From assembly GCA_023480665.1 (NCBI GenBank), contig JAMCWR010000041.1:3378-67377 (forward strand): a stretch of 64,000 nt of DNA. The letters run 5' to 3'. A program made the translations under genes and the position numbers. Below the pieces are notes generated by a model. That model did not search any database. It saw only the letters and a program-made list of their open reading frames with translations, and was not told where the DNA came from. Position 1 is the stretch's first letter. The number at the start of each line of letters is the position of its first letter. This stretch comes from Gammaproteobacteria bacterium. GTDB taxonomy: Bacteria; Pseudomonadota; Gammaproteobacteria; UBA9339. This document shows positions 1 through 64,000 of the stretch, one piece after another.

Positions 1-284
1 AGTTTTGCTATTTCTACCCTGATAAGCGAGGATATGAAACAGCTAGCTTCTTTTGAGATTTAACAGCTTAGCGAAAAGCGCGCTTTGCTGCGATCTTATG
101 TAAGTGACCGTTGTTCAAAGTGCATAAGCACACTTTGGTAACGGGGTAACTGCCTAAGCAGTTACAGCTTCTTCGTAGATGTCGTTATTTGCATCTATAA
201 TGTTGCAACCATTTTTAACGAGATAGGTTACATCCTCGGCATGCGCCTTAAGTTTCGCAATCCGCGTCGAAACCGGTCGCCCCC
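1..284 (-). ncRNA. ssrA: tmRNA (SsrA), 5' ~284 nt; the 3' part lies beyond the window start
   Basis: Reverse complement from 284 reads GGGGGCGACCGGTTTCGACGCGG, the canonical tmRNA 5' tRNA-like start. Tag ORF at 154-192(-) is GCA AAT AAC GAC ATC TAC GAA GAA GCT GTA ACT GCT TAG = ANNDIYEEAVTA*. A TATAAT lies at 294-299(-). Confidence 0.85.
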
Positions 285-360
285 ATAATCACAATTATAG
301 CATAGTTTGAAATTATTTTATCTTAAATAACTCTTTGTTTTTAAACAGTTTATATCACGG

Positions 361-404
361 AATAAAAAATCCCGCACTTAGATTAGTTTTGCAAAGTGCG
401 GGAT
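361..404 (-). terminator. Rho-independent terminator downstream of the HU-like gene
   Basis: An 11-bp stem 369-379/394-404 (ATCCCGCACTT / AAGTGCGGGAT) is followed on the minus strand by TTTTTATT. Confidence 0.7.
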
Positions 405-432
405 TTAATTGGTTATAAATAGACTAATCTAT

Positions 433-834
433 TTATTTAACTAGGTCTTTTAATTTCTTTAAAGCTCTAATTTTTACAACATTACGTGCTGGCTTAGCAG
501 CAAAAACCATCGGCTCGCCAGTAAAAGGATTAACACCCTGTCTTGCTTTTGTTGCTGGTTTACGAATTACACGAAACTTTGCAACGCCCGGCAGAGTAAA
601 TTCACCTGGACCACGTTTTTGCAAATGAGCTTCTAAGATATTCATTAAAGCTTCTACAGCTGAAGTAACTTCTTTTTTTGTCAAGCAAATATTTTCAGCG
701 ATAGTACGTAAAATCTGCCCCTTGCCAAAAGGTTCTTTAACAACCACAGGTTTTTTTGGATTACAAACGCATACTGCTTTTTTCATCCCCTTTTTGGTTG
801 CCATTTTACCTTTTTTTGCAGTCTTTTTCGGCAT
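433..834 (-). CDS. HU/IHF-family DNA-binding protein with lysine-rich N-terminal extension
   Basis: The C-terminal ~95 aa match the HU fold pattern (FTLPGVAKFRVIRKPATKARQGVNPFTGEPMVFAAKPARNVVKIRALKKLK). The N-terminus is MPKKTAKKGKMATKKGMKK. ATG at 834 has GAGAGGA 6 nt upstream; the ORF-track start at 849 is TTG. Confidence 0.8.
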   Translation of the reverse strand: MPKKTAKKGKMATKKGMKKAVCVCNPKKPVVVKEPFGKGQILRTIAENICLTKKEVTSAVEALMNILEAHLQKRGPGEFTLPGVAKFRVIRKPATKARQGVNPFTGEPMVFAAKPARNVVKIRALKKLKDLVK

Positions 835-1259
835 ATTGATTCCTCTCAATAAAAAGTTAATAAAATTGCCCTTGAATATAAAACGCTATCACTATACTAG
901 TTTTTTCAAAAAAGTAAATGTTTTTTAAAATTTCGTGCTATTTTTTAAGGGTTTTGCTTATCTTGAATTTTTGCAGTTTATGCGCGCAGCAATTTACCCT
1001 ATTTTTGTAGAATATTTTCATAGTCAGCAAAAATTAGCTCAACTTGAATACAAAAAAACACGTGATTTATTTATTGATCAAAGCACTTTTTAAAAAATAA
1101 TTGTTATGCAAATGCCAGTTCCTTTTTCGTAGTTCTATCTGTTATTCGAATTTAACTCAAACTTTTTGCTAAAAATGAAAACGCGAGCTGGGGTAGCTTG
1201 CAATTTCGACGGAATAATTCTAATTTTATCTTAATTTATTCGTATTTATTCGTAAAAAA

Positions 1260-1288
1260 TTGACATAATCACTTGTATGATTTAAATT
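1260..1288 (+). promoter_or_regulatory. Candidate sigma70 promoter for rplM-rpsI
   Basis: TTGACA (1260-1265), 17-nt spacer, TAAATT (1283-1288), about 75 nt upstream of the rplM ATG. Confidence 0.4.
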
Positions 1289-1364
1289 GCTGCGGTAAAA
1301 TTCGCAGTTCTTTTAAAGAAATCACTGTAATTTATTGTTAATTAATAAAAAAGCGAGAAGTTCA

Positions 1365-1799
1365 ATGGGAACTTTTTATCAAAAAAAATCTGCCATAGTA
1401 AATGCATGGCACCTTATAGATGCAAATAACCAGACCTTGGGTCGCCTGGCAACTCAGATTGCAAGGCTTTTGCTTGGCAAACACAAACCGGAATATTCAC
1501 CACACTTAGATTTTGGCGATTATGTGGTAGTTACTAATGCTGCAAAAATCCGAGTAACCGGCAAAAAACTTAAAGACAAAATTTATTACCATTATTCTGG
1601 TTATCAAAGCGGTATTAAATCAATCTGCCTTGGTGATTTGCTTGCAAAAGCCCCAGATCGTGCCATTAAGGAAGCAGTAAAAAATATGCTACCAAAAGGC
1701 CCGAAGGGTAGAAAAATGTTTAGCAAACTCAAAGTTTATCCTGGCGCCGAGCATCCACACACCGCTCAAAAACTAAAAGCATTTGAAATCGAGGCTTAA
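1365..1799 (+). CDS. rplM: 50S ribosomal protein L13
   Basis: [33 protein letters not shown] resembles the L13 N-terminus (WYVVDA..LGRLAT). rplM-rpsI synteny. Start moved to ATG 1365. Confidence 0.95.
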
Positions 1800-1806
1800 A
1801 ATACCA

Positions 1807-2232
1807 ATGAGTAACCTAGAAAAAAATCGTTTTTATGGTACTGGTCGACGCAAAACTTCTGTTGCAAGAGTTTATCTGCGTCCTGGTAATGGCGTAATCT
1901 TAGTCAATAAAAAACCAATCGATGAATACTTTGGTCGTGAAACATCGCGAATGGTTATTCGGCAGCCTTTGGTTGCTACAACTGCTCTTGATAAATTTGA
2001 CATCTTCGCCACTGTATATGGCGGCGGCTCAAGCGGTCAAGCTGGGGCAATTCGCTTAGGTATTGCTAGAGCGCTAGTTGAGCACGAAAAAGAAATAACC
2101 GCTGGTGCAGACACGACAACTAAACGCACATTGCGTACTAGTGGGTACCTTACTCGAGATTCACGTGTAGTTGAGCGCAAAAAAGTTGGGCGGCATAAGG
2201 CGCGTCGCGGTACTCAATATTCGAAACGTTAA
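1807..2232 (+). CDS. rpsI: 30S ribosomal protein S9
   Basis: [18 protein letters not shown]...[18 protein letters not shown]...[18 protein letters not shown] are S9 hallmarks. Start at ATG 1807. Confidence 0.95.
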
Positions 2233-2329
2233 TTACTTATTGTTCATTTAATTACTATAAGTGAGTTGATGGAGGAGTATAAGCAATAATTTTCAGCCTT
2301 CCGCGTACTACCCTCTATCATCAAAAGTT

Positions 2330-2403
2330 TGGGGGATCGTCTAGCGGCAAGACTGCGGACTCTGACTCCGCCAACCTAGGTTCAAATCCTAGTCCCCCAG
2401 CCA
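2330..2403 (+). tRNA. tRNA-Gln (anticodon CTG)
   Basis: TGGGGGA acceptor pairs with TCCCCCA-G-CCA. Anticodon stem GCGGA/TCCGC with loop CTCTGAC. T-arm CTAGG-TTCAAAT-CCTAG. Closely resembles E. coli tRNA-Gln as recalled. Confidence 0.9.
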
Positions 2404-2435
2404 ATAAACTTATTAAAACTTAATAGAGGAAGATA

Positions 2436-3056
2436 ATGACTGTTTTAAAACGCTCAACAATGACTCTATATTCTGGCGCAAATGATATTGCAAGCCATAG
2501 AGTGCGAATAGTGCTTGCAGAAAAAGATGTTACGGTAGATATTTTATTCACTGACCCAAACAACCCGCCAGAAGATTTATTAACCTTAAACCCATATAAT
2601 TCTCTACCAACTCTAGTTGACCGAGATTTAGTATTATACCAGGTAGATGTTATTGCTGAATATCTCGATGAGCGTTTTCCGCACCCCCCGCTTTTACCAG
2701 TTTACCCAATTGCTCGCGCTAAATGTCGACTAATGATTCATCGAATAGATAATGATTGGCTCAGCTTGATTTCTATTATCCAAAAAGGCAAAAAAAACGA
2801 AGCCGATGATGCACGCAAAGCGCTTCGTGATCAATTAATTACTACTGCACCAATTTTTGCGGAAATGCCATATTTTTTAAGCGAAGATTTTACTTTAGTT
2901 GATTGCTATTTGGCCGCAATACTTTGGCGCTTACCAAGTTTTGGTATCGAACTACCTGCGTCTGCCAAGGCAATACATGATTATGCTGAGCGCATATTTA
3001 AACGCGATTCATTTCAAACCAGCCTCTCTGAAGCTGAACGTGAGTTGCGAGAATAG
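2436..3056 (+). CDS. sspA: Stringent starvation protein A (GST-like)
   Basis: MTLYSGANDIASHRVRIVLAEKDV...LPTLVDRDL...YLDERFPHPPLLPVYP matches recalled E. coli SspA. GAGGAAG RBS. Confidence 0.9.
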   Translation: MTVLKRSTMTLYSGANDIASHRVRIVLAEKDVTVDILFTDPNNPPEDLLTLNPYNSLPTLVDRDLVLYQVDVIAEYLDERFPHPPLLPVYPIARAKCRLMIHRIDNDWLSLISIIQKGKKNEADDARKALRDQLITTAPIFAEMPYFLSEDFTLVDCYLAAILWRLPSFGIELPASAKAIHDYAERIFKRDSFQTSLSEAERELRE

Positions 3057-3057
3057 C

Positions 3058-3510
3058 ATGGAAACCACCCTTACTTCATCGAAACCATATTTAATTCGTG
3101 CTATTTATGAGTGGCTTGCAGATAATAATCTAACCCCATATATTGCTGTTGATGCTTCTATTCCTGATGTTTGCGTCCCGAAAAAATTTGTCAATGATAA
3201 TCGTATTGTTTTAAATATCTCGCCAATTGCTGCGCATAACTTACGCATTGGCAATGATGCTATTGAATTTCAAGCACGCTTTGGCGCATCCACGCAACAT
3301 ATTTTTATTCCAACTGTTGCCGTTATTGCAATTTATTCCCGGGAAAATAACCGCGGGATGGTTTTCCCGCAAGATGAAGCGGCGGCAAAAACAACGGCGA
3401 ATGGCAGCGGTTTAATGGAAAACCTGCCAATATCCCCTACTCACAAGAAAAAACCTATCCTCAAAGTAGTAAAAGGCGGTAAAAGTTCGGATGACAAAGT
3501 CCCAGCGTAA
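3058..3510 (+). CDS. sspB: Stringent starvation protein B (ClpXP adaptor)
   Basis: METTLTSSKPYLIRAIYEWLADNNLTPYIAVDA is a typical SspB N-terminus. It starts 2 nt after the sspA stop. The ORF-track 2899 start is an out-of-gene extension. Confidence 0.9.
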   Translation: METTLTSSKPYLIRAIYEWLADNNLTPYIAVDASIPDVCVPKKFVNDNRIVLNISPIAAHNLRIGNDAIEFQARFGASTQHIFIPTVAVIAIYSRENNRGMVFPQDEAAAKTTANGSGLMENLPISPTHKKKPILKVVKGGKSSDDKVPA

Positions 3511-3653
3511 TTTTAATATATAAAATAAAATCTTTTCACAATAGAGCTACAACGTAGCGAATTGCTTCACCAGCCCAGGTTACAGCATTGCGTTTTTTGC
3601 AATGCAAGGCCTGGGTCCCAGCGTAACATATAAAAAAATAAAATCTTTTCACA
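3499..3653. repeat. Imperfect ~40-bp direct repeat duplicating the sspB stop region, flanking a 74-bp hairpin-containing insert
   Basis: 3499-3540 GTCCCAGCGTAATTTTAATATATAAAATAAAATCTTTTCACA versus 3615-3653 GTCCCAGCGTAACATATAAAAAAATAAAATCTTTTCACA. Hairpin CCCAGG...GCATTGC-GTTTTTT-GCAATGC...CCTGGG at 3574-3615 sits between convergent genes. Confidence 0.8.
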
Positions 3654-3662
3654 TCCCTTTTT

Positions 3663-4319
3663 TTACAATCCAAAAATGCTTTTAATTAAGGAATAAAACA
3701 AGGTCATCGCTGGGTTGATAATTACATTCAGAAACCCAACTGCAAGCAAAAACAATAGAACAAAAAAACCGATTGGCGCCATCTGTTCATAACGTATCGC
3801 CAATTTTTTTGGCAAAAACCCTGCTAACACATGGCCGCCATCAAGTGGTGGAATTGGCAGCAGATTTAATATAAACAACATGATGTTAATTTCTATACCT
3901 GCCTTCCCCATATAATAAACCGCTGACATTCCAGGAATATTATGTTGCACCAAAATTGCCCCAATTTTGCCAATTGCCGCCCAAATAAACAACATCAAAA
4001 AATTTGCAAACGGCCCCGCAGCTGCCACTAACGCTAAATCTCGTTTTGGTTTATGAAAATGGCGTGAATTAATTGGTACGGGTTTTGCCCAACCAATTAT
4101 CACGCCACCAAGTATTACCAAAATTATTGGCACAATTACTGTGCCAATAATATCGATGTGCTTTAATGGATTCAGCGTTAATCTGCCTAAAACACGCGCG
4201 GTTTTATCGCCGAGTAAATACGCAACATAACCGTGCGCAACCTCATGCACAGTGATTGCAAATAAAACTGGCAAAAGTGAAACTGAAATAATTTGGACAA
4301 AAGTTAATTGATCCATCAA
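3663..4319 (-). CDS. Site-2 protease family (peptidase M50) membrane metalloprotease
   Basis: HEVAHG zinc motif in the first TM segment, multiple TM helices, and a downstream LLPIPPLDGG motif. Confidence 0.8.
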   Translation of the reverse strand: MMDQLTFVQIISVSLLPVLFAITVHEVAHGYVAYLLGDKTARVLGRLTLNPLKHIDIIGTVIVPIILVILGGVIIGWAKPVPINSRHFHKPKRDLALVAAAGPFANFLMLFIWAAIGKIGAILVQHNIPGMSAVYYMGKAGIEINIMLFILNLLPIPPLDGGHVLAGFLPKKLAIRYEQMAPIGFFVLLFLLAVGFLNVIINPAMTLFYSLIKSIFGL

Positions 4320-4338
4320 AGCATGCTCTTTTTATTTT

Positions 4339-4908
4339 TTAATTAATATATTCAAATAACTTAACTACTTTTTTGACACCAACCACAGTCCTGGTTCTTG
4401 CTGTTGCAATATCAGCTTGACTGCGCGATGTTAATCCCATTAGGTAAACAGTGCTATTTTCTGTAACAATTTTTAACTGCATAGATTTTAGATCAACATC
4501 AGACATAAGCACGGTTTTAACTTTAGTAGTAATCCAAGCATCATTAGTCATTACCAATTCAGTAATTGGAGCTTCAATAGTGATCTCGTTGTAAAGCAAC
4601 TTAACTTTTGGAACTGATTTAGCCAAAGTTTCTGCGCGATTTTTTAACTCTTGAGTTGGCGCCTGCCCAACAAGTAATGCAATATGGTCAAAAGTAGCCA
4701 CAGAAACGTGGGCCTTTTGCTTCAGCTCATCATCAGCATCTAATTTACCTTGGATCTGAAAGGTAATATTACGATCTTCAAAAATCGTCTGTGTGGAGCG
4801 CTTATCTGCAACCACTGCGCCACCAGCCGCGGCACCTGCCACAAGCGCTGCTGGAACACAGCCTTGCAAAAAAAACACCATAGCTAAACAGAAAAAAGCC
4901 TTTTTCAT
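4339..4908 (-). CDS. dolP: BON-domain outer-membrane lipoprotein (DolP/YraP-like)
   Basis: Lipobox FLQGC at the N-terminus and two BON-like segments. Located next to diaA as in the E. coli diaA-dolP pair. Confidence 0.7.
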   Translation of the reverse strand: MKKAFFCLAMVFFLQGCVPAALVAGAAAGGAVVADKRSTQTIFEDRNITFQIQGKLDADDELKQKAHVSVATFDHIALLVGQAPTQELKNRAETLAKSVPKVKLLYNEITIEAPITELVMTNDAWITTKVKTVLMSDVDLKSMQLKIVTENSTVYLMGLTSRSQADIATARTRTVVGVKKVVKLFEYIN

Positions 4909-4911
4909 TTT

Positions 4912-5508
4912 TCACCTCTTATCAGGAAAAAGTTGGTAATCAATCAAATCACACAAATAATGAATTACTAAAATATGCACTTCTTGGATTCTTGGAGTTA
5001 CAGCCGCTGGCACACAAATTTCAACATCTCGCTCATTATCTAAGATAGTATGCACCATCCCGCCATCGCGACCTGATAACGAGACTACCCGCATTTTTTG
5101 GCTCTTTGCAGCTGCTATTGCTTGCACAATATTTTTCGAGTTGCCGCTAGTTGAAATCGCAAGCAACACATCATCAACTTTACCGATAGCACGAATTTGT
5201 TTAGCAAAAACTTCGGTATAATCGTAATCGTTGGCAATCGATGAAATAACTGCTGTATCAGCTGTTAGTGAGATGGCGGGCAATGCAGCGCGCTCCATCT
5301 GATAGCGATTAACTAATTCCGAAGCAAAGTGCATAGCATCACATGCAGAGCCACCATTACCACAGCAAAGAATTTTACCGCCATTTTTAATGCTATGCGC
5401 CATTAATACTGCAGCAGCTTCAATAGCAAGCGGTAGAACTTCTGCAGAACGCCTTTGTGCTTCAACACTTTCTGCAAAGTTTTCCTGGATACGATCAATA
5501 AGCGACAT
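4912..5508 (-). CDS. diaA: SIS-domain protein DiaA / GmhA-family phosphoheptose isomerase-like
   Basis: KILCCGNGGSACDAMHFASEL...LLAISTSGNS...RIQEVHILVIHYLCDLID aligns along its length with recalled E. coli DiaA. Confidence 0.75.
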   Translation of the reverse strand: MSLIDRIQENFAESVEAQRRSAEVLPLAIEAAAVLMAHSIKNGGKILCCGNGGSACDAMHFASELVNRYQMERAALPAISLTADTAVISSIANDYDYTEVFAKQIRAIGKVDDVLLAISTSGNSKNIVQAIAAAKSQKMRVVSLSGRDGGMVHTILDNERDVEICVPAAVTPRIQEVHILVIHYLCDLIDYQLFPDKR

Positions 5509-5542
5509 AGTTTTCTCTGTAACAAATTAACAATTTCAACAA

Positions 5543-6166
5543 TTATTCCGCAACCTTCATCTCTAATAACGGCGCGGTTAATTCAGGCTTACTTTCATTT
5601 AAAGCTTTACGATAAGATTGCATTGCATTTTCATTATCGCCAAGCAACGCAAAAATATCACCTTTTGTTTCATCAACCATTGCAAGATAAGCGGGATCAT
5701 CAAGCGCACTTAATGCTTCATTCGCAAGCTGTGGCTTTTTTGTTGCAATTAAAACACGAGCCAAACGAATTCGTGCCACTTGACGAAAACTCTTACTTTT
5801 TGCATGGTTAATTATCCACTGCAAATCCTCGATAGCAGCAGAATAATTTTTATCTTGCACAGCATTTTTTGCCAATAAAAATGCTGCCAAACTTGCATAA
5901 GGACTGCGCTTGTAATCTTGCATTAAATTTTTTGCCAACGATTCTGCATCTTCTGTTTTTTTCTGATCAAAAGCATTTAGCACCTGAGTATAGGTAACAG
6001 AAGCCCTGGCAATTCTCAGCGCTGTTGTTTGATGCCAATAGCGCCAGCCAAAATTTGCCACTAAAAAAACTATTACTCCAGTTAAAATGGCGGAACCATA
6101 TTGTTTCCACCAATCTTTAATTAACTGAATCTGTTCCTGATCTGATTCATGCATAATTCGCTCCAA
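5543..6166 (-). CDS. yfgM: YfgM-like TPR membrane protein (ancillary SecYEG subunit family)
   Basis: N-terminal acidic stretch, one TM (ILTGVIVFLVANFGWRYW), then a TPR-like region. Position immediately after hisS as in E. coli. The start could be the internal ATG at 6154. Confidence 0.7.
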   Translation of the reverse strand: MERIMHESDQEQIQLIKDWWKQYGSAILTGVIVFLVANFGWRYWHQTTALRIARASVTYTQVLNAFDQKKTEDAESLAKNLMQDYKRSPYASLAAFLLAKNAVQDKNYSAAIEDLQWIINHAKSKSFRQVARIRLARVLIATKKPQLANEALSALDDPAYLAMVDETKGDIFALLGDNENAMQSYRKALNESKPELTAPLLEMKVAE

Positions 6167-7424
6167 AATTTTTTAAATATGTCACAAGCTCTGCAAAATT
6201 AACTTGGGTATCTGAAACACCCTTGCGCATATATTTAACCGTTGCTTGATTTTTCGCTAACTCAGAATCACCAATAATTATCGCTAAAACTGCCTCGCTT
6301 TTATCAGCGCGTTTTAATTGCGCACTTAATGCACCACCGCCGCAGTTAGTAATAAAACAAAAATTTGGTAAATCACTGCGTAAATTTTCAGCTAATGCAA
6401 AACCAAACTTAGTCGCATTCTTACCAAGCAACGCCAAATAAATTTTTGGCTTGGTTAAAGCAGTTGCTTTTGATTGAGCTAATTCTGCCAACCTCTCTAT
6501 GCCCATAGCAAAACCAATTGCTGGCGTTGATTTACCACCTAATTCTGCCACCAAACCATCATAATGACCGCCAGCACAAACAGCACCTTGCGCCCCAAGC
6601 TCGCTAGTTACCCATTCAAATACAGTTAAACAATAATAATCAAGACCTCGAACTAAACATGGGTTAACCTGGTATTTAATTTTTAAATTATCTAATATAT
6701 CACATAGCTCTAAAAAATGCGCTTTTGGCTCGCCATCTAAACAATCAATAATTTTTGGTGCTCCCTTGATTAACGCAGCTAACGCTGGATTTTTGCTATC
6801 TAATATCCTAAGTGGATTAAACTCTAGTCGATGTAGGCTATCTTGATCTAATTGAGCTAAGTTGGCACGAAAATAATCCCGCAACAATTCTCGATATTTA
6901 TCGCGTGTTTTTGCATCACCCAAGGTATTTATTTCTAAAGAAACTTTATCTGCTATACCTAAACGCTGCCAAAACTGTGCAGACATTGCTAAAACTTCTG
7001 CGTCAATGTCAGGACCAGATAAACCAAACGCCTCTACCCCAAATTGATGGAATTGCCGATAACGACCTTTTTGTGGACGTTCATGTCGAAACATCGGGCC
7101 AAAATAAAAAAAGCGTTGAATCTGATTAAATAAAAGACCGTGTTCAATCCCAGCGCGCACACAACTGGCAGTACCTTCTGGGCGTAAGGTAAGGCTATCA
7201 CCATTGCGATCGAGAAAAGTATACATTTCCTTCTCAACGATATCGGTTACTTCGCCAATCGCTCGTGAAAAAAGTTCAGTTGATTCAAGAATTGGAAAAC
7301 GAATTTCGCTATAACCATAACTTTTTGCTACATCAAATAAAGTGCTTTCAAGATAATGCCAAAATTCCGCCTCTTTTGGCAAAATATCTTTCATGCCACG
7401 AATCGCTTGAATATTTTTTCCCAC
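6147..7424 (-). CDS. hisS: Histidine--tRNA ligase
   Basis: IQAIRGMKDILP...LRPEGTA...FRHERPQKGRYRQFHQ...GGGRYD-like GGHYDGL are class II HisRS motifs. Confidence 0.95.
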   Translation of the reverse strand: MGKNIQAIRGMKDILPKEAEFWHYLESTLFDVAKSYGYSEIRFPILESTELFSRAIGEVTDIVEKEMYTFLDRNGDSLTLRPEGTASCVRAGIEHGLLFNQIQRFFYFGPMFRHERPQKGRYRQFHQFGVEAFGLSGPDIDAEVLAMSAQFWQRLGIADKVSLEINTLGDAKTRDKYRELLRDYFRANLAQLDQDSLHRLEFNPLRILDSKNPALAALIKGAPKIIDCLDGEPKAHFLELCDILDNLKIKYQVNPCLVRGLDYYCLTVFEWVTSELGAQGAVCAGGHYDGLVAELGGKSTPAIGFAMGIERLAELAQSKATALTKPKIYLALLGKNATKFGFALAENLRSDLPNFCFITNCGGGALSAQLKRADKSEAVLAIIIGDSELAKNQATVKYMRKGVSDTQVNFAELVTYLKNFGANYA

Positions 7425-7436
7425 AAATAAACTCCA

Positions 7437-8126
7437 TTATTCCTTCGGTTTTTGCGCGCTTTCTAGGTTCTCAGGCTGCAAATTCAAGTTAATATCTTGA
7501 CTGGTTTCGTGTTTTTTATCACCTGGTTTAGCAGGTTCGGTTTGGGTATCTTTCGCAGCTTGATTGGCTGACGCAGTAATATTAGTAGCGGCTGTTGTTG
7601 CCTTTTGATCAGCGGTTTCTGCTGCCTTAACCTCAACATTTTCAACTGGAATTGCTTTCAAAGCTTCGTCATTGGAAGGAGAATTTTTTGCCGGTTTATG
7701 TAGTATTACAGCAAAAAGTATTATTACCAACAACACAATCGCTGCAATAACCCAGAGCTTTCGCCCAAATCTATTGTACAGTTTACTCAAAATAGTATTT
7801 TTCTGTAATAACTCAGCCCCAGCATGTCTACTGTGATAAGTTTGCTTCTGTTCAGTGAAAACATGCATCTTTTCGAATTCTTCAAGAATAGGGTCAATTG
7901 GCAATTCCAAAAATTCTGCATAAGCCTTCAAATAACCTCGTGCATAAACTAGCGCAGCAATTCTCGAGTAATCATTATTTTCAAGATCACTGATTATTTG
8001 TTTTGAAATCAAAAGAGATTTTGAAACTTCATTTTCAGTTAAATTTCTTTTTTCCCGAGCTGCTTTTAGTTTTGATCCTGGGCCGATTACCCCACTTACT
8101 TGCCCTTCTATGCGTGTATTACTCAT
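7437..8126 (-). CDS. rodZ: Cytoskeleton protein RodZ (HTH plus TM; short C-terminus)
   Basis: N-terminal XRE-type HTH (LKAAREKRNLTENEVSKSLLISKQIISDLENNDYS...ARGYLKAYAEFL) and a single TM (LWVIAAIVLLVIILFAVIL). Synteny with hisS. The C-terminus is low-complexity and no DUF4115-like domain is evident. Confidence 0.8.
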   Translation of the reverse strand: MSNTRIEGQVSGVIGPGSKLKAAREKRNLTENEVSKSLLISKQIISDLENNDYSRIAALVYARGYLKAYAEFLELPIDPILEEFEKMHVFTEQKQTYHSRHAGAELLQKNTILSKLYNRFGRKLWVIAAIVLLVIILFAVILHKPAKNSPSNDEALKAIPVENVEVKAAETADQKATTAATNITASANQAAKDTQTEPAKPGDKKHETSQDINLNLQPENLESAQKPKE

Positions 8127-8153
8127 TTTTTTCTCTGTACAAATTTTAACTTA

Positions 8154-8186
8154 TTGATTTTAAAAGCAAATTTTTTTACATGTTTT
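8154..8186. repeat. Dispersed intergenic repeat, copy A
   Basis: TTGATTTTAAAAGCAAATTTTTTTACATGTTTT is near-identical to 22865-22897 and, inverted, to part of 46334-46383. Confidence 0.7.
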
Positions 8187-8282
8187 GCTCAAGCTTGCTA
8201 TTTTATGCGAGTTTTGACTAAAAGCAAACTAGACTTTTAAAAATAAAACGCCGGGAAATTTGATTTATTTTGTTTTAAAAAT

Positions 8283-8756
8283 TTAATTTTGGATATGTGA
8301 AGAAGCAAGATGAAAATTATGCGCCGCGTTAGATGTTTGATCGTAAGTTAAATCTGTAGCCGCAAGGTAAAAATAATGCTGAGCCTCTTTATAGCGATGC
8401 GCGCGATATAAAAAAATACCATAACTATTCCATGCCGCTCCTTTTTCGTTGGCATTTGAAATCGCGCTTAGATAATATTTTTCAGCGTTTTTGTGATCAC
8501 CTGAAACTTCTAAAAAGTAAGCAAAAGCAACATTAGATGCATAATCATGCGGCGCCTCATCTAGCGCATGCAGTAATTTATTTTTTGCTAGCTCAATCTT
8601 CCCTTGTTTTAGATACAAAATACCAAGCTCAGAATTAATCCGCGAAGCTGCAAGTAAATTATTTTTTGGCGCATCAAAACTACAGGCACTAATAAAAATT
8701 ATATTTAGTAAAAATATGATTAATAATTTTCGCTGCATAATAAATATAAGTTTCAT
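8283..8756 (-). CDS. pilW: Type IV pilus biogenesis TPR lipoprotein PilW/PilF, apparently C-terminally truncated
   Basis: Lipobox (FISAC). The TPR region aligns with recalled P. aeruginosa PilF up to about residue 160 (NSYGIFLYRAHRYKEA vs NNYGGFLYEQKRYEEA), then stops. PilF and PilW are about 250 aa. Confidence 0.65.
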   Translation of the reverse strand: MKLIFIMQRKLLIIFLLNIIFISACSFDAPKNNLLAASRINSELGILYLKQGKIELAKNKLLHALDEAPHDYASNVAFAYFLEVSGDHKNAEKYYLSAISNANEKGAAWNSYGIFLYRAHRYKEAQHYFYLAATDLTYDQTSNAAHNFHLASSHIQN

Positions 8757-8817
8757 CTTAAATTGATGTGATTAATATTTATTATGCCTTTTAAAAAGAA
8801 TTTGCAATACCGCGTTT

Positions 8818-9969
8818 TTAATTCATATATTTTCGTAATGCGTACGCCAAAAGCGGATCAAGAACTCTAATCTGCCCAATCTGTGAATTTAAAATTGCAT
8901 TATCTTCATTCTTCACTTTATAGAGCATATCTTTTTCAAATAACACTTTCATTGCTTGATGCACGCTTGAATATGCAAGGCCAACATTTGTTAAAAACTG
9001 ATGTGCTGTTGGCTCAAGCACTGGCTGTTTTGCTACTGCTTTCAAAACCTCCCTCTGATTGCCTGTTAATTTTTCAATTTCTGCAATTAAGCGCCGCTCT
9101 TCTATCTCAAAACAATATTCCCACGCGTTTGTCACAGCATCAATATCCGGGGCAATATCAGCTTTCCATAATTCACTACAAAGAAAATTAACATAGAATG
9201 GATGCAACTCTGTATAGGTAATAATGCGCTCAAACACAGGGCGTGCTATTTTATCGCCCCATCTTTCAGTTGCAGCCTTTTGTATGAATGGCCAATAACT
9301 TTCTGATGACATTCTTTGTAACATTAACTTATCGCACATCATATATAGAGGAAGAGACTTGTTATCAAATAGCTCCAAAAGCAATCCTCTATTGCTGCCA
9401 GAAAAAACAAAAACAACATTCGATGATTCTTGAGCAACATGGCGAATAGCTCCTTGTATCGCTTTTGAGTTATTAGCATTGGCAATATCTTGGAATTCAT
9501 CGATAAAAAAAACAACTTGCTTTTGCTTTTCTTTTGCAAGCCGTGATAATGCTTGTAAAGAGGTAAATATTTGGTCGGTAGAATCAATAGCGCTGGCATG
9601 ATATGTTGCTTCAATATTGAAAGACCCTACGCTTAAGGTTACTTTGAAGTTTCGAAAAAATTTTTGCACTGATTCTAAAAATTTTTCACTTACTGGAATA
9701 ATTTGCGATACCACCTCAGCCACACCTTGAGTTATTCTTTTTGCAACAGCTGCTCCATCATGCGCTAAAAATAAATCAATTGAAGCAAATGGCATATTTA
9801 ATTCAGAAACAACTTTATGCATAAGGCTAGATTTACCATAGCGTCGTGGCGAAACCAGAACTGTTGGACGCATTTGCGTGATATTATCCTTTAACAAAAT
9901 TCGTTCTTTCTCACGGTTACAAAATTGTTCGCCAAGCGCTAATTTTAATGGAAAATAATTTTTTATCAT
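8818..9969 (-). CDS. AAA/STAND-type ATPase (Arch_ATPase-like) with C-terminal winged-helix-like region
   Basis: FCNREKERILL, then Walker A SPRRYGKSSL and Walker B VVFFIDEFQ. Confidence 0.7.
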   Translation of the reverse strand: MIKNYFPLKLALGEQFCNREKERILLKDNITQMRPTVLVSPRRYGKSSLMHKVVSELNMPFASIDLFLAHDGAAVAKRITQGVAEVVSQIIPVSEKFLESVQKFFRNFKVTLSVGSFNIEATYHASAIDSTDQIFTSLQALSRLAKEKQKQVVFFIDEFQDIANANNSKAIQGAIRHVAQESSNVVFVFSGSNRGLLLELFDNKSLPLYMMCDKLMLQRMSSESYWPFIQKAATERWGDKIARPVFERIITYTELHPFYVNFLCSELWKADIAPDIDAVTNAWEYCFEIEERRLIAEIEKLTGNQREVLKAVAKQPVLEPTAHQFLTNVGLAYSSVHQAMKVLFEKDMLYKVKNEDNAILNSQIGQIRVLDPLLAYALRKYMN

Positions 9970-10079
9970 AAAATCCTCATGTTACGAATTCAATATCAAT
10001 ATATCATATAATATGATGTATAACAATAGATACATATCAATTGAATAATGAGGTTTTAAAAGCGAAAGATTTTAAAACG

Positions 10080-10727
10080 CTATCGTTTATGATCCCCTAA
10101 TTTAGGAAAAGGCATTGCTGATAGATTGGATTCGTCGTCTTCAGAGGCAGAAGCTGCAGCCGCTTTACTTGATTGCATTGCAGCGCTTGAACCACTGCTA
10201 ATTGACCCATGGCTGCCATTTGAGCTTGCGTTTGGATTAGTTCGTGCAGCACTAAATAATGCTGCGCTTGGTTGTGAAGAAAAGACACGATACGATTGGC
10301 CGCCAGATTGCGGATGATGAGAATGATGATGGTGATGATGGTGATGGTGCTCATGATGCTGAACAGGATGTAAAGGAGGTGTGGCAACAGCAGCAAAAGA
10401 TATTGCCGAATGCTGTTCCTGATGTTCTTGAGCACGTTTAACCCTAGCCAATTCATTGACATATACCAGCAGCTCTCGCTTTTGTTGTTGAGTTAGACGG
10501 TTTATCATCTCTTCAAATCCATCAGGTAGCTGCGACGGCCTCCGTGCAGATCCATATAATCTCTCAGTTAACTCACGATCTTGTTTTTCAAACTCATCAT
10601 GCAGCTTTGCTCGTTCCGCCTCTACCTCTTTCGAATCTTTTCGTTCTTTTTTACCTTTTTCTTCTGATGCTGTTGATTGTGCCGATGGTGTTGATAATGA
10701 TGATGGTGCTGATGCTTTTGCTGACAT
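10080..10727 (-). CDS. Hypothetical low-complexity protein with Ser-rich ends, coiled-coil and His tract
   Basis: Long ORF with HHEHHHHHHHHHSHH and the charged helical segment KKERKDSKEVEAERAKLHDEFEKQDRELTERL. No recognisable domain. Confidence 0.5.
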   Translation of the reverse strand: MSAKASAPSSLSTPSAQSTASEEKGKKERKDSKEVEAERAKLHDEFEKQDRELTERLYGSARRPSQLPDGFEEMINRLTQQQKRELLVYVNELARVKRAQEHQEQHSAISFAAVATPPLHPVQHHEHHHHHHHHHSHHPQSGGQSYRVFSSQPSAALFSAARTNPNASSNGSHGSISSGSSAAMQSSKAAAASASEDDESNLSAMPFPKLGDHKR

Positions 10728-10806
10728 TTTTTTCTCCTCTTGATGTTTTTATTTTTATTTTATTTTTATTTTAAATAGTTAAAGAACTAATTTACCATTT
10801 TTATTA

Positions 10807-11694
10807 TTAACTGGAAAATGCTAATGCTCTCGGTCGATGTGGAATCTGTTGCCTATTAGAAATTAATTCATCAAATTGCTGCATGAATAAATTTAAACTG
10901 AGTAGTTGAGCCGGAAGACGGTTGCTGAGATCATAAAAAATACCCCTAATTTTAGCATTCTCTGCAATCGCCTTGTTTCGCGATGCTTCAAGCTTATATA
11001 ACTCCTTTTGCAGCATTTCGATTTCCCGTTCTATCCTTGAAATTTCCTGAGCATTTGCCAGTAATCGTTCCAAAGTTGGAATTGTTCTTGTTGTTCTTAT
11101 TCTAAGTATTATCGAATACTGCTCAGCACTTCCAAGTAATTCTTCAACCCTTGTGCTTGCATGATCTTTTGCATAAGCAGCTTTTACTTCAGCAAAAATT
11201 CCTTGAATTTTTTTTGGAAAAGTTTCTTTACACTCAAAAATATGCCTTTTTAAGTCTTGCTCCAACCGCTTTTCATCTCTAAAAAAACTTGCATAATGCA
11301 TATCTGGAATATTGCGGTCTCTTTTTTCATCTTTGTCTTTTTTTTCTTGCATTTTTAAACTTAAGTTTCGCCGCGTGTCATTAATACCCTGGTATAGTTT
11401 AAATTCATCAGAATGACTCTCTTGAAATTTGCGTTCTGTTGCAACAATTTCTTTTTCGGTAACTGCTTTTCTTTTTTGAAGTTCATCCAAAAAAACTTGC
11501 GTACGCTCAATATCCTTCTCATCATAAGGTAGCCCATAGAATGTTGAACACAGAACCAAAAAATCATCGTCACCGATAGATTTAAAATACGTCACCCATG
11601 AACTTGGTTCCAGTATCTGCGATAAGAGCTTTTCATAATCAGCTGTCGATGCTGAACCAGATTTAAGCATTTGCAAATTTATCGCTGCACTCAT
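10807..11694 (-). CDS. Hypothetical coiled-coil protein
   Basis: 295-aa ORF with heptad-like charged regions (EISRIEREIEMLQKELYKLEASRNKAIAEN). No recognisable domain. Confidence 0.55.
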   Translation of the reverse strand: MSAAINLQMLKSGSASTADYEKLLSQILEPSSWVTYFKSIGDDDFLVLCSTFYGLPYDEKDIERTQVFLDELQKRKAVTEKEIVATERKFQESHSDEFKLYQGINDTRRNLSLKMQEKKDKDEKRDRNIPDMHYASFFRDEKRLEQDLKRHIFECKETFPKKIQGIFAEVKAAYAKDHASTRVEELLGSAEQYSIILRIRTTRTIPTLERLLANAQEISRIEREIEMLQKELYKLEASRNKAIAENAKIRGIFYDLSNRLPAQLLSLNLFMQQFDELISNRQQIPHRPRALAFSS

Positions 11695-11746
11695 GTATAT
11701 CTTATCTCCAAAAAATTTTTATCTACCGCCGCCTAAACCAGACGCG

Positions 11747-12358
11747 TTAGGGATGCAAGGATGGAAGAAAATGTGCTGCAGGAGCAGCATTTGTTGTTGC
11801 AGCCGCGCTATTTGAACTTGCAGCTGAACTGCTTGAATCTAGCACACTGCCACTATTTAAGCTTGCGCTTAGAATAGGTGCTACACCTCTAAACAATGTC
11901 GCGCTTATTCGTAAACCACTACGTAAAACAAGCGGCCCTTTCTTGCCCCCATTTTTCTTATCCCCAGAGACTACAGCCCCCGGTCGATGTTGGTGAAGCA
12001 GCCTGTTTCTGCTTGATAATGATGGCAATGAATTTGGCGCAATCAAATCAATTGGCGGTAAACTTTCAACTCTATTTGCGCCATCTGCTGCTTTTGAACG
12101 CGAAACTGGCCCAGACTCATCATTTTCAATAACACCAGGAATCAAACCTGGGATTGGTGGTAAACTTTCGACTCTTCTGCTTACAGTTTTTACATCCGTT
12201 TTTGCATTATTTTCCATCGGTCTTTTTTGTTCCAAAGGCCATGGGCAGCGATTTAAATGCCCTTCGGTTTTTCTATCTAATTCTGCTAATATCTCAGCAG
12301 GAGTTTTTTTATGCTCCGCAACTTTTCGCTCTGTTTTTCTATCAAGTGTTGTCGACAT
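11747..12358 (-). CDS. Hypothetical disordered protein with RVESLPPI repeat
   Basis: 203-aa ORF. The motif (S/N)RVESLPPI occurs twice and the C-terminus is Ser/Ala-rich. Confidence 0.45.
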   Translation of the reverse strand: MSTTLDRKTERKVAEHKKTPAEILAELDRKTEGHLNRCPWPLEQKRPMENNAKTDVKTVSRRVESLPPIPGLIPGVIENDESGPVSRSKAADGANRVESLPPIDLIAPNSLPSLSSRNRLLHQHRPGAVVSGDKKNGGKKGPLVLRSGLRISATLFRGVAPILSASLNSGSVLDSSSSAASSNSAAATTNAAPAAHFLPSLHP

Positions 12359-12493
12359 TTTTCCTCTCTTTTATGTTTAGCTTAAAAAAATTACCAGGTT
12401 AAAATTTTTTTATAAAGTATAGACCGTGATTATTATGCTAACATTAAGTGGTTAGGAAATTATTTGACGAAAAATGTATATTTTTTCAATAAA

Positions 12494-13573
12494 TTATACA
12501 GAGGAAGCGAGCTTTTCCGCAACAAGCTGACCACAAGCTGCAGCAATATCGCTGCCACGAGACTTGCGGGTAATTGTGTTGATACCTGATGCTAATAACA
12601 CATCGCGAAAGGCGTCAATTGTCGACTGTGTAGAAGATTTGTAACTGCTGCCTGAAATAAAATTACCTGGAATTAAATTTACTTTGAAATATGCACCTCG
12701 TAGCAATTTTGCAAGCTCATGCGCATGCGAAACTGAATCATTAATGCCATCAAGCATAATATACTCAATTGTTGCAGCGCGCTTTGGCTCATCTTTAAAA
12801 TATATTTTTGCGGCCGATATCAACTCTGCAATCGGATACTTTTTATTGATCGGCATTAATTTATTTCTTAATTTGTCATTAGACGCATGCAGAGAGATGG
12901 CAAGCGAAACTTTACTAACCTCTTTCAAACGCAAAATTTCAGGCGTAATTCCACAGGTGCTAACTGTTACACGAAATTTTGAAAGACCATATGCATTATT
13001 ATCCAGCATAATTTCAGCTGCTTTAACTACATTTGCAAAATTAAGCAGTGGCTCACCCATCCCCATAAAAACCACATTAGTTATTACATGATGGCGTGAA
13101 GTTTTATCTGGGGAGAGTTCGCGATTCGCAACCCAGAGTTGCCCAATAATTTCAGACAAAGTTAAATTGCGTTTATAGCCTAATTTACCTGTGGCACAAA
13201 AATCGCAATTGACCTGACAACCAACCTGAGATGAAACACATAATGTGCCGCGATCTGCCTCAGGAATCAACACAGTTTCAATATAATTATTATCAGCTAA
13301 CTTTAACAGCCACTTTCTTGTGCCATCTTTTGAAACTAAAGTTGCAGCGATTTCTGGCAAACGCACTTCAGTGTTATCAAGCAAGTGCTGCCTGAGAGCT
13401 AAGCTTAAATTTGTCATTGTAGCAAAATCAGTTTGGCCAAGCTGATGCACCCATTTAAACACTTGAGTACCACGAAATGATTTTTCACCAAGATCGGCGA
13501 AAAATTTTTCTAATTCACTCCGGCTAAATTCCAGAAGATTTATTTTTGTAGTGTTAATATTAGTTGGCTGCAT
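12494..13573 (-). CDS. rlmN: 23S rRNA/tRNA (adenine-C2)-methyltransferase RlmN (radical SAM)
   Basis: INLLEFSRSELEKFFADLGEKSFRGTQVFKW plus the radical-SAM cluster CQVNCDFCATG and C-terminal GSDIAAACGQL. Start set at ATG 13573 by alignment with the recalled E. coli N-terminus. Confidence 0.9.
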   Translation of the reverse strand: MQPTNINTTKINLLEFSRSELEKFFADLGEKSFRGTQVFKWVHQLGQTDFATMTNLSLALRQHLLDNTEVRLPEIAATLVSKDGTRKWLLKLADNNYIETVLIPEADRGTLCVSSQVGCQVNCDFCATGKLGYKRNLTLSEIIGQLWVANRELSPDKTSRHHVITNVVFMGMGEPLLNFANVVKAAEIMLDNNAYGLSKFRVTVSTCGITPEILRLKEVSKVSLAISLHASNDKLRNKLMPINKKYPIAELISAAKIYFKDEPKRAATIEYIMLDGINDSVSHAHELAKLLRGAYFKVNLIPGNFISGSSYKSSTQSTIDAFRDVLLASGINTITRKSRGSDIAAACGQLVAEKLASSV

Positions 13574-13686
13574 ATTTTTATAATTATAGCACTTTTCTAA
13601 AATTTCCAACTAAAATAGGTTTTATTGAATACTTTAAAAAAATAACCCGACCTACAACACTGCTAAAACATAGATAGTTAGCAATT

Positions 13687-14100
13687 TTAGCTCGCAAATC
13701 CGAAGGATTTTTTTAGGCTATCAGGAAAACATGGCCTCCCTGTTGCCGTAGCAACACAAGTACCGATATTTTGCGCGGCTACAACAATCTTATTATCAGC
13801 TTTACGAATTACCTCATGCGCAAAAACTATCCTGATTCTTCCAAGTGGTTCGATTTTAGAAGTAACTAAGTACTGATCGCCATCTCGCAATGAAGATTTA
13901 AAATCAATTTCTGACCGCACTAACAATAAATCATAACCACTGCGATGAAATTCACTAAAATCAACACCTAATTGTTTAAGATGTTTATGCCTTGCATGTG
14001 CCATGTAGATAAAATAATTAGCGTTGTTAACGATGCCTTGTATATCAACTTCGTTATCACGCACCTCATCTTCATGCACAAAAATCTGAGCTTGATCCAT
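13687..14100 (-). CDS. Acyl-CoA thioesterase, YbgC/4HBT hot-dog family
   Basis: VRDNEVDIQGIVNNANYFIYMAHARHKHL fits the 4HBT pattern (D..G.V.N..Y). Start moved to ATG 14100 to avoid overlap with ndk. Confidence 0.7.
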   Translation of the reverse strand: MDQAQIFVHEDEVRDNEVDIQGIVNNANYFIYMAHARHKHLKQLGVDFSEFHRSGYDLLLVRSEIDFKSSLRDGDQYLVTSKIEPLGRIRIVFAHEVIRKADNKIVVAAQNIGTCVATATGRPCFPDSLKKSFGFAS

Positions 14101-14104
14101 AATT

Positions 14105-14530
14105 TTACCTTGAAAAAATTTCACTTAGAGCAAAGAAAAAGCTAATTTCAAATTTTGCTGTTTCAGGAGCATCTGAACCATGCACCGCATTTGCATCAAT
14201 CGAGCTCGCAAAATCTGCGCGGATTGTTCCAAGCGCTGCTTTTTTCGGGTCGGTCGCTCCCATAATTTCGCGGTTTTTCAAAATTGCATTTTCGCCTTCG
14301 AGCACCTGAATCATTACTGGGCCTGAAGTCATAAATTTTACTAAGTCTTGATAAAATGGACGCCCACGATGTACTGCATAAAAATCTTCGGCCTGTTTTT
14401 GAGATAAATGCTGCATTTTTGCGGCGATAACTTTTAAACCTGCGTGCTCAAATCTCTCGTAAATCTTGCCAATAACATTTTTTGCCACTGCATCTGGTTT
14501 AATAATTGATAAGGTTCGTTCAACTGTCAT
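14105..14530 (-). CDS. ndk: Nucleoside diphosphate kinase
   Basis: [12 protein letters not shown]...[13 protein letters not shown]...NAVHGSD are Ndk motifs, including the catalytic His. Confidence 0.95.
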
Positions 14531-14657
14531 AAATTCTCCGGTTATCTTTAAAAAGTTAAAATATTTCTCAACTAATTGATTATATAAACTTTAATTATTT
14601 TAATATTTTCATTGCGTGCGAATTATACGACGCCAAGCAAAACCTTTCAAATCTCAA

Positions 14658-14686
14658 TTGACGACCGGGCATAACTTCTTTAAAAT
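14658..14686 (+). promoter_or_regulatory. Candidate sigma70 promoter for the tRNA-Ala/tRNA-Glu unit
   Basis: TTGACG (14658-14663), 17-nt spacer, TAAAAT (14681-14686), followed by a CCGC discriminator-like sequence. About 48 nt upstream of tRNA-Ala. Confidence 0.5.
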
Positions 14687-14734
14687 CCGCTGTCCATTTG
14701 ATTATTGATATATGCGCCATTTTTAAGTTATTCT

Positions 14735-14810
14735 GGGGCTATAGCTCAGCTGGGAGAGCACTTGCATGGCATGCAAGGGGTCAGCGGTTCGATCCCGCTT
14801 AGCTCCACCA
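14735..14810 (+). tRNA. tRNA-Ala (anticodon GGC)
   Basis: GGGGCTATAGCTCAGCTGGGAGAGC..CTTGC-ATGGCAT-GCAAG..GGTTCGATCCCGCTTAGCTCCACCA. Nearly identical to E. coli tRNA-Ala(GGC) as recalled. Confidence 0.95.
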
Positions 14811-15007
14811 AAAAAGCAATTAATAATTAATAATTAACAATGAATAGTAGATGAATTAACTCTTTTATTATGATTATGACTATTATTTAGTTTAGTTATT
14901 ACTTATTAATTTAAAATTATTATTTGTTTGATTGTTAATTATTGTTAGTATTATTGTTGGTGTTAATTTTAGTTTTATTATTCGTTTGATTATTAATTGC
15001 CTTAAAC

Positions 15008-15083
15008 GTCCCCATCGTCTAGAGGCCTAGGACATCGCCCTTTCACGGCGGTAACATGGGTTCGACTCCCATTGGGGACGCCA
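15008..15083 (+). tRNA. tRNA-Glu (anticodon TTC)
   Basis: GTCCCCATCGTCTAGAGGCCTAGGACATCGCC-CTTTCAC-GGCGG...GGTTCGACTCCCATTGGGGACGCCA. Confidence 0.95.
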
Positions 15084-15291
15084 ATTCAAAATGCTGATGA
15101 CAGAGGATTTTCATATTGTTGTGTTAGATTGTTTTTTAAAATCCTTCATATGCTCATGTATTTTTTTCCAAGTGTAAATTAAACCTATAATGGCTCCTAA
15201 CGAAACAATCGATAATATGACTATGACAGCGCTAATTATTGCCCGGTTCATATTTTTTACCGGTTTTTGTTATCGAGATGAAATTTCAAAC

Positions 15292-16344
15292 TTATTTTCG
15301 AGACGTAATTTTTTTGTTTTTTAGCAATTTTTTTATCTCGCGGTCAAAATCTGATTCTACCATGCGGTCGCGAATAACCCGATATTTTTCGTATTCACTT
15401 TCTGCTAAAGCAAGCGCTACTTCGTGGCTAATTTTGCCACTATTGTACAAAACGTCTTTTTCGTTGAATTGCAAAAAAGCGTTTAACTTTTTAATCCAGT
15501 CTTTCATATACATTAAGATTCCTTTTTGTGCCTGCATTTCTGCATAGTCGAGATACATGGTTACAATCCGGTTTAGACTATCTAGCTCTTTTTTGTTTAA
15601 GTAATTTTTAGCAATTCCCACATCGAATTTTCTTATTGCGCCATTTGGTGCGTTCTTCCAAGTAGTCAAACCCATATTCAGTTTTTTACTGCCAACTCGC
15701 TGGTAAATAATTTCTGCAGCAGTTTGACCAGATATTGCATAATGAAGTTTATTCTGTACTGTCGCAAAAAACTGTTTAGTAATTTCTGTATTAGAATCAT
15801 AGTCGGCGCTACATTGTGAATAAATATCAGTAATTTTTTGATAGAATCTGCGCTCGCTACTTCGAATATCCCTAATGCGTTCCAGCTGCTCTTCAAAATA
15901 ATCTTTACCAAAAATATTATTTGGATTTTTGAGACGATCGTCGTCCATGGCAAAACCTTTTATGACGTACTCTTTTAGCACTTGAGTGGCCCAGATGCGA
16001 AAATGGGTGGCTTGGGTAGAATTCACTCGGTAACCAACTGAAATGATGGCGTCTAAATTATAGAATTCTGTATTTCTCGTTACAGTTCGTTGTCCTTCTG
16101 TTTGAACTTGTGCAAAAATTGCACAAGTTGCGTTTTTGCTTAGTTCACCTTCCAGGTAAATATTTTGAAGATGCTTGGTAATAACGCTTCGATCTGCATT
16201 AAAAAGTTCGGCAATTCTTGCTTGGGTTAGCCATATATCCTCATGGTGCAAAAATATCTCTACCTTGACTTTACCATTCGGTGTTGTATAAAGTAAAAAC
16301 TCTGTGAAACCGCTTTGGGGGATGATCTGATTGTTGTTTTTCAT
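15292..16344 (-). CDS. rhuM: RhuM-family virulence-associated protein
   Basis: VKVEIFLHHEDIWLTQARIAELFNADRSVITKHLQNIY...YNLDAIISVGYRVNS..ATHFRIWATQVLKEYVIKGF matches the RhuM family pattern as recalled. Confidence 0.8.
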   Translation of the reverse strand: MKNNNQIIPQSGFTEFLLYTTPNGKVKVEIFLHHEDIWLTQARIAELFNADRSVITKHLQNIYLEGELSKNATCAIFAQVQTEGQRTVTRNTEFYNLDAIISVGYRVNSTQATHFRIWATQVLKEYVIKGFAMDDDRLKNPNNIFGKDYFEEQLERIRDIRSSERRFYQKITDIYSQCSADYDSNTEITKQFFATVQNKLHYAISGQTAAEIIYQRVGSKKLNMGLTTWKNAPNGAIRKFDVGIAKNYLNKKELDSLNRIVTMYLDYAEMQAQKGILMYMKDWIKKLNAFLQFNEKDVLYNSGKISHEVALALAESEYEKYRVIRDRMVESDFDREIKKLLKNKKITSRK

Positions 16345-16458
16345 AATATTAAACCTCGATAGCGCAATTAATTTGAGCTGCTTATAAAACAGCTATTATT
16401 TATCTACCCTTAGGTCTCAATGTTAAATCTGAAGGCACAAAAAGTCTCCAACGAGTAA

Positions 16459-16866
16459 TTAATTTTTTCCAGGAGAAGCCAGATCAAGTTAAGAATAACC
16501 TTGTTTGATTTTTTTCTTGCATAAAGCCAGCAACTCCTTTTCTTCAGGAAAACCTAGTTCTAACAGATAACCTAGTCGTTTGTATACCGCACTACTGTGC
16601 ATTTTTTCCGCATAGTCAACCAACAAACGAATGTTTTTTTCTTTAGAATGAAAATAATTTCTTAGAAAGTCGTAAGTCAAACGAATACCGCCAGCCATAG
16701 CTGGATCATTTAAACAATCGACGATTGTTTTTGTAACATCTGATATTTCAATTTTTGTTCTACCAGCACAAATTGGTTTAGTACCAACGATGTAACATGG
16801 CTTAAAAATCTCTCCAGCCACACTTAGCAAATGAAGCAAGAATAATAGCTGCTTTTTTTGCATCAA
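16459..16866 (-). pseudogene. AbiEi-type (type IV TA antitoxin / COG5340-like) regulator fragment with in-frame stops
   Basis: DPAMAGGIRLTYDFL...YAEKMHSSAVYKRLGYLLEL...KKKIKQGYS* continues in frame as LDLASPGKN*. This matches the family pattern GGI...KRLGYLLE...GY..LDP. The N-terminal HTH part is missing and no AbiEii gene follows. Confidence 0.5.
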
Positions 16867-17033
16867 CCTGCATATTTTTCATGCTATATATTTTATCCCT
16901 TAGTTACACCTTGAATCAATTAAAAGAATAAAACATATAGTTAACTGGGTTTTAATGATGTTAGACAATCTAGGGTAAATTATTTCCGTGTTAAAAATAA
17001 AAATTATTCAAAATCAAGAAGCGCAAAGATAAT

Positions 17034-17618
17034 TCATTTGCCTATTAACTGTTCTGGGGTATGTACTGCAAAAGGATCCTGATCTTTTGAACAGACATAA
17101 TAGAACGGAGGCTGGTCATACGAGATTCCCATAATTGCATCATTATAAGTAAAACAAATACGAACAAATAACTCTGTTTGTGTTTCACTTACGGGATCAA
17201 AAAAACCTTCATTTAACGTAACAATCTCTCCCGAAATAATAGGGTTGCTTGATTCTGATGGTTGTTTTATATGTTTCAAGTCTTTTCCGGAAGAACCCTG
17301 TGAAACAGTTACTTTTAACTTATGCAATGGATTTTTTCCTATATTTTTAAAAGCAAAATAAGGATACCAGTGCTGTTCTCCATTTTGTGTTACTTCTTTC
17401 TGTTTAGCTTCTGCATATCCAATGAACGGTCGTTGCGATTTTTCATAACGATCACGATTATCTTGATTAGCCTGTTGTGCAGCTCTTGCGCTCTTGCGTG
17501 CATACATAGCAGCTGCAAATGAAACAATTAATGCAAATATAGATTCCAAATGATCAATAAAATATTTCATAGCTGTCATTATTATAGAGTATATTAAATA
17601 GTAGTACTTTTCTATCAT
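17034..17618 (-). CDS. Hypothetical membrane-anchored protein
   Basis: 194-aa ORF. One N-terminal TM (IFALIVSFAAAMYA) is followed by a beta-rich soluble part. The start is ambiguous (ATGs at 17618, 17579, 17570). Confidence 0.45.
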   Translation of the reverse strand: MIEKYYYLIYSIIMTAMKYFIDHLESIFALIVSFAAAMYARKSARAAQQANQDNRDRYEKSQRPFIGYAEAKQKEVTQNGEQHWYPYFAFKNIGKNPLHKLKVTVSQGSSGKDLKHIKQPSESSNPIISGEIVTLNEGFFDPVSETQTELFVRICFTYNDAIMGISYDQPPFYYVCSKDQDPFAVHTPEQLIGK

Positions 17619-17733
17619 GCATGCATAATAACACCATAAATAAAAATCAGCTATTATAAAGCTATTTTAAGACCGGCAAAATCATATGCAATCAATTGCA
17701 TTTGTAGCAAAATAGGACGTATCCGTAATAAGC

Positions 17734-17911
17734 TTAATTTTTTTCAAGCCTGGATGTTTTATTGCTCCCACGTGCTGTTTTAGCTTTCTTGTTGTTATCA
17801 TTCCCAGTTCTAATGCGCTCATGAACTTCCTCTCGATGCACTGCTATATCTTTTGGTGCTTCTATACCAATAAGATCTTTTTGCGTAATAAATCCTTAAG
17901 AAGTTTAGCAT
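17734..17911 (-). pseudogene. csrA: csrA-paralogue remnant (carbon storage regulator family)
   Basis: The minus-strand frame reads ...QKDLIGIEAPKDIAVHREEVHERIRTGNDNN...*, matching the CsrA beta4-beta5-helix ([22 protein letters not shown]). An upstream ATG (17909-17911) gives MLNFLR (compare MLILTR) in another frame, so there is a frameshift or internal deletion. Confidence 0.6.
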
Positions 17912-17968
17912 AAAATTAGATAAATCGTCTCTAGATATAATAGCATATCACATTTTATACTTTCTTCA

Positions 17969-18184
17969 ATGAATAAAAACCCGATGGCATTAAAAATAGC
18001 AAAAAATCTGAAAAAATATCGGCTAAAAAATAATCTTAGTCAGATGGAATTAGCCGAGCGAGCTGGTATGCACTTTACTTATTACAGCCAAATAGAACGC
18101 GCATTAAGAAAAGATATGTCAGTTAGGCGACTAAAGAATATTGCAGATGCTTTAGGTGTCACGCTAAACGATATTGTGTACTGA
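17969..18184 (+). CDS. XRE-family helix-turn-helix transcriptional regulator
   Basis: LKKYRLKNNLSQMELAERAGMHFTYYSQIERALRKDMSVRRLKNIADALGVTLNDIV is a canonical HTH_3 pattern. Confidence 0.8.
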   Translation: MNKNPMALKIAKNLKKYRLKNNLSQMELAERAGMHFTYYSQIERALRKDMSVRRLKNIADALGVTLNDIVY

Positions 18185-18592
18185 TTTTTACATATTCATG
18201 TCTTAAATTTCGGATTGCAACAGATCCATTGCAATAGATTAAAGATGGTTTTTGTATTATTTATTTTTTGTAAGCGCGTGTTTTTTAAAATATGGCACGG
18301 CCAATGCGGCGGAGGATGTGATGGTGCTCTTTTGCGCATCGGAGAGGCACACATGTAATGAAGCCTCGCGGCACTTAAGCTGTGTTTGGTTATTTATTCA
18401 TTGGTGCTCTATGTAGAGACATCATCAGATACTGACTCCGATATTGACGCAGTAAGAAAAAGAGTACCGTCACAGCCTAAAGCAAGCATTGGCAGAAGGT
18501 GAGCTCTGGAAAATAACATTGTTTAAGCTATTGTTTAAGCTTCGTATTGCAACAGTCCCTTAATGTTTCAGATCGCAACGCGGCCTTTATAT

Positions 18593-21226
18593 TCAAGATT
18601 GGTTTCGAATTGCAACAGACTCATTGTAGTCACTAACAAAGCCGGTGCCACCCGTATATACCTGTTGTTGCGGAGTTCTAGAAGTAGGATTAATCCAAGT
18701 ATTGTGCGCCCTAATCCAGGCAGCAGAAACGCCACCCCAATTAGAATTAGCATAAACTCCCCAAGCATTTTGTGAGTCACTAGGATTTGTAACGTTAAAA
18801 ATATTTTCTTCAATAGTAGCGACAGGAGCGAGAGTAAGAGTATTAGTGCTTGGGCTTGCCAGAAAAAAACCATATGCTTTCGAACCAGCACCGGATGCCG
18901 CTACATTAAATGTATTTCCGCGAAGAGTAATTTTTGATGCATTGGTTTCTAATGCTTCACTAATTCCAACTGCCCTACTACCTTCACCAACCGCAGAAAT
19001 ATTAAAAATTGTATTCTTAATATCCAATATTGGCGCATTTACCAATGGATCCAAAAAAATACCATAAGCATTTTTAGCAGAATTAACAGTTATTAGATTA
19101 TTAACGCCTGAAATCGTTGTTGTACCACCCAGCAATTCTGCAATTCCAGCTGTATTACATTCGCGATTAGCTACATGGTTAGCTGAATTAGCAATTATTT
19201 GATTGTTGTTTCCTAAGATCGTAAGCGCGCCGCCGAAATTCACAATTCCTACTGCATTACTTTCAGCGGAATTAGCGATGATTTGATTGTTATTCCCGGC
19301 AATGATGACTTTCTTATCGCCACCGATTGTGTCGATTTTTTTATCATAGTCCTCAATTTTAATATTCGCAATTCCTAATGCCTTGCTTTCAATTCCAGTT
19401 ACATTTCCACTTATTTGATTATTATTACCTGTGATTAGAGTTGTTCCAACGCTTATAATTCCTCCGGCACGGCTATCATATCCAGCCGCATTAGCCATTA
19501 TCTGATTATTATTACCAAAAACTGCTATCATGTTGTTGATGGCAAAAACCCCTATAGCACGACTCTCATTGCCAGCTGCATCAGCAATTATTTGATTATT
19601 ATTTCCATAGATTATCACAGGGCTATTACCAGCAATCCCTGCGGCATGATTTTCTCCCAGGCCAGTTGAGTTGATAGTTGCATGAATAAAGTTGTTATTC
19701 CCAACAAATAAAGCCGAATTATCCATGCCACCAATACCCATACTCTGTTTACTTTGAGTTGTTGCGCTAACAATTATTTGAGAATTGTTAATAGTTGCAT
19801 AGGTATTCATCACCCCAATTCCAAAAGCATCGGTTCTGTTTTCAGAAACATTGATATTCACATCATTAATGTTAACTTTGTTAAAGAACTTATCACCGAA
19901 AAGATAAAGAGCACCATGATTACCAAAATCTTGGTTTTCGCTTTTTATCTGGATATCATTAATGCTATTGCCACCAAACGCAGTAATGCCACCATCTAAC
20001 TCTGGCCTTTGAGAACCTGCGGCCGCAAGTGTAAAATGAGTAGTTCGACCATAGATAGAATATCCAGATAGCAACGATAAGCGATGGTCTGAAAAACTGT
20101 TTAGATCGTACGGTGATATTCCAGTTGCGATATACATTTGAACATTTTGGCTTAAAGCGCCAGAATTTGTCATTAACTGGTAAGCTCTTTGGTCGATTGC
20201 AGTAAATGGATGTTCGTAACTGCCATCGCCACTTGAAACATTGCTGTTAATATAAGATGAGGCTGAAGCTGCATTATCATAATACCAAAATGAACCAGGG
20301 AGACGATATTGAGCGCCTTTATCAAGATATCCCTTCCCCACAGCGACAGAATTAGCAGAAGCAATATTGCCAAAATTATGTTCAATTGGATCTGAAAGTC
20401 GTCCAAAAACCCCTAAATTTTCTTTGTCTTCACCACTCGCACTCGCGCCACCAAAAGTAAGCCTAACTCCAAACATAAAAGCATTCTTGCGAACTTTGTC
20501 ATAAGAGTCTCTTGCTTCTAACGAAATATATTTAGTCATTGGATAAACCATACGACCTTCAACTCCAGTGATCTTATCGGTTTTATCCATGAAATAATGG
20601 TAACCACCAACATAAGCTCTTAGATCATGTGTTTTTGGAATTGGAATAAGCCTGCCAACTTCTACATCAACTCCAGGCCCTACCTCTTCATATCGCTGAA
20701 AAAGATGATCGTACCTAGTATGCCCAAAGGCTTCTTCAAATTTGGTGATGCCAATATTTTCCGCGAATGTTTCACTGCCAACCCAATGTCGACAAGTAGT
20801 GGGAATATAACCATTAGCTCTAAAATCCCAAATATCACCCAAAGCTTCAAAACCAGGGTTAACAACTAAAAAATTATAGCCTTCTGGTGATCGATTGTAG
20901 TCAGCAAAAATGTAGCCACCTAAAATGTATGAGTTATTTATAATCTTACGGTAGCCTGCAGCAACTCCTGCCGTATAACCATTGCTTTCTTTAAACGAGC
21001 CAGCGGCTTCAACTGCACCATAAAATGTACTTTTTACGCCATCGCCACCAAACGGAATTAACCCTTGGCCACTGCCAATTATCTGATCGCCACCCATCCC
21101 CCAAAATGTCATACTTGGTTTTGCAGCTTGAGGTTCAAAATTAACTGCGGCAAAACCTGCATTTGATAGTATTGATGCAAGCAATAAAATTGAAACCTTA
21201 GTTTTTCTCATATTTTTACTTTTCAT
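18593..21226 (-). CDS. Inverse autotransporter (intimin/invasin-type N-terminal beta-barrel) with GNNNQI-repeat passenger
   Basis: Signal peptide (ILLLASILSNAGFA). The N-terminal ~270 aa fit the inverse-autotransporter barrel pattern (GGYIFADYNR...GDIWDFRANGYIP...GVDVEVGR...AYVGGYHYF...GVRLTFGG). The C-terminal ~450 aa contain at least 6 repeats of GNNNQI(I/M)A(N/D)(S/A)A...(A/G)(I/V)G. Confidence 0.75.
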   Translation of the reverse strand: MKSKNMRKTKVSILLLASILSNAGFAAVNFEPQAAKPSMTFWGMGGDQIIGSGQGLIPFGGDGVKSTFYGAVEAAGSFKESNGYTAGVAAGYRKIINNSYILGGYIFADYNRSPEGYNFLVVNPGFEALGDIWDFRANGYIPTTCRHWVGSETFAENIGITKFEEAFGHTRYDHLFQRYEEVGPGVDVEVGRLIPIPKTHDLRAYVGGYHYFMDKTDKITGVEGRMVYPMTKYISLEARDSYDKVRKNAFMFGVRLTFGGASASGEDKENLGVFGRLSDPIEHNFGNIASANSVAVGKGYLDKGAQYRLPGSFWYYDNAASASSYINSNVSSGDGSYEHPFTAIDQRAYQLMTNSGALSQNVQMYIATGISPYDLNSFSDHRLSLLSGYSIYGRTTHFTLAAAGSQRPELDGGITAFGGNSINDIQIKSENQDFGNHGALYLFGDKFFNKVNINDVNINVSENRTDAFGIGVMNTYATINNSQIIVSATTQSKQSMGIGGMDNSALFVGNNNFIHATINSTGLGENHAAGIAGNSPVIIYGNNNQIIADAAGNESRAIGVFAINNMIAVFGNNNQIMANAAGYDSRAGGIISVGTTLITGNNNQISGNVTGIESKALGIANIKIEDYDKKIDTIGGDKKVIIAGNNNQIIANSAESNAVGIVNFGGALTILGNNNQIIANSANHVANRECNTAGIAELLGGTTTISGVNNLITVNSAKNAYGIFLDPLVNAPILDIKNTIFNISAVGEGSRAVGISEALETNASKITLRGNTFNVAASGAGSKAYGFFLASPSTNTLTLAPVATIEENIFNVTNPSDSQNAWGVYANSNWGGVSAAWIRAHNTWINPTSRTPQQQVYTGGTGFVSDYNESVAIRNQS

Positions 21227-21272
21227 ATTTACTAAAAACCCTTGATAACTGCAAAAGAACTGGTGGCTGGGG

Positions 21273-21288
21273 TGATAAAATTTTATCA
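21273..21288. promoter_or_regulatory. Perfect 16-bp palindrome upstream of the inverse autotransporter (Fur-box-like half sites)
   Basis: TGATAAAATTTTATCA lies 47-62 nt upstream of ATG 21226. The arms TGATAA/TTATCA equal Fur-box arms, but the central spacing is one nt longer than the classical 7-1-7 motif. Confidence 0.35.
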
Positions 21289-21345
21289 GAATATAACCGC
21301 ATATTCATCCTAAAGCTAAAAACACAACCTCCTTGCCTGCAAGAA

Positions 21346-22671
21346 TTATCTCTCATATAGCAAAATTCTAGGCAATTCAGAGATCATATAAAGCGGAACA
21401 GAGAGAATATTATCTTTAAATGCAAGTGGTTGTTGTGAAATCTGCACGCCAATTGCGGTGTTTTTTTCATGAAGAAATTGTTTCAAAGATCTTAGCTTGC
21501 CAGTTTTTCCAGACTTTACCTCAATTGGCACGATGGCGCCATGCAAATTAATTACATAATCAACCTCAGCTAAACTGCCAGGTTTATCTCTGTTCCAATA
21601 ATAAACCTCTGCTTCTTCATATGGGTTTTGAATGGTTAACAATTCTTGGCCAACAAATTGCTCTGCTTGCGCACCCTGATTTATTAGGATGAGATCATCT
21701 GACATTAAATTATAAATATTTACTTTGCCAGTGCGATTAACTAAACCAATATCAATAAAAAGCAACTTAAATATTTTTTCGTTAATTAGACTATTCAGCG
21801 GCAGGCCAGTACAATTTGCAGCATAAACTTTATACAAAACACCCGCCTTCTGTAACAAACTTAGCGCCGCTTTAATATCTCGCGAAGGATGTTCTGAATC
21901 AAAATGAGAATATTTAACTTGTTTGCCTATGAGATTAGGCGTTTTATCAAAGACCTTAATTAAATGCTTAAGTTGAGCGTGTCTTGCATATTTTCCAAAA
22001 TCATTTCTATAGGTAGCAATTAGACTGGACTGAAGGTTTTGACAAGATCCGAGATTGCTAAGTTTTACATAATTATCAACAACAGCTGGCATACCGCCTA
22101 AAATAAAATATTCGCGCAACAATTTTAATAATTCATTGTGAGCAATTTCAGAGGGAATGTTTTGCAATGTGGCTTTTTGCAGATGGGACAACAGAGCATC
22201 CTTGCCTCTAGCCAATAAAAATTCAGCAAAAGATAATGGATACATAAATAGATATTGAATACGGCCCACCGGCACACGCAACTCTTCACTATTCAATGAA
22301 AACTCAAGCAACGAACCTGCGCCAATAATGTGCAACTCGGGCATTTGTTCTTTAAAATAGCGCAATGCCATAATTGCATTTGGACAAATTTGTATTTCAT
22401 CAAGAAAAACTAATGTCTTGCCAGGTATAATTGAAGCATTTTGCAGCAACGAAAGATTGGCGATTATTTCTTTTGGTTTTAGAGTTTGAAAACAATTTGC
22501 AAAACTCGGTTCTAGTTCGAAATTGATATTCACAAAGAATTCAAAATGCTCTTTTGCAAATTGTTCGATTGCATAGGTTTTGCCAACTTGCCTGGCTCCG
22601 CGTACTAATAATGGCAACCTTTCAGGGCTATCTTTCCAATTAATGAGTTGTGACATGATATTGCGTTGCAT
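21346..22671 (-). CDS. AAA_14 / DUF4143-family ATPase
   Basis: RLPLLVRGARQVGKTY (Walker A) and LVFLDEIQ (Walker B). The C-terminal EVDYVI...PIEVKSG is typical of the DUF4143 nuclease-like tail. Confidence 0.75.
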   Translation of the reverse strand: MQRNIMSQLINWKDSPERLPLLVRGARQVGKTYAIEQFAKEHFEFFVNINFELEPSFANCFQTLKPKEIIANLSLLQNASIIPGKTLVFLDEIQICPNAIMALRYFKEQMPELHIIGAGSLLEFSLNSEELRVPVGRIQYLFMYPLSFAEFLLARGKDALLSHLQKATLQNIPSEIAHNELLKLLREYFILGGMPAVVDNYVKLSNLGSCQNLQSSLIATYRNDFGKYARHAQLKHLIKVFDKTPNLIGKQVKYSHFDSEHPSRDIKAALSLLQKAGVLYKVYAANCTGLPLNSLINEKIFKLLFIDIGLVNRTGKVNIYNLMSDDLILINQGAQAEQFVGQELLTIQNPYEEAEVYYWNRDKPGSLAEVDYVINLHGAIVPIEVKSGKTGKLRSLKQFLHEKNTAIGVQISQQPLAFKDNILSVPLYMISELPRILLYER

Positions 22672-22845
22672 ATTTTTACCCCCATATTTTATACATTTTT
22701 TGTATATTTTATGGTAGTTATTTTAAATAAAACCGGCACATAAATCAAGCCATTAACGTTACTTTTAAAGTTAAATAATTAATTATAGATCTGATTAAGC
22801 GTTTTTTTGTGAATTTTATAATATATTGATTAATAACGAAAAAAC

Positions 22846-22897
22846 TTGCATGTTTTGTAACTCTTTGATTTTAAACGTAAATTTTTTTACATGTTTT
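22846..22897. repeat. Dispersed intergenic repeat, copy B (longest)
   Basis: CTTGCATGTTTTGTAACTCTTTGATTTTAAACGTAAATTTTTTTACATGTTTT matches copy A (8154-8186), inverted copy C (46334-46383) and a partial copy at 328-346. Confidence 0.7.
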
Positions 22898-22972
22898 TAC
22901 AGCTATCTAATTGATTTTAAACAAAAAACTTATTTTGCTTGGATTCGCAAGTTTTAAAAACCATCATGGTAA

Positions 22973-24100
22973 TTATCTGCGCGTGGGCAATAAATTAATT
23001 ATCGCCACTTCTGGTGGGGCTAAAAAACGAATTGGCGGGCCCCAAGTTCCAGCGCCACGGTTAACATATAAATCTGCGTGGCCAGGATGATATAATCCAC
23101 CAATCCAATATTTAAACAAAAACCCCATGAAGAGACCAAATGGAAATATTTGCCCCTGATGCGTGTGCCCTGAGAGCTGTAAATCAAAAAACGGGAGCGA
23201 AGAATCAATTATTGTTGGGCGATGCTTAAGAAGAATGACAAATTTTCGCGGATTAATCGTCTTAAGTAATTTATCTTCAGCCTTTTTTTCTAATGCCTTT
23301 GTGTTTAATAACACTGCATCATCGACGCCAGCTAAAACTACTTCATTGGTAATTGGAACCGCTTTTTCGCGGAGCATTGCAAAACCAGACTCTTCAGTAA
23401 AAGAAAGTGCTTTATCCAAACCATGATAAAATTCATGATTGCCAGTAACTGCGTATTTACCATATGGTGGTTTGACCCCTGCAAACATCATGGCAAGTGG
23501 CGAAAAATCATCGCCCATAGCATCAATCAAATCCCCAGTTGAAACCAACAAATCTGGTTTTGCATCTTCAACGATTGCTAAAACTTTTTGTAGATAATAT
23601 TCATTTACAATTGCGCTGAGATGTAAATCTGAAATTTGAGCTATAGTGAACTTTTTAGTTATCTTCGGTGATGAAATGTTAATAACTTCGGGGCGAATAT
23701 CTCGCGCCGCAAAAAAACCATAGGTACAAATACACACTGCCACCAAGAATGGTGCCAGTAATACAAATAAATTTGAAGGCAGCAAATAACTAAATTTTTT
23801 GTGCGTTAAAAACATTCCGGCACGCACTAACATTCGCCAAAATTCTATTACCAATGAACTACACAAAAAAATAAATACAAAAGCTAACCATATATATACA
23901 AAATAGGCGATTGCAGTTGCACCAGAAATATTATAGTTAAAAAGAATATCAAGCAAAAATGGCGATAGTATTAAGATAAACATAACAGCAAAAGAAAGAG
24001 CTTTTGCTGTGGGGCCTAATGCAACAACAGCCTTTACTTTTGTATAAATGTAATAATAAGTACTACCAAAAAACAATAAAAATAAGAGCAAAAAAATCAT
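22973..24100 (-). CDS. Membrane-anchored metallophosphoesterase
   Basis: Several N-terminal TM helices, then the calcineurin-like motifs ISDLHL, TGDLID, GNHE and GHTHQG. Confidence 0.8.
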   Translation of the reverse strand: MIFLLLFLLFFGSTYYYIYTKVKAVVALGPTAKALSFAVMFILILSPFLLDILFNYNISGATAIAYFVYIWLAFVFIFLCSSLVIEFWRMLVRAGMFLTHKKFSYLLPSNLFVLLAPFLVAVCICTYGFFAARDIRPEVINISSPKITKKFTIAQISDLHLSAIVNEYYLQKVLAIVEDAKPDLLVSTGDLIDAMGDDFSPLAMMFAGVKPPYGKYAVTGNHEFYHGLDKALSFTEESGFAMLREKAVPITNEVVLAGVDDAVLLNTKALEKKAEDKLLKTINPRKFVILLKHRPTIIDSSLPFFDLQLSGHTHQGQIFPFGLFMGFLFKYWIGGLYHPGHADLYVNRGAGTWGPPIRFLAPPEVAIINLLPTRR

Positions 24101-24147
24101 CTGTCATCCGGCCTTCCTTTTTAATTTTAAATAAAATACCTTAATTT

Positions 24148-24334
24148 CTATCTAAACGCCAATTTTGCTTGACACCCCAGGGCCCATTTTGCCATTAACA
24201 CGCTATGCATAAAACCCCAGTTCCATCCAGCTAACTTTCGCATAGCTTTTAAACTAACTCTAAGCATTGACAGACTAATTTTTAATGAGGGAGCTCTGGA
24301 GCCCTGATGTAGCCCCTTTGCTGTTTGTCATGTA
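24148..24334 (-). mobile_element. ISAs1-family transposase 3'-end remnant (left, inverted copy)
   Basis: The minus frame reads ...SLKISLSMLRVSLKAMRKLAGWNWGFMHSVLMAK...*, resembling the ISAs1/H-repeat C-terminus (K.RK.AGWD.DYL..VL). 24194-24253 is the inverted repeat of 27228-27287. Confidence 0.55.
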
Positions 24335-24397
24335 TATAGATATAATAATAAAATTGGATAATGTTTTTACTGGATTATAATCCCGAGGGAATTTTAT

Positions 24398-25528
24398 ATG
24401 AAAAAGGTATTGATACTGCTGTGCCATATTATAGCATTTCTTGGTTTTACTTTCTGTGCTTCATCTTATGCCTGTACTAGCTTTATTCTTAAAGCCAAAG
24501 ATGGTAGTCCAATTTACGGACGATCTATGGAATGGGGGCTTTCTGATTTTAAATCTAACTTGGTTTTGGTGCCACGTGGTTTTACTAATATCACTTCTTT
24601 AAGTGGTGGTAAGGCAGGGATGAAATGGAAAAATAAATATGGTTTTGTTGGTATCAATGCTTTTAATTTGCCATTTTATATGGATGGGATGAATGAAGCT
24701 GGTTTGACGGTAGGTAGTTTATTTTTACCTAATCTTGCCGAATTTCAATCTTTTAAAAGTGGCGCCGAAGCTTCAACTATAAATAGTGCGCAATTAGTTG
24801 GTTATCTTCTTGGTCAATTTAGCAGTGTCGCCGAAATAAAAGCGAGGCTTCCTAAAATACGTGTTATTGATAATCCAGATATTACCAAAGCTTTTGGCGC
24901 ACCAATTACAGTGCATTTTGTGGTTACGGATAATATGGCAAATTCAATTGTGATTGAGTATGTTGCCGGCAATCTTAATATTTATGATAACCAAGTTGGG
25001 ATTATGACGAATTCACCCACGTATGATTGGCATCTTAAAAACTTACGCAATTACGCCCATCTTTCACCATATGGCTCACTTCCTGGAAGCGCTACTACTG
25101 TTGATGGTATTAATTTCTCTCCTTTTGGAGCTGGCTCGGGGATGATTGGATTGCCAGGGGATTATACACCGCCATCGCGCTTTGTTCGCGCTTTCTTTTT
25201 TACGCATAATTCATTAGTGTCAGAAAATGCTGCGACGGCAGTCGATCAAGCGCATCATATTCTTAATAATTTTGATATTCCAAGTGGCACTGTCCGCGAA
25301 GGCATACCTGCGAAATACTTCATTGAATATACGCAATGGAGCGTGATTGGCGATCTTAAGAACAAACGTTATTACTGGTGGACCGAATGGAATCAACAAA
25401 TACGCATGGTTGATTTGACTAAACTTGATTTTAGCGAAAGCAAAGCAATTGCTACGCCATTAGACAAAATACGAATAAATAACATTGAAGATCGCACCCA
25501 AGATTTTGGGAGAGCATCAAGCAAATAA
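24398..25528 (+). CDS. Secreted choloylglycine hydrolase / linear amide C-N hydrolase (Ntn, CBAH family)
   Basis: The signal peptide ends ...SSYA, followed by the nucleophile Cys in CTSFILKAKDGSPIYGRSMEW, typical of penicillin V acylase and bile-salt hydrolase family maturation. Confidence 0.8.
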   Translation: MKKVLILLCHIIAFLGFTFCASSYACTSFILKAKDGSPIYGRSMEWGLSDFKSNLVLVPRGFTNITSLSGGKAGMKWKNKYGFVGINAFNLPFYMDGMNEAGLTVGSLFLPNLAEFQSFKSGAEASTINSAQLVGYLLGQFSSVAEIKARLPKIRVIDNPDITKAFGAPITVHFVVTDNMANSIVIEYVAGNLNIYDNQVGIMTNSPTYDWHLKNLRNYAHLSPYGSLPGSATTVDGINFSPFGAGSGMIGLPGDYTPPSRFVRAFFFTHNSLVSENAATAVDQAHHILNNFDIPSGTVREGIPAKYFIEYTQWSVIGDLKNKRYYWWTEWNQQIRMVDLTKLDFSESKAIATPLDKIRINNIEDRTQDFGRASSK

Positions 25529-25568
25529 ATGCATGATACAAAATAGGAACAACGAGGAACCAATAACC

Positions 25569-26996
25569 ATGAAAAAACCACTTATCGTTTTTTTCTTCTC
25601 GCTAATTTTTATTTGCAAAAGTGTTTTTGCCAGTATCTCAGACCACGGTCTCAGGTTTAATAGTGGCGAACATATTTTTATCGGCAATGCCATTACGATT
25701 TTTTTTCCAATCCTAGCAAATGGTAGTTATCAATATCAAGATGTTTATGGTGGTCAAGCCGATTTTCGCGCCTGGCTAAATTTACCATTAAAGCAGACCC
25801 TAACTTTTGGCAAGTTGGTGGCAACTCCCGATCTATTTGCTGATCCAAATACGGCAATTTCAGATGGTGCAACTTTAGCTGAACGGTGCGCTATTTTTGA
25901 AAAATGTCTCAATGTATTTTTGGCATCCTCAAAAGAGACACTTGATCAGGTTTTTGCGAATATGGATGATGAAGCAGCATGGGTGGAATTTTATCTGTTA
26001 CGCCATTGGCAGCCCTCCAAAATGTATGAAAAATATGCCAAGATTTTTGTTATCAAATATTTCTTAGCCGTTCCGGCTTCAGCTCAGCTGCAACTCATCG
26101 GCTGGGATCATTTTGGTAAATATGCAACTTTGGCATATGTGGCGGGACATGCTGAGGCTATTAAAGCGGCGGTTGCTGCGCATAACACTAAAGATGCAGC
26201 CGAACAACGCCAAAAGCTAGTTCAAGCATATGCGAAGGAGGGCTACGCTGATCATTTTCTTACGGATAGATTTGCGAGTGGTCATATGCGAACTCCAGAT
26301 AAGGAAATTGCACAAATTCTTCCTAAAGATTTTGGTTCCCAAGCCGTGGCTGCGTTGATCGCAGTTTTGATGCATGATGAAGATAATAAATATGGCTTAA
26401 CTGTTAGCAATCTGCACGGCGATCATTGGATTTCATACGGTGATCGTCGATATCTTGATCACGATGATGCGGCGAATTATGACATTATTCAAAAAGCCAC
26501 GCAGACTTCGTCTGATGAAATCAAGAAAGCATTTCTTACCGGGCTACCAATTCAACCGGAAAATTTCGCTGCACTGCAATTTCTAACCAATTTAGATAAA
26601 TTGAATGATTATTTGGATTATGTAAATAATCAGCATGGAATCGTGCCAATCTTTGCATACGACGCCGCCACAAATGATGTGTTGCGACGACCAGATATTA
26701 ATAAATTACATCCCGATCCTCAATCAATGCCAATTACCAAAGGTTATTTTCTTTCGCATAGCGGTACTAAAGGCTGGAATGAGTGGGAGACTTTGCTTGA
26801 ATTAGAGTTTAATTATCATCCGGAATTATTTGTTAATGTCGATGTAAATGCCAAAAATTACCTGGCTGCAAACGGTAGGTTAAATGCAGAGGGTATGCGA
26901 CTTTTAGCTTCATCATTAAATCTTTTCGAACGTGCAGTCTTTTGTGCTGACAAAACTACAGAGCAGAAGCTGCGAAATTATCTGCAGTGTGAATAA
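25569..26996 (+). CDS. Secreted hypothetical protein with H-x3-D-x5-H motif
   Basis: Signal peptide MKKPLIVFFFSLIFICKSVFA from ATG 25569. The motif HFLTDRFASGH has the H-x3-D-x5-H spacing of zinc PLC / P1 nuclease sites, but other ligands are not evident. Confidence 0.6.
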   Translation: MKKPLIVFFFSLIFICKSVFASISDHGLRFNSGEHIFIGNAITIFFPILANGSYQYQDVYGGQADFRAWLNLPLKQTLTFGKLVATPDLFADPNTAISDGATLAERCAIFEKCLNVFLASSKETLDQVFANMDDEAAWVEFYLLRHWQPSKMYEKYAKIFVIKYFLAVPASAQLQLIGWDHFGKYATLAYVAGHAEAIKAAVAAHNTKDAAEQRQKLVQAYAKEGYADHFLTDRFASGHMRTPDKEIAQILPKDFGSQAVAALIAVLMHDEDNKYGLTVSNLHGDHWISYGDRRYLDHDDAANYDIIQKATQTSSDEIKKAFLTGLPIQPENFAALQFLTNLDKLNDYLDYVNNQHGIVPIFAYDAATNDVLRRPDINKLHPDPQSMPITKGYFLSHSGTKGWNEWETLLELEFNYHPELFVNVDVNAKNYLAANGRLNAEGMRLLASSLNLFERAVFCADKTTEQKLRNYLQCE

Positions 26997-27059
26997 GCTA
27001 TTAACAAAAAATGTCAATGCAAGACCCAACCCCGGAGAGAGAGGATTTTATAGAATTAT

Positions 27060-27324
27060 ATCTTTTTTTCAGCTTACCCACACATTCTGAAAGAAAACCT
27101 TGTTTTTTTAATGATGGTTAATGCCAAATTCGTAAAGAGAATGCGCCAAGTGATATAGCTATTATTAAGAAAACTGTTTTTGAATGTATTGCAGATAATC
27201 AAAAACCAGGCCTAGAATTAGGGCTAATTTAAAAGCTATGCGAAAGTTAGCTGGATGGAACTGGAGTTTTATGCATAGCGTGTTAATAGCAAAATTTTAT
27301 GAGGGAACCCTGCTTGGCGCCTGA
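27060..27324 (+). mobile_element. ISAs1-family transposase 3'-end remnant (right copy, with stop and frameshift)
   Basis: FNDG*CQIRKENAPSDIAIIKKTVFECIADNQKPGLELG, then in another frame LKAMRKLAGWNWSFMHSVLIAKF...*. Compare the recalled ISAs1 C-terminus ...NEDxxRIRxGNAxxNLAxxRHIALNLL...KRxKAGWDxDYLxxVL. Confidence 0.6.
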
Positions 27325-27393
27325 ACAAAGCTTCGCAAATTCGGTTATAACGGTTATAATGCCGGCAACATAAACTTTATCCAGGACAAAAAC

Positions 27394-28554
27394 ATGCAAA
27401 ACTTTACTTATCAAAACCCGGTGCGTATTCATTTTGGCAAAGGAGAAATTTCAAAACTACAAGATGAAATTAGCTCAAAGCAACGCGTTCTACTTACCTA
27501 TGGCGGCGGTAGCATCAAAAAAAATGGCGTATATAAACAGGTAATGGATGCATTAGCTGGGCGCGAAGTTTATGAGTTTTCAGGAATTGAACCAAATCCA
27601 CATTTTGAAACTTTAATGCAAGCGGTAAAAATTGCTCAAGAAAAAAAGATTGATTTTCTTTTAGCAGTTGGCGGTGGCTCGGTAGTCGATGGCACAAAAT
27701 TCATTGCTGCAGCAATAGATTTTAATGGTGACCCGTGGGATATTCTAACAAAACCTGCGCCACTTAAAAGCGCTGTGCCACTTGGCTGCGTCTTAACCCT
27801 ACCAGCAACTGGGTCTGAAATGAATGGCGGGGCAGTAATCACAAAAGCCTCAACAAAAGATAAATTATTTTTTATTGATCCATTAGTTTTTCCAAAATTT
27901 GCAATACTTGATCCTGAAACAACTTTTAGTTTATCCCCAAGACAAACAGCAAACGGAATTACTGATGCTTTTGTGCATGTTTTAGAGCAATATTTAACAT
28001 ATCCAGCTGCAGCATCAATTCAAGATCGATTCTCTGAAGGGATTTTGCTGACATTAATTGAAGAGGGAGAAAAAGTTTTAAAACATCCAAATGATTACGA
28101 GGTAAGAGCAAACATTATGTGGGCAGCAACTATGGCTTTAAATGGGTTAATTGGCGCCGGCGTACCACAAGATTGGACCACTCACATGCTTGGCCACGAA
28201 ATTACCGCATTATTTGGGCTTGATCACGGCCAAACTCTGGCAATTGTCATACCAGCAGTAATGAAATTTCAAGCGCACAAAAAGCGTGAAAAAATTTTGC
28301 AGTATGCAGAGAGAGTTTTAAATATACATGAACAAAACCCAGAAAAAGCGATTGCAAAAGCCATCGCAAAAACACGTGAATTTTTTACTATGCTCGGAGT
28401 TAAAACATACTTGAATGAATATGGAATTAATGCTGACGCAATACCCAAAATTATTGTGCAACTTGAAAAACATGGTATGACCGCTTTAGGCGAGCATGGC
28501 AATATTGATCTTATAGCAAGCGCCGAAATTTTACGGCTTGCACTAAACGCGTAA
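27394..28554 (+). CDS. yqhD: NADP-dependent iron-containing alcohol dehydrogenase (YqhD-like)
   Basis: MQNFTYQNPVRIHFGKGEISKL...LLTYGGGSIKKNGVY...FSGIEPNPHFETLM...LLAVGGGSVVDGTKFIAAA aligns with recalled E. coli YqhD. Confidence 0.85.
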   Translation: MQNFTYQNPVRIHFGKGEISKLQDEISSKQRVLLTYGGGSIKKNGVYKQVMDALAGREVYEFSGIEPNPHFETLMQAVKIAQEKKIDFLLAVGGGSVVDGTKFIAAAIDFNGDPWDILTKPAPLKSAVPLGCVLTLPATGSEMNGGAVITKASTKDKLFFIDPLVFPKFAILDPETTFSLSPRQTANGITDAFVHVLEQYLTYPAAASIQDRFSEGILLTLIEEGEKVLKHPNDYEVRANIMWAATMALNGLIGAGVPQDWTTHMLGHEITALFGLDHGQTLAIVIPAVMKFQAHKKREKILQYAERVLNIHEQNPEKAIAKAIAKTREFFTMLGVKTYLNEYGINADAIPKIIVQLEKHGMTALGEHGNIDLIASAEILRLALNA

Positions 28555-29715
28555 AATTAAAGCACGCATTGCAGCACAGACTTTTTGACAGACATGGATG
28601 TTGTGAATGCAGGCTAAATTTCCATACAATTTTGCATCAACTTTAATTAGATAATGCAGATAAGCGCGAGTAAAATTGCGGCAGGTATAGCAGTCACAAT
28701 CAGGCATAATTGGTGATTCATCATGTGCATAAATTCCTCTTTTAATTAAAATGCGCTGCTTTTCCTCATCACTTTCGAACTTCAACCAACCATCTGTCGT
28801 CTCAACAATTTTGCCACAAAATAACGCACCGTGACGTGCATTGCGCGTCGGCGCTACACAATCATAGATATCAATGCCGGCCCTTGAAACATCGAGCAAA
28901 TCTTGCGGCGTCAGCCCAACACCCATAGTGTAGCGAGTTTTATTTTCAGGGAGCATTGGTAACACCCAAGAAATAATTTCGCAAGTTTTTTCGATATCAA
29001 AACCCACAACTTCACCGCCAAGCGCAATACCATCAAGATCCATTTTTACAATAAACTCAGCGCTCGCTTCACGCAGCTCACGGAAACTACCGCCCTGCAC
29101 AATGCCAAAAAGCGCTTGTTTTAGGCCGTATACTGAATACGGATCTTTTGTATGCTCAAGCTTGGATAATTCAAGCCAACGATGTGTACGTTGCATAGCA
29201 GCAATTGCAGCCTCTTTGCCACCCTCCTCTGGTGTGCACTGATCAAAAGCCATAATAATATCCGCACCAATAATTTTTTGTGTTTGGATGGAGCTTTTTG
29301 CATCAAGAGTAATTAATTGACCGGTAACTGGATGTTTAAAACACGCGCCATTTTCACCTACTTTACAAATCTTACTATTTTTTGACAAACTAAAAATTTG
29401 AAAACCGCCACTATCTGTAAGCATGGGCTTTTCCCAGCCCATAAAACGATGCATGCCACCAACCTTTTGCAGAGTTTCCACGCCAGGCGCACAAAGCATA
29501 TGATAAGTATTACCGCCTAAAATAATTTGCGAACCTGTTTCAACCAATTCAGCCGGTGTTAAATGATTTACAAATGCACGCGTGCCAACTGGCATAAAAG
29601 CCGGCGTCAGAATCTCACCGTGCGGCGTAGTAATTTTTGTAACCCGCGCCGGAAAATTTTTGTGAGTTTTAATTAATTCAGTTTTAAAAATATTGGGCCT
29701 AGTTTGAGTTTGCAT
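28543..29715 (-). CDS. tgt: Queuine tRNA-ribosyltransferase
   Basis: TPAFMPVGT...LGGNTYH...TDSGGFQ...DCVAPTRNARHG...CDCYTCRNFTRAYLHHL-like are Tgt motifs, including the zinc site. Confidence 0.95.
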   Translation of the reverse strand: MQTQTRPNIFKTELIKTHKNFPARVTKITTPHGEILTPAFMPVGTRAFVNHLTPAELVETGSQIILGGNTYHMLCAPGVETLQKVGGMHRFMGWEKPMLTDSGGFQIFSLSKNSKICKVGENGACFKHPVTGQLITLDAKSSIQTQKIIGADIIMAFDQCTPEEGGKEAAIAAMQRTHRWLELSKLEHTKDPYSVYGLKQALFGIVQGGSFRELREASAEFIVKMDLDGIALGGEVVGFDIEKTCEIISWVLPMLPENKTRYTMGVGLTPQDLLDVSRAGIDIYDCVAPTRNARHGALFCGKIVETTDGWLKFESDEEKQRILIKRGIYAHDESPIMPDCDCYTCRNFTRAYLHYLIKVDAKLYGNLACIHNIHVCQKVCAAMRALILRV

Positions 29716-29807
29716 AATTTTAGTTTAGCATTTTTTCTAAAGCTCTACCAAAAAACATGAAAAAAAGTATAATAACAATAATTAAATTAATTACGGAGAA
29801 TTAAATT

Positions 29808-30290
29808 ATGCCATCATTTGACATTGTTTCTAAAGTTTCACTACATGAAATTACCAATGCTATCGACCAAGCAAACCGCGAAGTGCAAAATCGTTTTGAT
29901 TTTAAAGGTACTAACGCACATTTTGAATTCGCTGAAGATAAAATAACCTTGGTTGCTCCAGCAAAATTTCAACTTGAACAGATGCAACCAATTTTAGAAA
30001 CAAAACTCACAAAACGTGGTATTGATTTAAAATGCTTAGAATACGCCGATGCAACTGAAAATCTCAGTGAAGCCAAGCGAGTCATTACTGTGCGCCAAGG
30101 AATTGAGCATGAAATTGCGAAAAAAATTAATAAATACATAAAAGACTCAAATCTTAAAGTCCAATCTTCTATCATGGGCGAACAAATTCGTGTTACAGGT
30201 AAAAAACGCGATGATTTGCAAGCAGTAATTGCCAATTTACGCAAAGGTGATTTTGGCGTGCCACTGCAATTTGAAAATTTTCGGGATTAA
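29808..30290 (+). CDS. yajQ: YajQ-family nucleotide-binding protein (UPF0234)
   Basis: MPSFDIVSKVSLHEITNAIDQANREVQNRFDFKG...IRVTGKKRDDLQAVIANLR...LQFENFRD is nearly colinear with recalled E. coli YajQ. Confidence 0.9.
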   Translation: MPSFDIVSKVSLHEITNAIDQANREVQNRFDFKGTNAHFEFAEDKITLVAPAKFQLEQMQPILETKLTKRGIDLKCLEYADATENLSEAKRVITVRQGIEHEIAKKINKYIKDSNLKVQSSIMGEQIRVTGKKRDDLQAVIANLRKGDFGVPLQFENFRD

Positions 30291-30512
30291 AAAATAAAAA
30301 AATGCACACCGACTAGAACCTACTCAAACTTTGCAATAATACAAAAAATAAGCATCGAGCACGCAAATAGGATTTGCCGGTGTGCGCAGCAAAAATAAAG
30401 CGCAGCTCGAGGGACGAGAGCGAGCCATTTTGCGGAGCATACCGGCAAAGCCTTGCGTGCGGGGTTTGTTAACTTATATATGCTGAAATTGAACCGCTTT
30501 TTATTTCAATCT

Positions 30513-32546
30513 CTATTTTAATCGCATTGCCGAAATAACACTGCCAACTTGATTTAATTTTGCAAGTAAATTTGTAAGCTTTGCTACACTTGAAATTTCA
30601 ATGGTAAAAGCAATTTTTGCTAAATTCTCTTTTTTATCTATTGCCAACTGTAACCCAACCACAGTTATTCCAGCATCAGCAACCACATTTGTGATGTCGC
30701 GCACAAGCCCAGTGCGATCATGCGCAACAACCTCTAAATCTACCGGATATTGTTTCGAAACGCTATCACTCCAAGAGACTTGAATTAATTTTTCTGGACG
30801 GAATTTTTTTGTATGCAAAATATTTGCGCAATCAAAACGATGAATGGAAACCCCATGGCCCAAAGTAATATAACCCACAATTGGTTCGCCAGGTAATGGC
30901 TTACAACAGCTCGCCATTCTAGTTAAAACCTGTTTTAACCCATGAATTTCGATATCTGAAGTTGAGCCCACCCTACTCGGCTTTGTGATAATGTTTGGCT
31001 TTGCTGGCTCTATTTTTGGAGCTTGAATTTGTTGCGCCACAGGCGTTGATGGTTTTTCCGGGAGCAATTTTTTAAACCAAGCAAACACTTTAGCTTTTGC
31101 GCGCGGTGTTTTTAAATAACCTAATGTTGGACTCAACCAATCCCGACTTGGGTGTGCATCTTTCGCCGTTAAAATTTCCACACGATCCGCAGTATTTAGC
31201 TTAAATTTGAGCGACACCATGTTGTCATTAACTTTAGCACCAACACAATGATGCCCAAGTTCTGTATGCACCGCATAAGCAAAATCAAGCGGCGTCGCGC
31301 CTTGTTGCAAATCTAAGATATCGCCAAGTGGTGTAAAAACATAGATGCGATCACTAAAAAGTTCGCGCACAGCCTCAACCGCAGTATCTGTTTTTACAAC
31401 TTCTTTTTGCCAATCCATAACTTGACGCAACCAAGCGATTTTTGCCGCATAATCCGCCGACTGCTTGCCTTCTTTATAAACCCAATGTGCGGCAACACCT
31501 AATTCTGCAGTCTGATGCATCTCTGCGGTACGAATTTGAATCTCGACAATTTTGTTGCCCGGACCAAAAACCGCAGTATGCACCGACCGATAACCATTTG
31601 GTTTTGGTGATGCAATATAATCATCAAATTCATCTGGCAAATACTTCCATGCTGCATGCACTTGGCTCAATGCTGTATAGCAATCAGTAACACTATCAAC
31701 AAAAATCCGCACAGCACTTACATCAAAAATACCTTCTAAGCCAACATTTTTCCGGCGCATTTTTTTATAAATGCTATAGATATGTTTCACGCGACCAGTA
31801 ATCTGCACATTTTTTAAGTGGGAATCAGCCAGAATTTTTTTGATTTCAGTAATAAAGTTTTGAATATAATGATCACGCTCAGGGAATTTTTTATTTAAAG
31901 CACCCAAAATCTCATTATATTTTTCTGGCTCAAGATACTTGAAACCTAAATCTTCAAGCTCCCATTTGAGTTTTGCAATTCCTAGGCGATTGGCAAGTGG
32001 CGCATAAATCGCCATCGTTTCATCAGCAAATTTGCGACGCTCATTTTCTGAAAACTGCGCTACATGCCGCAAATGATGTAAACGTTCAACCAATTTGATA
32101 ATTACCACCCGAATATCACCAGCCATAGCAAGAAGCATCTTACGAATATTATCCAGGTTGTGCTGAAAACTTTCTCTCCCACTTGATAACTTATAAAGCT
32201 CGCCGATGCTTTCCATCTGCATCGCACCTTGAATTAATTTAGCAATTTTAGCGCCAACATGTTCGGTAACGTCGTCGATATTTAAATCTGCATACCTAAC
32301 ACAACTAAACAAAATCCCTGCGGCAATCGTTTCGCTATCAACTAATAAATCATTCAAAATTTCAGCTAAATTTTGGCCATTAGCTAAACATGTTTGCATA
32401 AGCGGAGTAAGTTGTTCGCTGCCCGCAAGATTTGCCAACGCTAATGCTGCGGTAATTACTTGTGGATTATTTTGCTCGCGTACCGCTAAAAAATTTTCTA
32501 GCCAGTCATCAAGATGAAGCTTCGCGTTTTCAGTTGTCATATGCAT
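30513..32546 (-). CDS. relA: RelA/SpoT-family (p)ppGpp synthetase, RelA-like (no HD hydrolase motif seen)
   Basis: Synthetase core (YRSVHTAV...VEIQIRTAEMH...AAHWVYKE), a TGS-like region and a C-terminal ACT-like region. The N-terminal pseudo-hydrolase region lacks the HD dyad. Confidence 0.8.
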   Translation of the reverse strand: MHMTTENAKLHLDDWLENFLAVREQNNPQVITAALALANLAGSEQLTPLMQTCLANGQNLAEILNDLLVDSETIAAGILFSCVRYADLNIDDVTEHVGAKIAKLIQGAMQMESIGELYKLSSGRESFQHNLDNIRKMLLAMAGDIRVVIIKLVERLHHLRHVAQFSENERRKFADETMAIYAPLANRLGIAKLKWELEDLGFKYLEPEKYNEILGALNKKFPERDHYIQNFITEIKKILADSHLKNVQITGRVKHIYSIYKKMRRKNVGLEGIFDVSAVRIFVDSVTDCYTALSQVHAAWKYLPDEFDDYIASPKPNGYRSVHTAVFGPGNKIVEIQIRTAEMHQTAELGVAAHWVYKEGKQSADYAAKIAWLRQVMDWQKEVVKTDTAVEAVRELFSDRIYVFTPLGDILDLQQGATPLDFAYAVHTELGHHCVGAKVNDNMVSLKFKLNTADRVEILTAKDAHPSRDWLSPTLGYLKTPRAKAKVFAWFKKLLPEKPSTPVAQQIQAPKIEPAKPNIITKPSRVGSTSDIEIHGLKQVLTRMASCCKPLPGEPIVGYITLGHGVSIHRFDCANILHTKKFRPEKLIQVSWSDSVSKQYPVDLEVVAHDRTGLVRDITNVVADAGITVVGLQLAIDKKENLAKIAFTIEISSVAKLTNLLAKLNQVGSVISAMRLK

Positions 32547-32643
32547 AATTTTACTTGCGGGGGCCCTGGGGTCAAGTTTAAAATTAAATTAGCTTTCTAC
32601 CTATAAAATTAATCAAAAACCAGCTAGTATTGCTATCAAAATT

Positions 32644-33588
32644 ATGTCAAAAATTATCTTAAAAAACATTGTGCCGGCAGAATTAGCGGAAAAACGCCTT
32701 GATCAGGCGCTAAATCAATTATTTCCTGAATATTCACGCGAACGCTTTAAACAATGGATTAAAGCAGGGTTCGTGCTTGTTGACGGGAAAATTATGCGCC
32801 CTCGCGACAAAGTTTTTGCAAATCAAGAAATAATTATTAAAGCTGAAGCAGAAGTAGAGACAGCGTCTGAGCCACAATTAATTCCTCTTGATGTGATTTA
32901 TTCCGACCAAGACATCATTATCATTAATAAACCGATCGGATTAGTAATGCATCCAGGCGCCGGCTGTAAAAAAAACACCCTCTTAAACGCTCTACTCTAC
33001 CACTACCCAGAATTAGCTAAAGTTCCACGCGCCGGAATTGTACACCGACTCGACAAAGACACATCTGGGTTAATCGTAGTTGCGCGCAATTTAACTACGC
33101 AAACTGCTTTAATTAAAGCCATGCAAAAACGCGAAATTAAGCGTGAATATGTGGCAATTGTTACAGGCACATTAACAGCTGGCGGCAAAATTTCGGCGCC
33201 AATCGGCAGGCATAAAACTAAACGCACATTAATGGCAGTCACAGAAACTGGCAAACCTGCAGTAACTCACTACCGTGTGCTTGAACGTTTTTTAACCCAT
33301 ACTTATTTAAAAGTTATGCTTGAAACTGGTCGCACACATCAAATTCGCGTACATCTCGCACACCTGCATCATCCAATTGTTGGCGATCAGGTTTATGGAA
33401 AAAATAAATTGCTAAAAAATATTAGCCAAGAATTAGCAGCAGAATTAGCACAGTTTAAACATCAAGCCCTACATGCATATCGATTAAGTTTTGCACACCC
33501 CAGCACGCACAAAAATTTAGAATTTTCTGCACCAATGCCCGAAGACATGCAAAATCTCTTAAAAACTTTGCGAGAAAGCTCATCATGA
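32644..33588 (+). CDS. rluD: 23S rRNA pseudouridine synthase RluD
   Basis: S4 domain (RLDQALNQLFPEYSRERFKQWIKAG.VLVDG) and the catalytic HRLDKDTSGL motif. rluD-pgeF synteny with a 4-nt overlap. Confidence 0.9.
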   Translation: MSKIILKNIVPAELAEKRLDQALNQLFPEYSRERFKQWIKAGFVLVDGKIMRPRDKVFANQEIIIKAEAEVETASEPQLIPLDVIYSDQDIIIINKPIGLVMHPGAGCKKNTLLNALLYHYPELAKVPRAGIVHRLDKDTSGLIVVARNLTTQTALIKAMQKREIKREYVAIVTGTLTAGGKISAPIGRHKTKRTLMAVTETGKPAVTHYRVLERFLTHTYLKVMLETGRTHQIRVHLAHLHHPIVGDQVYGKNKLLKNISQELAAELAQFKHQALHAYRLSFAHPSTHKNLEFSAPMPEDMQNLLKTLRESSS

Positions 33589-34337
33589 ATTCTAAAAATA
33601 TGTCGCATTATTTAAAACCGAATTGGCCAGCAGCAAAAAATGTGCATAGCTTCACTACTTTGCGCCATAATGGATATAGCAAAGCACCGTTTGCTGCATT
33701 TAATCTTGGATTTAATACTGAAGATGATCCTGCGCATGTGGCAAAAAACCGCGCGCTTTTACAAAGCGAGTTAAATTTAAAACACGAACCTTTTTGGCTG
33801 GAGCAAAAACATTCTAATCTAGTTGTACTCGCCACCTCCGAAAACTTATCTAAACCGATATGCGCTGACGCTGCTTTCACAACCAAACCAAATCTTGCTT
33901 GCGTTATTTTAACCGCAGACTGCATTCCAATTTTACTTTGTGATAAAGAGGCCACTATTGTTGCAGCTGCGCATGCTGGATGGCGTGGTATTGCTTCAGG
34001 AATTATTGAGAACACAATCGCAAGTATGCAAGTTGCTAGCTCAAAAATTTTAGCTTGGCTTGGGCCGGCGATTGGCCCTGAAAAATTTGTGGTTAATTCT
34101 GATATGCGTGAACAATTTGTAAAACAAAACCCAAACGCTGCGTGTGCATTTAAAGAATATCAGGATCGTTGGCTAGCAGACATTTATACTCTAGCAAAAC
34201 AGCGTTTAACCGCTTGTGGTGTTACAGCAATTTATGGTGGCAATCGCTGCACCTATAGCGAACCTGAATTATTTTTTTCCTATCGCCGTGACCAAGGCAA
34301 AACCGGCCGCAACGCAAGCTTGATTTGGCTGACGTAA
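33585..34337 (+). CDS. pgeF: Peptidoglycan editing factor PgeF (YfiH, laccase-domain protein)
   Basis: ADCIPILL...AHAGWRG... and the C-terminal FSYRRDQGKTGR are typical of the YfiH/DUF152 family. Confidence 0.85.
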   Translation: MNSKNMSHYLKPNWPAAKNVHSFTTLRHNGYSKAPFAAFNLGFNTEDDPAHVAKNRALLQSELNLKHEPFWLEQKHSNLVVLATSENLSKPICADAAFTTKPNLACVILTADCIPILLCDKEATIVAAAHAGWRGIASGIIENTIASMQVASSKILAWLGPAIGPEKFVVNSDMREQFVKQNPNAACAFKEYQDRWLADIYTLAKQRLTACGVTAIYGGNRCTYSEPELFFSYRRDQGKTGRNASLIWLT

Positions 34338-34427
34338 AGCCAATTAAATTTCAGCACCATATATTGAAAGTTATTTTTTCTGGTATAATTTTACAATTAC
34401 TTTTTAAATATTTAACAAGAGAAATTT

Positions 34428-35795
34428 ATGCGAAAACTTTTTTTATGCAGTGTGTATCTATTAGGGGCATTATTCCTTAGCAACTCTTTTGCACAAAGGC
34501 CAATCATCAATCAAAATGATAATACCTCGAGCCTTGCGCCTATGTTAAAAAATGTAATGCCTGGTGTGGTAAACATTCGCGCGCGTGGCGAATTATCGTT
34601 GGCGGATTTGCAAATGTTGAAGAATAAGAAAAAATCGCAAAATTTTAACTTTCCATATCCACCAAAATATGAAGATTTAGGCTCAGGTGTAATAGTTGAC
34701 GCTGAACATGGCTATGTCATCACTAATGCACATTTAATTAAAGACGCACAAGCAATCACCGTTACTTTAAGCGATGGGCGTAGCACCCAAGCAAAAATCG
34801 TTGGTTCTGACGCCGCATCTGATATTGGTATACTCCAAATTAATGCTAAGCGTTTAACTGCGCTCAAATTTGGTGACTCAGATCAACTTAAAGTTGGGGA
34901 TTTCGTTTGCGCCATTGGTAGCCCATTTGGCTTATCCGAAACTGTAACTTCAGGAGTAGTAAGTAGCTTAGAACGTACCAACCTTGGGATTGAAAGCTTT
35001 GAAAATTTTATTCAAACTGATGCGCCGATTAATCCTGGTAATTCTGGCGGTGCATTAGTAAACATGCGCGGTGAGTTAGTCGGGATCAATACTGCAATTA
35101 TTACTGCATCTGCAGTTGGCGGAAGTATTGGAATTGGCCTAGCAATTCCAAGTAACATGGCTAAAAGCGTGATGCAACAAATAATAGAATACGGCCAGGT
35201 AAAACGTGGCATGCTTGGCGTCATTGTGCAAAAAATTACACCGGCACTTGCTGAAACTATGCATCTTTCAACTACAGATGGTGGATTAGTTTCGACAGTA
35301 TTACCCAATACCCCGGCTGCAGCTGCAGGTATAGTGAGCAAAGATGTCATCGTAAAAATTAACGACAAAGCCGTCCACACTGCAACACAAGTACAAAATA
35401 CAGTTAGTTTATCTCGAGCTGGTTCAGAAATAAAAATTCAAGTACTACGCAATAGTCGTTTACTTGATTTGAAAACTACGGTTGGTGACCCAGAAAAAAT
35501 TCAAAAAGCCATGCAAGACACACCAAAACAATTATTACATGGGTTAATGATTCGTGATTTTAATCAACTAGTAAATGGTGAACAAATTAAAGGTGTCGAA
35601 ATTCTATCAGTAGAAGATAATAGCGCAGCATATAGCAGCGGCCTACGCGCAGGTGATGTTATTGTCGCTACTGACAATAAACCAGTTTCCTCAATTGACC
35701 AACTACGCGAAATTGCAAAAACTCATACCTCACAGCTTTTGCTTGAAGTTAAGCGCGGTGCAAATGCCAGTATATTTGTAGCTCTTGAGGAATAA
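34428..35795 (+). CDS. degP: Periplasmic serine endoprotease DegP/DegQ (HtrA family, two PDZ domains)
   Basis: Signal peptide plus the catalytic triad context (TNAHLI, DIGILQI, GNSGGAL) and two PDZ-like regions. Confidence 0.9.
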   Translation: MRKLFLCSVYLLGALFLSNSFAQRPIINQNDNTSSLAPMLKNVMPGVVNIRARGELSLADLQMLKNKKKSQNFNFPYPPKYEDLGSGVIVDAEHGYVITNAHLIKDAQAITVTLSDGRSTQAKIVGSDAASDIGILQINAKRLTALKFGDSDQLKVGDFVCAIGSPFGLSETVTSGVVSSLERTNLGIESFENFIQTDAPINPGNSGGALVNMRGELVGINTAIITASAVGGSIGIGLAIPSNMAKSVMQQIIEYGQVKRGMLGVIVQKITPALAETMHLSTTDGGLVSTVLPNTPAAAAGIVSKDVIVKINDKAVHTATQVQNTVSLSRAGSEIKIQVLRNSRLLDLKTTVGDPEKIQKAMQDTPKQLLHGLMIRDFNQLVNGEQIKGVEILSVEDNSAAYSSGLRAGDVIVATDNKPVSSIDQLREIAKTHTSQLLLEVKRGANASIFVALEE

Positions 35796-37529
35796 TCAAC
35801 AAGGAGATTTACGTTCAAGATGCCGTTGCTGCTGCTGATCTTGGCACTCTGCAATTTCAGCCTGATGCTCTTGCATCTTCTTATAAAAAAATTCATCATC
35901 TCGTCGACAGCGTTCTAATCTATGGCTATATGGATCAATAGCTATTGGCACAAAGACTTTCCAAACACCTCTTGATGATAGTGTTCGTCCTGGGCTCAAG
36001 CCGATAAACAAACGACAATTGCTATCTTTTTTATGCCCTAAATCTTCCCTAATTTTAACTTTTAACACTTCCCGCCATCCTGTGCCTCCTTTTATCCCAT
36101 CCTCACCACGATCATATGTATTTAAAAATCTACCTGCGCTTGCGACTTTAAACTTTCCAACTATTCGAGCTATGTCTTCACTACTAAAACCCCTGCTTTT
36201 CGGGAATAATTTTGTAACTAGTTCTTCATCCCAATATAAACAACAATGCGCATTATCAATTTGAAGACGAATACAACCATCCGGCATTGGCGCGAGCGCT
36301 TCTTTTGCTTCAAAAACCCCGCTACGTACTGCTGCAGATGTAAACTTTGCTTCTTTCGCCTCAGCTCCCTCCCTTAGCCCTCTCCGAGGTGGTCTGCGAA
36401 GAGGTGGTGAGTGTGACGATGGCGATGATGATGAACCGCAACTCGAAGAAGAACAAGGTGCGATATTTTGATCACTACCACTAGATTTCGCATCAGGCGG
36501 AAAACCTCTATTATGCTTCGATTTCTTCTCTTCTGGTTCGCGTGAAACCATACTTTTGAGCGAACTATTTCCAATTCCAAAGAAATAATTGCGTAAAACA
36601 AGCATTATTGTGGCGACCAAAAGACATAGCGATAGGAGATCTCTTTTTTTTGCCGCCAAACCAACAAATAAAATAAGTGCAATTAATTCAATATTTCTCT
36701 GGTTAAATCTTGACTGGGCATACTCACTATATGGAAATTCTTGATTCCATTCTGCCATTGCATCTTCACGATCCTTTTCATCAAGCCATTTTTCAACTAA
36801 ATTCCCATGATGGCCAGCAAATTGATAGTGAGAAGAGTAATGTATTAAAATTTCATTTCCACTAAACAACACCTCATCAGTGGTCAAAGCTTTATTTATT
36901 AGTTCATTTGCAAAGTTATCAAGCATTTTCTCTAACAAACTATCACTAACTATAAAATTGTTATTTGCGCAAAACTCAACGACTAATTTTTGGAGATTAT
37001 TACGCAAATCAGTACGCAGCTTTCCCTTAAGGTAAAAACTTTTGCGTTCTGGGTTAAGACCAAAAGTCGTTAAAATTAAATCTCTAAATTTTTCACCTAA
37101 TTCATTTTCACAAGCATCAATACATTCCCCCAAAAATACTTCATCCAAGGTAAAATCATTTAGCCGTAATTTTGGCGGTAATCTTAAGGGTTGATAAAAG
37201 GCCAACCTTGAATTTCCTTTTTGTTTTACTTCTTTTTCTTCTTTTGCTTCCGGAATATGCAGATAAGTTTTTAGCCTCAAAGATATAAACTCTACGTTCT
37301 TTTGATCTGGTATTGAAAATCGGAGCGCATTTCCATCAAGATGCGCAATTGAGAACTTTATTTTCTTTTGATTTGCGACACAAAACATTCCCTGTTTATC
37401 ATCTTTAACATAATTAAAAACATTTTGGGCTAAATCCGGAGACGGACACTGCAATTCCAATCCATCCTGGTAGCAAGTAAGAGTTGGGACTTGAGATCGT
37501 TCTTTTAATTCTGCAATTGCGGCTGACAT
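35796..37529 (-). CDS. Hypothetical 577-aa protein with central hydrophobic hairpin and Ser/Pro-rich linker
   Basis: Long uninterrupted ORF. Two adjacent hydrophobic segments (IELIALILFVGLAA-KKRD-LLSLCLLVATIMLVL), then SSSSCGSSSSPSSHSPPLRRPPRR. No recognisable domain. Confidence 0.55.
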   Translation of the reverse strand: MSAAIAELKERSQVPTLTCYQDGLELQCPSPDLAQNVFNYVKDDKQGMFCVANQKKIKFSIAHLDGNALRFSIPDQKNVEFISLRLKTYLHIPEAKEEKEVKQKGNSRLAFYQPLRLPPKLRLNDFTLDEVFLGECIDACENELGEKFRDLILTTFGLNPERKSFYLKGKLRTDLRNNLQKLVVEFCANNNFIVSDSLLEKMLDNFANELINKALTTDEVLFSGNEILIHYSSHYQFAGHHGNLVEKWLDEKDREDAMAEWNQEFPYSEYAQSRFNQRNIELIALILFVGLAAKKRDLLSLCLLVATIMLVLRNYFFGIGNSSLKSMVSREPEEKKSKHNRGFPPDAKSSGSDQNIAPCSSSSCGSSSSPSSHSPPLRRPPRRGLREGAEAKEAKFTSAAVRSGVFEAKEALAPMPDGCIRLQIDNAHCCLYWDEELVTKLFPKSRGFSSEDIARIVGKFKVASAGRFLNTYDRGEDGIKGGTGWREVLKVKIREDLGHKKDSNCRLFIGLSPGRTLSSRGVWKVFVPIAIDPYSHRLERCRRDDEFFYKKMQEHQAEIAECQDQQQQRHLERKSPC

Positions 37530-37621
37530 TGATAATTCTCTTAAGTTATTTAAAGCATAGACTATATTATAAAAATCATCTGCACTAGTGCTCTGTCAAT
37601 TTTAATAGAAAAGAAATACTT

Positions 37622-38545
37622 TTAAGCTACAGCTACTAATTCCATTCGCGGTAACTGGCTTGCCTCAACCACAGAAGCTGGCGGCGATGGCGATACCAAA
37701 GGAGCTGCTGCACAAACTGGCGCTAGCGGTAACCCTGACTGCCTTCCTCCATTCGCCTCAATTCCTTCTATAATCGCAGTGTAACTACTTCTTAAAGATT
37801 TGCGATATTCTTCTTCAAGAATTTTTATTTGCGATTCGAGAAGATCATTAAACTTAAATATTTCTTTTAACAGTTCACTTATACCACCATACCAAAGTTT
37901 ACTCCTCCCGAGATTCATTAAACCTTGGCAGTCTTTTGAAATAGCACTGGCTTCTTTCGCGCCACCATTAATTTTTGCTCGAAATTCTGCTTCTTCAATT
38001 TTATTTATTGAATATTCATATCTGGCAGTCAACATTTCCCCTATCAGTGAAATCACCCGTATTCCATATCTGATATCAAATTGAATACTATTTAAAGCTA
38101 ATTTTTCGTCTTGACTACAATTGCAACTTATCTCTTCAATTTTAAGAAAAATATTATTTAATTCTGCAATGGTGTCATTCTCTATCAACCCTTTGACCCC
38201 TGCGGCAGCTTTTACATCACTACAATGTCTTTGCCAGTAAACACACAAGACTCTATGAGCAAGATTAGAGTAGCGAGTATGAATACCCACTGGAGCATAA
38301 TCTTTTTCGTTTTGTTCCTTTTTGAGATCGAGACCTGCGGTTAACACTTTTATTCTATTGAGTATGTCTATAATTGCTTGCGGCATGCTTGCCAGTGATG
38401 GGAAAGCTTCATTTATCCCTTCCTCTAAAGCATCTAATTCAGCGCAATACGCCGCCGAACCATAGTGCTTTTGGCTCTTAATGTTATTAAAAGCATCAAT
38501 AAAACCCTTAACACGGGCCTCGTTGATTTGAGCTGCATTACTCAT
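37622..38545 (-). CDS. Hypothetical all-alpha protein
   Basis: ORF with a GGAG RBS 8 nt upstream of ATG 38545, used instead of the track start 38617. No recognisable domain. The C-terminus is Pro/Ala-rich. Confidence 0.5.
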   Translation of the reverse strand: MSNAAQINEARVKGFIDAFNNIKSQKHYGSAAYCAELDALEEGINEAFPSLASMPQAIIDILNRIKVLTAGLDLKKEQNEKDYAPVGIHTRYSNLAHRVLCVYWQRHCSDVKAAAGVKGLIENDTIAELNNIFLKIEEISCNCSQDEKLALNSIQFDIRYGIRVISLIGEMLTARYEYSINKIEEAEFRAKINGGAKEASAISKDCQGLMNLGRSKLWYGGISELLKEIFKFNDLLESQIKILEEEYRKSLRSSYTAIIEGIEANGGRQSGLPLAPVCAAAPLVSPSPPASVVEASQLPRMELVAVA

Positions 38546-38691
38546 ATTTATTATCTCCTTTTTATTATTGTTTGCGATAGGATGATATAGCATTAATATT
38601 AACGAAATATTATGCATGCTTATGGCAAGATTATGTGATTTACCTCACAAACAAACAAATTTGGAGCAAAAAATGATGTGATTGTTTATTC

Positions 38692-38869
38692 GGGGTAGCG
38701 AGCACATTTAAACCAAAGCGTACGGTTTCAATTTTTAATCTAATAATTTCAATAAGTTATTTTTTACCAAAACAATCACAGATAGTAAATTACGTTAAAA
38801 ATAACTACCTGATTTTTAACGATAAAATTTTACAACCACCAGTTTTGGCAGGAATGTGCTACTATCCCG
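38692..38869. mobile_element. 178-bp miniature inverted-repeat element, copy 1 (Tn3-type IRs, degenerate right IR)
   Basis: Starts GGGGTAGCGAGCACATTTAAACC and ends GGAATGTGCTACTATCCCG. Colinear with copy 2, with about 17 mismatches by hand count. Confidence 0.75.
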
Positions 38870-38915
38870 TTTTGGGAGATTTGTATCGATAAAATAGAAA
38901 ATCTAGGGAGTGAAT

Positions 38916-40859
38916 ATGTGGAATGAAAATAATGTTCGAAGCTTTATCCAGCTTCTATATAGTAGATTATTACATAAATATAATACCAATGTGGAGGGTT
39001 TTATAAATGAGCTTATTGTAAACATGCAAAGCCATAATTCAACTTTTGCAACAAGTATTTTTGAAGGCGCTTTGTATTGTTGCGAAAAAATGTTATTACA
39101 ACCACTGGTTGATAATTGGCTCAAGTTGTTTAATAAAAGCAATGGTAAAATAGAAATACCTATATCATTTGCAACTGAAGTCCATGAAGCTCTTGTTCAG
39201 TCGCAAGAATTTGATTTATGGGTCAATGCTTCGCAAAAGATTAATCTAACAAAGAAAGATATTTACCATTTGAGCGAAGAACACCAAATAGTTTTCGATA
39301 TATTTAATCGTGTTCTTTTTTCTGAAATATCATCCAATCTAAAATTAGAAAATATACCCATTACTTTCATAGTCGATGATCAATTACTGAAAAATAAGGG
39401 TGGGATAACATTTAATACTTGTGGTGGCAAAGAAAATACAACACGCATTTTACCCTATACTCATCCACTAAATAAATTTAAGAGCCGATCTAATAGTGTT
39501 AATGTTGCTACGGTTTGCCATCCATTTTTAAGTTGCGAACAATATGATTTTAATAGGCCTGGCTCTGATTGCCAAAATCTTATTCATCACTATGCTTTAC
39601 ACGAAAGCGCACATGCTCTTGGATTACTGCATTACGATTCCAACATCAATAAGCTTTTAAATAATTCAGTATATTGGGATATAAGCATAATGGGTAAGAT
39701 TGATGAGGTCGGATCACTCTCTGCAAACCAATGTTCAGGAGAGTGCAACTATTTAATGGGGCTTGAATTTAAACCCCTAGACTTTTTTTTGCTATATATC
39801 GCTTATAATTATGGATCATGTCAGCATTTTATCAATCATGTTCATGTTGAGGTTATGTCTTCAAAGGCGTTGGAAACAACTGATAGCGAAAACGCTCATA
39901 TTTTGGCTTCATTGGCTCCGCAACCAGCAACTAATGTTATGGTCGATGCAATCAACACAACAGATAATACTTCTAATGCCAGAGTATCAGGATTGTCTGG
40001 TGCCCCGGGTATTACTGGCGCACCATTTGGTTTTGAAGAAATACAGGAATCTGGTGCTACTTCTGCCAGTAGCTCTGCTTGGTTTAACTGGGGCATCCTA
40101 TACCCATTCTTTAGCATTTTACGTACGCCGTCACCATTTATGATTTCCGAAAAAAATAGCGAACCCCAACGCCCAGAAGAAAAACAAGAGGTCAAGCAAG
40201 GAACGGTAATGGGGCGCACTGTTGAGATGCCATATCAAGATACTAGAAGTGTCGTTCAATCGTTAGATGGCAATATTGGATTATTTGCTGTAATGACACA
40301 GTGGGCTGCCGATGCTTGGAATTGGTGGGTAATACCCAAAAAACCACCTGTAGTTTATATGGAAGAAAAAGCCTTTGAACGTAACTTATACCGCTGTGAA
40401 CATTATCTAAGAGCAATTAAAAATCAATTAAATGAAACATATAGCTTTATAAATAGAATGAGAAAAACTTATGCAATAAATGTTTATAATTTTGCAAAAC
40501 AGCAACTTGCAGCACTACAAGATGCTTATTATATGCATCAAGAAACTTTTGAATACCTTCAAGAAAAGAGGCACGCAACAACAGAAGAAATGTATGAATT
40601 GCTACAAGATTTAGAATATTTAAAAACAAATGCTTTCATCGAAGCACGTGAAGACATAGAAATGTTTATAGAAAGACAAAAAAATGAAGTAAGATTACAA
40701 GAGGAAATGGATGGTTTTTTAAAGAGACGAGCAGATACATTATCTTTGATTGTTGGTTACAGACCACCAACAGTTTTTTCAGCACAAGTTACATCACAGC
40801 TATCTCCACTCAGCAGAGAACATACATCTAGCACGCACGTTAGTAATCGACCTAATTAG
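38916..40859 (+). CDS. Hypothetical protein with metzincin-type zinc motif HEXXHXXGXXH and C-terminal coiled coil
   Basis: HHYALHESAHALGLLHYD contains H-E-S-A-H-A-L-G-L-L-H. AGGGAG RBS 6 nt before ATG 38916. The C-terminal ~170 aa are heptad-rich. Confidence 0.6.
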   Translation: MWNENNVRSFIQLLYSRLLHKYNTNVEGFINELIVNMQSHNSTFATSIFEGALYCCEKMLLQPLVDNWLKLFNKSNGKIEIPISFATEVHEALVQSQEFDLWVNASQKINLTKKDIYHLSEEHQIVFDIFNRVLFSEISSNLKLENIPITFIVDDQLLKNKGGITFNTCGGKENTTRILPYTHPLNKFKSRSNSVNVATVCHPFLSCEQYDFNRPGSDCQNLIHHYALHESAHALGLLHYDSNINKLLNNSVYWDISIMGKIDEVGSLSANQCSGECNYLMGLEFKPLDFFLLYIAYNYGSCQHFINHVHVEVMSSKALETTDSENAHILASLAPQPATNVMVDAINTTDNTSNARVSGLSGAPGITGAPFGFEEIQESGATSASSSAWFNWGILYPFFSILRTPSPFMISEKNSEPQRPEEKQEVKQGTVMGRTVEMPYQDTRSVVQSLDGNIGLFAVMTQWAADAWNWWVIPKKPPVVYMEEKAFERNLYRCEHYLRAIKNQLNETYSFINRMRKTYAINVYNFAKQQLAALQDAYYMHQETFEYLQEKRHATTEEMYELLQDLEYLKTNAFIEAREDIEMFIERQKNEVRLQEEMDGFLKRRADTLSLIVGYRPPTVFSAQVTSQLSPLSREHTSSTHVSNRPN

Positions 40860-41045
40860 CAAAGCTATCTTGCCAAATAGATATTTTTGACCCCCAGAAT
40901 TTTACTAGTACACTATGACCATAAACTACAGTTTAAAGCCAGGCCAATTTTGAGAATTGAGAGCCTTGAATTTAAAGGGCTGGCGATTGGAAATTTGTTA
41001 GGGGTTTTTGGCCAGGCAATTGTTTAATTTTATGAGAACAAAAAA

Positions 41046-41825
41046 ATGGAAAACATAATAATACAAAATTCTGTACAGCAAGCAGAAAAAGAAGCTTTTG
41101 AGAAAATCACTCCTCACATAAGTAAACATTTAGACTACACAACACAAGTATACGATATTCTTTGCCAAGTAAATTTACTGTTAGTAGGAAAGAAACTCAA
41201 AGAAATCCCTTACACTCATTTCGTGCACCAGATACTTATTGCAAGAATCGCCGATTACTTAAGACCTGTTATCTTATTGACACAGCAAGGCTATGTTGAC
41301 CAAGCAGCTACTCTTGCTGCCTCAATGTTCGAGCTTGCACATACACTTCTTTATATTGGCTGTGATATAGATCGAGCAAGATTGTGGGGAAAAGCAAACG
41401 AAATTGAAGATGAAATGCCGCGAAAAGTTTTTGGTAAAAACTGGCTAGAAATAATTTCGTGCAATAAAGAAATTTATGACGAAACATTCATAAATGATGA
41501 TGAATACAACGTTTATAAGCAGCTATGTTGGATGAAACATTCATTGCCTTGTCTGCAAGGAATGTCTTACGACAAAGACGAGGAGGCGGTTTGGGTTTCT
41601 TTTGCTCCCCGTTGGGATAACAATGCAGTAAGAATCGCTTCGTTTGCTTTACAACATTCAGGTAGATATGGACAATTAGCTGTAGGCTCACTTTTTATAA
41701 ATCATGCAATCACTAATGAACTTATAGAAAAAAAGCAATTTGAAGCTAGTACACTAAGACTACAACTGCACAATGAAGGCATTACTAAATATGGTAATAG
41801 TAGCCCTTTTAAAGAAACCAAATAA
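41046..41825 (+). CDS. Hypothetical protein (first gene of a 4-gene same-strand cluster)
   Basis: 259-aa ORF, helical, no confident domain. Faint resemblance to DUF5677-type proteins, not verifiable here. Confidence 0.5.
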   Translation: MENIIIQNSVQQAEKEAFEKITPHISKHLDYTTQVYDILCQVNLLLVGKKLKEIPYTHFVHQILIARIADYLRPVILLTQQGYVDQAATLAASMFELAHTLLYIGCDIDRARLWGKANEIEDEMPRKVFGKNWLEIISCNKEIYDETFINDDEYNVYKQLCWMKHSLPCLQGMSYDKDEEAVWVSFAPRWDNNAVRIASFALQHSGRYGQLAVGSLFINHAITNELIEKKQFEASTLRLQLHNEGITKYGNSSPFKETK

Positions 41826-41881
41826 AATGTTACATTTCTTAAGTTAGTTAAACATATTTTGAAGAAGCGAGGTAAATTATT

Positions 41882-42550
41882 ATGAATTACTTTTTACTTA
41901 TCCTTTTAATATTTTTTTTCATATTTGTTGCAATATATAACGAGCAAATAAAAAAGCTCTTTACTATATTTGCCGATAAAATGCAGCAAGCTTCCAATCT
42001 ATCTTGCAAAGACTTAAATATAAACTTTGTTAACCCGTTAGACATAAACACAATACAAAATCAAAACATTGGGAATCAACTGTATTCTGCTGAGCAAAAT
42101 AAAGCATACGAGAACTTAGTTGGAAATAAAAACTTATTCATCTCTGAAAGAGAAAAATTTATCACCGCCGAATTAATAAAATCGAAGTTGCCACCAGCCA
42201 GATGCATAGATGCTTTAAAAGAAACTTTGGCCAAAATGATGCTTATCAATAATTTTTTACTTATAGACAAAGTCATTTTTCAGCAACAAATATCATTGCT
42301 TGGGTATTTGAATATTAATTACTTTGCAGAAAAAGAGGATTTAAAAAATTTTTACGACGATTGGAAGGCAAACAGTGAGCCACATATAATAAAAGATTAC
42401 CTTAAATATGTGCCTATTTCGCTTGATAAATTTATAGGATTTTTAATAGATTCTCAGCTTATATGCATTACAAGTGAGCACAAATATAATATTACATCTT
42501 TCGGTAAAGAGTTTTTATCCTACCTCATTAAGATAGGAAGAAAAATTTAA
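41882..42550 (+). CDS. Hypothetical protein with N-terminal TM and C-terminal winged-helix-like segment
   Basis: The N-terminus LLILLIFFFIFVAIY is hydrophobic. The C-terminal FIGFLIDSQLICITSEHKYNITSFGKEFLSYL is wHTH-like. The gaps to its neighbours are 56 and 37 nt. Confidence 0.5.
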   Translation: MNYFLLILLIFFFIFVAIYNEQIKKLFTIFADKMQQASNLSCKDLNINFVNPLDINTIQNQNIGNQLYSAEQNKAYENLVGNKNLFISEREKFITAELIKSKLPPARCIDALKETLAKMMLINNFLLIDKVIFQQQISLLGYLNINYFAEKEDLKNFYDDWKANSEPHIIKDYLKYVPISLDKFIGFLIDSQLICITSEHKYNITSFGKEFLSYLIKIGRKI

Positions 42551-42587
42551 GCCTTGTTATATCAATTAAATTTCTTGTAAGGTAAAA

Positions 42588-43190
42588 ATGAGAATAGGAT
42601 TATACGCGCGAGTATCTACAGAAGATCAAAACACTTTGCCAATGCAAATACAGGCATTGCAAAAATATGTTGCTAGTCGTGGCTGGACTGTTGCTCTGCA
42701 AATTGAGGATGTTGGCTCTGGCGCCAAAGAAAAACCAAAGCGCGACGAATTACTAAAAGCAGCACGTAGACGTGATATAGACGCAATATTGGTTTGGAAA
42801 CTTGATCGCTGGGGTCGTTCTGTAACAGATTTACTCAATACCTTAACAGAGCTAAACCAATTGGGTGTAGGTTTTATATCTATAACTGAAGCATTAGACC
42901 TAACTACCCCAACCGGCCGGGCAATGGCAGGATTGCTTGCTATTTTTGCTGAATTTGAGCGCGATTTATTATGTGAACGCGTAAAAGCTGGCATTGCTCA
43001 TGCTAGAAAACTTGGTAAAGCTCATGGCCGACCAATAACTGTTGCTAATAAAACCGACGAAATAAAATCACTTTTTAAAAAAGGATTTAGTAAATCAAAA
43101 ATTGCAAAGGCTTTAAATATAAGTAGAACCTCCATTAGGCGACTACTTACAAAACCCAACGACTCAAATATTGAAATAGCAAGAAATTAA
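42588..43190 (+). CDS. Small serine recombinase (resolvase/invertase family)
   Basis: MRIGLYARVSTEDQ (catalytic Ser context), ...LVWKLDRWGRS..., and a C-terminal HTH (SKSKIAKALNISRTSIRRLL). Confidence 0.9.
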   Translation: MRIGLYARVSTEDQNTLPMQIQALQKYVASRGWTVALQIEDVGSGAKEKPKRDELLKAARRRDIDAILVWKLDRWGRSVTDLLNTLTELNQLGVGFISITEALDLTTPTGRAMAGLLAIFAEFERDLLCERVKAGIAHARKLGKAHGRPITVANKTDEIKSLFKKGFSKSKIAKALNISRTSIRRLLTKPNDSNIEIARN

Positions 43191-43216
43191 ATGTTAAAAC
43201 TAAAGGAAACTAATTT

Positions 43217-43795
43217 ATGAAAAAAATATTTATTATATCCACAATTCTTCTTGGTTTGTCAGGCATTGTTTTTGCTGATCACAACCAAAAGATAGCTAGT
43301 CACTTAAATAAAGCTGGTACTACAAAGATGGTTGGCGCAAAAATAAGTAACGTTAGATTTTTAGTTACAAAATTTGACGAAACTTTTTTATTTTATCGCG
43401 ATACCCTTGGATTCAAAGTAACCTGGGGTGATTTAGGTGAGATTTTTGCTCAGTTCCAGCCAGGTGATGATCCTAAAGAATTTTTTACAATTTTTTCAAA
43501 GAAACTTATGGCAGAAGATGTTAAAACATTACATCTTCCATCATTTGCCTCAGCACAAGACAATGTGGTTTTAGTTTTCTCTTTGGGGTCACGGGAAAAT
43601 GTCGATAAATTTTATCAAATATTAAAGACAAAGGGCGTCAAGTTTGTTGATCAACCACAAGATCACCCACGCTGGGGCATTCGTACAGTACATTTACGTG
43701 ATCCAGATGGCAATCTTTTGGAATTTATGGCTGAACTTCCACCAGATAAATATAGCGAGGAATTAAAAAAAGAATTTGCGAAATATGCCCATTAA
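43217..43795 (+). CDS. Secreted VOC/glyoxalase-family protein
   Basis: Signal peptide (IISTILLGLSGIVFA). The VOC pattern FYRDTLGFKV...HLRDPDGNLLEF is present. Confidence 0.7.
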   Translation: MKKIFIISTILLGLSGIVFADHNQKIASHLNKAGTTKMVGAKISNVRFLVTKFDETFLFYRDTLGFKVTWGDLGEIFAQFQPGDDPKEFFTIFSKKLMAEDVKTLHLPSFASAQDNVVLVFSLGSRENVDKFYQILKTKGVKFVDQPQDHPRWGIRTVHLRDPDGNLLEFMAELPPDKYSEELKKEFAKYAH

Positions 43796-43985
43796 TTATC
43801 TTTAAAGTAATTGCCTATACGGGTGATTGGTAATTATAAGAGGCTCCCTTGGCGTGCTTTTACGAACGAATTCGTTTACTACCCTATTGGACAGGAAAAA
43901 ATTGTTAATATTTCTAAGGGAAAATGATAATAGTAATTCCAGAGCTAAATCATAAGGGGTGGTTTTGTTAGACCCCGAATACATT

Positions 43986-44774
43986 TCACTGAATATTTTC
44001 ATAAGGGGAATCTAAATACATTCCAACCCCACCTTCCAAACTTCCTTTTGGATCGCGATTTTGTCTAGTCATGCGTGACACATAGCATGCATCTGAAACA
44101 CAACCAACAAAATATGAAATATGATCTTTAGAATCTGGCTTATTTAGTTTTTGCCACAGGCGTTTTCCATTAACTTCATTAATTTTTATAAAACCAACTC
44201 CAGGAATACAAATCATTGAAACAATACCACTTTCAGCTGGGCAGTTACACTCATGGAAAACGTCTAATAAACGCTGATATTCACTTTCAATGGAGGTGCA
44301 ATCTGTTTGATACGCAAACAGCAAATTAAAAGCTCCAGTTTGTCTTTGAATATATTCAGAACGAACTGTAAATTTTAATGAGTTAACTTGTTGTGACCTC
44401 GCTATGAATTTTTTCAGTTCAGGCCTGGTTAATTTTGATTTTACTTCGATTCGACATAAGACACTATTAACAAGAAAAACTCCATCTGGTGTATTATTGG
44501 AACCGAGAATCGGTGGCGCTAACAGTTCATCATAAAGTAAAATATCTTCTTGTCCTGCTTCAGTTATCTTATTAGCAGCGTCTATAATGATTCCTGTACC
44601 ACATTTAATGCCAAGAGGCAGCCAAGGAGAGAGAATGTTGTTAACAAGAATCTCTCTTAATCTACCTTTTACAACAGGATGCCCTACCGCCTGTTCATGC
44701 TTGAATAAAGCAAGTAAATGATCTGAATCAATTTGCAGCCTTTCTAAAATATAGTTTATCATAAGGTTATCCAT
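43986..44774 (-). CDS. DUF6602-like PD-(D/E)xK fold protein
   Basis: VKGRLREILVNNILSPWLPLGIKCGTGIIID...QEDILLYD...VLCRIEVKSKL fits the recalled DUF6602 pattern (G..E..lr.fL...LP....v.tG.iiD...Q.DivIYD....avIEVKS.L), that is D...E-x-K. Confidence 0.55.
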   Translation of the reverse strand: MDNLMINYILERLQIDSDHLLALFKHEQAVGHPVVKGRLREILVNNILSPWLPLGIKCGTGIIIDAANKITEAGQEDILLYDELLAPPILGSNNTPDGVFLVNSVLCRIEVKSKLTRPELKKFIARSQQVNSLKFTVRSEYIQRQTGAFNLLFAYQTDCTSIESEYQRLLDVFHECNCPAESGIVSMICIPGVGFIKINEVNGKRLWQKLNKPDSKDHISYFVGCVSDACYVSRMTRQNRDPKGSLEGGVGMYLDSPYENIQ

Positions 44775-44848
44775 TGCTTTGTCATTTTATTTTTTACCTT
44801 TCTGGATTAAAATAGCGTGCACGTAAGATAAGCTCTTTGTTTTATGTA

Positions 44849-45052
44849 CTACAGTTCTGTGCTAGACATAATACGCGCGTCTTTGCATAATGAATTTTTT
44901 GCCGCTTCTTGAGCAAATTTTAATTCTTGATCAAAATTTGCAACAGTTTTCCATTCACCGCACTCAACTGACTTTAACATCTCTCTTTCTTCTTTATTTA
45001 GTTCAAGATCTTTCAAATTATACACTACCTTATTTTGTGTTTGCTTGTTCAT
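44849..45052 (-). pseudogene. N-terminal fragment of a CopG/RHH-type antitoxin-like protein
   Basis: LNKEEREMLKSVECGEWKTVANFDQELKFAQEAAKNSLCKDARI matches the N-terminal half of a recalled antitoxin family (E..iL.s.E.GEwksv.....e...y...Ak....KD.RI.IRL...). The RHH C-terminal half is missing. Confidence 0.35.
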
Positions 45053-45096
45053 AATTCACTTTTTACTTAAAATAAACACACTTCATTACATGGGTT

Positions 45097-45477
45097 TTAC
45101 ACATGAACACCAGTCATGTTGTTATTATTATGTTTAGAAAATGCAGCAAAAATACTTGTATCGTGGTATCTAAATAAATCCTTAGCTTTTACCTGAATAT
45201 TTTCATAAATGCCAAACCCTGCTTTTTCAAGCATTGCTAATAACATACTTGCACTAAATAAATCTATTTTACCTCGAACAAGATTACTAACGCGGGACTG
45301 AGTGATTTTAAACCGTTTGGCTGCTTCTTTTTGGGTTAATCCCTCTAGCTTTATATAGCGCACTATTACAGTCATTAAAAATGACCTGAATTGCAGCTCC
45401 TTAGCCTCTTCATCGCTAAAGCCCATATTAGAAAAAAGATTATCACTGCTCTTTGTAAATTTAATTGCTTTACTCAT
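45097..45477 (-). CDS. HTH_37/XRE-type antitoxin (HigA-like)
   Basis: NLFSNMGFSDEEAKELQFRSFLMTVIVRYIKLEGLTQKEAAKRFKITQSRVSNLVRGKIDLFSASMLLAMLEKAG fits the family pattern. Its ATG overlaps (ATGA) the stop of an upstream toxin remnant. Confidence 0.7.
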   Translation of the reverse strand: MSKAIKFTKSSDNLFSNMGFSDEEAKELQFRSFLMTVIVRYIKLEGLTQKEAAKRFKITQSRVSNLVRGKIDLFSASMLLAMLEKAGFGIYENIQVKAKDLFRYHDTSIFAAFSKHNNNNMTGVHV

Positions 45478-45611
45478 TTTTTAGTACCTCTTAAATAATT
45501 AACCACCGCTTTGTATCGCTGCTTTCCTATTTCAATATCGTGCTTAGATATATTTTCTTGATAAAAGCATGTAATAAGTAAATTGCAAATATATACAGTA
45601 AAAATAGACAT
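45474..45611 (-). pseudogene. Truncated HigB/Gp49-like toxin remnant (45 codons)
   Basis: MSIFTVYICNLLITCFYQENISKHDIEIGKQRYKAVVNYLRGTKK*. The tail resembles Gp49-family C-termini (F.KKTQKTP..EIE.A..R). It is translationally coupled to the antitoxin and too short to be a complete toxin. Confidence 0.35.
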
Positions 45612-45671
45612 TATGTGGTGCTATTTGCGTATGAAAGCCTCACACCCTAGGAGTGGCATTGTCCTATAAAC

Positions 45672-46040
45672 CTATTGATGCATTAAGGCTCTTTCTACCG
45701 CCTGAGATTCGTGGTTAATCACTGTTAACAAAGTACAAGCCGGCCCTTCTGGATGACGTCTCCCCTGCTCCCATTCTTGCAAGGTACGTTTACTAATACC
45801 AAAGTATGCGGCAAAAACCGCTTGGCTCATGTTCAATTTTTCCCTGATTTGTTTAATATCCGTTGATTTTAATGAGTGCACTCTTTTAAATTTTGCTAGC
45901 TGTTTTTTGGTTGTAGGTCTTGCATCTTTATCAAGGCGAGCAGCAGCATTGATTTCTTTGTCTGAAAGCTTTGCAACCTTTTTCCAATCAGTTTTATCAA
46001 CTGGTAAGGTTTCTATTGTATAAGTACGTTTCTCTTTCAT
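45672..46040 (-). CDS. BrnA/DUF4415-like plus XRE-HTH antitoxin
   Basis: DWKKVAKLSDKEINAAARLDKDARPTTKKQLAKFKRV is DUF4415-like. It is followed by IREKLNMSQAVFAAYFGISKRTLQEWEQGRRHPEGPACTLLTVI (COG2944-type HTH). GGAGGG RBS before ATG 46040. Confidence 0.7.
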   Translation of the reverse strand: MKEKRTYTIETLPVDKTDWKKVAKLSDKEINAAARLDKDARPTTKKQLAKFKRVHSLKSTDIKQIREKLNMSQAVFAAYFGISKRTLQEWEQGRRHPEGPACTLLTVINHESQAVERALMHQ

Positions 46041-46107
46041 TTTTGTTTGCCCTCCGCGCAGAAATAATTCTGTGGTTAGATTTACGAACGGTGTAAATAA
46101 CGCATAA
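45997..46107 (-). pseudogene. BrnT-like toxin 3' remnant, 5' end cut at the miniature-element boundary
   Basis: The minus frame from 46107 reads LCVIYTVRKSNHRIISARRANKNERETY...*, matching the BrnT/DUF497 C-terminus (...RIISAR.A.K.ER..Y). The frame runs directly into copy 2 of the 178-bp element at 46109. Confidence 0.5.
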
Positions 46108-46108
46108 T

Positions 46109-46286
46109 GGGGTAGCAGGCACATTTAAACCAAAACATACGGTTTCAATTTTTAACTCAATAATTTCAATAAGTTCTTTTTCACCAAAACAATCACAGAT
46201 AGTAAATTACGTTAAAAATAACTACCTTATTTTTAACGATAAAATTTTATAACCGCCAGTTTTGGCAGGAATGTGCCTGCTACCCC
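46109..46286. mobile_element. 178-bp miniature inverted-repeat element, copy 2 (Tn3-type 38-bp IRs)
   Basis: The ends GGGGTAGCAGGCACATT... and ...AATGTGCCTGCTACCCC form a perfect 17-bp terminal IR, and 29 of 38 positions match over a 38-bp IR. No ORF. Confidence 0.8.
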
Positions 46287-46333
46287 TATTCGAAAAATTA
46301 TGCTCTTAAAATTTTTCTTTTAAAATCAAATGG

Positions 46334-46383
46334 AAAACATGTAAAAAAATTTGCGTTTAAAATAAAAGTGTTACAAAACATGC
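46334..46383. repeat. Dispersed intergenic repeat, copy C (inverted relative to A and B)
   Basis: AAAACATGTAAAAAAATTTGCGTTTAAAATAAAAGTGTTACAAAACATGC is the reverse complement of copy B with a few mismatches. Confidence 0.7.
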
Positions 46384-46450
46384 CTGAATTTTTTATTGTA
46401 ACGCTTTTATTAATAACGAAAATTTCATAATGTAGGTTTTCTTTTTTTAG

Positions 46451-48050
<1,600 letters not shown>

Positions 48051-48054
<4 letters not shown>

Positions 48055-48659
48055 CGAAAACCTGCGTTCCGCTGTTGTAATTGCTGTACCAATTTTGTTA
48101 AACCACCTTGTCGCAACACCCCGGCAAATTGTGAGCGATAATTTTGCACAATACTGACACCATCTACGCTAAAATCATAGATTAACCAATTGCCACCATT
48201 ATTTAATAAGCGGTATTGTAAATTAATAGATGGGCCATCTTTTTGCAAAATATCGCTATTTACTTGGACCTTTGACACGGAAGGATTATAACCGCGAATC
48301 GGATAAAACTTTATCGTTTCGCCATCGTATGATTGTAGAGCTGAAGAATAAGTACGAATTACATAGCGAGTAAACTCTGCGATAAATTGTTGCTGTAGCG
48401 CTGGCGTTGCTTGTTGCCAGTTTTCACGGCCAACCACTCCTTGCGACATTGCTGCAAGAGCAAAATGCGGCACGAGTATGCGATTAACTAAATTATAAAC
48501 TAGACGATCATTACGCTTAATTTGACTTAAATTTCTATCAAGCTCACGAATCATCTGACTCGACGTATCTTTTAGCATGGCAAGCGGTGGTGGATCAACA
48601 GCAAACACTGCGCCACAAAACATAATTAAACTAAAAAATACTAGTACTTTTCTTTTCAT
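48051..48659 (-). CDS. mlaC: Phospholipid-binding periplasmic protein MlaC (Ttg2D family)
   Basis: Signal peptide, the Tol-tolerance-family pattern (...FALAAMSQGVVGRENWQQATPALQQQF..EF...) and operon position. Confidence 0.8.
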
Positions 48660-48734
48660 AAATTCTCAATGCTCCATAAAATAAAAATCATAAGTCTATA
48701 GTCTATTAATTAAACTGCCATAAAAACAAATACA

Positions 48735-49256
48735 TTAATCTTTTTGCGCGTTTTTAGCGTCTTTTTTCGTATCATCTTTATCGTCTTTCTTCTCGCCTTT
48801 TAGCGAATAAATTAGCTGACTGATCAGATTCTCAAGAATAATCGCAGGTTGTGTGTCGGAAATAATAGTGCCTGCCGTAAGGTTTTCTTCGGTATAACCT
48901 GGGATGATTTCAATATAATTGGCACCAATTATGCCAGCGGTTAAAATTTTTGCAGTCGAATCCTTGGGTAAATTCCGCTGATTTTCATCAATGATTAAAT
49001 CAACATAAGCTTTAAATGTAGCGTTATCAATCCAAATCTTGGATACTTCGCCAATACGTACCCCAGCAATCGTCACTGGTGCGCGCACTTTCAAATCACC
49101 AATATTATCAAACACAGCAGTAACTTTATAAGTATTATGGCCTGAGTAATTGCTTAAGCCGCTAACTTTAAATGCGAGCAAAAGCAGAGCAACTATTCCT
49201 GCCAAAATAAATAAACCAACAATAAATTCTATCAGCCACTTGATACGCATTACCAT
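48735..49256 (-). CDS. mlaD: MCE-domain protein MlaD
   Basis: N-terminal TM, then an MCE pattern ([36 protein letters not shown]). Confidence 0.85.
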
Positions 49257-50032
49257 CCTCCAAGCATAAATGCGGTTAATACAAAATCCAAACCTAAAAT
49301 TGCGAGCGAACTAAATACAACTGTTTTTGTAGTTGCGCGACTAATTCCTTCAGCGGTTGGAACAGTATAGTAACCTTGATAAACCGCAATCCACGTCACT
49401 ACTACACCAAACACTAAACCTTTAATTATGCCATTTACAACATCATCTCGAAAATTAACTGATGCCTGCATATTTGACCAAAATTGACCGGGATCAACCC
49501 CAAGCCATTCCACACCAACTAAATAGCCACCAAATACTGCGGTGATGCAAAAAATGGCTGTCAATACCGGCATAGAAATTACTCCTGCCCAAAATCGTGG
49601 CGCAATTACTCGCCATAAAGGATCCACCGCCATCATTTCCATGCTTGCTAGTTGCTCAGTTGCCTGCATTAAACCAATCTCAGCAGTTAGAGCTGAACCA
49701 GCGCGGCCTGCAAATAATAAGCCCGCAATCACCGGCCCTAATTCGCGAACTACTGATAATGCAACTAATTGCCCAAGTTGTTCGACTGAGCCAAAACGTT
49801 CTAAAATATTATAACCTTGCAGTGCCAATACCATACCAATAAATAAACCAGACACTATGATAATCACTAAAGATAAAACGCCGACAAAATAAATCTGTTC
49901 AATAATTAAAGGCAACAATTTTAATATCTTAGGGCGATGAAAAACTGTGCGTAATAAAAACAGCCCTGATAAACCAAGCCTAGAACAAAGCGTTAAGCCA
50001 GTGGCTCCTAATTGTTGAATTCGCCTAATCAC
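49250..50032 (-). CDS. mlaE: ABC transporter permease MlaE
   Basis: Multi-TM protein with the MlaE pattern (REL.PV..G...AGR.GSA.TAEIG.M...EQ..ALE.M-like). Confidence 0.85.
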
Positions 50033-50832
50033 AGTCCTAAATCCTCTGCATATACGCTTGCTGGATAATGAAATGCCACCGGACCATCCGGCAAACCTTG
50101 TACAAATTGTTGCACCATCGGAGATTGATCATGTAAAACACTATTAGTATCACCTTCGCCAATCACATCCTTATCTGCAATTACATAAATATAATCTGCA
50201 ATGCTAGCTGTTTCAGCTACATCATGTGAAACAATAATTGAAGTTAAACCCAATATATCATTTACATGCTTGATTAATTGCACAAGCACGCCCATGGTGA
50301 TTGGATCTTGCCCAGTAAACGGCTCATCGTACATCATTAATCTTGGATTTAACGCCAGAGCACGCGCTAATGCAACACGTCTTGCCATGCCTCCGGATAA
50401 TTCACTCGGCATCAAATTTCGTGCGCCACGTAACCCAACAGTTTCAAGTTGCATTAATACCACATCATGCAAAATATCTTCTGGCAATTTTGTATGTTCT
50501 CTAAGCGGAAAAGCAACGTTTTCGAAAACGCTAAGATTGGTAAATAATGCGCCACTTTGAAATAACATCCCCATACTGCGCCGCACTCGATATAATTCAT
50601 GCCGACTAAGATTCGACATGTTTGCCCCATCAACCAAAACTTGGCCGGCCAGCGGAGTTAATTGTGCGCTAATTAACTTTAACAAAGTTGTCTTACCAGA
50701 ACCACTTGGGCCCATAATAGCGGTAATCTTTCCGCGCGGAATTTTTATATTAATGCCCTTAAAAACTTCACGACCATTATGGGCAAAAGTTAAATTTATA
50801 AGTTCAACGAAATTTTGGCTTTGCTGTGACAT
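50029..50832 (-). CDS. mlaF: ABC transporter ATP-binding protein MlaF
   Basis: Walker [10 protein letters not shown], signature [14 protein letters not shown], Walker B LMMYDEP. Confidence 0.9.
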
Positions 50833-51051
50833 TTTTTCTAAATAAATATTTTTAACATTTGTTTCTCAAAATTACCAAAACATATAAAAAAAATTATAAA
50901 TATAATCAAATAGTTATAAAAAATGATATGGATTATATTAACATTGTTTAATACACTTTGCAGCAACTATCAGAAAATTATGAATATAACGGTTTATTTT
51001 ATACATAAAAATAATTGTGGGAATTGTTATGAAATTGGTATAATTAGCCGC

Positions 51052-52026
51052 ATGCAAAATAAAGAAAAAATCCGAAATTTAGCAGAAACAGTACTTGCAA
51101 TTGAAGCTGATGCGATATTGAGTTTACAGAACAAAATTAATGATAATTTTCTCTCTGCCTGTAAGTATCTCCTTGATTGCGAAGGCAGAATAATCGTAAC
51201 TGGCATTGGGAAATCAGGGCATATTGCCAATAAACTTGCTGCAACTTTCGCTAGCACTGGCAGCCCAGCTTTTTTTCTCCATCCAAGTGAAGCGAGCCAT
51301 GGAGATGTTGGGGCAATCACTAAAAAAGATGTGGTGATTGCTTTATCAAATTCTGGCAACACTGCAGAAATTATTGCACTTCTGCCAATTATAAAACTTT
51401 TAGAAGTCCCTTTGATTACTTTGACTGGAAATCCGCAATCGACCTTGGCAAAAATGGCAACAATAAACATTGATGTAAGCGTAGAAAAGGAGGCTTGTCC
51501 ATTGGGTTTAGTGCCAACCTCTAGCACTACTGCAACTTTAGCCATGGGAGATGCACTCGCAATTGCGCTCCTTGAAGCACGTGGGTTTACAGTAGATGAT
51601 TTTGCAAGATCTCACCCAGGCGGCACACTTGGCAAACGTTTGTTGTTACGTGTTGACGACATTATGCGCACTGGCAATGCAATTCCAAAGGTGGCGCAAA
51701 ATACTACTTTATCGCAAGCACTTATTGAGATGACGAAAAAATCCATGGGCATGACCACTGTGGTAAACGAGGGTGATGCATTAATTGGGGTATTTACCGA
51801 TGGTGATTTACGCCGTGCTTTGGATAAAAATGTAAATGTACATACCACAAAAATTATTGATGTAATGACTACTAATTGCAAAACTATTTCACCTGGCATG
51901 TTAGCTGCTGAAGCGTTGCAAATTATGGAACAACATAAAATTATGTCACTGATTATTGTTGATCCACATAAAATTCCAATTGGTGCTATACATATGCATG
52001 ATCTATTAAAATCGGGTTTAGCATGA
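51052..52026 (+). CDS. kdsD: Arabinose-5-phosphate isomerase KdsD (SIS plus 2 CBS)
   Basis: GRIIVTGIGKSGHIANKLAATFASTGSPAFFLHP.EA.HGD and a C-terminal CBS pair. Start set at ATG 51052 rather than the track start 50923. Confidence 0.9.
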   Translation: MQNKEKIRNLAETVLAIEADAILSLQNKINDNFLSACKYLLDCEGRIIVTGIGKSGHIANKLAATFASTGSPAFFLHPSEASHGDVGAITKKDVVIALSNSGNTAEIIALLPIIKLLEVPLITLTGNPQSTLAKMATINIDVSVEKEACPLGLVPTSSTTATLAMGDALAIALLEARGFTVDDFARSHPGGTLGKRLLLRVDDIMRTGNAIPKVAQNTTLSQALIEMTKKSMGMTTVVNEGDALIGVFTDGDLRRALDKNVNVHTTKIIDVMTTNCKTISPGMLAAEALQIMEQHKIMSLIIVDPHKIPIGAIHMHDLLKSGLA

Positions 52027-52535
52027 AAAAAACCTTCCGCGATTTGGCCAAAAAAATCAAATTACTAATTTTAGACGTCGATGGCGTCCTAACTGATGGC
52101 AAATTATTGGTAATGGAAAATGGTGAAGTAGCTAAATCTTTTGATATCAAAGATGGCTTAGGCATAAAAATGCTTCTGCTAAACAATATCGAGGTTGCAA
52201 TTATCACAAAAAATTCTTCACAAAGTACAAAACATAGAATGCGTGCTTTGGGTGTCAAATATATTTTTTGTGGGGTCGAAGACAAAATTGCTACTTATAC
52301 TCAGCTAAAGAAAAAGCTCCGATTAAAAGATCATGAAATTTCCTATGTTGGCGATGATTTACCAGATATTCCAGTGTTAGAAAAAGTTGGTTTAAAAATT
52401 GCGGTGCATGATGCCGTGCCAGCAGTCTTAAACCTTGCAGATTATATAACCCAGAAAAATGCTGGAAATAGCGCCGTTCGTGAAGTTTGTGAAATGTTGC
52501 TTTTGGCGCAAAATAAGCAAATTATTTGCCCGTAA
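52023..52535 (+). CDS. kdsC: 3-deoxy-D-manno-octulosonate 8-phosphate phosphatase KdsC
   Basis: The HAD motif LLILDVDGVLTDG and ...YVGDDLPD. It overlaps kdsD by 4 nt. Confidence 0.9.
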   Translation: MKKTFRDLAKKIKLLILDVDGVLTDGKLLVMENGEVAKSFDIKDGLGIKMLLLNNIEVAIITKNSSQSTKHRMRALGVKYIFCGVEDKIATYTQLKKKLRLKDHEISYVGDDLPDIPVLEKVGLKIAVHDAVPAVLNLADYITQKNAGNSAVREVCEMLLLAQNKQIICP

Positions 52536-52568
52536 AAACCATGCTAATGCAAAATCTATAGATTTATA

Positions 52569-53132
52569 ATGAATAAAAAAACTATATTTTTTACAATTAT
52601 TCTATTTATTGCTTTTAGTATTAGCAGCTGGTATGCATTAATTTCCGCAAAAAAAATTACCCTGCCGCATCTGCTTGGCCCAAATTCCGCCGACGCTTTT
52701 CTCACTAATGTTAGTTATCTTGAATTAGATCAAGAAGGCGCAATTCGAAATTTTATTACTGCAACCAAGGTAACACATTACCCGAATAACGATGCTTCAG
52801 AATTCAAACAAATTCAAATTACTCTTTCTAGTCAAAACCAATCTCCATGGATAATAACTGCGCCCCAAGGAAAAAGTGAACATGGTAAAAATAAAATTTT
52901 TCTTACTGGCGGAGTAAATATTCGGCAGCAAGCGAGCGCAACAAATTCTGAAATGCTAGTTACAACAAGCGCTTTGACTATTTTCCCACTACAAAAACAG
53001 GCTGAAACCGATCAACCAATAACAATTCAACAAGCGCCAAATGTTATAAAAGCTGTTGGCGCTACCGCCGATTTCAATGCAAATACCGTAAAATTATTAT
53101 CACATGTAGTCGGCGAGTATCGCGAGAACTAA
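52569..53132 (+). CDS. lptC: LPS export protein LptC
   Basis: N-terminal TM anchor, about 190 aa, a beta-jellyroll-like sequence, and the conserved position after kdsC. Confidence 0.75.
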   Translation: MNKKTIFFTIILFIAFSISSWYALISAKKITLPHLLGPNSADAFLTNVSYLELDQEGAIRNFITATKVTHYPNNDASEFKQIQITLSSQNQSPWIITAPQGKSEHGKNKIFLTGGVNIRQQASATNSEMLVTTSALTIFPLQKQAETDQPITIQQAPNVIKAVGATADFNANTVKLLSHVVGEYREN

Positions 53133-53652
53133 TTTTGTTGAACCAGGTTTTATAAAAATAGTTCGTTCTTGTTGCTTGTGTTAATTTTTAGCAGAAATAG
53201 CAGGCGCTGGATTTGACGACGCATGACTAGAACTTGCATTGTTTTGTTCTGAGTTAGCTATAATTACAGCTGCTTCATCTGCTGTATACCCAAGGCTTCG
53301 GAAGTGGTTTTGATCTTTTTCGACCATCCATTTTAAATCTTCTTTACCTTGAATATCAGGTGTGAAAAAGAGACAGAACAAAATCATAGCTTAGTATCAC
53401 TAAAAAAATTAATAATCGATGTTACGCAAAACAACGGTTTTTATACAAATGAGAGCTTGGGATTTCCACCAGTGCTGACTTACCCCTATATAAATGATTA
53501 GATGAGCTAAATAAATCACTTCTATGGAATATATTGATTATCCGTATCCGCCACTTATATATAATCTATAAGTGGCAGGAAAAATGAGGCTATATGGAAT
53601 AAGATATGCAAATTATTGAACATGAAGAAGAACTACCGGCGAAAAGTTTCGT

Positions 53653-54543
53653 TCATTGGCGCAAGAACTGCTGAATTGCCGCAAATAAACCAGTAGGTTG
53701 CTCAACAAATGAAAAATGCCCACATTCTGGTAAATAAACTAACTGTGAATTAGGAATTCCGTCATTAATTTGTTGTGCAATTTGTGTGGGCATTATGTCT
53801 TCTGCACCATGAACAATTAAAGTAGGTGCTTTTATTGTTTTCAGTATTGGCAGCAAATTAAAATCCGGTCCCTGCGAAGCTGATATTAAATCCATAACCT
53901 TGAAACCACTTACCGCGGACACTTTATTCATTTGTAAAGTTAGCTTATTTACTTTTGATGCATCGTAAAAATAGACAGAAAATAGTATGCGATATAAATT
54001 TATTACTTCTTGGGTATTTAATTTTTCAAATTCGTTATAATTTGTTAATGCGGTTATTTTATTGTTAATAGGGATGGTTCTTTTTTTGAATTCGCTCATT
54101 AACATCCGCAATCCCACAAAATTTACTGGAGCTGAATTTAAAAGGATTAACTTAGATATATAATTTGGGTATTTAGCTGCATAATACATCGCAAGTGTAC
54201 TACCCCATGAGTGCCCGAGTAATATAAATTGCTTCAAGCCTAATCGTTTTCTCAAAGCTTCTAAATCATCATAAAACTGATCTATGTTTATATAATCTAA
54301 GGTTAGCGGGGTGTTTAATGATTTTCCTGAACCGCGTTGATCATAGAAAATTATCTCATGGTCTTTGGATAATTCTAGCATTTGCGGCAATAAATAACTT
54401 TGGTCTAGCCCTGGTCCGCCGTGCAAAATTACTATTGGGCTACCAGCGCCAAACTTTTGATAAAATATTTTACCATGTTTTACCGAGATATAATTGTGGC
54501 TCATAGTATTTAATAAAAAATTCCTTCTAGAATTATCGAGCAT
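53653..54543 (-). CDS. Alpha/beta hydrolase (proline iminopeptidase-like)
   Basis: HGGPG oxyanion motif, nucleophile elbow GHSWGS, and a C-terminal His context (ECGHF). Confidence 0.8.
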   Translation of the reverse strand: MLDNSRRNFLLNTMSHNYISVKHGKIFYQKFGAGSPIVILHGGPGLDQSYLLPQMLELSKDHEIIFYDQRGSGKSLNTPLTLDYINIDQFYDDLEALRKRLGLKQFILLGHSWGSTLAMYYAAKYPNYISKLILLNSAPVNFVGLRMLMSEFKKRTIPINNKITALTNYNEFEKLNTQEVINLYRILFSVYFYDASKVNKLTLQMNKVSAVSGFKVMDLISASQGPDFNLLPILKTIKAPTLIVHGAEDIMPTQIAQQINDGIPNSQLVYLPECGHFSFVEQPTGLFAAIQQFLRQ

Positions 54544-54636
54544 ATTATTAACAGAAAAACTATAACTATGTTTTTTCTAGACACCTGGGTCGTCTAGCAT
54601 ATCCGGTAAACCCTAAATTACAAAAGACAAATGAAC

Positions 54637-55014
54637 CTAATGGTGATTTTTGTAAACATCATTAGGACTGCCAGATCTATAGAGGCCAAGAGGGTTTTTT
54701 AAACTACCAATACTTGTTCGCCAATGCCTGTCGGAAGGTGGATTGGGCTGATTTTCATTATAAAAATGGTCTTTTGAGAGTTTCCGGTCAGGAGATTTGT
54801 TTTTTAAAATAAAAATAAATACTACGATAAAAAACGTTATTAAGGCTGCAAAAAAGCTAAAAAATAATAGGTTATCTTGATCCTGAGAAATAAATACAAA
54901 TATTGAATAAGTTATAAAACCTGCTATAACTGGGATTAAAAAAAGAATCTTCAAGTTAGTTTTTTTCACTATAGATTTAGTTTTGATGTTGCTTTTTTCC
55001 ATAAAAATATCCAA
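54637..55014 (-). CDS. Hypothetical small membrane protein
   Basis: Two predicted TM helices (ILFLIPVIAGFITYSIFVFI; FFSFFAALITFFIVVFIFIL). No domain recognised. Confidence 0.4.
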   Translation of the reverse strand: MDIFMEKSNIKTKSIVKKTNLKILFLIPVIAGFITYSIFVFISQDQDNLLFFSFFAALITFFIVVFIFILKNKSPDRKLSKDHFYNENQPNPPSDRHWRTSIGSLKNPLGLYRSGSPNDVYKNHH

Positions 55015-55108
55015 TCGATATTATATGTCGAAAGAGTTAAAAAAACGAGGATTTTTAAATTATGTTGGGCAGGCGGCCTCATTCATGCGATTTTATTGGT
55101 TTTGATTT

Positions 55109-55519
55109 TTAAACAAACCATTCGACATTTCTCCACGTGCCGATGTCTTTCTTTTTCGTGGTAATTCGTGATTGCCAATCACCTACATGAATTTCTAGTT
55201 TGTGGCCATCTGGATCGAGGAAGTAAAGCGAATCACCTTCAGAGGTATTTTGTTTAAAAATGTTAACCCCAGAAGAAACAATGCGTTGGCTTAAAGTCTG
55301 AAATTTTTCCGGGGTTACTGAAAATGCGTAGTGAGTATAGCATGGGTCGGGACGTACATTAGGATCAACGTTTAAACAAAACCAGAAATCCCCTGCAAGA
55401 AAATATGCACCTTTATCCCAACTGCATAGTGGTTTTAACCCAAGTATATTGCGATAAAAGTCAAAAGAACGTTTAATATCACTAACCGCAAGTGTAATGT
55501 GACTAAGTGCTGTAATCAT
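55109..55519 (-). CDS. fosA: FosA-like VOC-family glutathione transferase (fosfomycin-resistance family)
   Basis: [10 protein letters not shown]...[13 protein letters not shown]...YTHYAFSV...[24 protein letters not shown] aligns closely with recalled P. aeruginosa FosA (YTHYAF...[24 protein letters not shown]). Confidence 0.75.
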   Translation of the reverse strand: [136 protein letters not shown]

Positions 55520-55768
55520 AATTTATCGTTTTCAAAGTTCCATTAAATATTCCCGTTTTTTCTCGTTAGATATGCTAACTAGCACGGATCTTCTGACATA
55601 CCCGGCGGAGAGTTTAGTTCGTTATGCCGCTATTAGTTGCAATGATAGTAGTTTTCCCATGTCAAATTGTATGCCAACTGCCTGGCGTAAATCAAATTCA
55701 CCATGCAAATTAATGTGACCCCTGTTTAATTATTGAACCTTATTTGAGGTTCCGCTCATTTAGAACAA

Positions 55769-64000: not shown

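Follow-up and report, generated by a model that had tools for sequence, protein, structure and literature searches.

The segment at positions 38692-46286 of the window, i.e., the 64,000-nucleotide stretch of DNA that was analysed, is probably a composite non-autonomous Tn3-family transposon that entered as a single unit through the action of a Tn3-family transposase supplied in trans. Composites bounded by two Tn3-type miniature elements (TIMEs) are a recognised class that has been demonstrated experimentally (TIME-COMP; PMC4133298, PMC13367494); it received its name in 2014 (PMC4133298) and was surveyed again in 2026 by Gomi and Yano (PMC13367494). In the present case, two TIMEs with intact outermost ends bracket 7.2 kb of passenger DNA, giving a segment of 7.6 kb. 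The window is part of a metagenome-assembled genome. The host is an uncultivated Coxiella/Legionella-like bacterium, and the unit lies in its chromosome, in an AT-rich intergenic site with murA on one side and a 331-aa gene on the other.

Two non-coding copies of the unit lie in direct orientation on the forward strand, copy 1 at 38692-38868 and copy 2 at 46109-46286. When one gap is allowed, the alignment of the copies spans 178 columns at 91.6% identity (14 substitutions and one gap); the ungapped comparison gives 19 mismatches, seven of which are due to a deletion of 1 nt at the right end of copy 1. The first-pass annotation had described two direct 178-bp copies with about 17 mismatches. 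The direct arrangement and the placing of the copies were borne out, but copy 1 is 177 bp long because of this deletion. We took TIMEs as non-coding units of 50-500 bp without a transposase, and both copies are of this kind, with no internal ORF of 60 aa or more.

The tip of copy 2, GGGGTAGCAGGCACATT (17 nt), was found on both strands with no mismatch and forms a perfect 17-bp terminal inverted repeat, while the left and right ends of this copy (46109-46146 and 46249-46286) match at 29 of 38 positions; both values agree with the earlier reading. The outer right tip of the composite, which is that of copy 2, is accordingly a perfect match to the copy-2 left tip. The outer end of copy 1 (38692-38729, forward strand) has kept its GGGG tip (GGGGTAGCGAGCACATT), whereas its inner end (about 38832-38868, forward strand) is degenerate, with a GGGA tip and the 1-nt deletion (GGGATAGTA-GCACATT). 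This difference between the intact outer tips and the degenerate inner tip was counted in favour of a composite. The 17-mer tip pattern gave three matches, against 0.11 expected in shuffles. As single-stranded DNA, copy 2 folds into one long hairpin (z = -10). A third, decayed copy on the forward strand at approximately 61091-61229 is 69% identical to the unit over unit positions 12-141 (E = 2e-13), with tips past recognition, and its presence indicates that the unit family is repeated in this genome.

Judged by their terminal sequences, the units are Tn3-type miniature elements with ends of the Tn3-family type, as had been proposed in the first-pass annotation. The ends are identical at 28 of 38 positions to the terminal repeats of two autonomous Tn3-family transposons, both with an intact PF01526 transposase. 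One of them is a 4.9-kb transposon of Klebsiella pneumoniae pCAV1344-40 (NZ_CP011620.1, 4968-9840) that has the 5-bp target duplication ATCCA at its flanks, and the other is located on Vibrio campbellii pIFL1_1 (NZ_CP092684.1, 481 to ~29.9 kb), where the intact 977-aa transposase (PF01526 at 1.7e-137) has its stop codon 40 nt from one terminal repeat. The similarity was found with the left end of the window TIME, in the stretches AGC.GG..CATTT.AAC..AAAC.TACGGTTT. These transposons differ from the window unit in encoding a transposase of ~980 aa, in their resolvase, which is only 37-42% identical to that of the cargo, and in their tips, since even these closest ends begin with GGACC and those of the window with GGGGT.

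Compared with the published IS101 and Tn3 ends, the window ends showed 22-24 of 38 identical positions, with p ~0.001-0.003 against shuffles that kept the GGGG tip; for scale, the Tn3 and IS101 ends share 18-24 of 38 positions with Tn21-type TIME ends (TIME244, IMU). The Tn3 inverted repeat given in the first-pass annotation proved correct, as at least 5000 plasmid records contain the exact 38-mer, which in plasmid NTP16 adjoins blaTEM; it matches the window ends at 21-23 of 38 positions. IS101, the 209-bp TIME of pSC101 in the Tn3/Tn1000 subgroup, resembles the window unit in its size, its GGGG tip and an inner block, AC-AAAAC-TACG-T, that is common to both, and its ends are identical to those of the window at 21-23 of 38 positions. 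However, IS101 has a functional res site of its own, while no resemblance to the res-like site of the cargo was detected inside the 178-bp unit. Ends of the same kind were also observed on two unrelated contigs, L001, from a Lentisphaerota metagenome-assembled genome, and L006. Hence, this family of ends is mobile across lineages. For the lineage of the host itself, the analysis turned up no Tn3-family transposase with matching ends; the related transposases came from other hosts.

The 5-bp sequence TATTC was read directly at 38687-38691 and again at 46287-46291, so that copy 1 lies between TATTC and GTTTT and copy 2 between ATAAT and TATTC; this was as originally reported. Each inserted TIME is expected to show a target duplication of 5 bp, rarely 6 bp. 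Neither copy has its own, and the sole 5-bp duplication encloses the whole 7.6-kb unit. Outer direct repeats of this kind are the published criterion for inferring past TIME-COMP transposition (PMC13367494). A duplication around the pair only is what would be expected if both copies moved as one, and the lack of individual duplications together with the mismatched inner flanks is expected for a composite made of two independent older insertions. The copies are 8% diverged, and therefore they did not arise from a recent replicative duplication. The probability that five of five positions match by chance was 0.0014 from the base composition and 0.0021 when estimated empirically at the same spacing within the window. 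The outer duplication and the mismatched inner flanks are the two features that suggest a single insertion of the composite; a cointegrate or a recombination event would yield an identical outer structure.

Every ORF of the cargo is intact. The first gene (38916-40859, forward strand) encodes an orphan protein of 647 aa, for which no match was found in Pfam, NCBIfam, PHROGs or PADLOC, and only two weak partial homologues were found among 1.84 billion representatives. Its translation contains the string HESAH, which fits the HExxH pattern, but no metalloprotease family backs it. This gene is followed on the same strand by a 259-aa gene (41046-41825) with a weak DUF5677 match (E = 0.0013, below the Pfam cut-off), by a 222-aa gene (41882-42550) without a known family and with a hydrophobic N-terminal stretch, by the serine resolvase gene, and by a gene for a 192-aa glyoxalase/VOC-family protein (43217-43795; PF00903 at 5e-15), also with a hydrophobic N-terminus. 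On the reverse strand lie a gene for a DUF6602 protein of the PD-(D/E)xK nuclease type (43986-44774; PF20247 at 4e-17), matched in PADLOC by PD_DExK at 5.5e-23 and by NucC at 1e-7, and three small genes (44849-46040) encoding a 67-aa protein, a 126-aa HTH_37 protein and a 122-aa MqsA/NadS-like HTH protein, which look like antitoxins or regulators. No resistance genes were present. The label "effector and defence-like cargo" given previously is thus weak; the DUF6602 nuclease does match defence libraries and is the only protein to do so, and the 647-aa protein is an orphan. The earlier statement that a resolvase but no tnpA is present in the cargo was confirmed, since a PF00239 match was obtained and no PF01526 or DUF4158 transposase domain was detected in any cargo ORF. 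A tblastn search of the window with the N-terminal fragment of a DUF4158 transposase also gave nothing, and the window has no tnpA.

The TnpR-like serine resolvase (200 aa; 42588-43190, forward strand) matches PF00239 at 1.1e-42 and, in addition, HTH_7. A 302-aa resolvase encoded on a plasmid-like contig shares 87% identity with it, and a resolvase placed divergently beside a Tn3 transposase fragment shares 72-74%. A conserved non-coding stretch at 40885-41016 (forward strand) bears the motifs GGCCATAAACTACAGTTTAAAGCCA and GGGTTTTTGGCCAGG and shares 78-81% identity with the DNA that immediately precedes the closest resolvase genes (L008, L011). In two further loci (L014, L015), the aligned stretch has the same motifs and stops at the start codon of the resolvase, and in L014 it has a DUF4158 transposase fragment on one side and the resolvase gene on the other. 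Thus, the cargo holds a predicted resolution module made up of the serine resolvase and a res-like site, and the segment has this part of an autonomous Tn3-family transposon without the transposase. In the window, two additional genes separate the res-like site from the resolvase gene, and the start of the 259-aa gene takes the position at which the resolvase gene starts in the related loci. Szuplewska et al. described TIME-RES, likewise a non-autonomous Tn3-family element that has the resolution half of the machinery, resolvase and res, and no transposase. TIME-RES is a single 1.2-kb unit with one pair of ends, whereas the module of the window includes the two extra genes and lies inside a composite of two complete TIMEs.

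The inner flanks, GTTTT and ATAAT, are central to the comparison with other explanations, because their mismatch disfavours a cointegrate, an integration by homologous recombination and an assembly loop alike. A single TIME on a small circular donor of 7.2 kb could have undergone replicative transposition into the chromosome, leaving the whole donor between two direct copies. This is the standard first step of Tn3-type transposition and gives exactly the direct copies and the outer TATTC; the fusion could then not have been resolved, since the TIME has no res site. The closest resolvase homologue is on a plasmid-like contig that also carries ParA, TraG/TrwB and RelE, and small HTH genes like those of the cargo are common on plasmids. 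We nevertheless consider this origin unlikely. The copies would have been identical at formation and now differ by 8%, though every cargo ORF is intact, and the inner flanks should repeat the 5-bp duplication of the donor, which they do not. Profile searches of the cargo recognised no Rep or partition family, a result that is not conclusive given three ORFs without an assigned family. Of near-identical copies, a donor duplication inside them and replicon genes, as expected of an unresolved cointegrate or an integrated small plasmid, none was observed. A Campbell-type integration, in which a chromosomal TIME flanked by TATTC recombined with a diverged TIME on a circle to give two reciprocal hybrid copies, would account for both the outer duplication and the divergence of the copies, and their longest identical stretch, 45 nt in the middle of the unit (offsets 74-118), could be the crossover point. 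It is quite improbable, as 45 nt of identity would support homologous recombination only poorly, the perfect 17/17 terminal repeat of copy 2 suggests a native unit that has not recombined, the cargo shows no replicon functions, and the inner flanks form no duplication as would those of a normally inserted donor TIME.

The same 45-nt core bears on the assembly. An independent k=31 assembly of SRR10267473 breaks at this core, where the Logan contigs have ends at 38795 and 46138 and a start at 38781, and for this reason it gives no independent confirmation of the linkage across either copy. The assembly graph permits two resolutions, one of which has a single TATTC-flanked TIME at this site and a separate TIME-bearing circle of 7.2 kb that was threaded in by the assembler. 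Such a loop seems decidedly improbable, because the window runs through both copies, the 45-nt repeat is shorter than ordinary reads, the copies are distinct in sequence and not collapsed, and the TIME of the hypothetical circle would have no duplication (ATAAT vs GTTTT). Two independent TIME insertions with a chance match of TATTC can hardly be credited either. Short matches are somewhat likelier in an AT-rich region than in balanced DNA, but the match has a probability of only about 0.0014-0.002, and each insertion should have its own duplication. Equally hard to credit is that TATTC is a part of the unit, since neither copy has it on its other side, the flank of the L001 end does not contain it, and the L006 flank reads TATTA.

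The nearest relatives in the collections are distant (best MurA identity 82%). The 23-mer of an empty site did not occur in the metagenome collection, the composite was not found inserted at a second site, and the cargo was seen only in the same organism, with 100% identity, in two sequencing runs. In a relative, the conserved neighbours murA and degQ-yfiH-rluD flank different genes, so that this slot varies at the level of gene order.

The composite insertion had been called an unusual mobilisation route in the first-pass annotation. It is not unusual in kind, as TIME-COMP is already a class (PMC4133298, PMC13367494). Like the members of this class, the window unit has two short transposase-less units with Tn3-type ends of ~38 bp that bracket passenger DNA and a 5-bp direct repeat outside the outermost ends; its direct orientation is among the known arrangements, and its 7.6 kb is within the reported 1.3-11.4 kb. 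On the other hand, the published cases come from Pseudomonas and Enterobacteriaceae, and in the Enterobacteriaceae survey TIMEs were predominantly on plasmids (Gomi and Yano 2026, PMC13367494), whereas the window unit, a predicted mobile element, is in the chromosome of a Coxiellaceae/Legionellales-like bacterium. The 178-bp unit is also a new sequence family, as no match to it was found in PLSDB, and the cargo differs in having no resistance genes and in including the resolvase with its res-like site.

For the composite transposon, we propose that a Tn3-family transposase supplied from elsewhere would have bound the outermost ends, on the left that of copy 1 and on the right that of copy 2, and moved the whole unit into the AT-rich site between murA and the 331-aa gene, where TATTC was presumably duplicated. 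The damaged inner end of copy 1 would now block the movement of this copy on its own. As Tn3-type transposition is replicative, donor and target would have been fused at first. The presence of the resolvase and the res-like site in the cargo suggests that the unit could resolve its own cointegrates; its own module would then separate the fusion, and the transposase may be the only function that it needs from outside.

The two copies of the 178-bp TIME, a non-coding Tn3-derived miniature element, lie in direct orientation, with copy 1 starting at 38692 and copy 2 at 46109–46286, and this confirmed what the first-pass annotation had read in the sequence. Without gaps, the copies differ at 19 positions, seven of them due to a 1-nt deletion at the right end of copy 1. 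Copy 1 is thus 177 bp long (38692–38868), and the identity is 91.6% over 178 columns when one gap is allowed. The 17-nt tip of copy 2, GGGGTAGCAGGCACATT, is present on both strands with 0 mismatches, and the left and right ends of this copy agree at 29 of 38 positions. Copy 1 has the outer tip GGGGTAGCGAGCACATT and a damaged inner tip, GGGATAGTA-GCACATT. Its variants are found on the left at unit offsets 8, 9, 26, 28, 47–49, 67 and 73 and on the right at 119, 141, 146 and in the degenerate tip. The outer flanks of the composite are TATTC on both sides (38687–38691 and 46287–46291), and the inner flanks are GTTTT at copy 1 and ATAAT at copy 2.

Folding of copy 2 as single-stranded DNA gave one long hairpin (z = -10), as would be expected wherever the terminal inverted repeats of an element are long. 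An internal dyad, CGTTAAAAATAA...TTATTTTTAACG, is present in each unit at 46209–46239 and 38792–38822 (unit offsets about 100–130); it is perfect in copy 2, where it makes a 12-bp stem of the fold, and it could be a protein-binding site. A res site within the unit was rejected by sequence comparison, as the unit has no similarity to the res-like block of the cargo. At the unit–cargo junctions, promoter and terminator scans found sites no commoner than in shuffled sequence, and the Rfam scan gave no match in the composite region. A third, degraded copy of the unit is located at about 61091–61229 (69% identity, E = 2e-13), with a strong hairpin just upstream (about 61013–61075) and a repeat-rich gene region downstream.

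The Tn3 inverted repeat given by the first-pass annotation proved to be right: at least 5000 plasmid records contain this 38-mer exactly, and in NTP16 it adjoins blaTEM. With the published TIME sequences as the comparison set (Table S2 of PMC13367494), the window ends matched the IS101 and Tn3 ends at 22–24 of 38 positions, which is better than shuffles keeping the GGGG tip (p about 0.001–0.003). Stronger evidence was given by a low-stringency blastn search of the ends against PLSDB, which matched a 38-mer in the Vibrio campbellii plasmid pIFL1_1, 40 nt past the stop codon of a gene encoding an intact transposase of 977 aa (PF01526 at 1.7e-137, and DUF4158). The 38-mer was found again in inverted orientation about 29 kb away, indicating that the two are both ends of a Tn3-family transposon. 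On this plasmid (L012, 12006–12400), a Tn5053/Tn402-like tniA-tniB-tniQ module begins about 330 nt inside one transposon end.

Relatives of the Vibrio transposase were found in Alteromonas, cyanobacteria, Klebsiella, Escherichia albertii, Francisella and Simkania, and the Klebsiella element (NZ_CP011620.1, 4968–9840) has the ends GGACCAGCGGGAGCATTTGAACAGAAACTTACGGTTTC, flanked by a clean duplication of 5 bp (ATCCA). The left end of the unit is identical to the Vibrio ends and to the Klebsiella ends at 28 of 38 positions each. This value is at least at the level of the 26/38 for Vibrio and Francisella within the clade and of the 27–29/38 for Tn3 and IS101 within the Tn3 subgroup, while the Tn3 and IS101 ends agree with Tn21-type TIME ends at 18–24 of 38 positions, well below it. 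The tips differ, however, being GGGGT in the window unit and GGACC in the Vibrio/Klebsiella clade, so that this clade is taken as the nearest known relative and not as a proven source of the transposase. An element with the cognate transposase would be expected to end in GGGGTAGC.GGCACATT.

The cargo consists of nine ORFs across 38916–46040, and domain and sequence searches detected no transposase among them or in the window. These ORFs encode a 647-aa orphan (1.84 billion representative proteins included just two homologues, both weak and partial), a protein of 259 aa whose DUF5677 match falls below threshold, one of 222 aa that is hydrophobic at the N-terminus, a 200-aa serine resolvase (42588–43190; PF00239 at 1e-42), a glyoxalase-family protein whose gene starts 27 nt past the resolvase stop codon, a DUF6602 PD-(D/E)xK nuclease matching PADLOC PD_DExK and NucC, and three small HTH or antitoxin-like proteins. 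Considering this gene content, the earlier labelling of the cargo as "effector" and "defence" genes was weakly founded and overstated. The GC content of the cargo is 34.7% against 37.2 ± 1.5% elsewhere in the window, and 4 of 42 other 7.2-kb stretches are at least equally distant from the window tetranucleotide average; as the cargo is just mildly atypical, composition was not used as evidence. Exact-protein look-ups of the flank and cargo genes returned the same organism only, with contigs breaking at the repeats.

The search for the parent transposon followed the resolvase clade. The resolvases nearest to that of the cargo are 87% and 83% identical to it, and a non-coding stretch of about 135 nt upstream of both shows 78–81% identity to the res-like block of the window (40885–41016). 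The motifs GGCCA.AAACTA.AG.TTA.AGCCA and GGGTTTTTGGCCAGG occur directly upstream of two more resolvase genes. The classical position of res is between the transposase and resolvase genes; at L014 the res-like block has this position, with a DUF4158 transposase fragment on one side and the resolvase gene on the other, and in the window the genes of the 259-aa and 222-aa proteins intervene between block and resolvase gene. The cargo therefore carries the resolution half of a Tn3-type machinery. The closest homologues (P0001, P0002 and P0013) have 300–302 aa and extend about 100 aa further at the C-terminus than the 200-aa protein of the window. The closest resolvases are set on a plasmid-like contig (L008), next to IS21 genes (L011) and next to the DUF4158 transposase fragment (L014). 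No full-length terminal repeat was found at these three loci, only a 15-nt inner motif at L011, and the Tn3 transposase genes reached through homologues of the DUF4158 fragment (L018–L021) had no matching ends there.

Among genome representatives, a collection outside which the genome of the window lies, the exact-pattern scan gave a single match: the same kind of end in a Lentisphaerota metagenome-assembled genome (L001), beside PIN-like and NERD-like genes. In metagenomes there was one real match, unrelated to L001 and at the end of a contig directly past the stop codon of a gene (L006), and one match inside ubiB (L007), which was rejected as chance; viral contigs gave none. The 178-bp unit had no match in PLSDB, where the sole match of the cargo was a resolvase fragment on a Legionella anisa plasmid with uninformative surroundings. 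In copy 2, the Logan contig L004 breaks off after 30 nt, at a point where no 31-mer is shared with copy 1, which is no more than a hint of further unit copies in the sample. The L006 terminal repeat has as its inner block the 15-mer CCAAAACCTACGGTT, which agrees with the window left end at 14 of 15 positions. This 15-mer also occurs in a small palindrome at L011 (1604–1690), flanked by the res-like block and by the resolvase gene 83% identical to that of the cargo; the palindrome may have been left by a related mini-element or may bind a protein.

The closest MurA relatives are at most 82% identical, with one Coxiellaceae entry at 79%. The gene order is mlaFEDCB-murA-[hydrolase, rsmJ]-degQ-yfiH-...-rluD in a relative and rluD-yfiH-degQ-[577 aa, 331 aa]-composite-murA-mlaB in the window. 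The genes between these conserved neighbours differ, so that at the level of gene order the composite occupies a variable slot, with the 331-aa gene starting 70 nt downstream of it. An intergenic repeat family of 43–59 nt (86–88% identical) occurs at 8144–8186, 22839–22897 and, inverted, 46334–46392; this third copy is 43 nt right of the composite, and the Logan contig L002 ends adjoining it, at 46324. Elsewhere, a 78-nt inverted repeat (24186–24263 and 27218–27295; 94% complementary, arms 2954 nt apart) brackets two ORFs with hydrophobic N-termini (24398–25528, 376 aa; 25485–26996, 503 aa) and looks like a second repeat-bracketed cassette of a different repeat family. The Rfam scan also found a partial tmRNA gene (1–284) at the window start and tRNA genes at 2330–2400, 14735–14807 and 15008–15080, which are unrelated to the composite.

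Four histories, each giving two direct copies with an outer duplication, were compared. We consider it probable that the pair transposed as one unit, a TIME-COMP; the structure and family assignment of the earlier interpretation hold, and its single-event insertion is the best reading, though unproven. Replicative transposition of one TIME on a small circle, with the cointegrate left unresolved, is unlikely, since the copies would be expected to be identical at formation but differ by 8% with all cargo ORFs intact, no replication gene is recognisable in the cargo, and the inner flanks would normally be the halves of the 5-bp duplication of the donor TIME, whereas GTTTT and ATAAT do not match. 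The same mismatch makes homologous recombination between a chromosomal and a plasmid-borne TIME improbable, as the inner flanks would normally be the donor TIME's own duplication.

The fourth history is an assembly loop. An independent k=31 assembly of SRR10267473 breaks right around the 45-nt core common to the copies, so that its graph permits both resolutions. We nevertheless find a loop improbable, because a 45-nt repeat is shorter than ordinary read length, the copies are distinct sequences and not collapsed, and the inner flanks do not form the expected donor duplication. That TATTC matches by chance is hardly credible: the chance of a five-of-five flank match is 0.0014 from base composition and 0.0021 as measured at the same spacing within the window. 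A single-unit or empty site would be signalled by GATTGTTTATTCGAAAAATTATG, and the empty-site 23-mer was absent from the metagenome collection. If the pair did transpose as one unit, the composite would be able to resolve its own donor–target fusions with its internal res and resolvase, and the transposase would then be the sole function to be borrowed.

More speculatively, the composite might be a self-resolving, transposase-free "satellite" of an undescribed Tn3-family subgroup, whose ends have the canonical GGGGT tip and, further in, the binding block of the GGACC-tipped clade (Vibrio, Klebsiella, Francisella, Simkania). Such a satellite would need the transposases of this clade, use its own res and resolvase, and move orphan and nuclease genes between the chromosomes of amoeba-associated intracellular bacteria, even across phyla, given the same end in the Lentisphaerota genome. 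We hold this as a tentative and rather doubtful proposal.

Composites of two TIMEs have been captured experimentally in Pseudomonas and named TIME-COMP, and a TIME with resolvase and res has been named TIME-RES (PMC4133298). A 2026 survey described TIME-COMPs of 1.3–11.4 kb, direct or inverted, with 5-bp repeats, inferred by the outer-repeat criterion exactly as it is applied here; in Enterobacteriaceae, TIMEs were predominantly plasmid-borne and very rarely chromosomal (PMC13367494). The window composite is of this known kind and not a new kind, and the "unusual mobilisation route" of the first-pass annotation was an overstatement because the class had already been named. It joins COMP and RES features, and it differs from the published TIME-COMPs in its chromosomal location, new host group and new sequence family.

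Miniature Tn3-derived elements have no transposase gene and are thus missed by annotation pipelines. To our knowledge, almost all documented TIME composites concern antibiotic-resistance genes on enterobacterial or Pseudomonas plasmids. In host-associated lineages, the source of orphan genes is mostly unexplained. The known mechanism is unchanged by the window composite. The resolvase and res-like module inside it point to a division of labour, with the transposase borrowed and resolution carried. A chromosomal case in an uncultivated Coxiellaceae/Legionellales-like bacterium suggests that the same route is open to ordinary accessory genes of host-associated lineages, here the 647-aa orphan, the PD-(D/E)xK nuclease and the antitoxin-like regulators.
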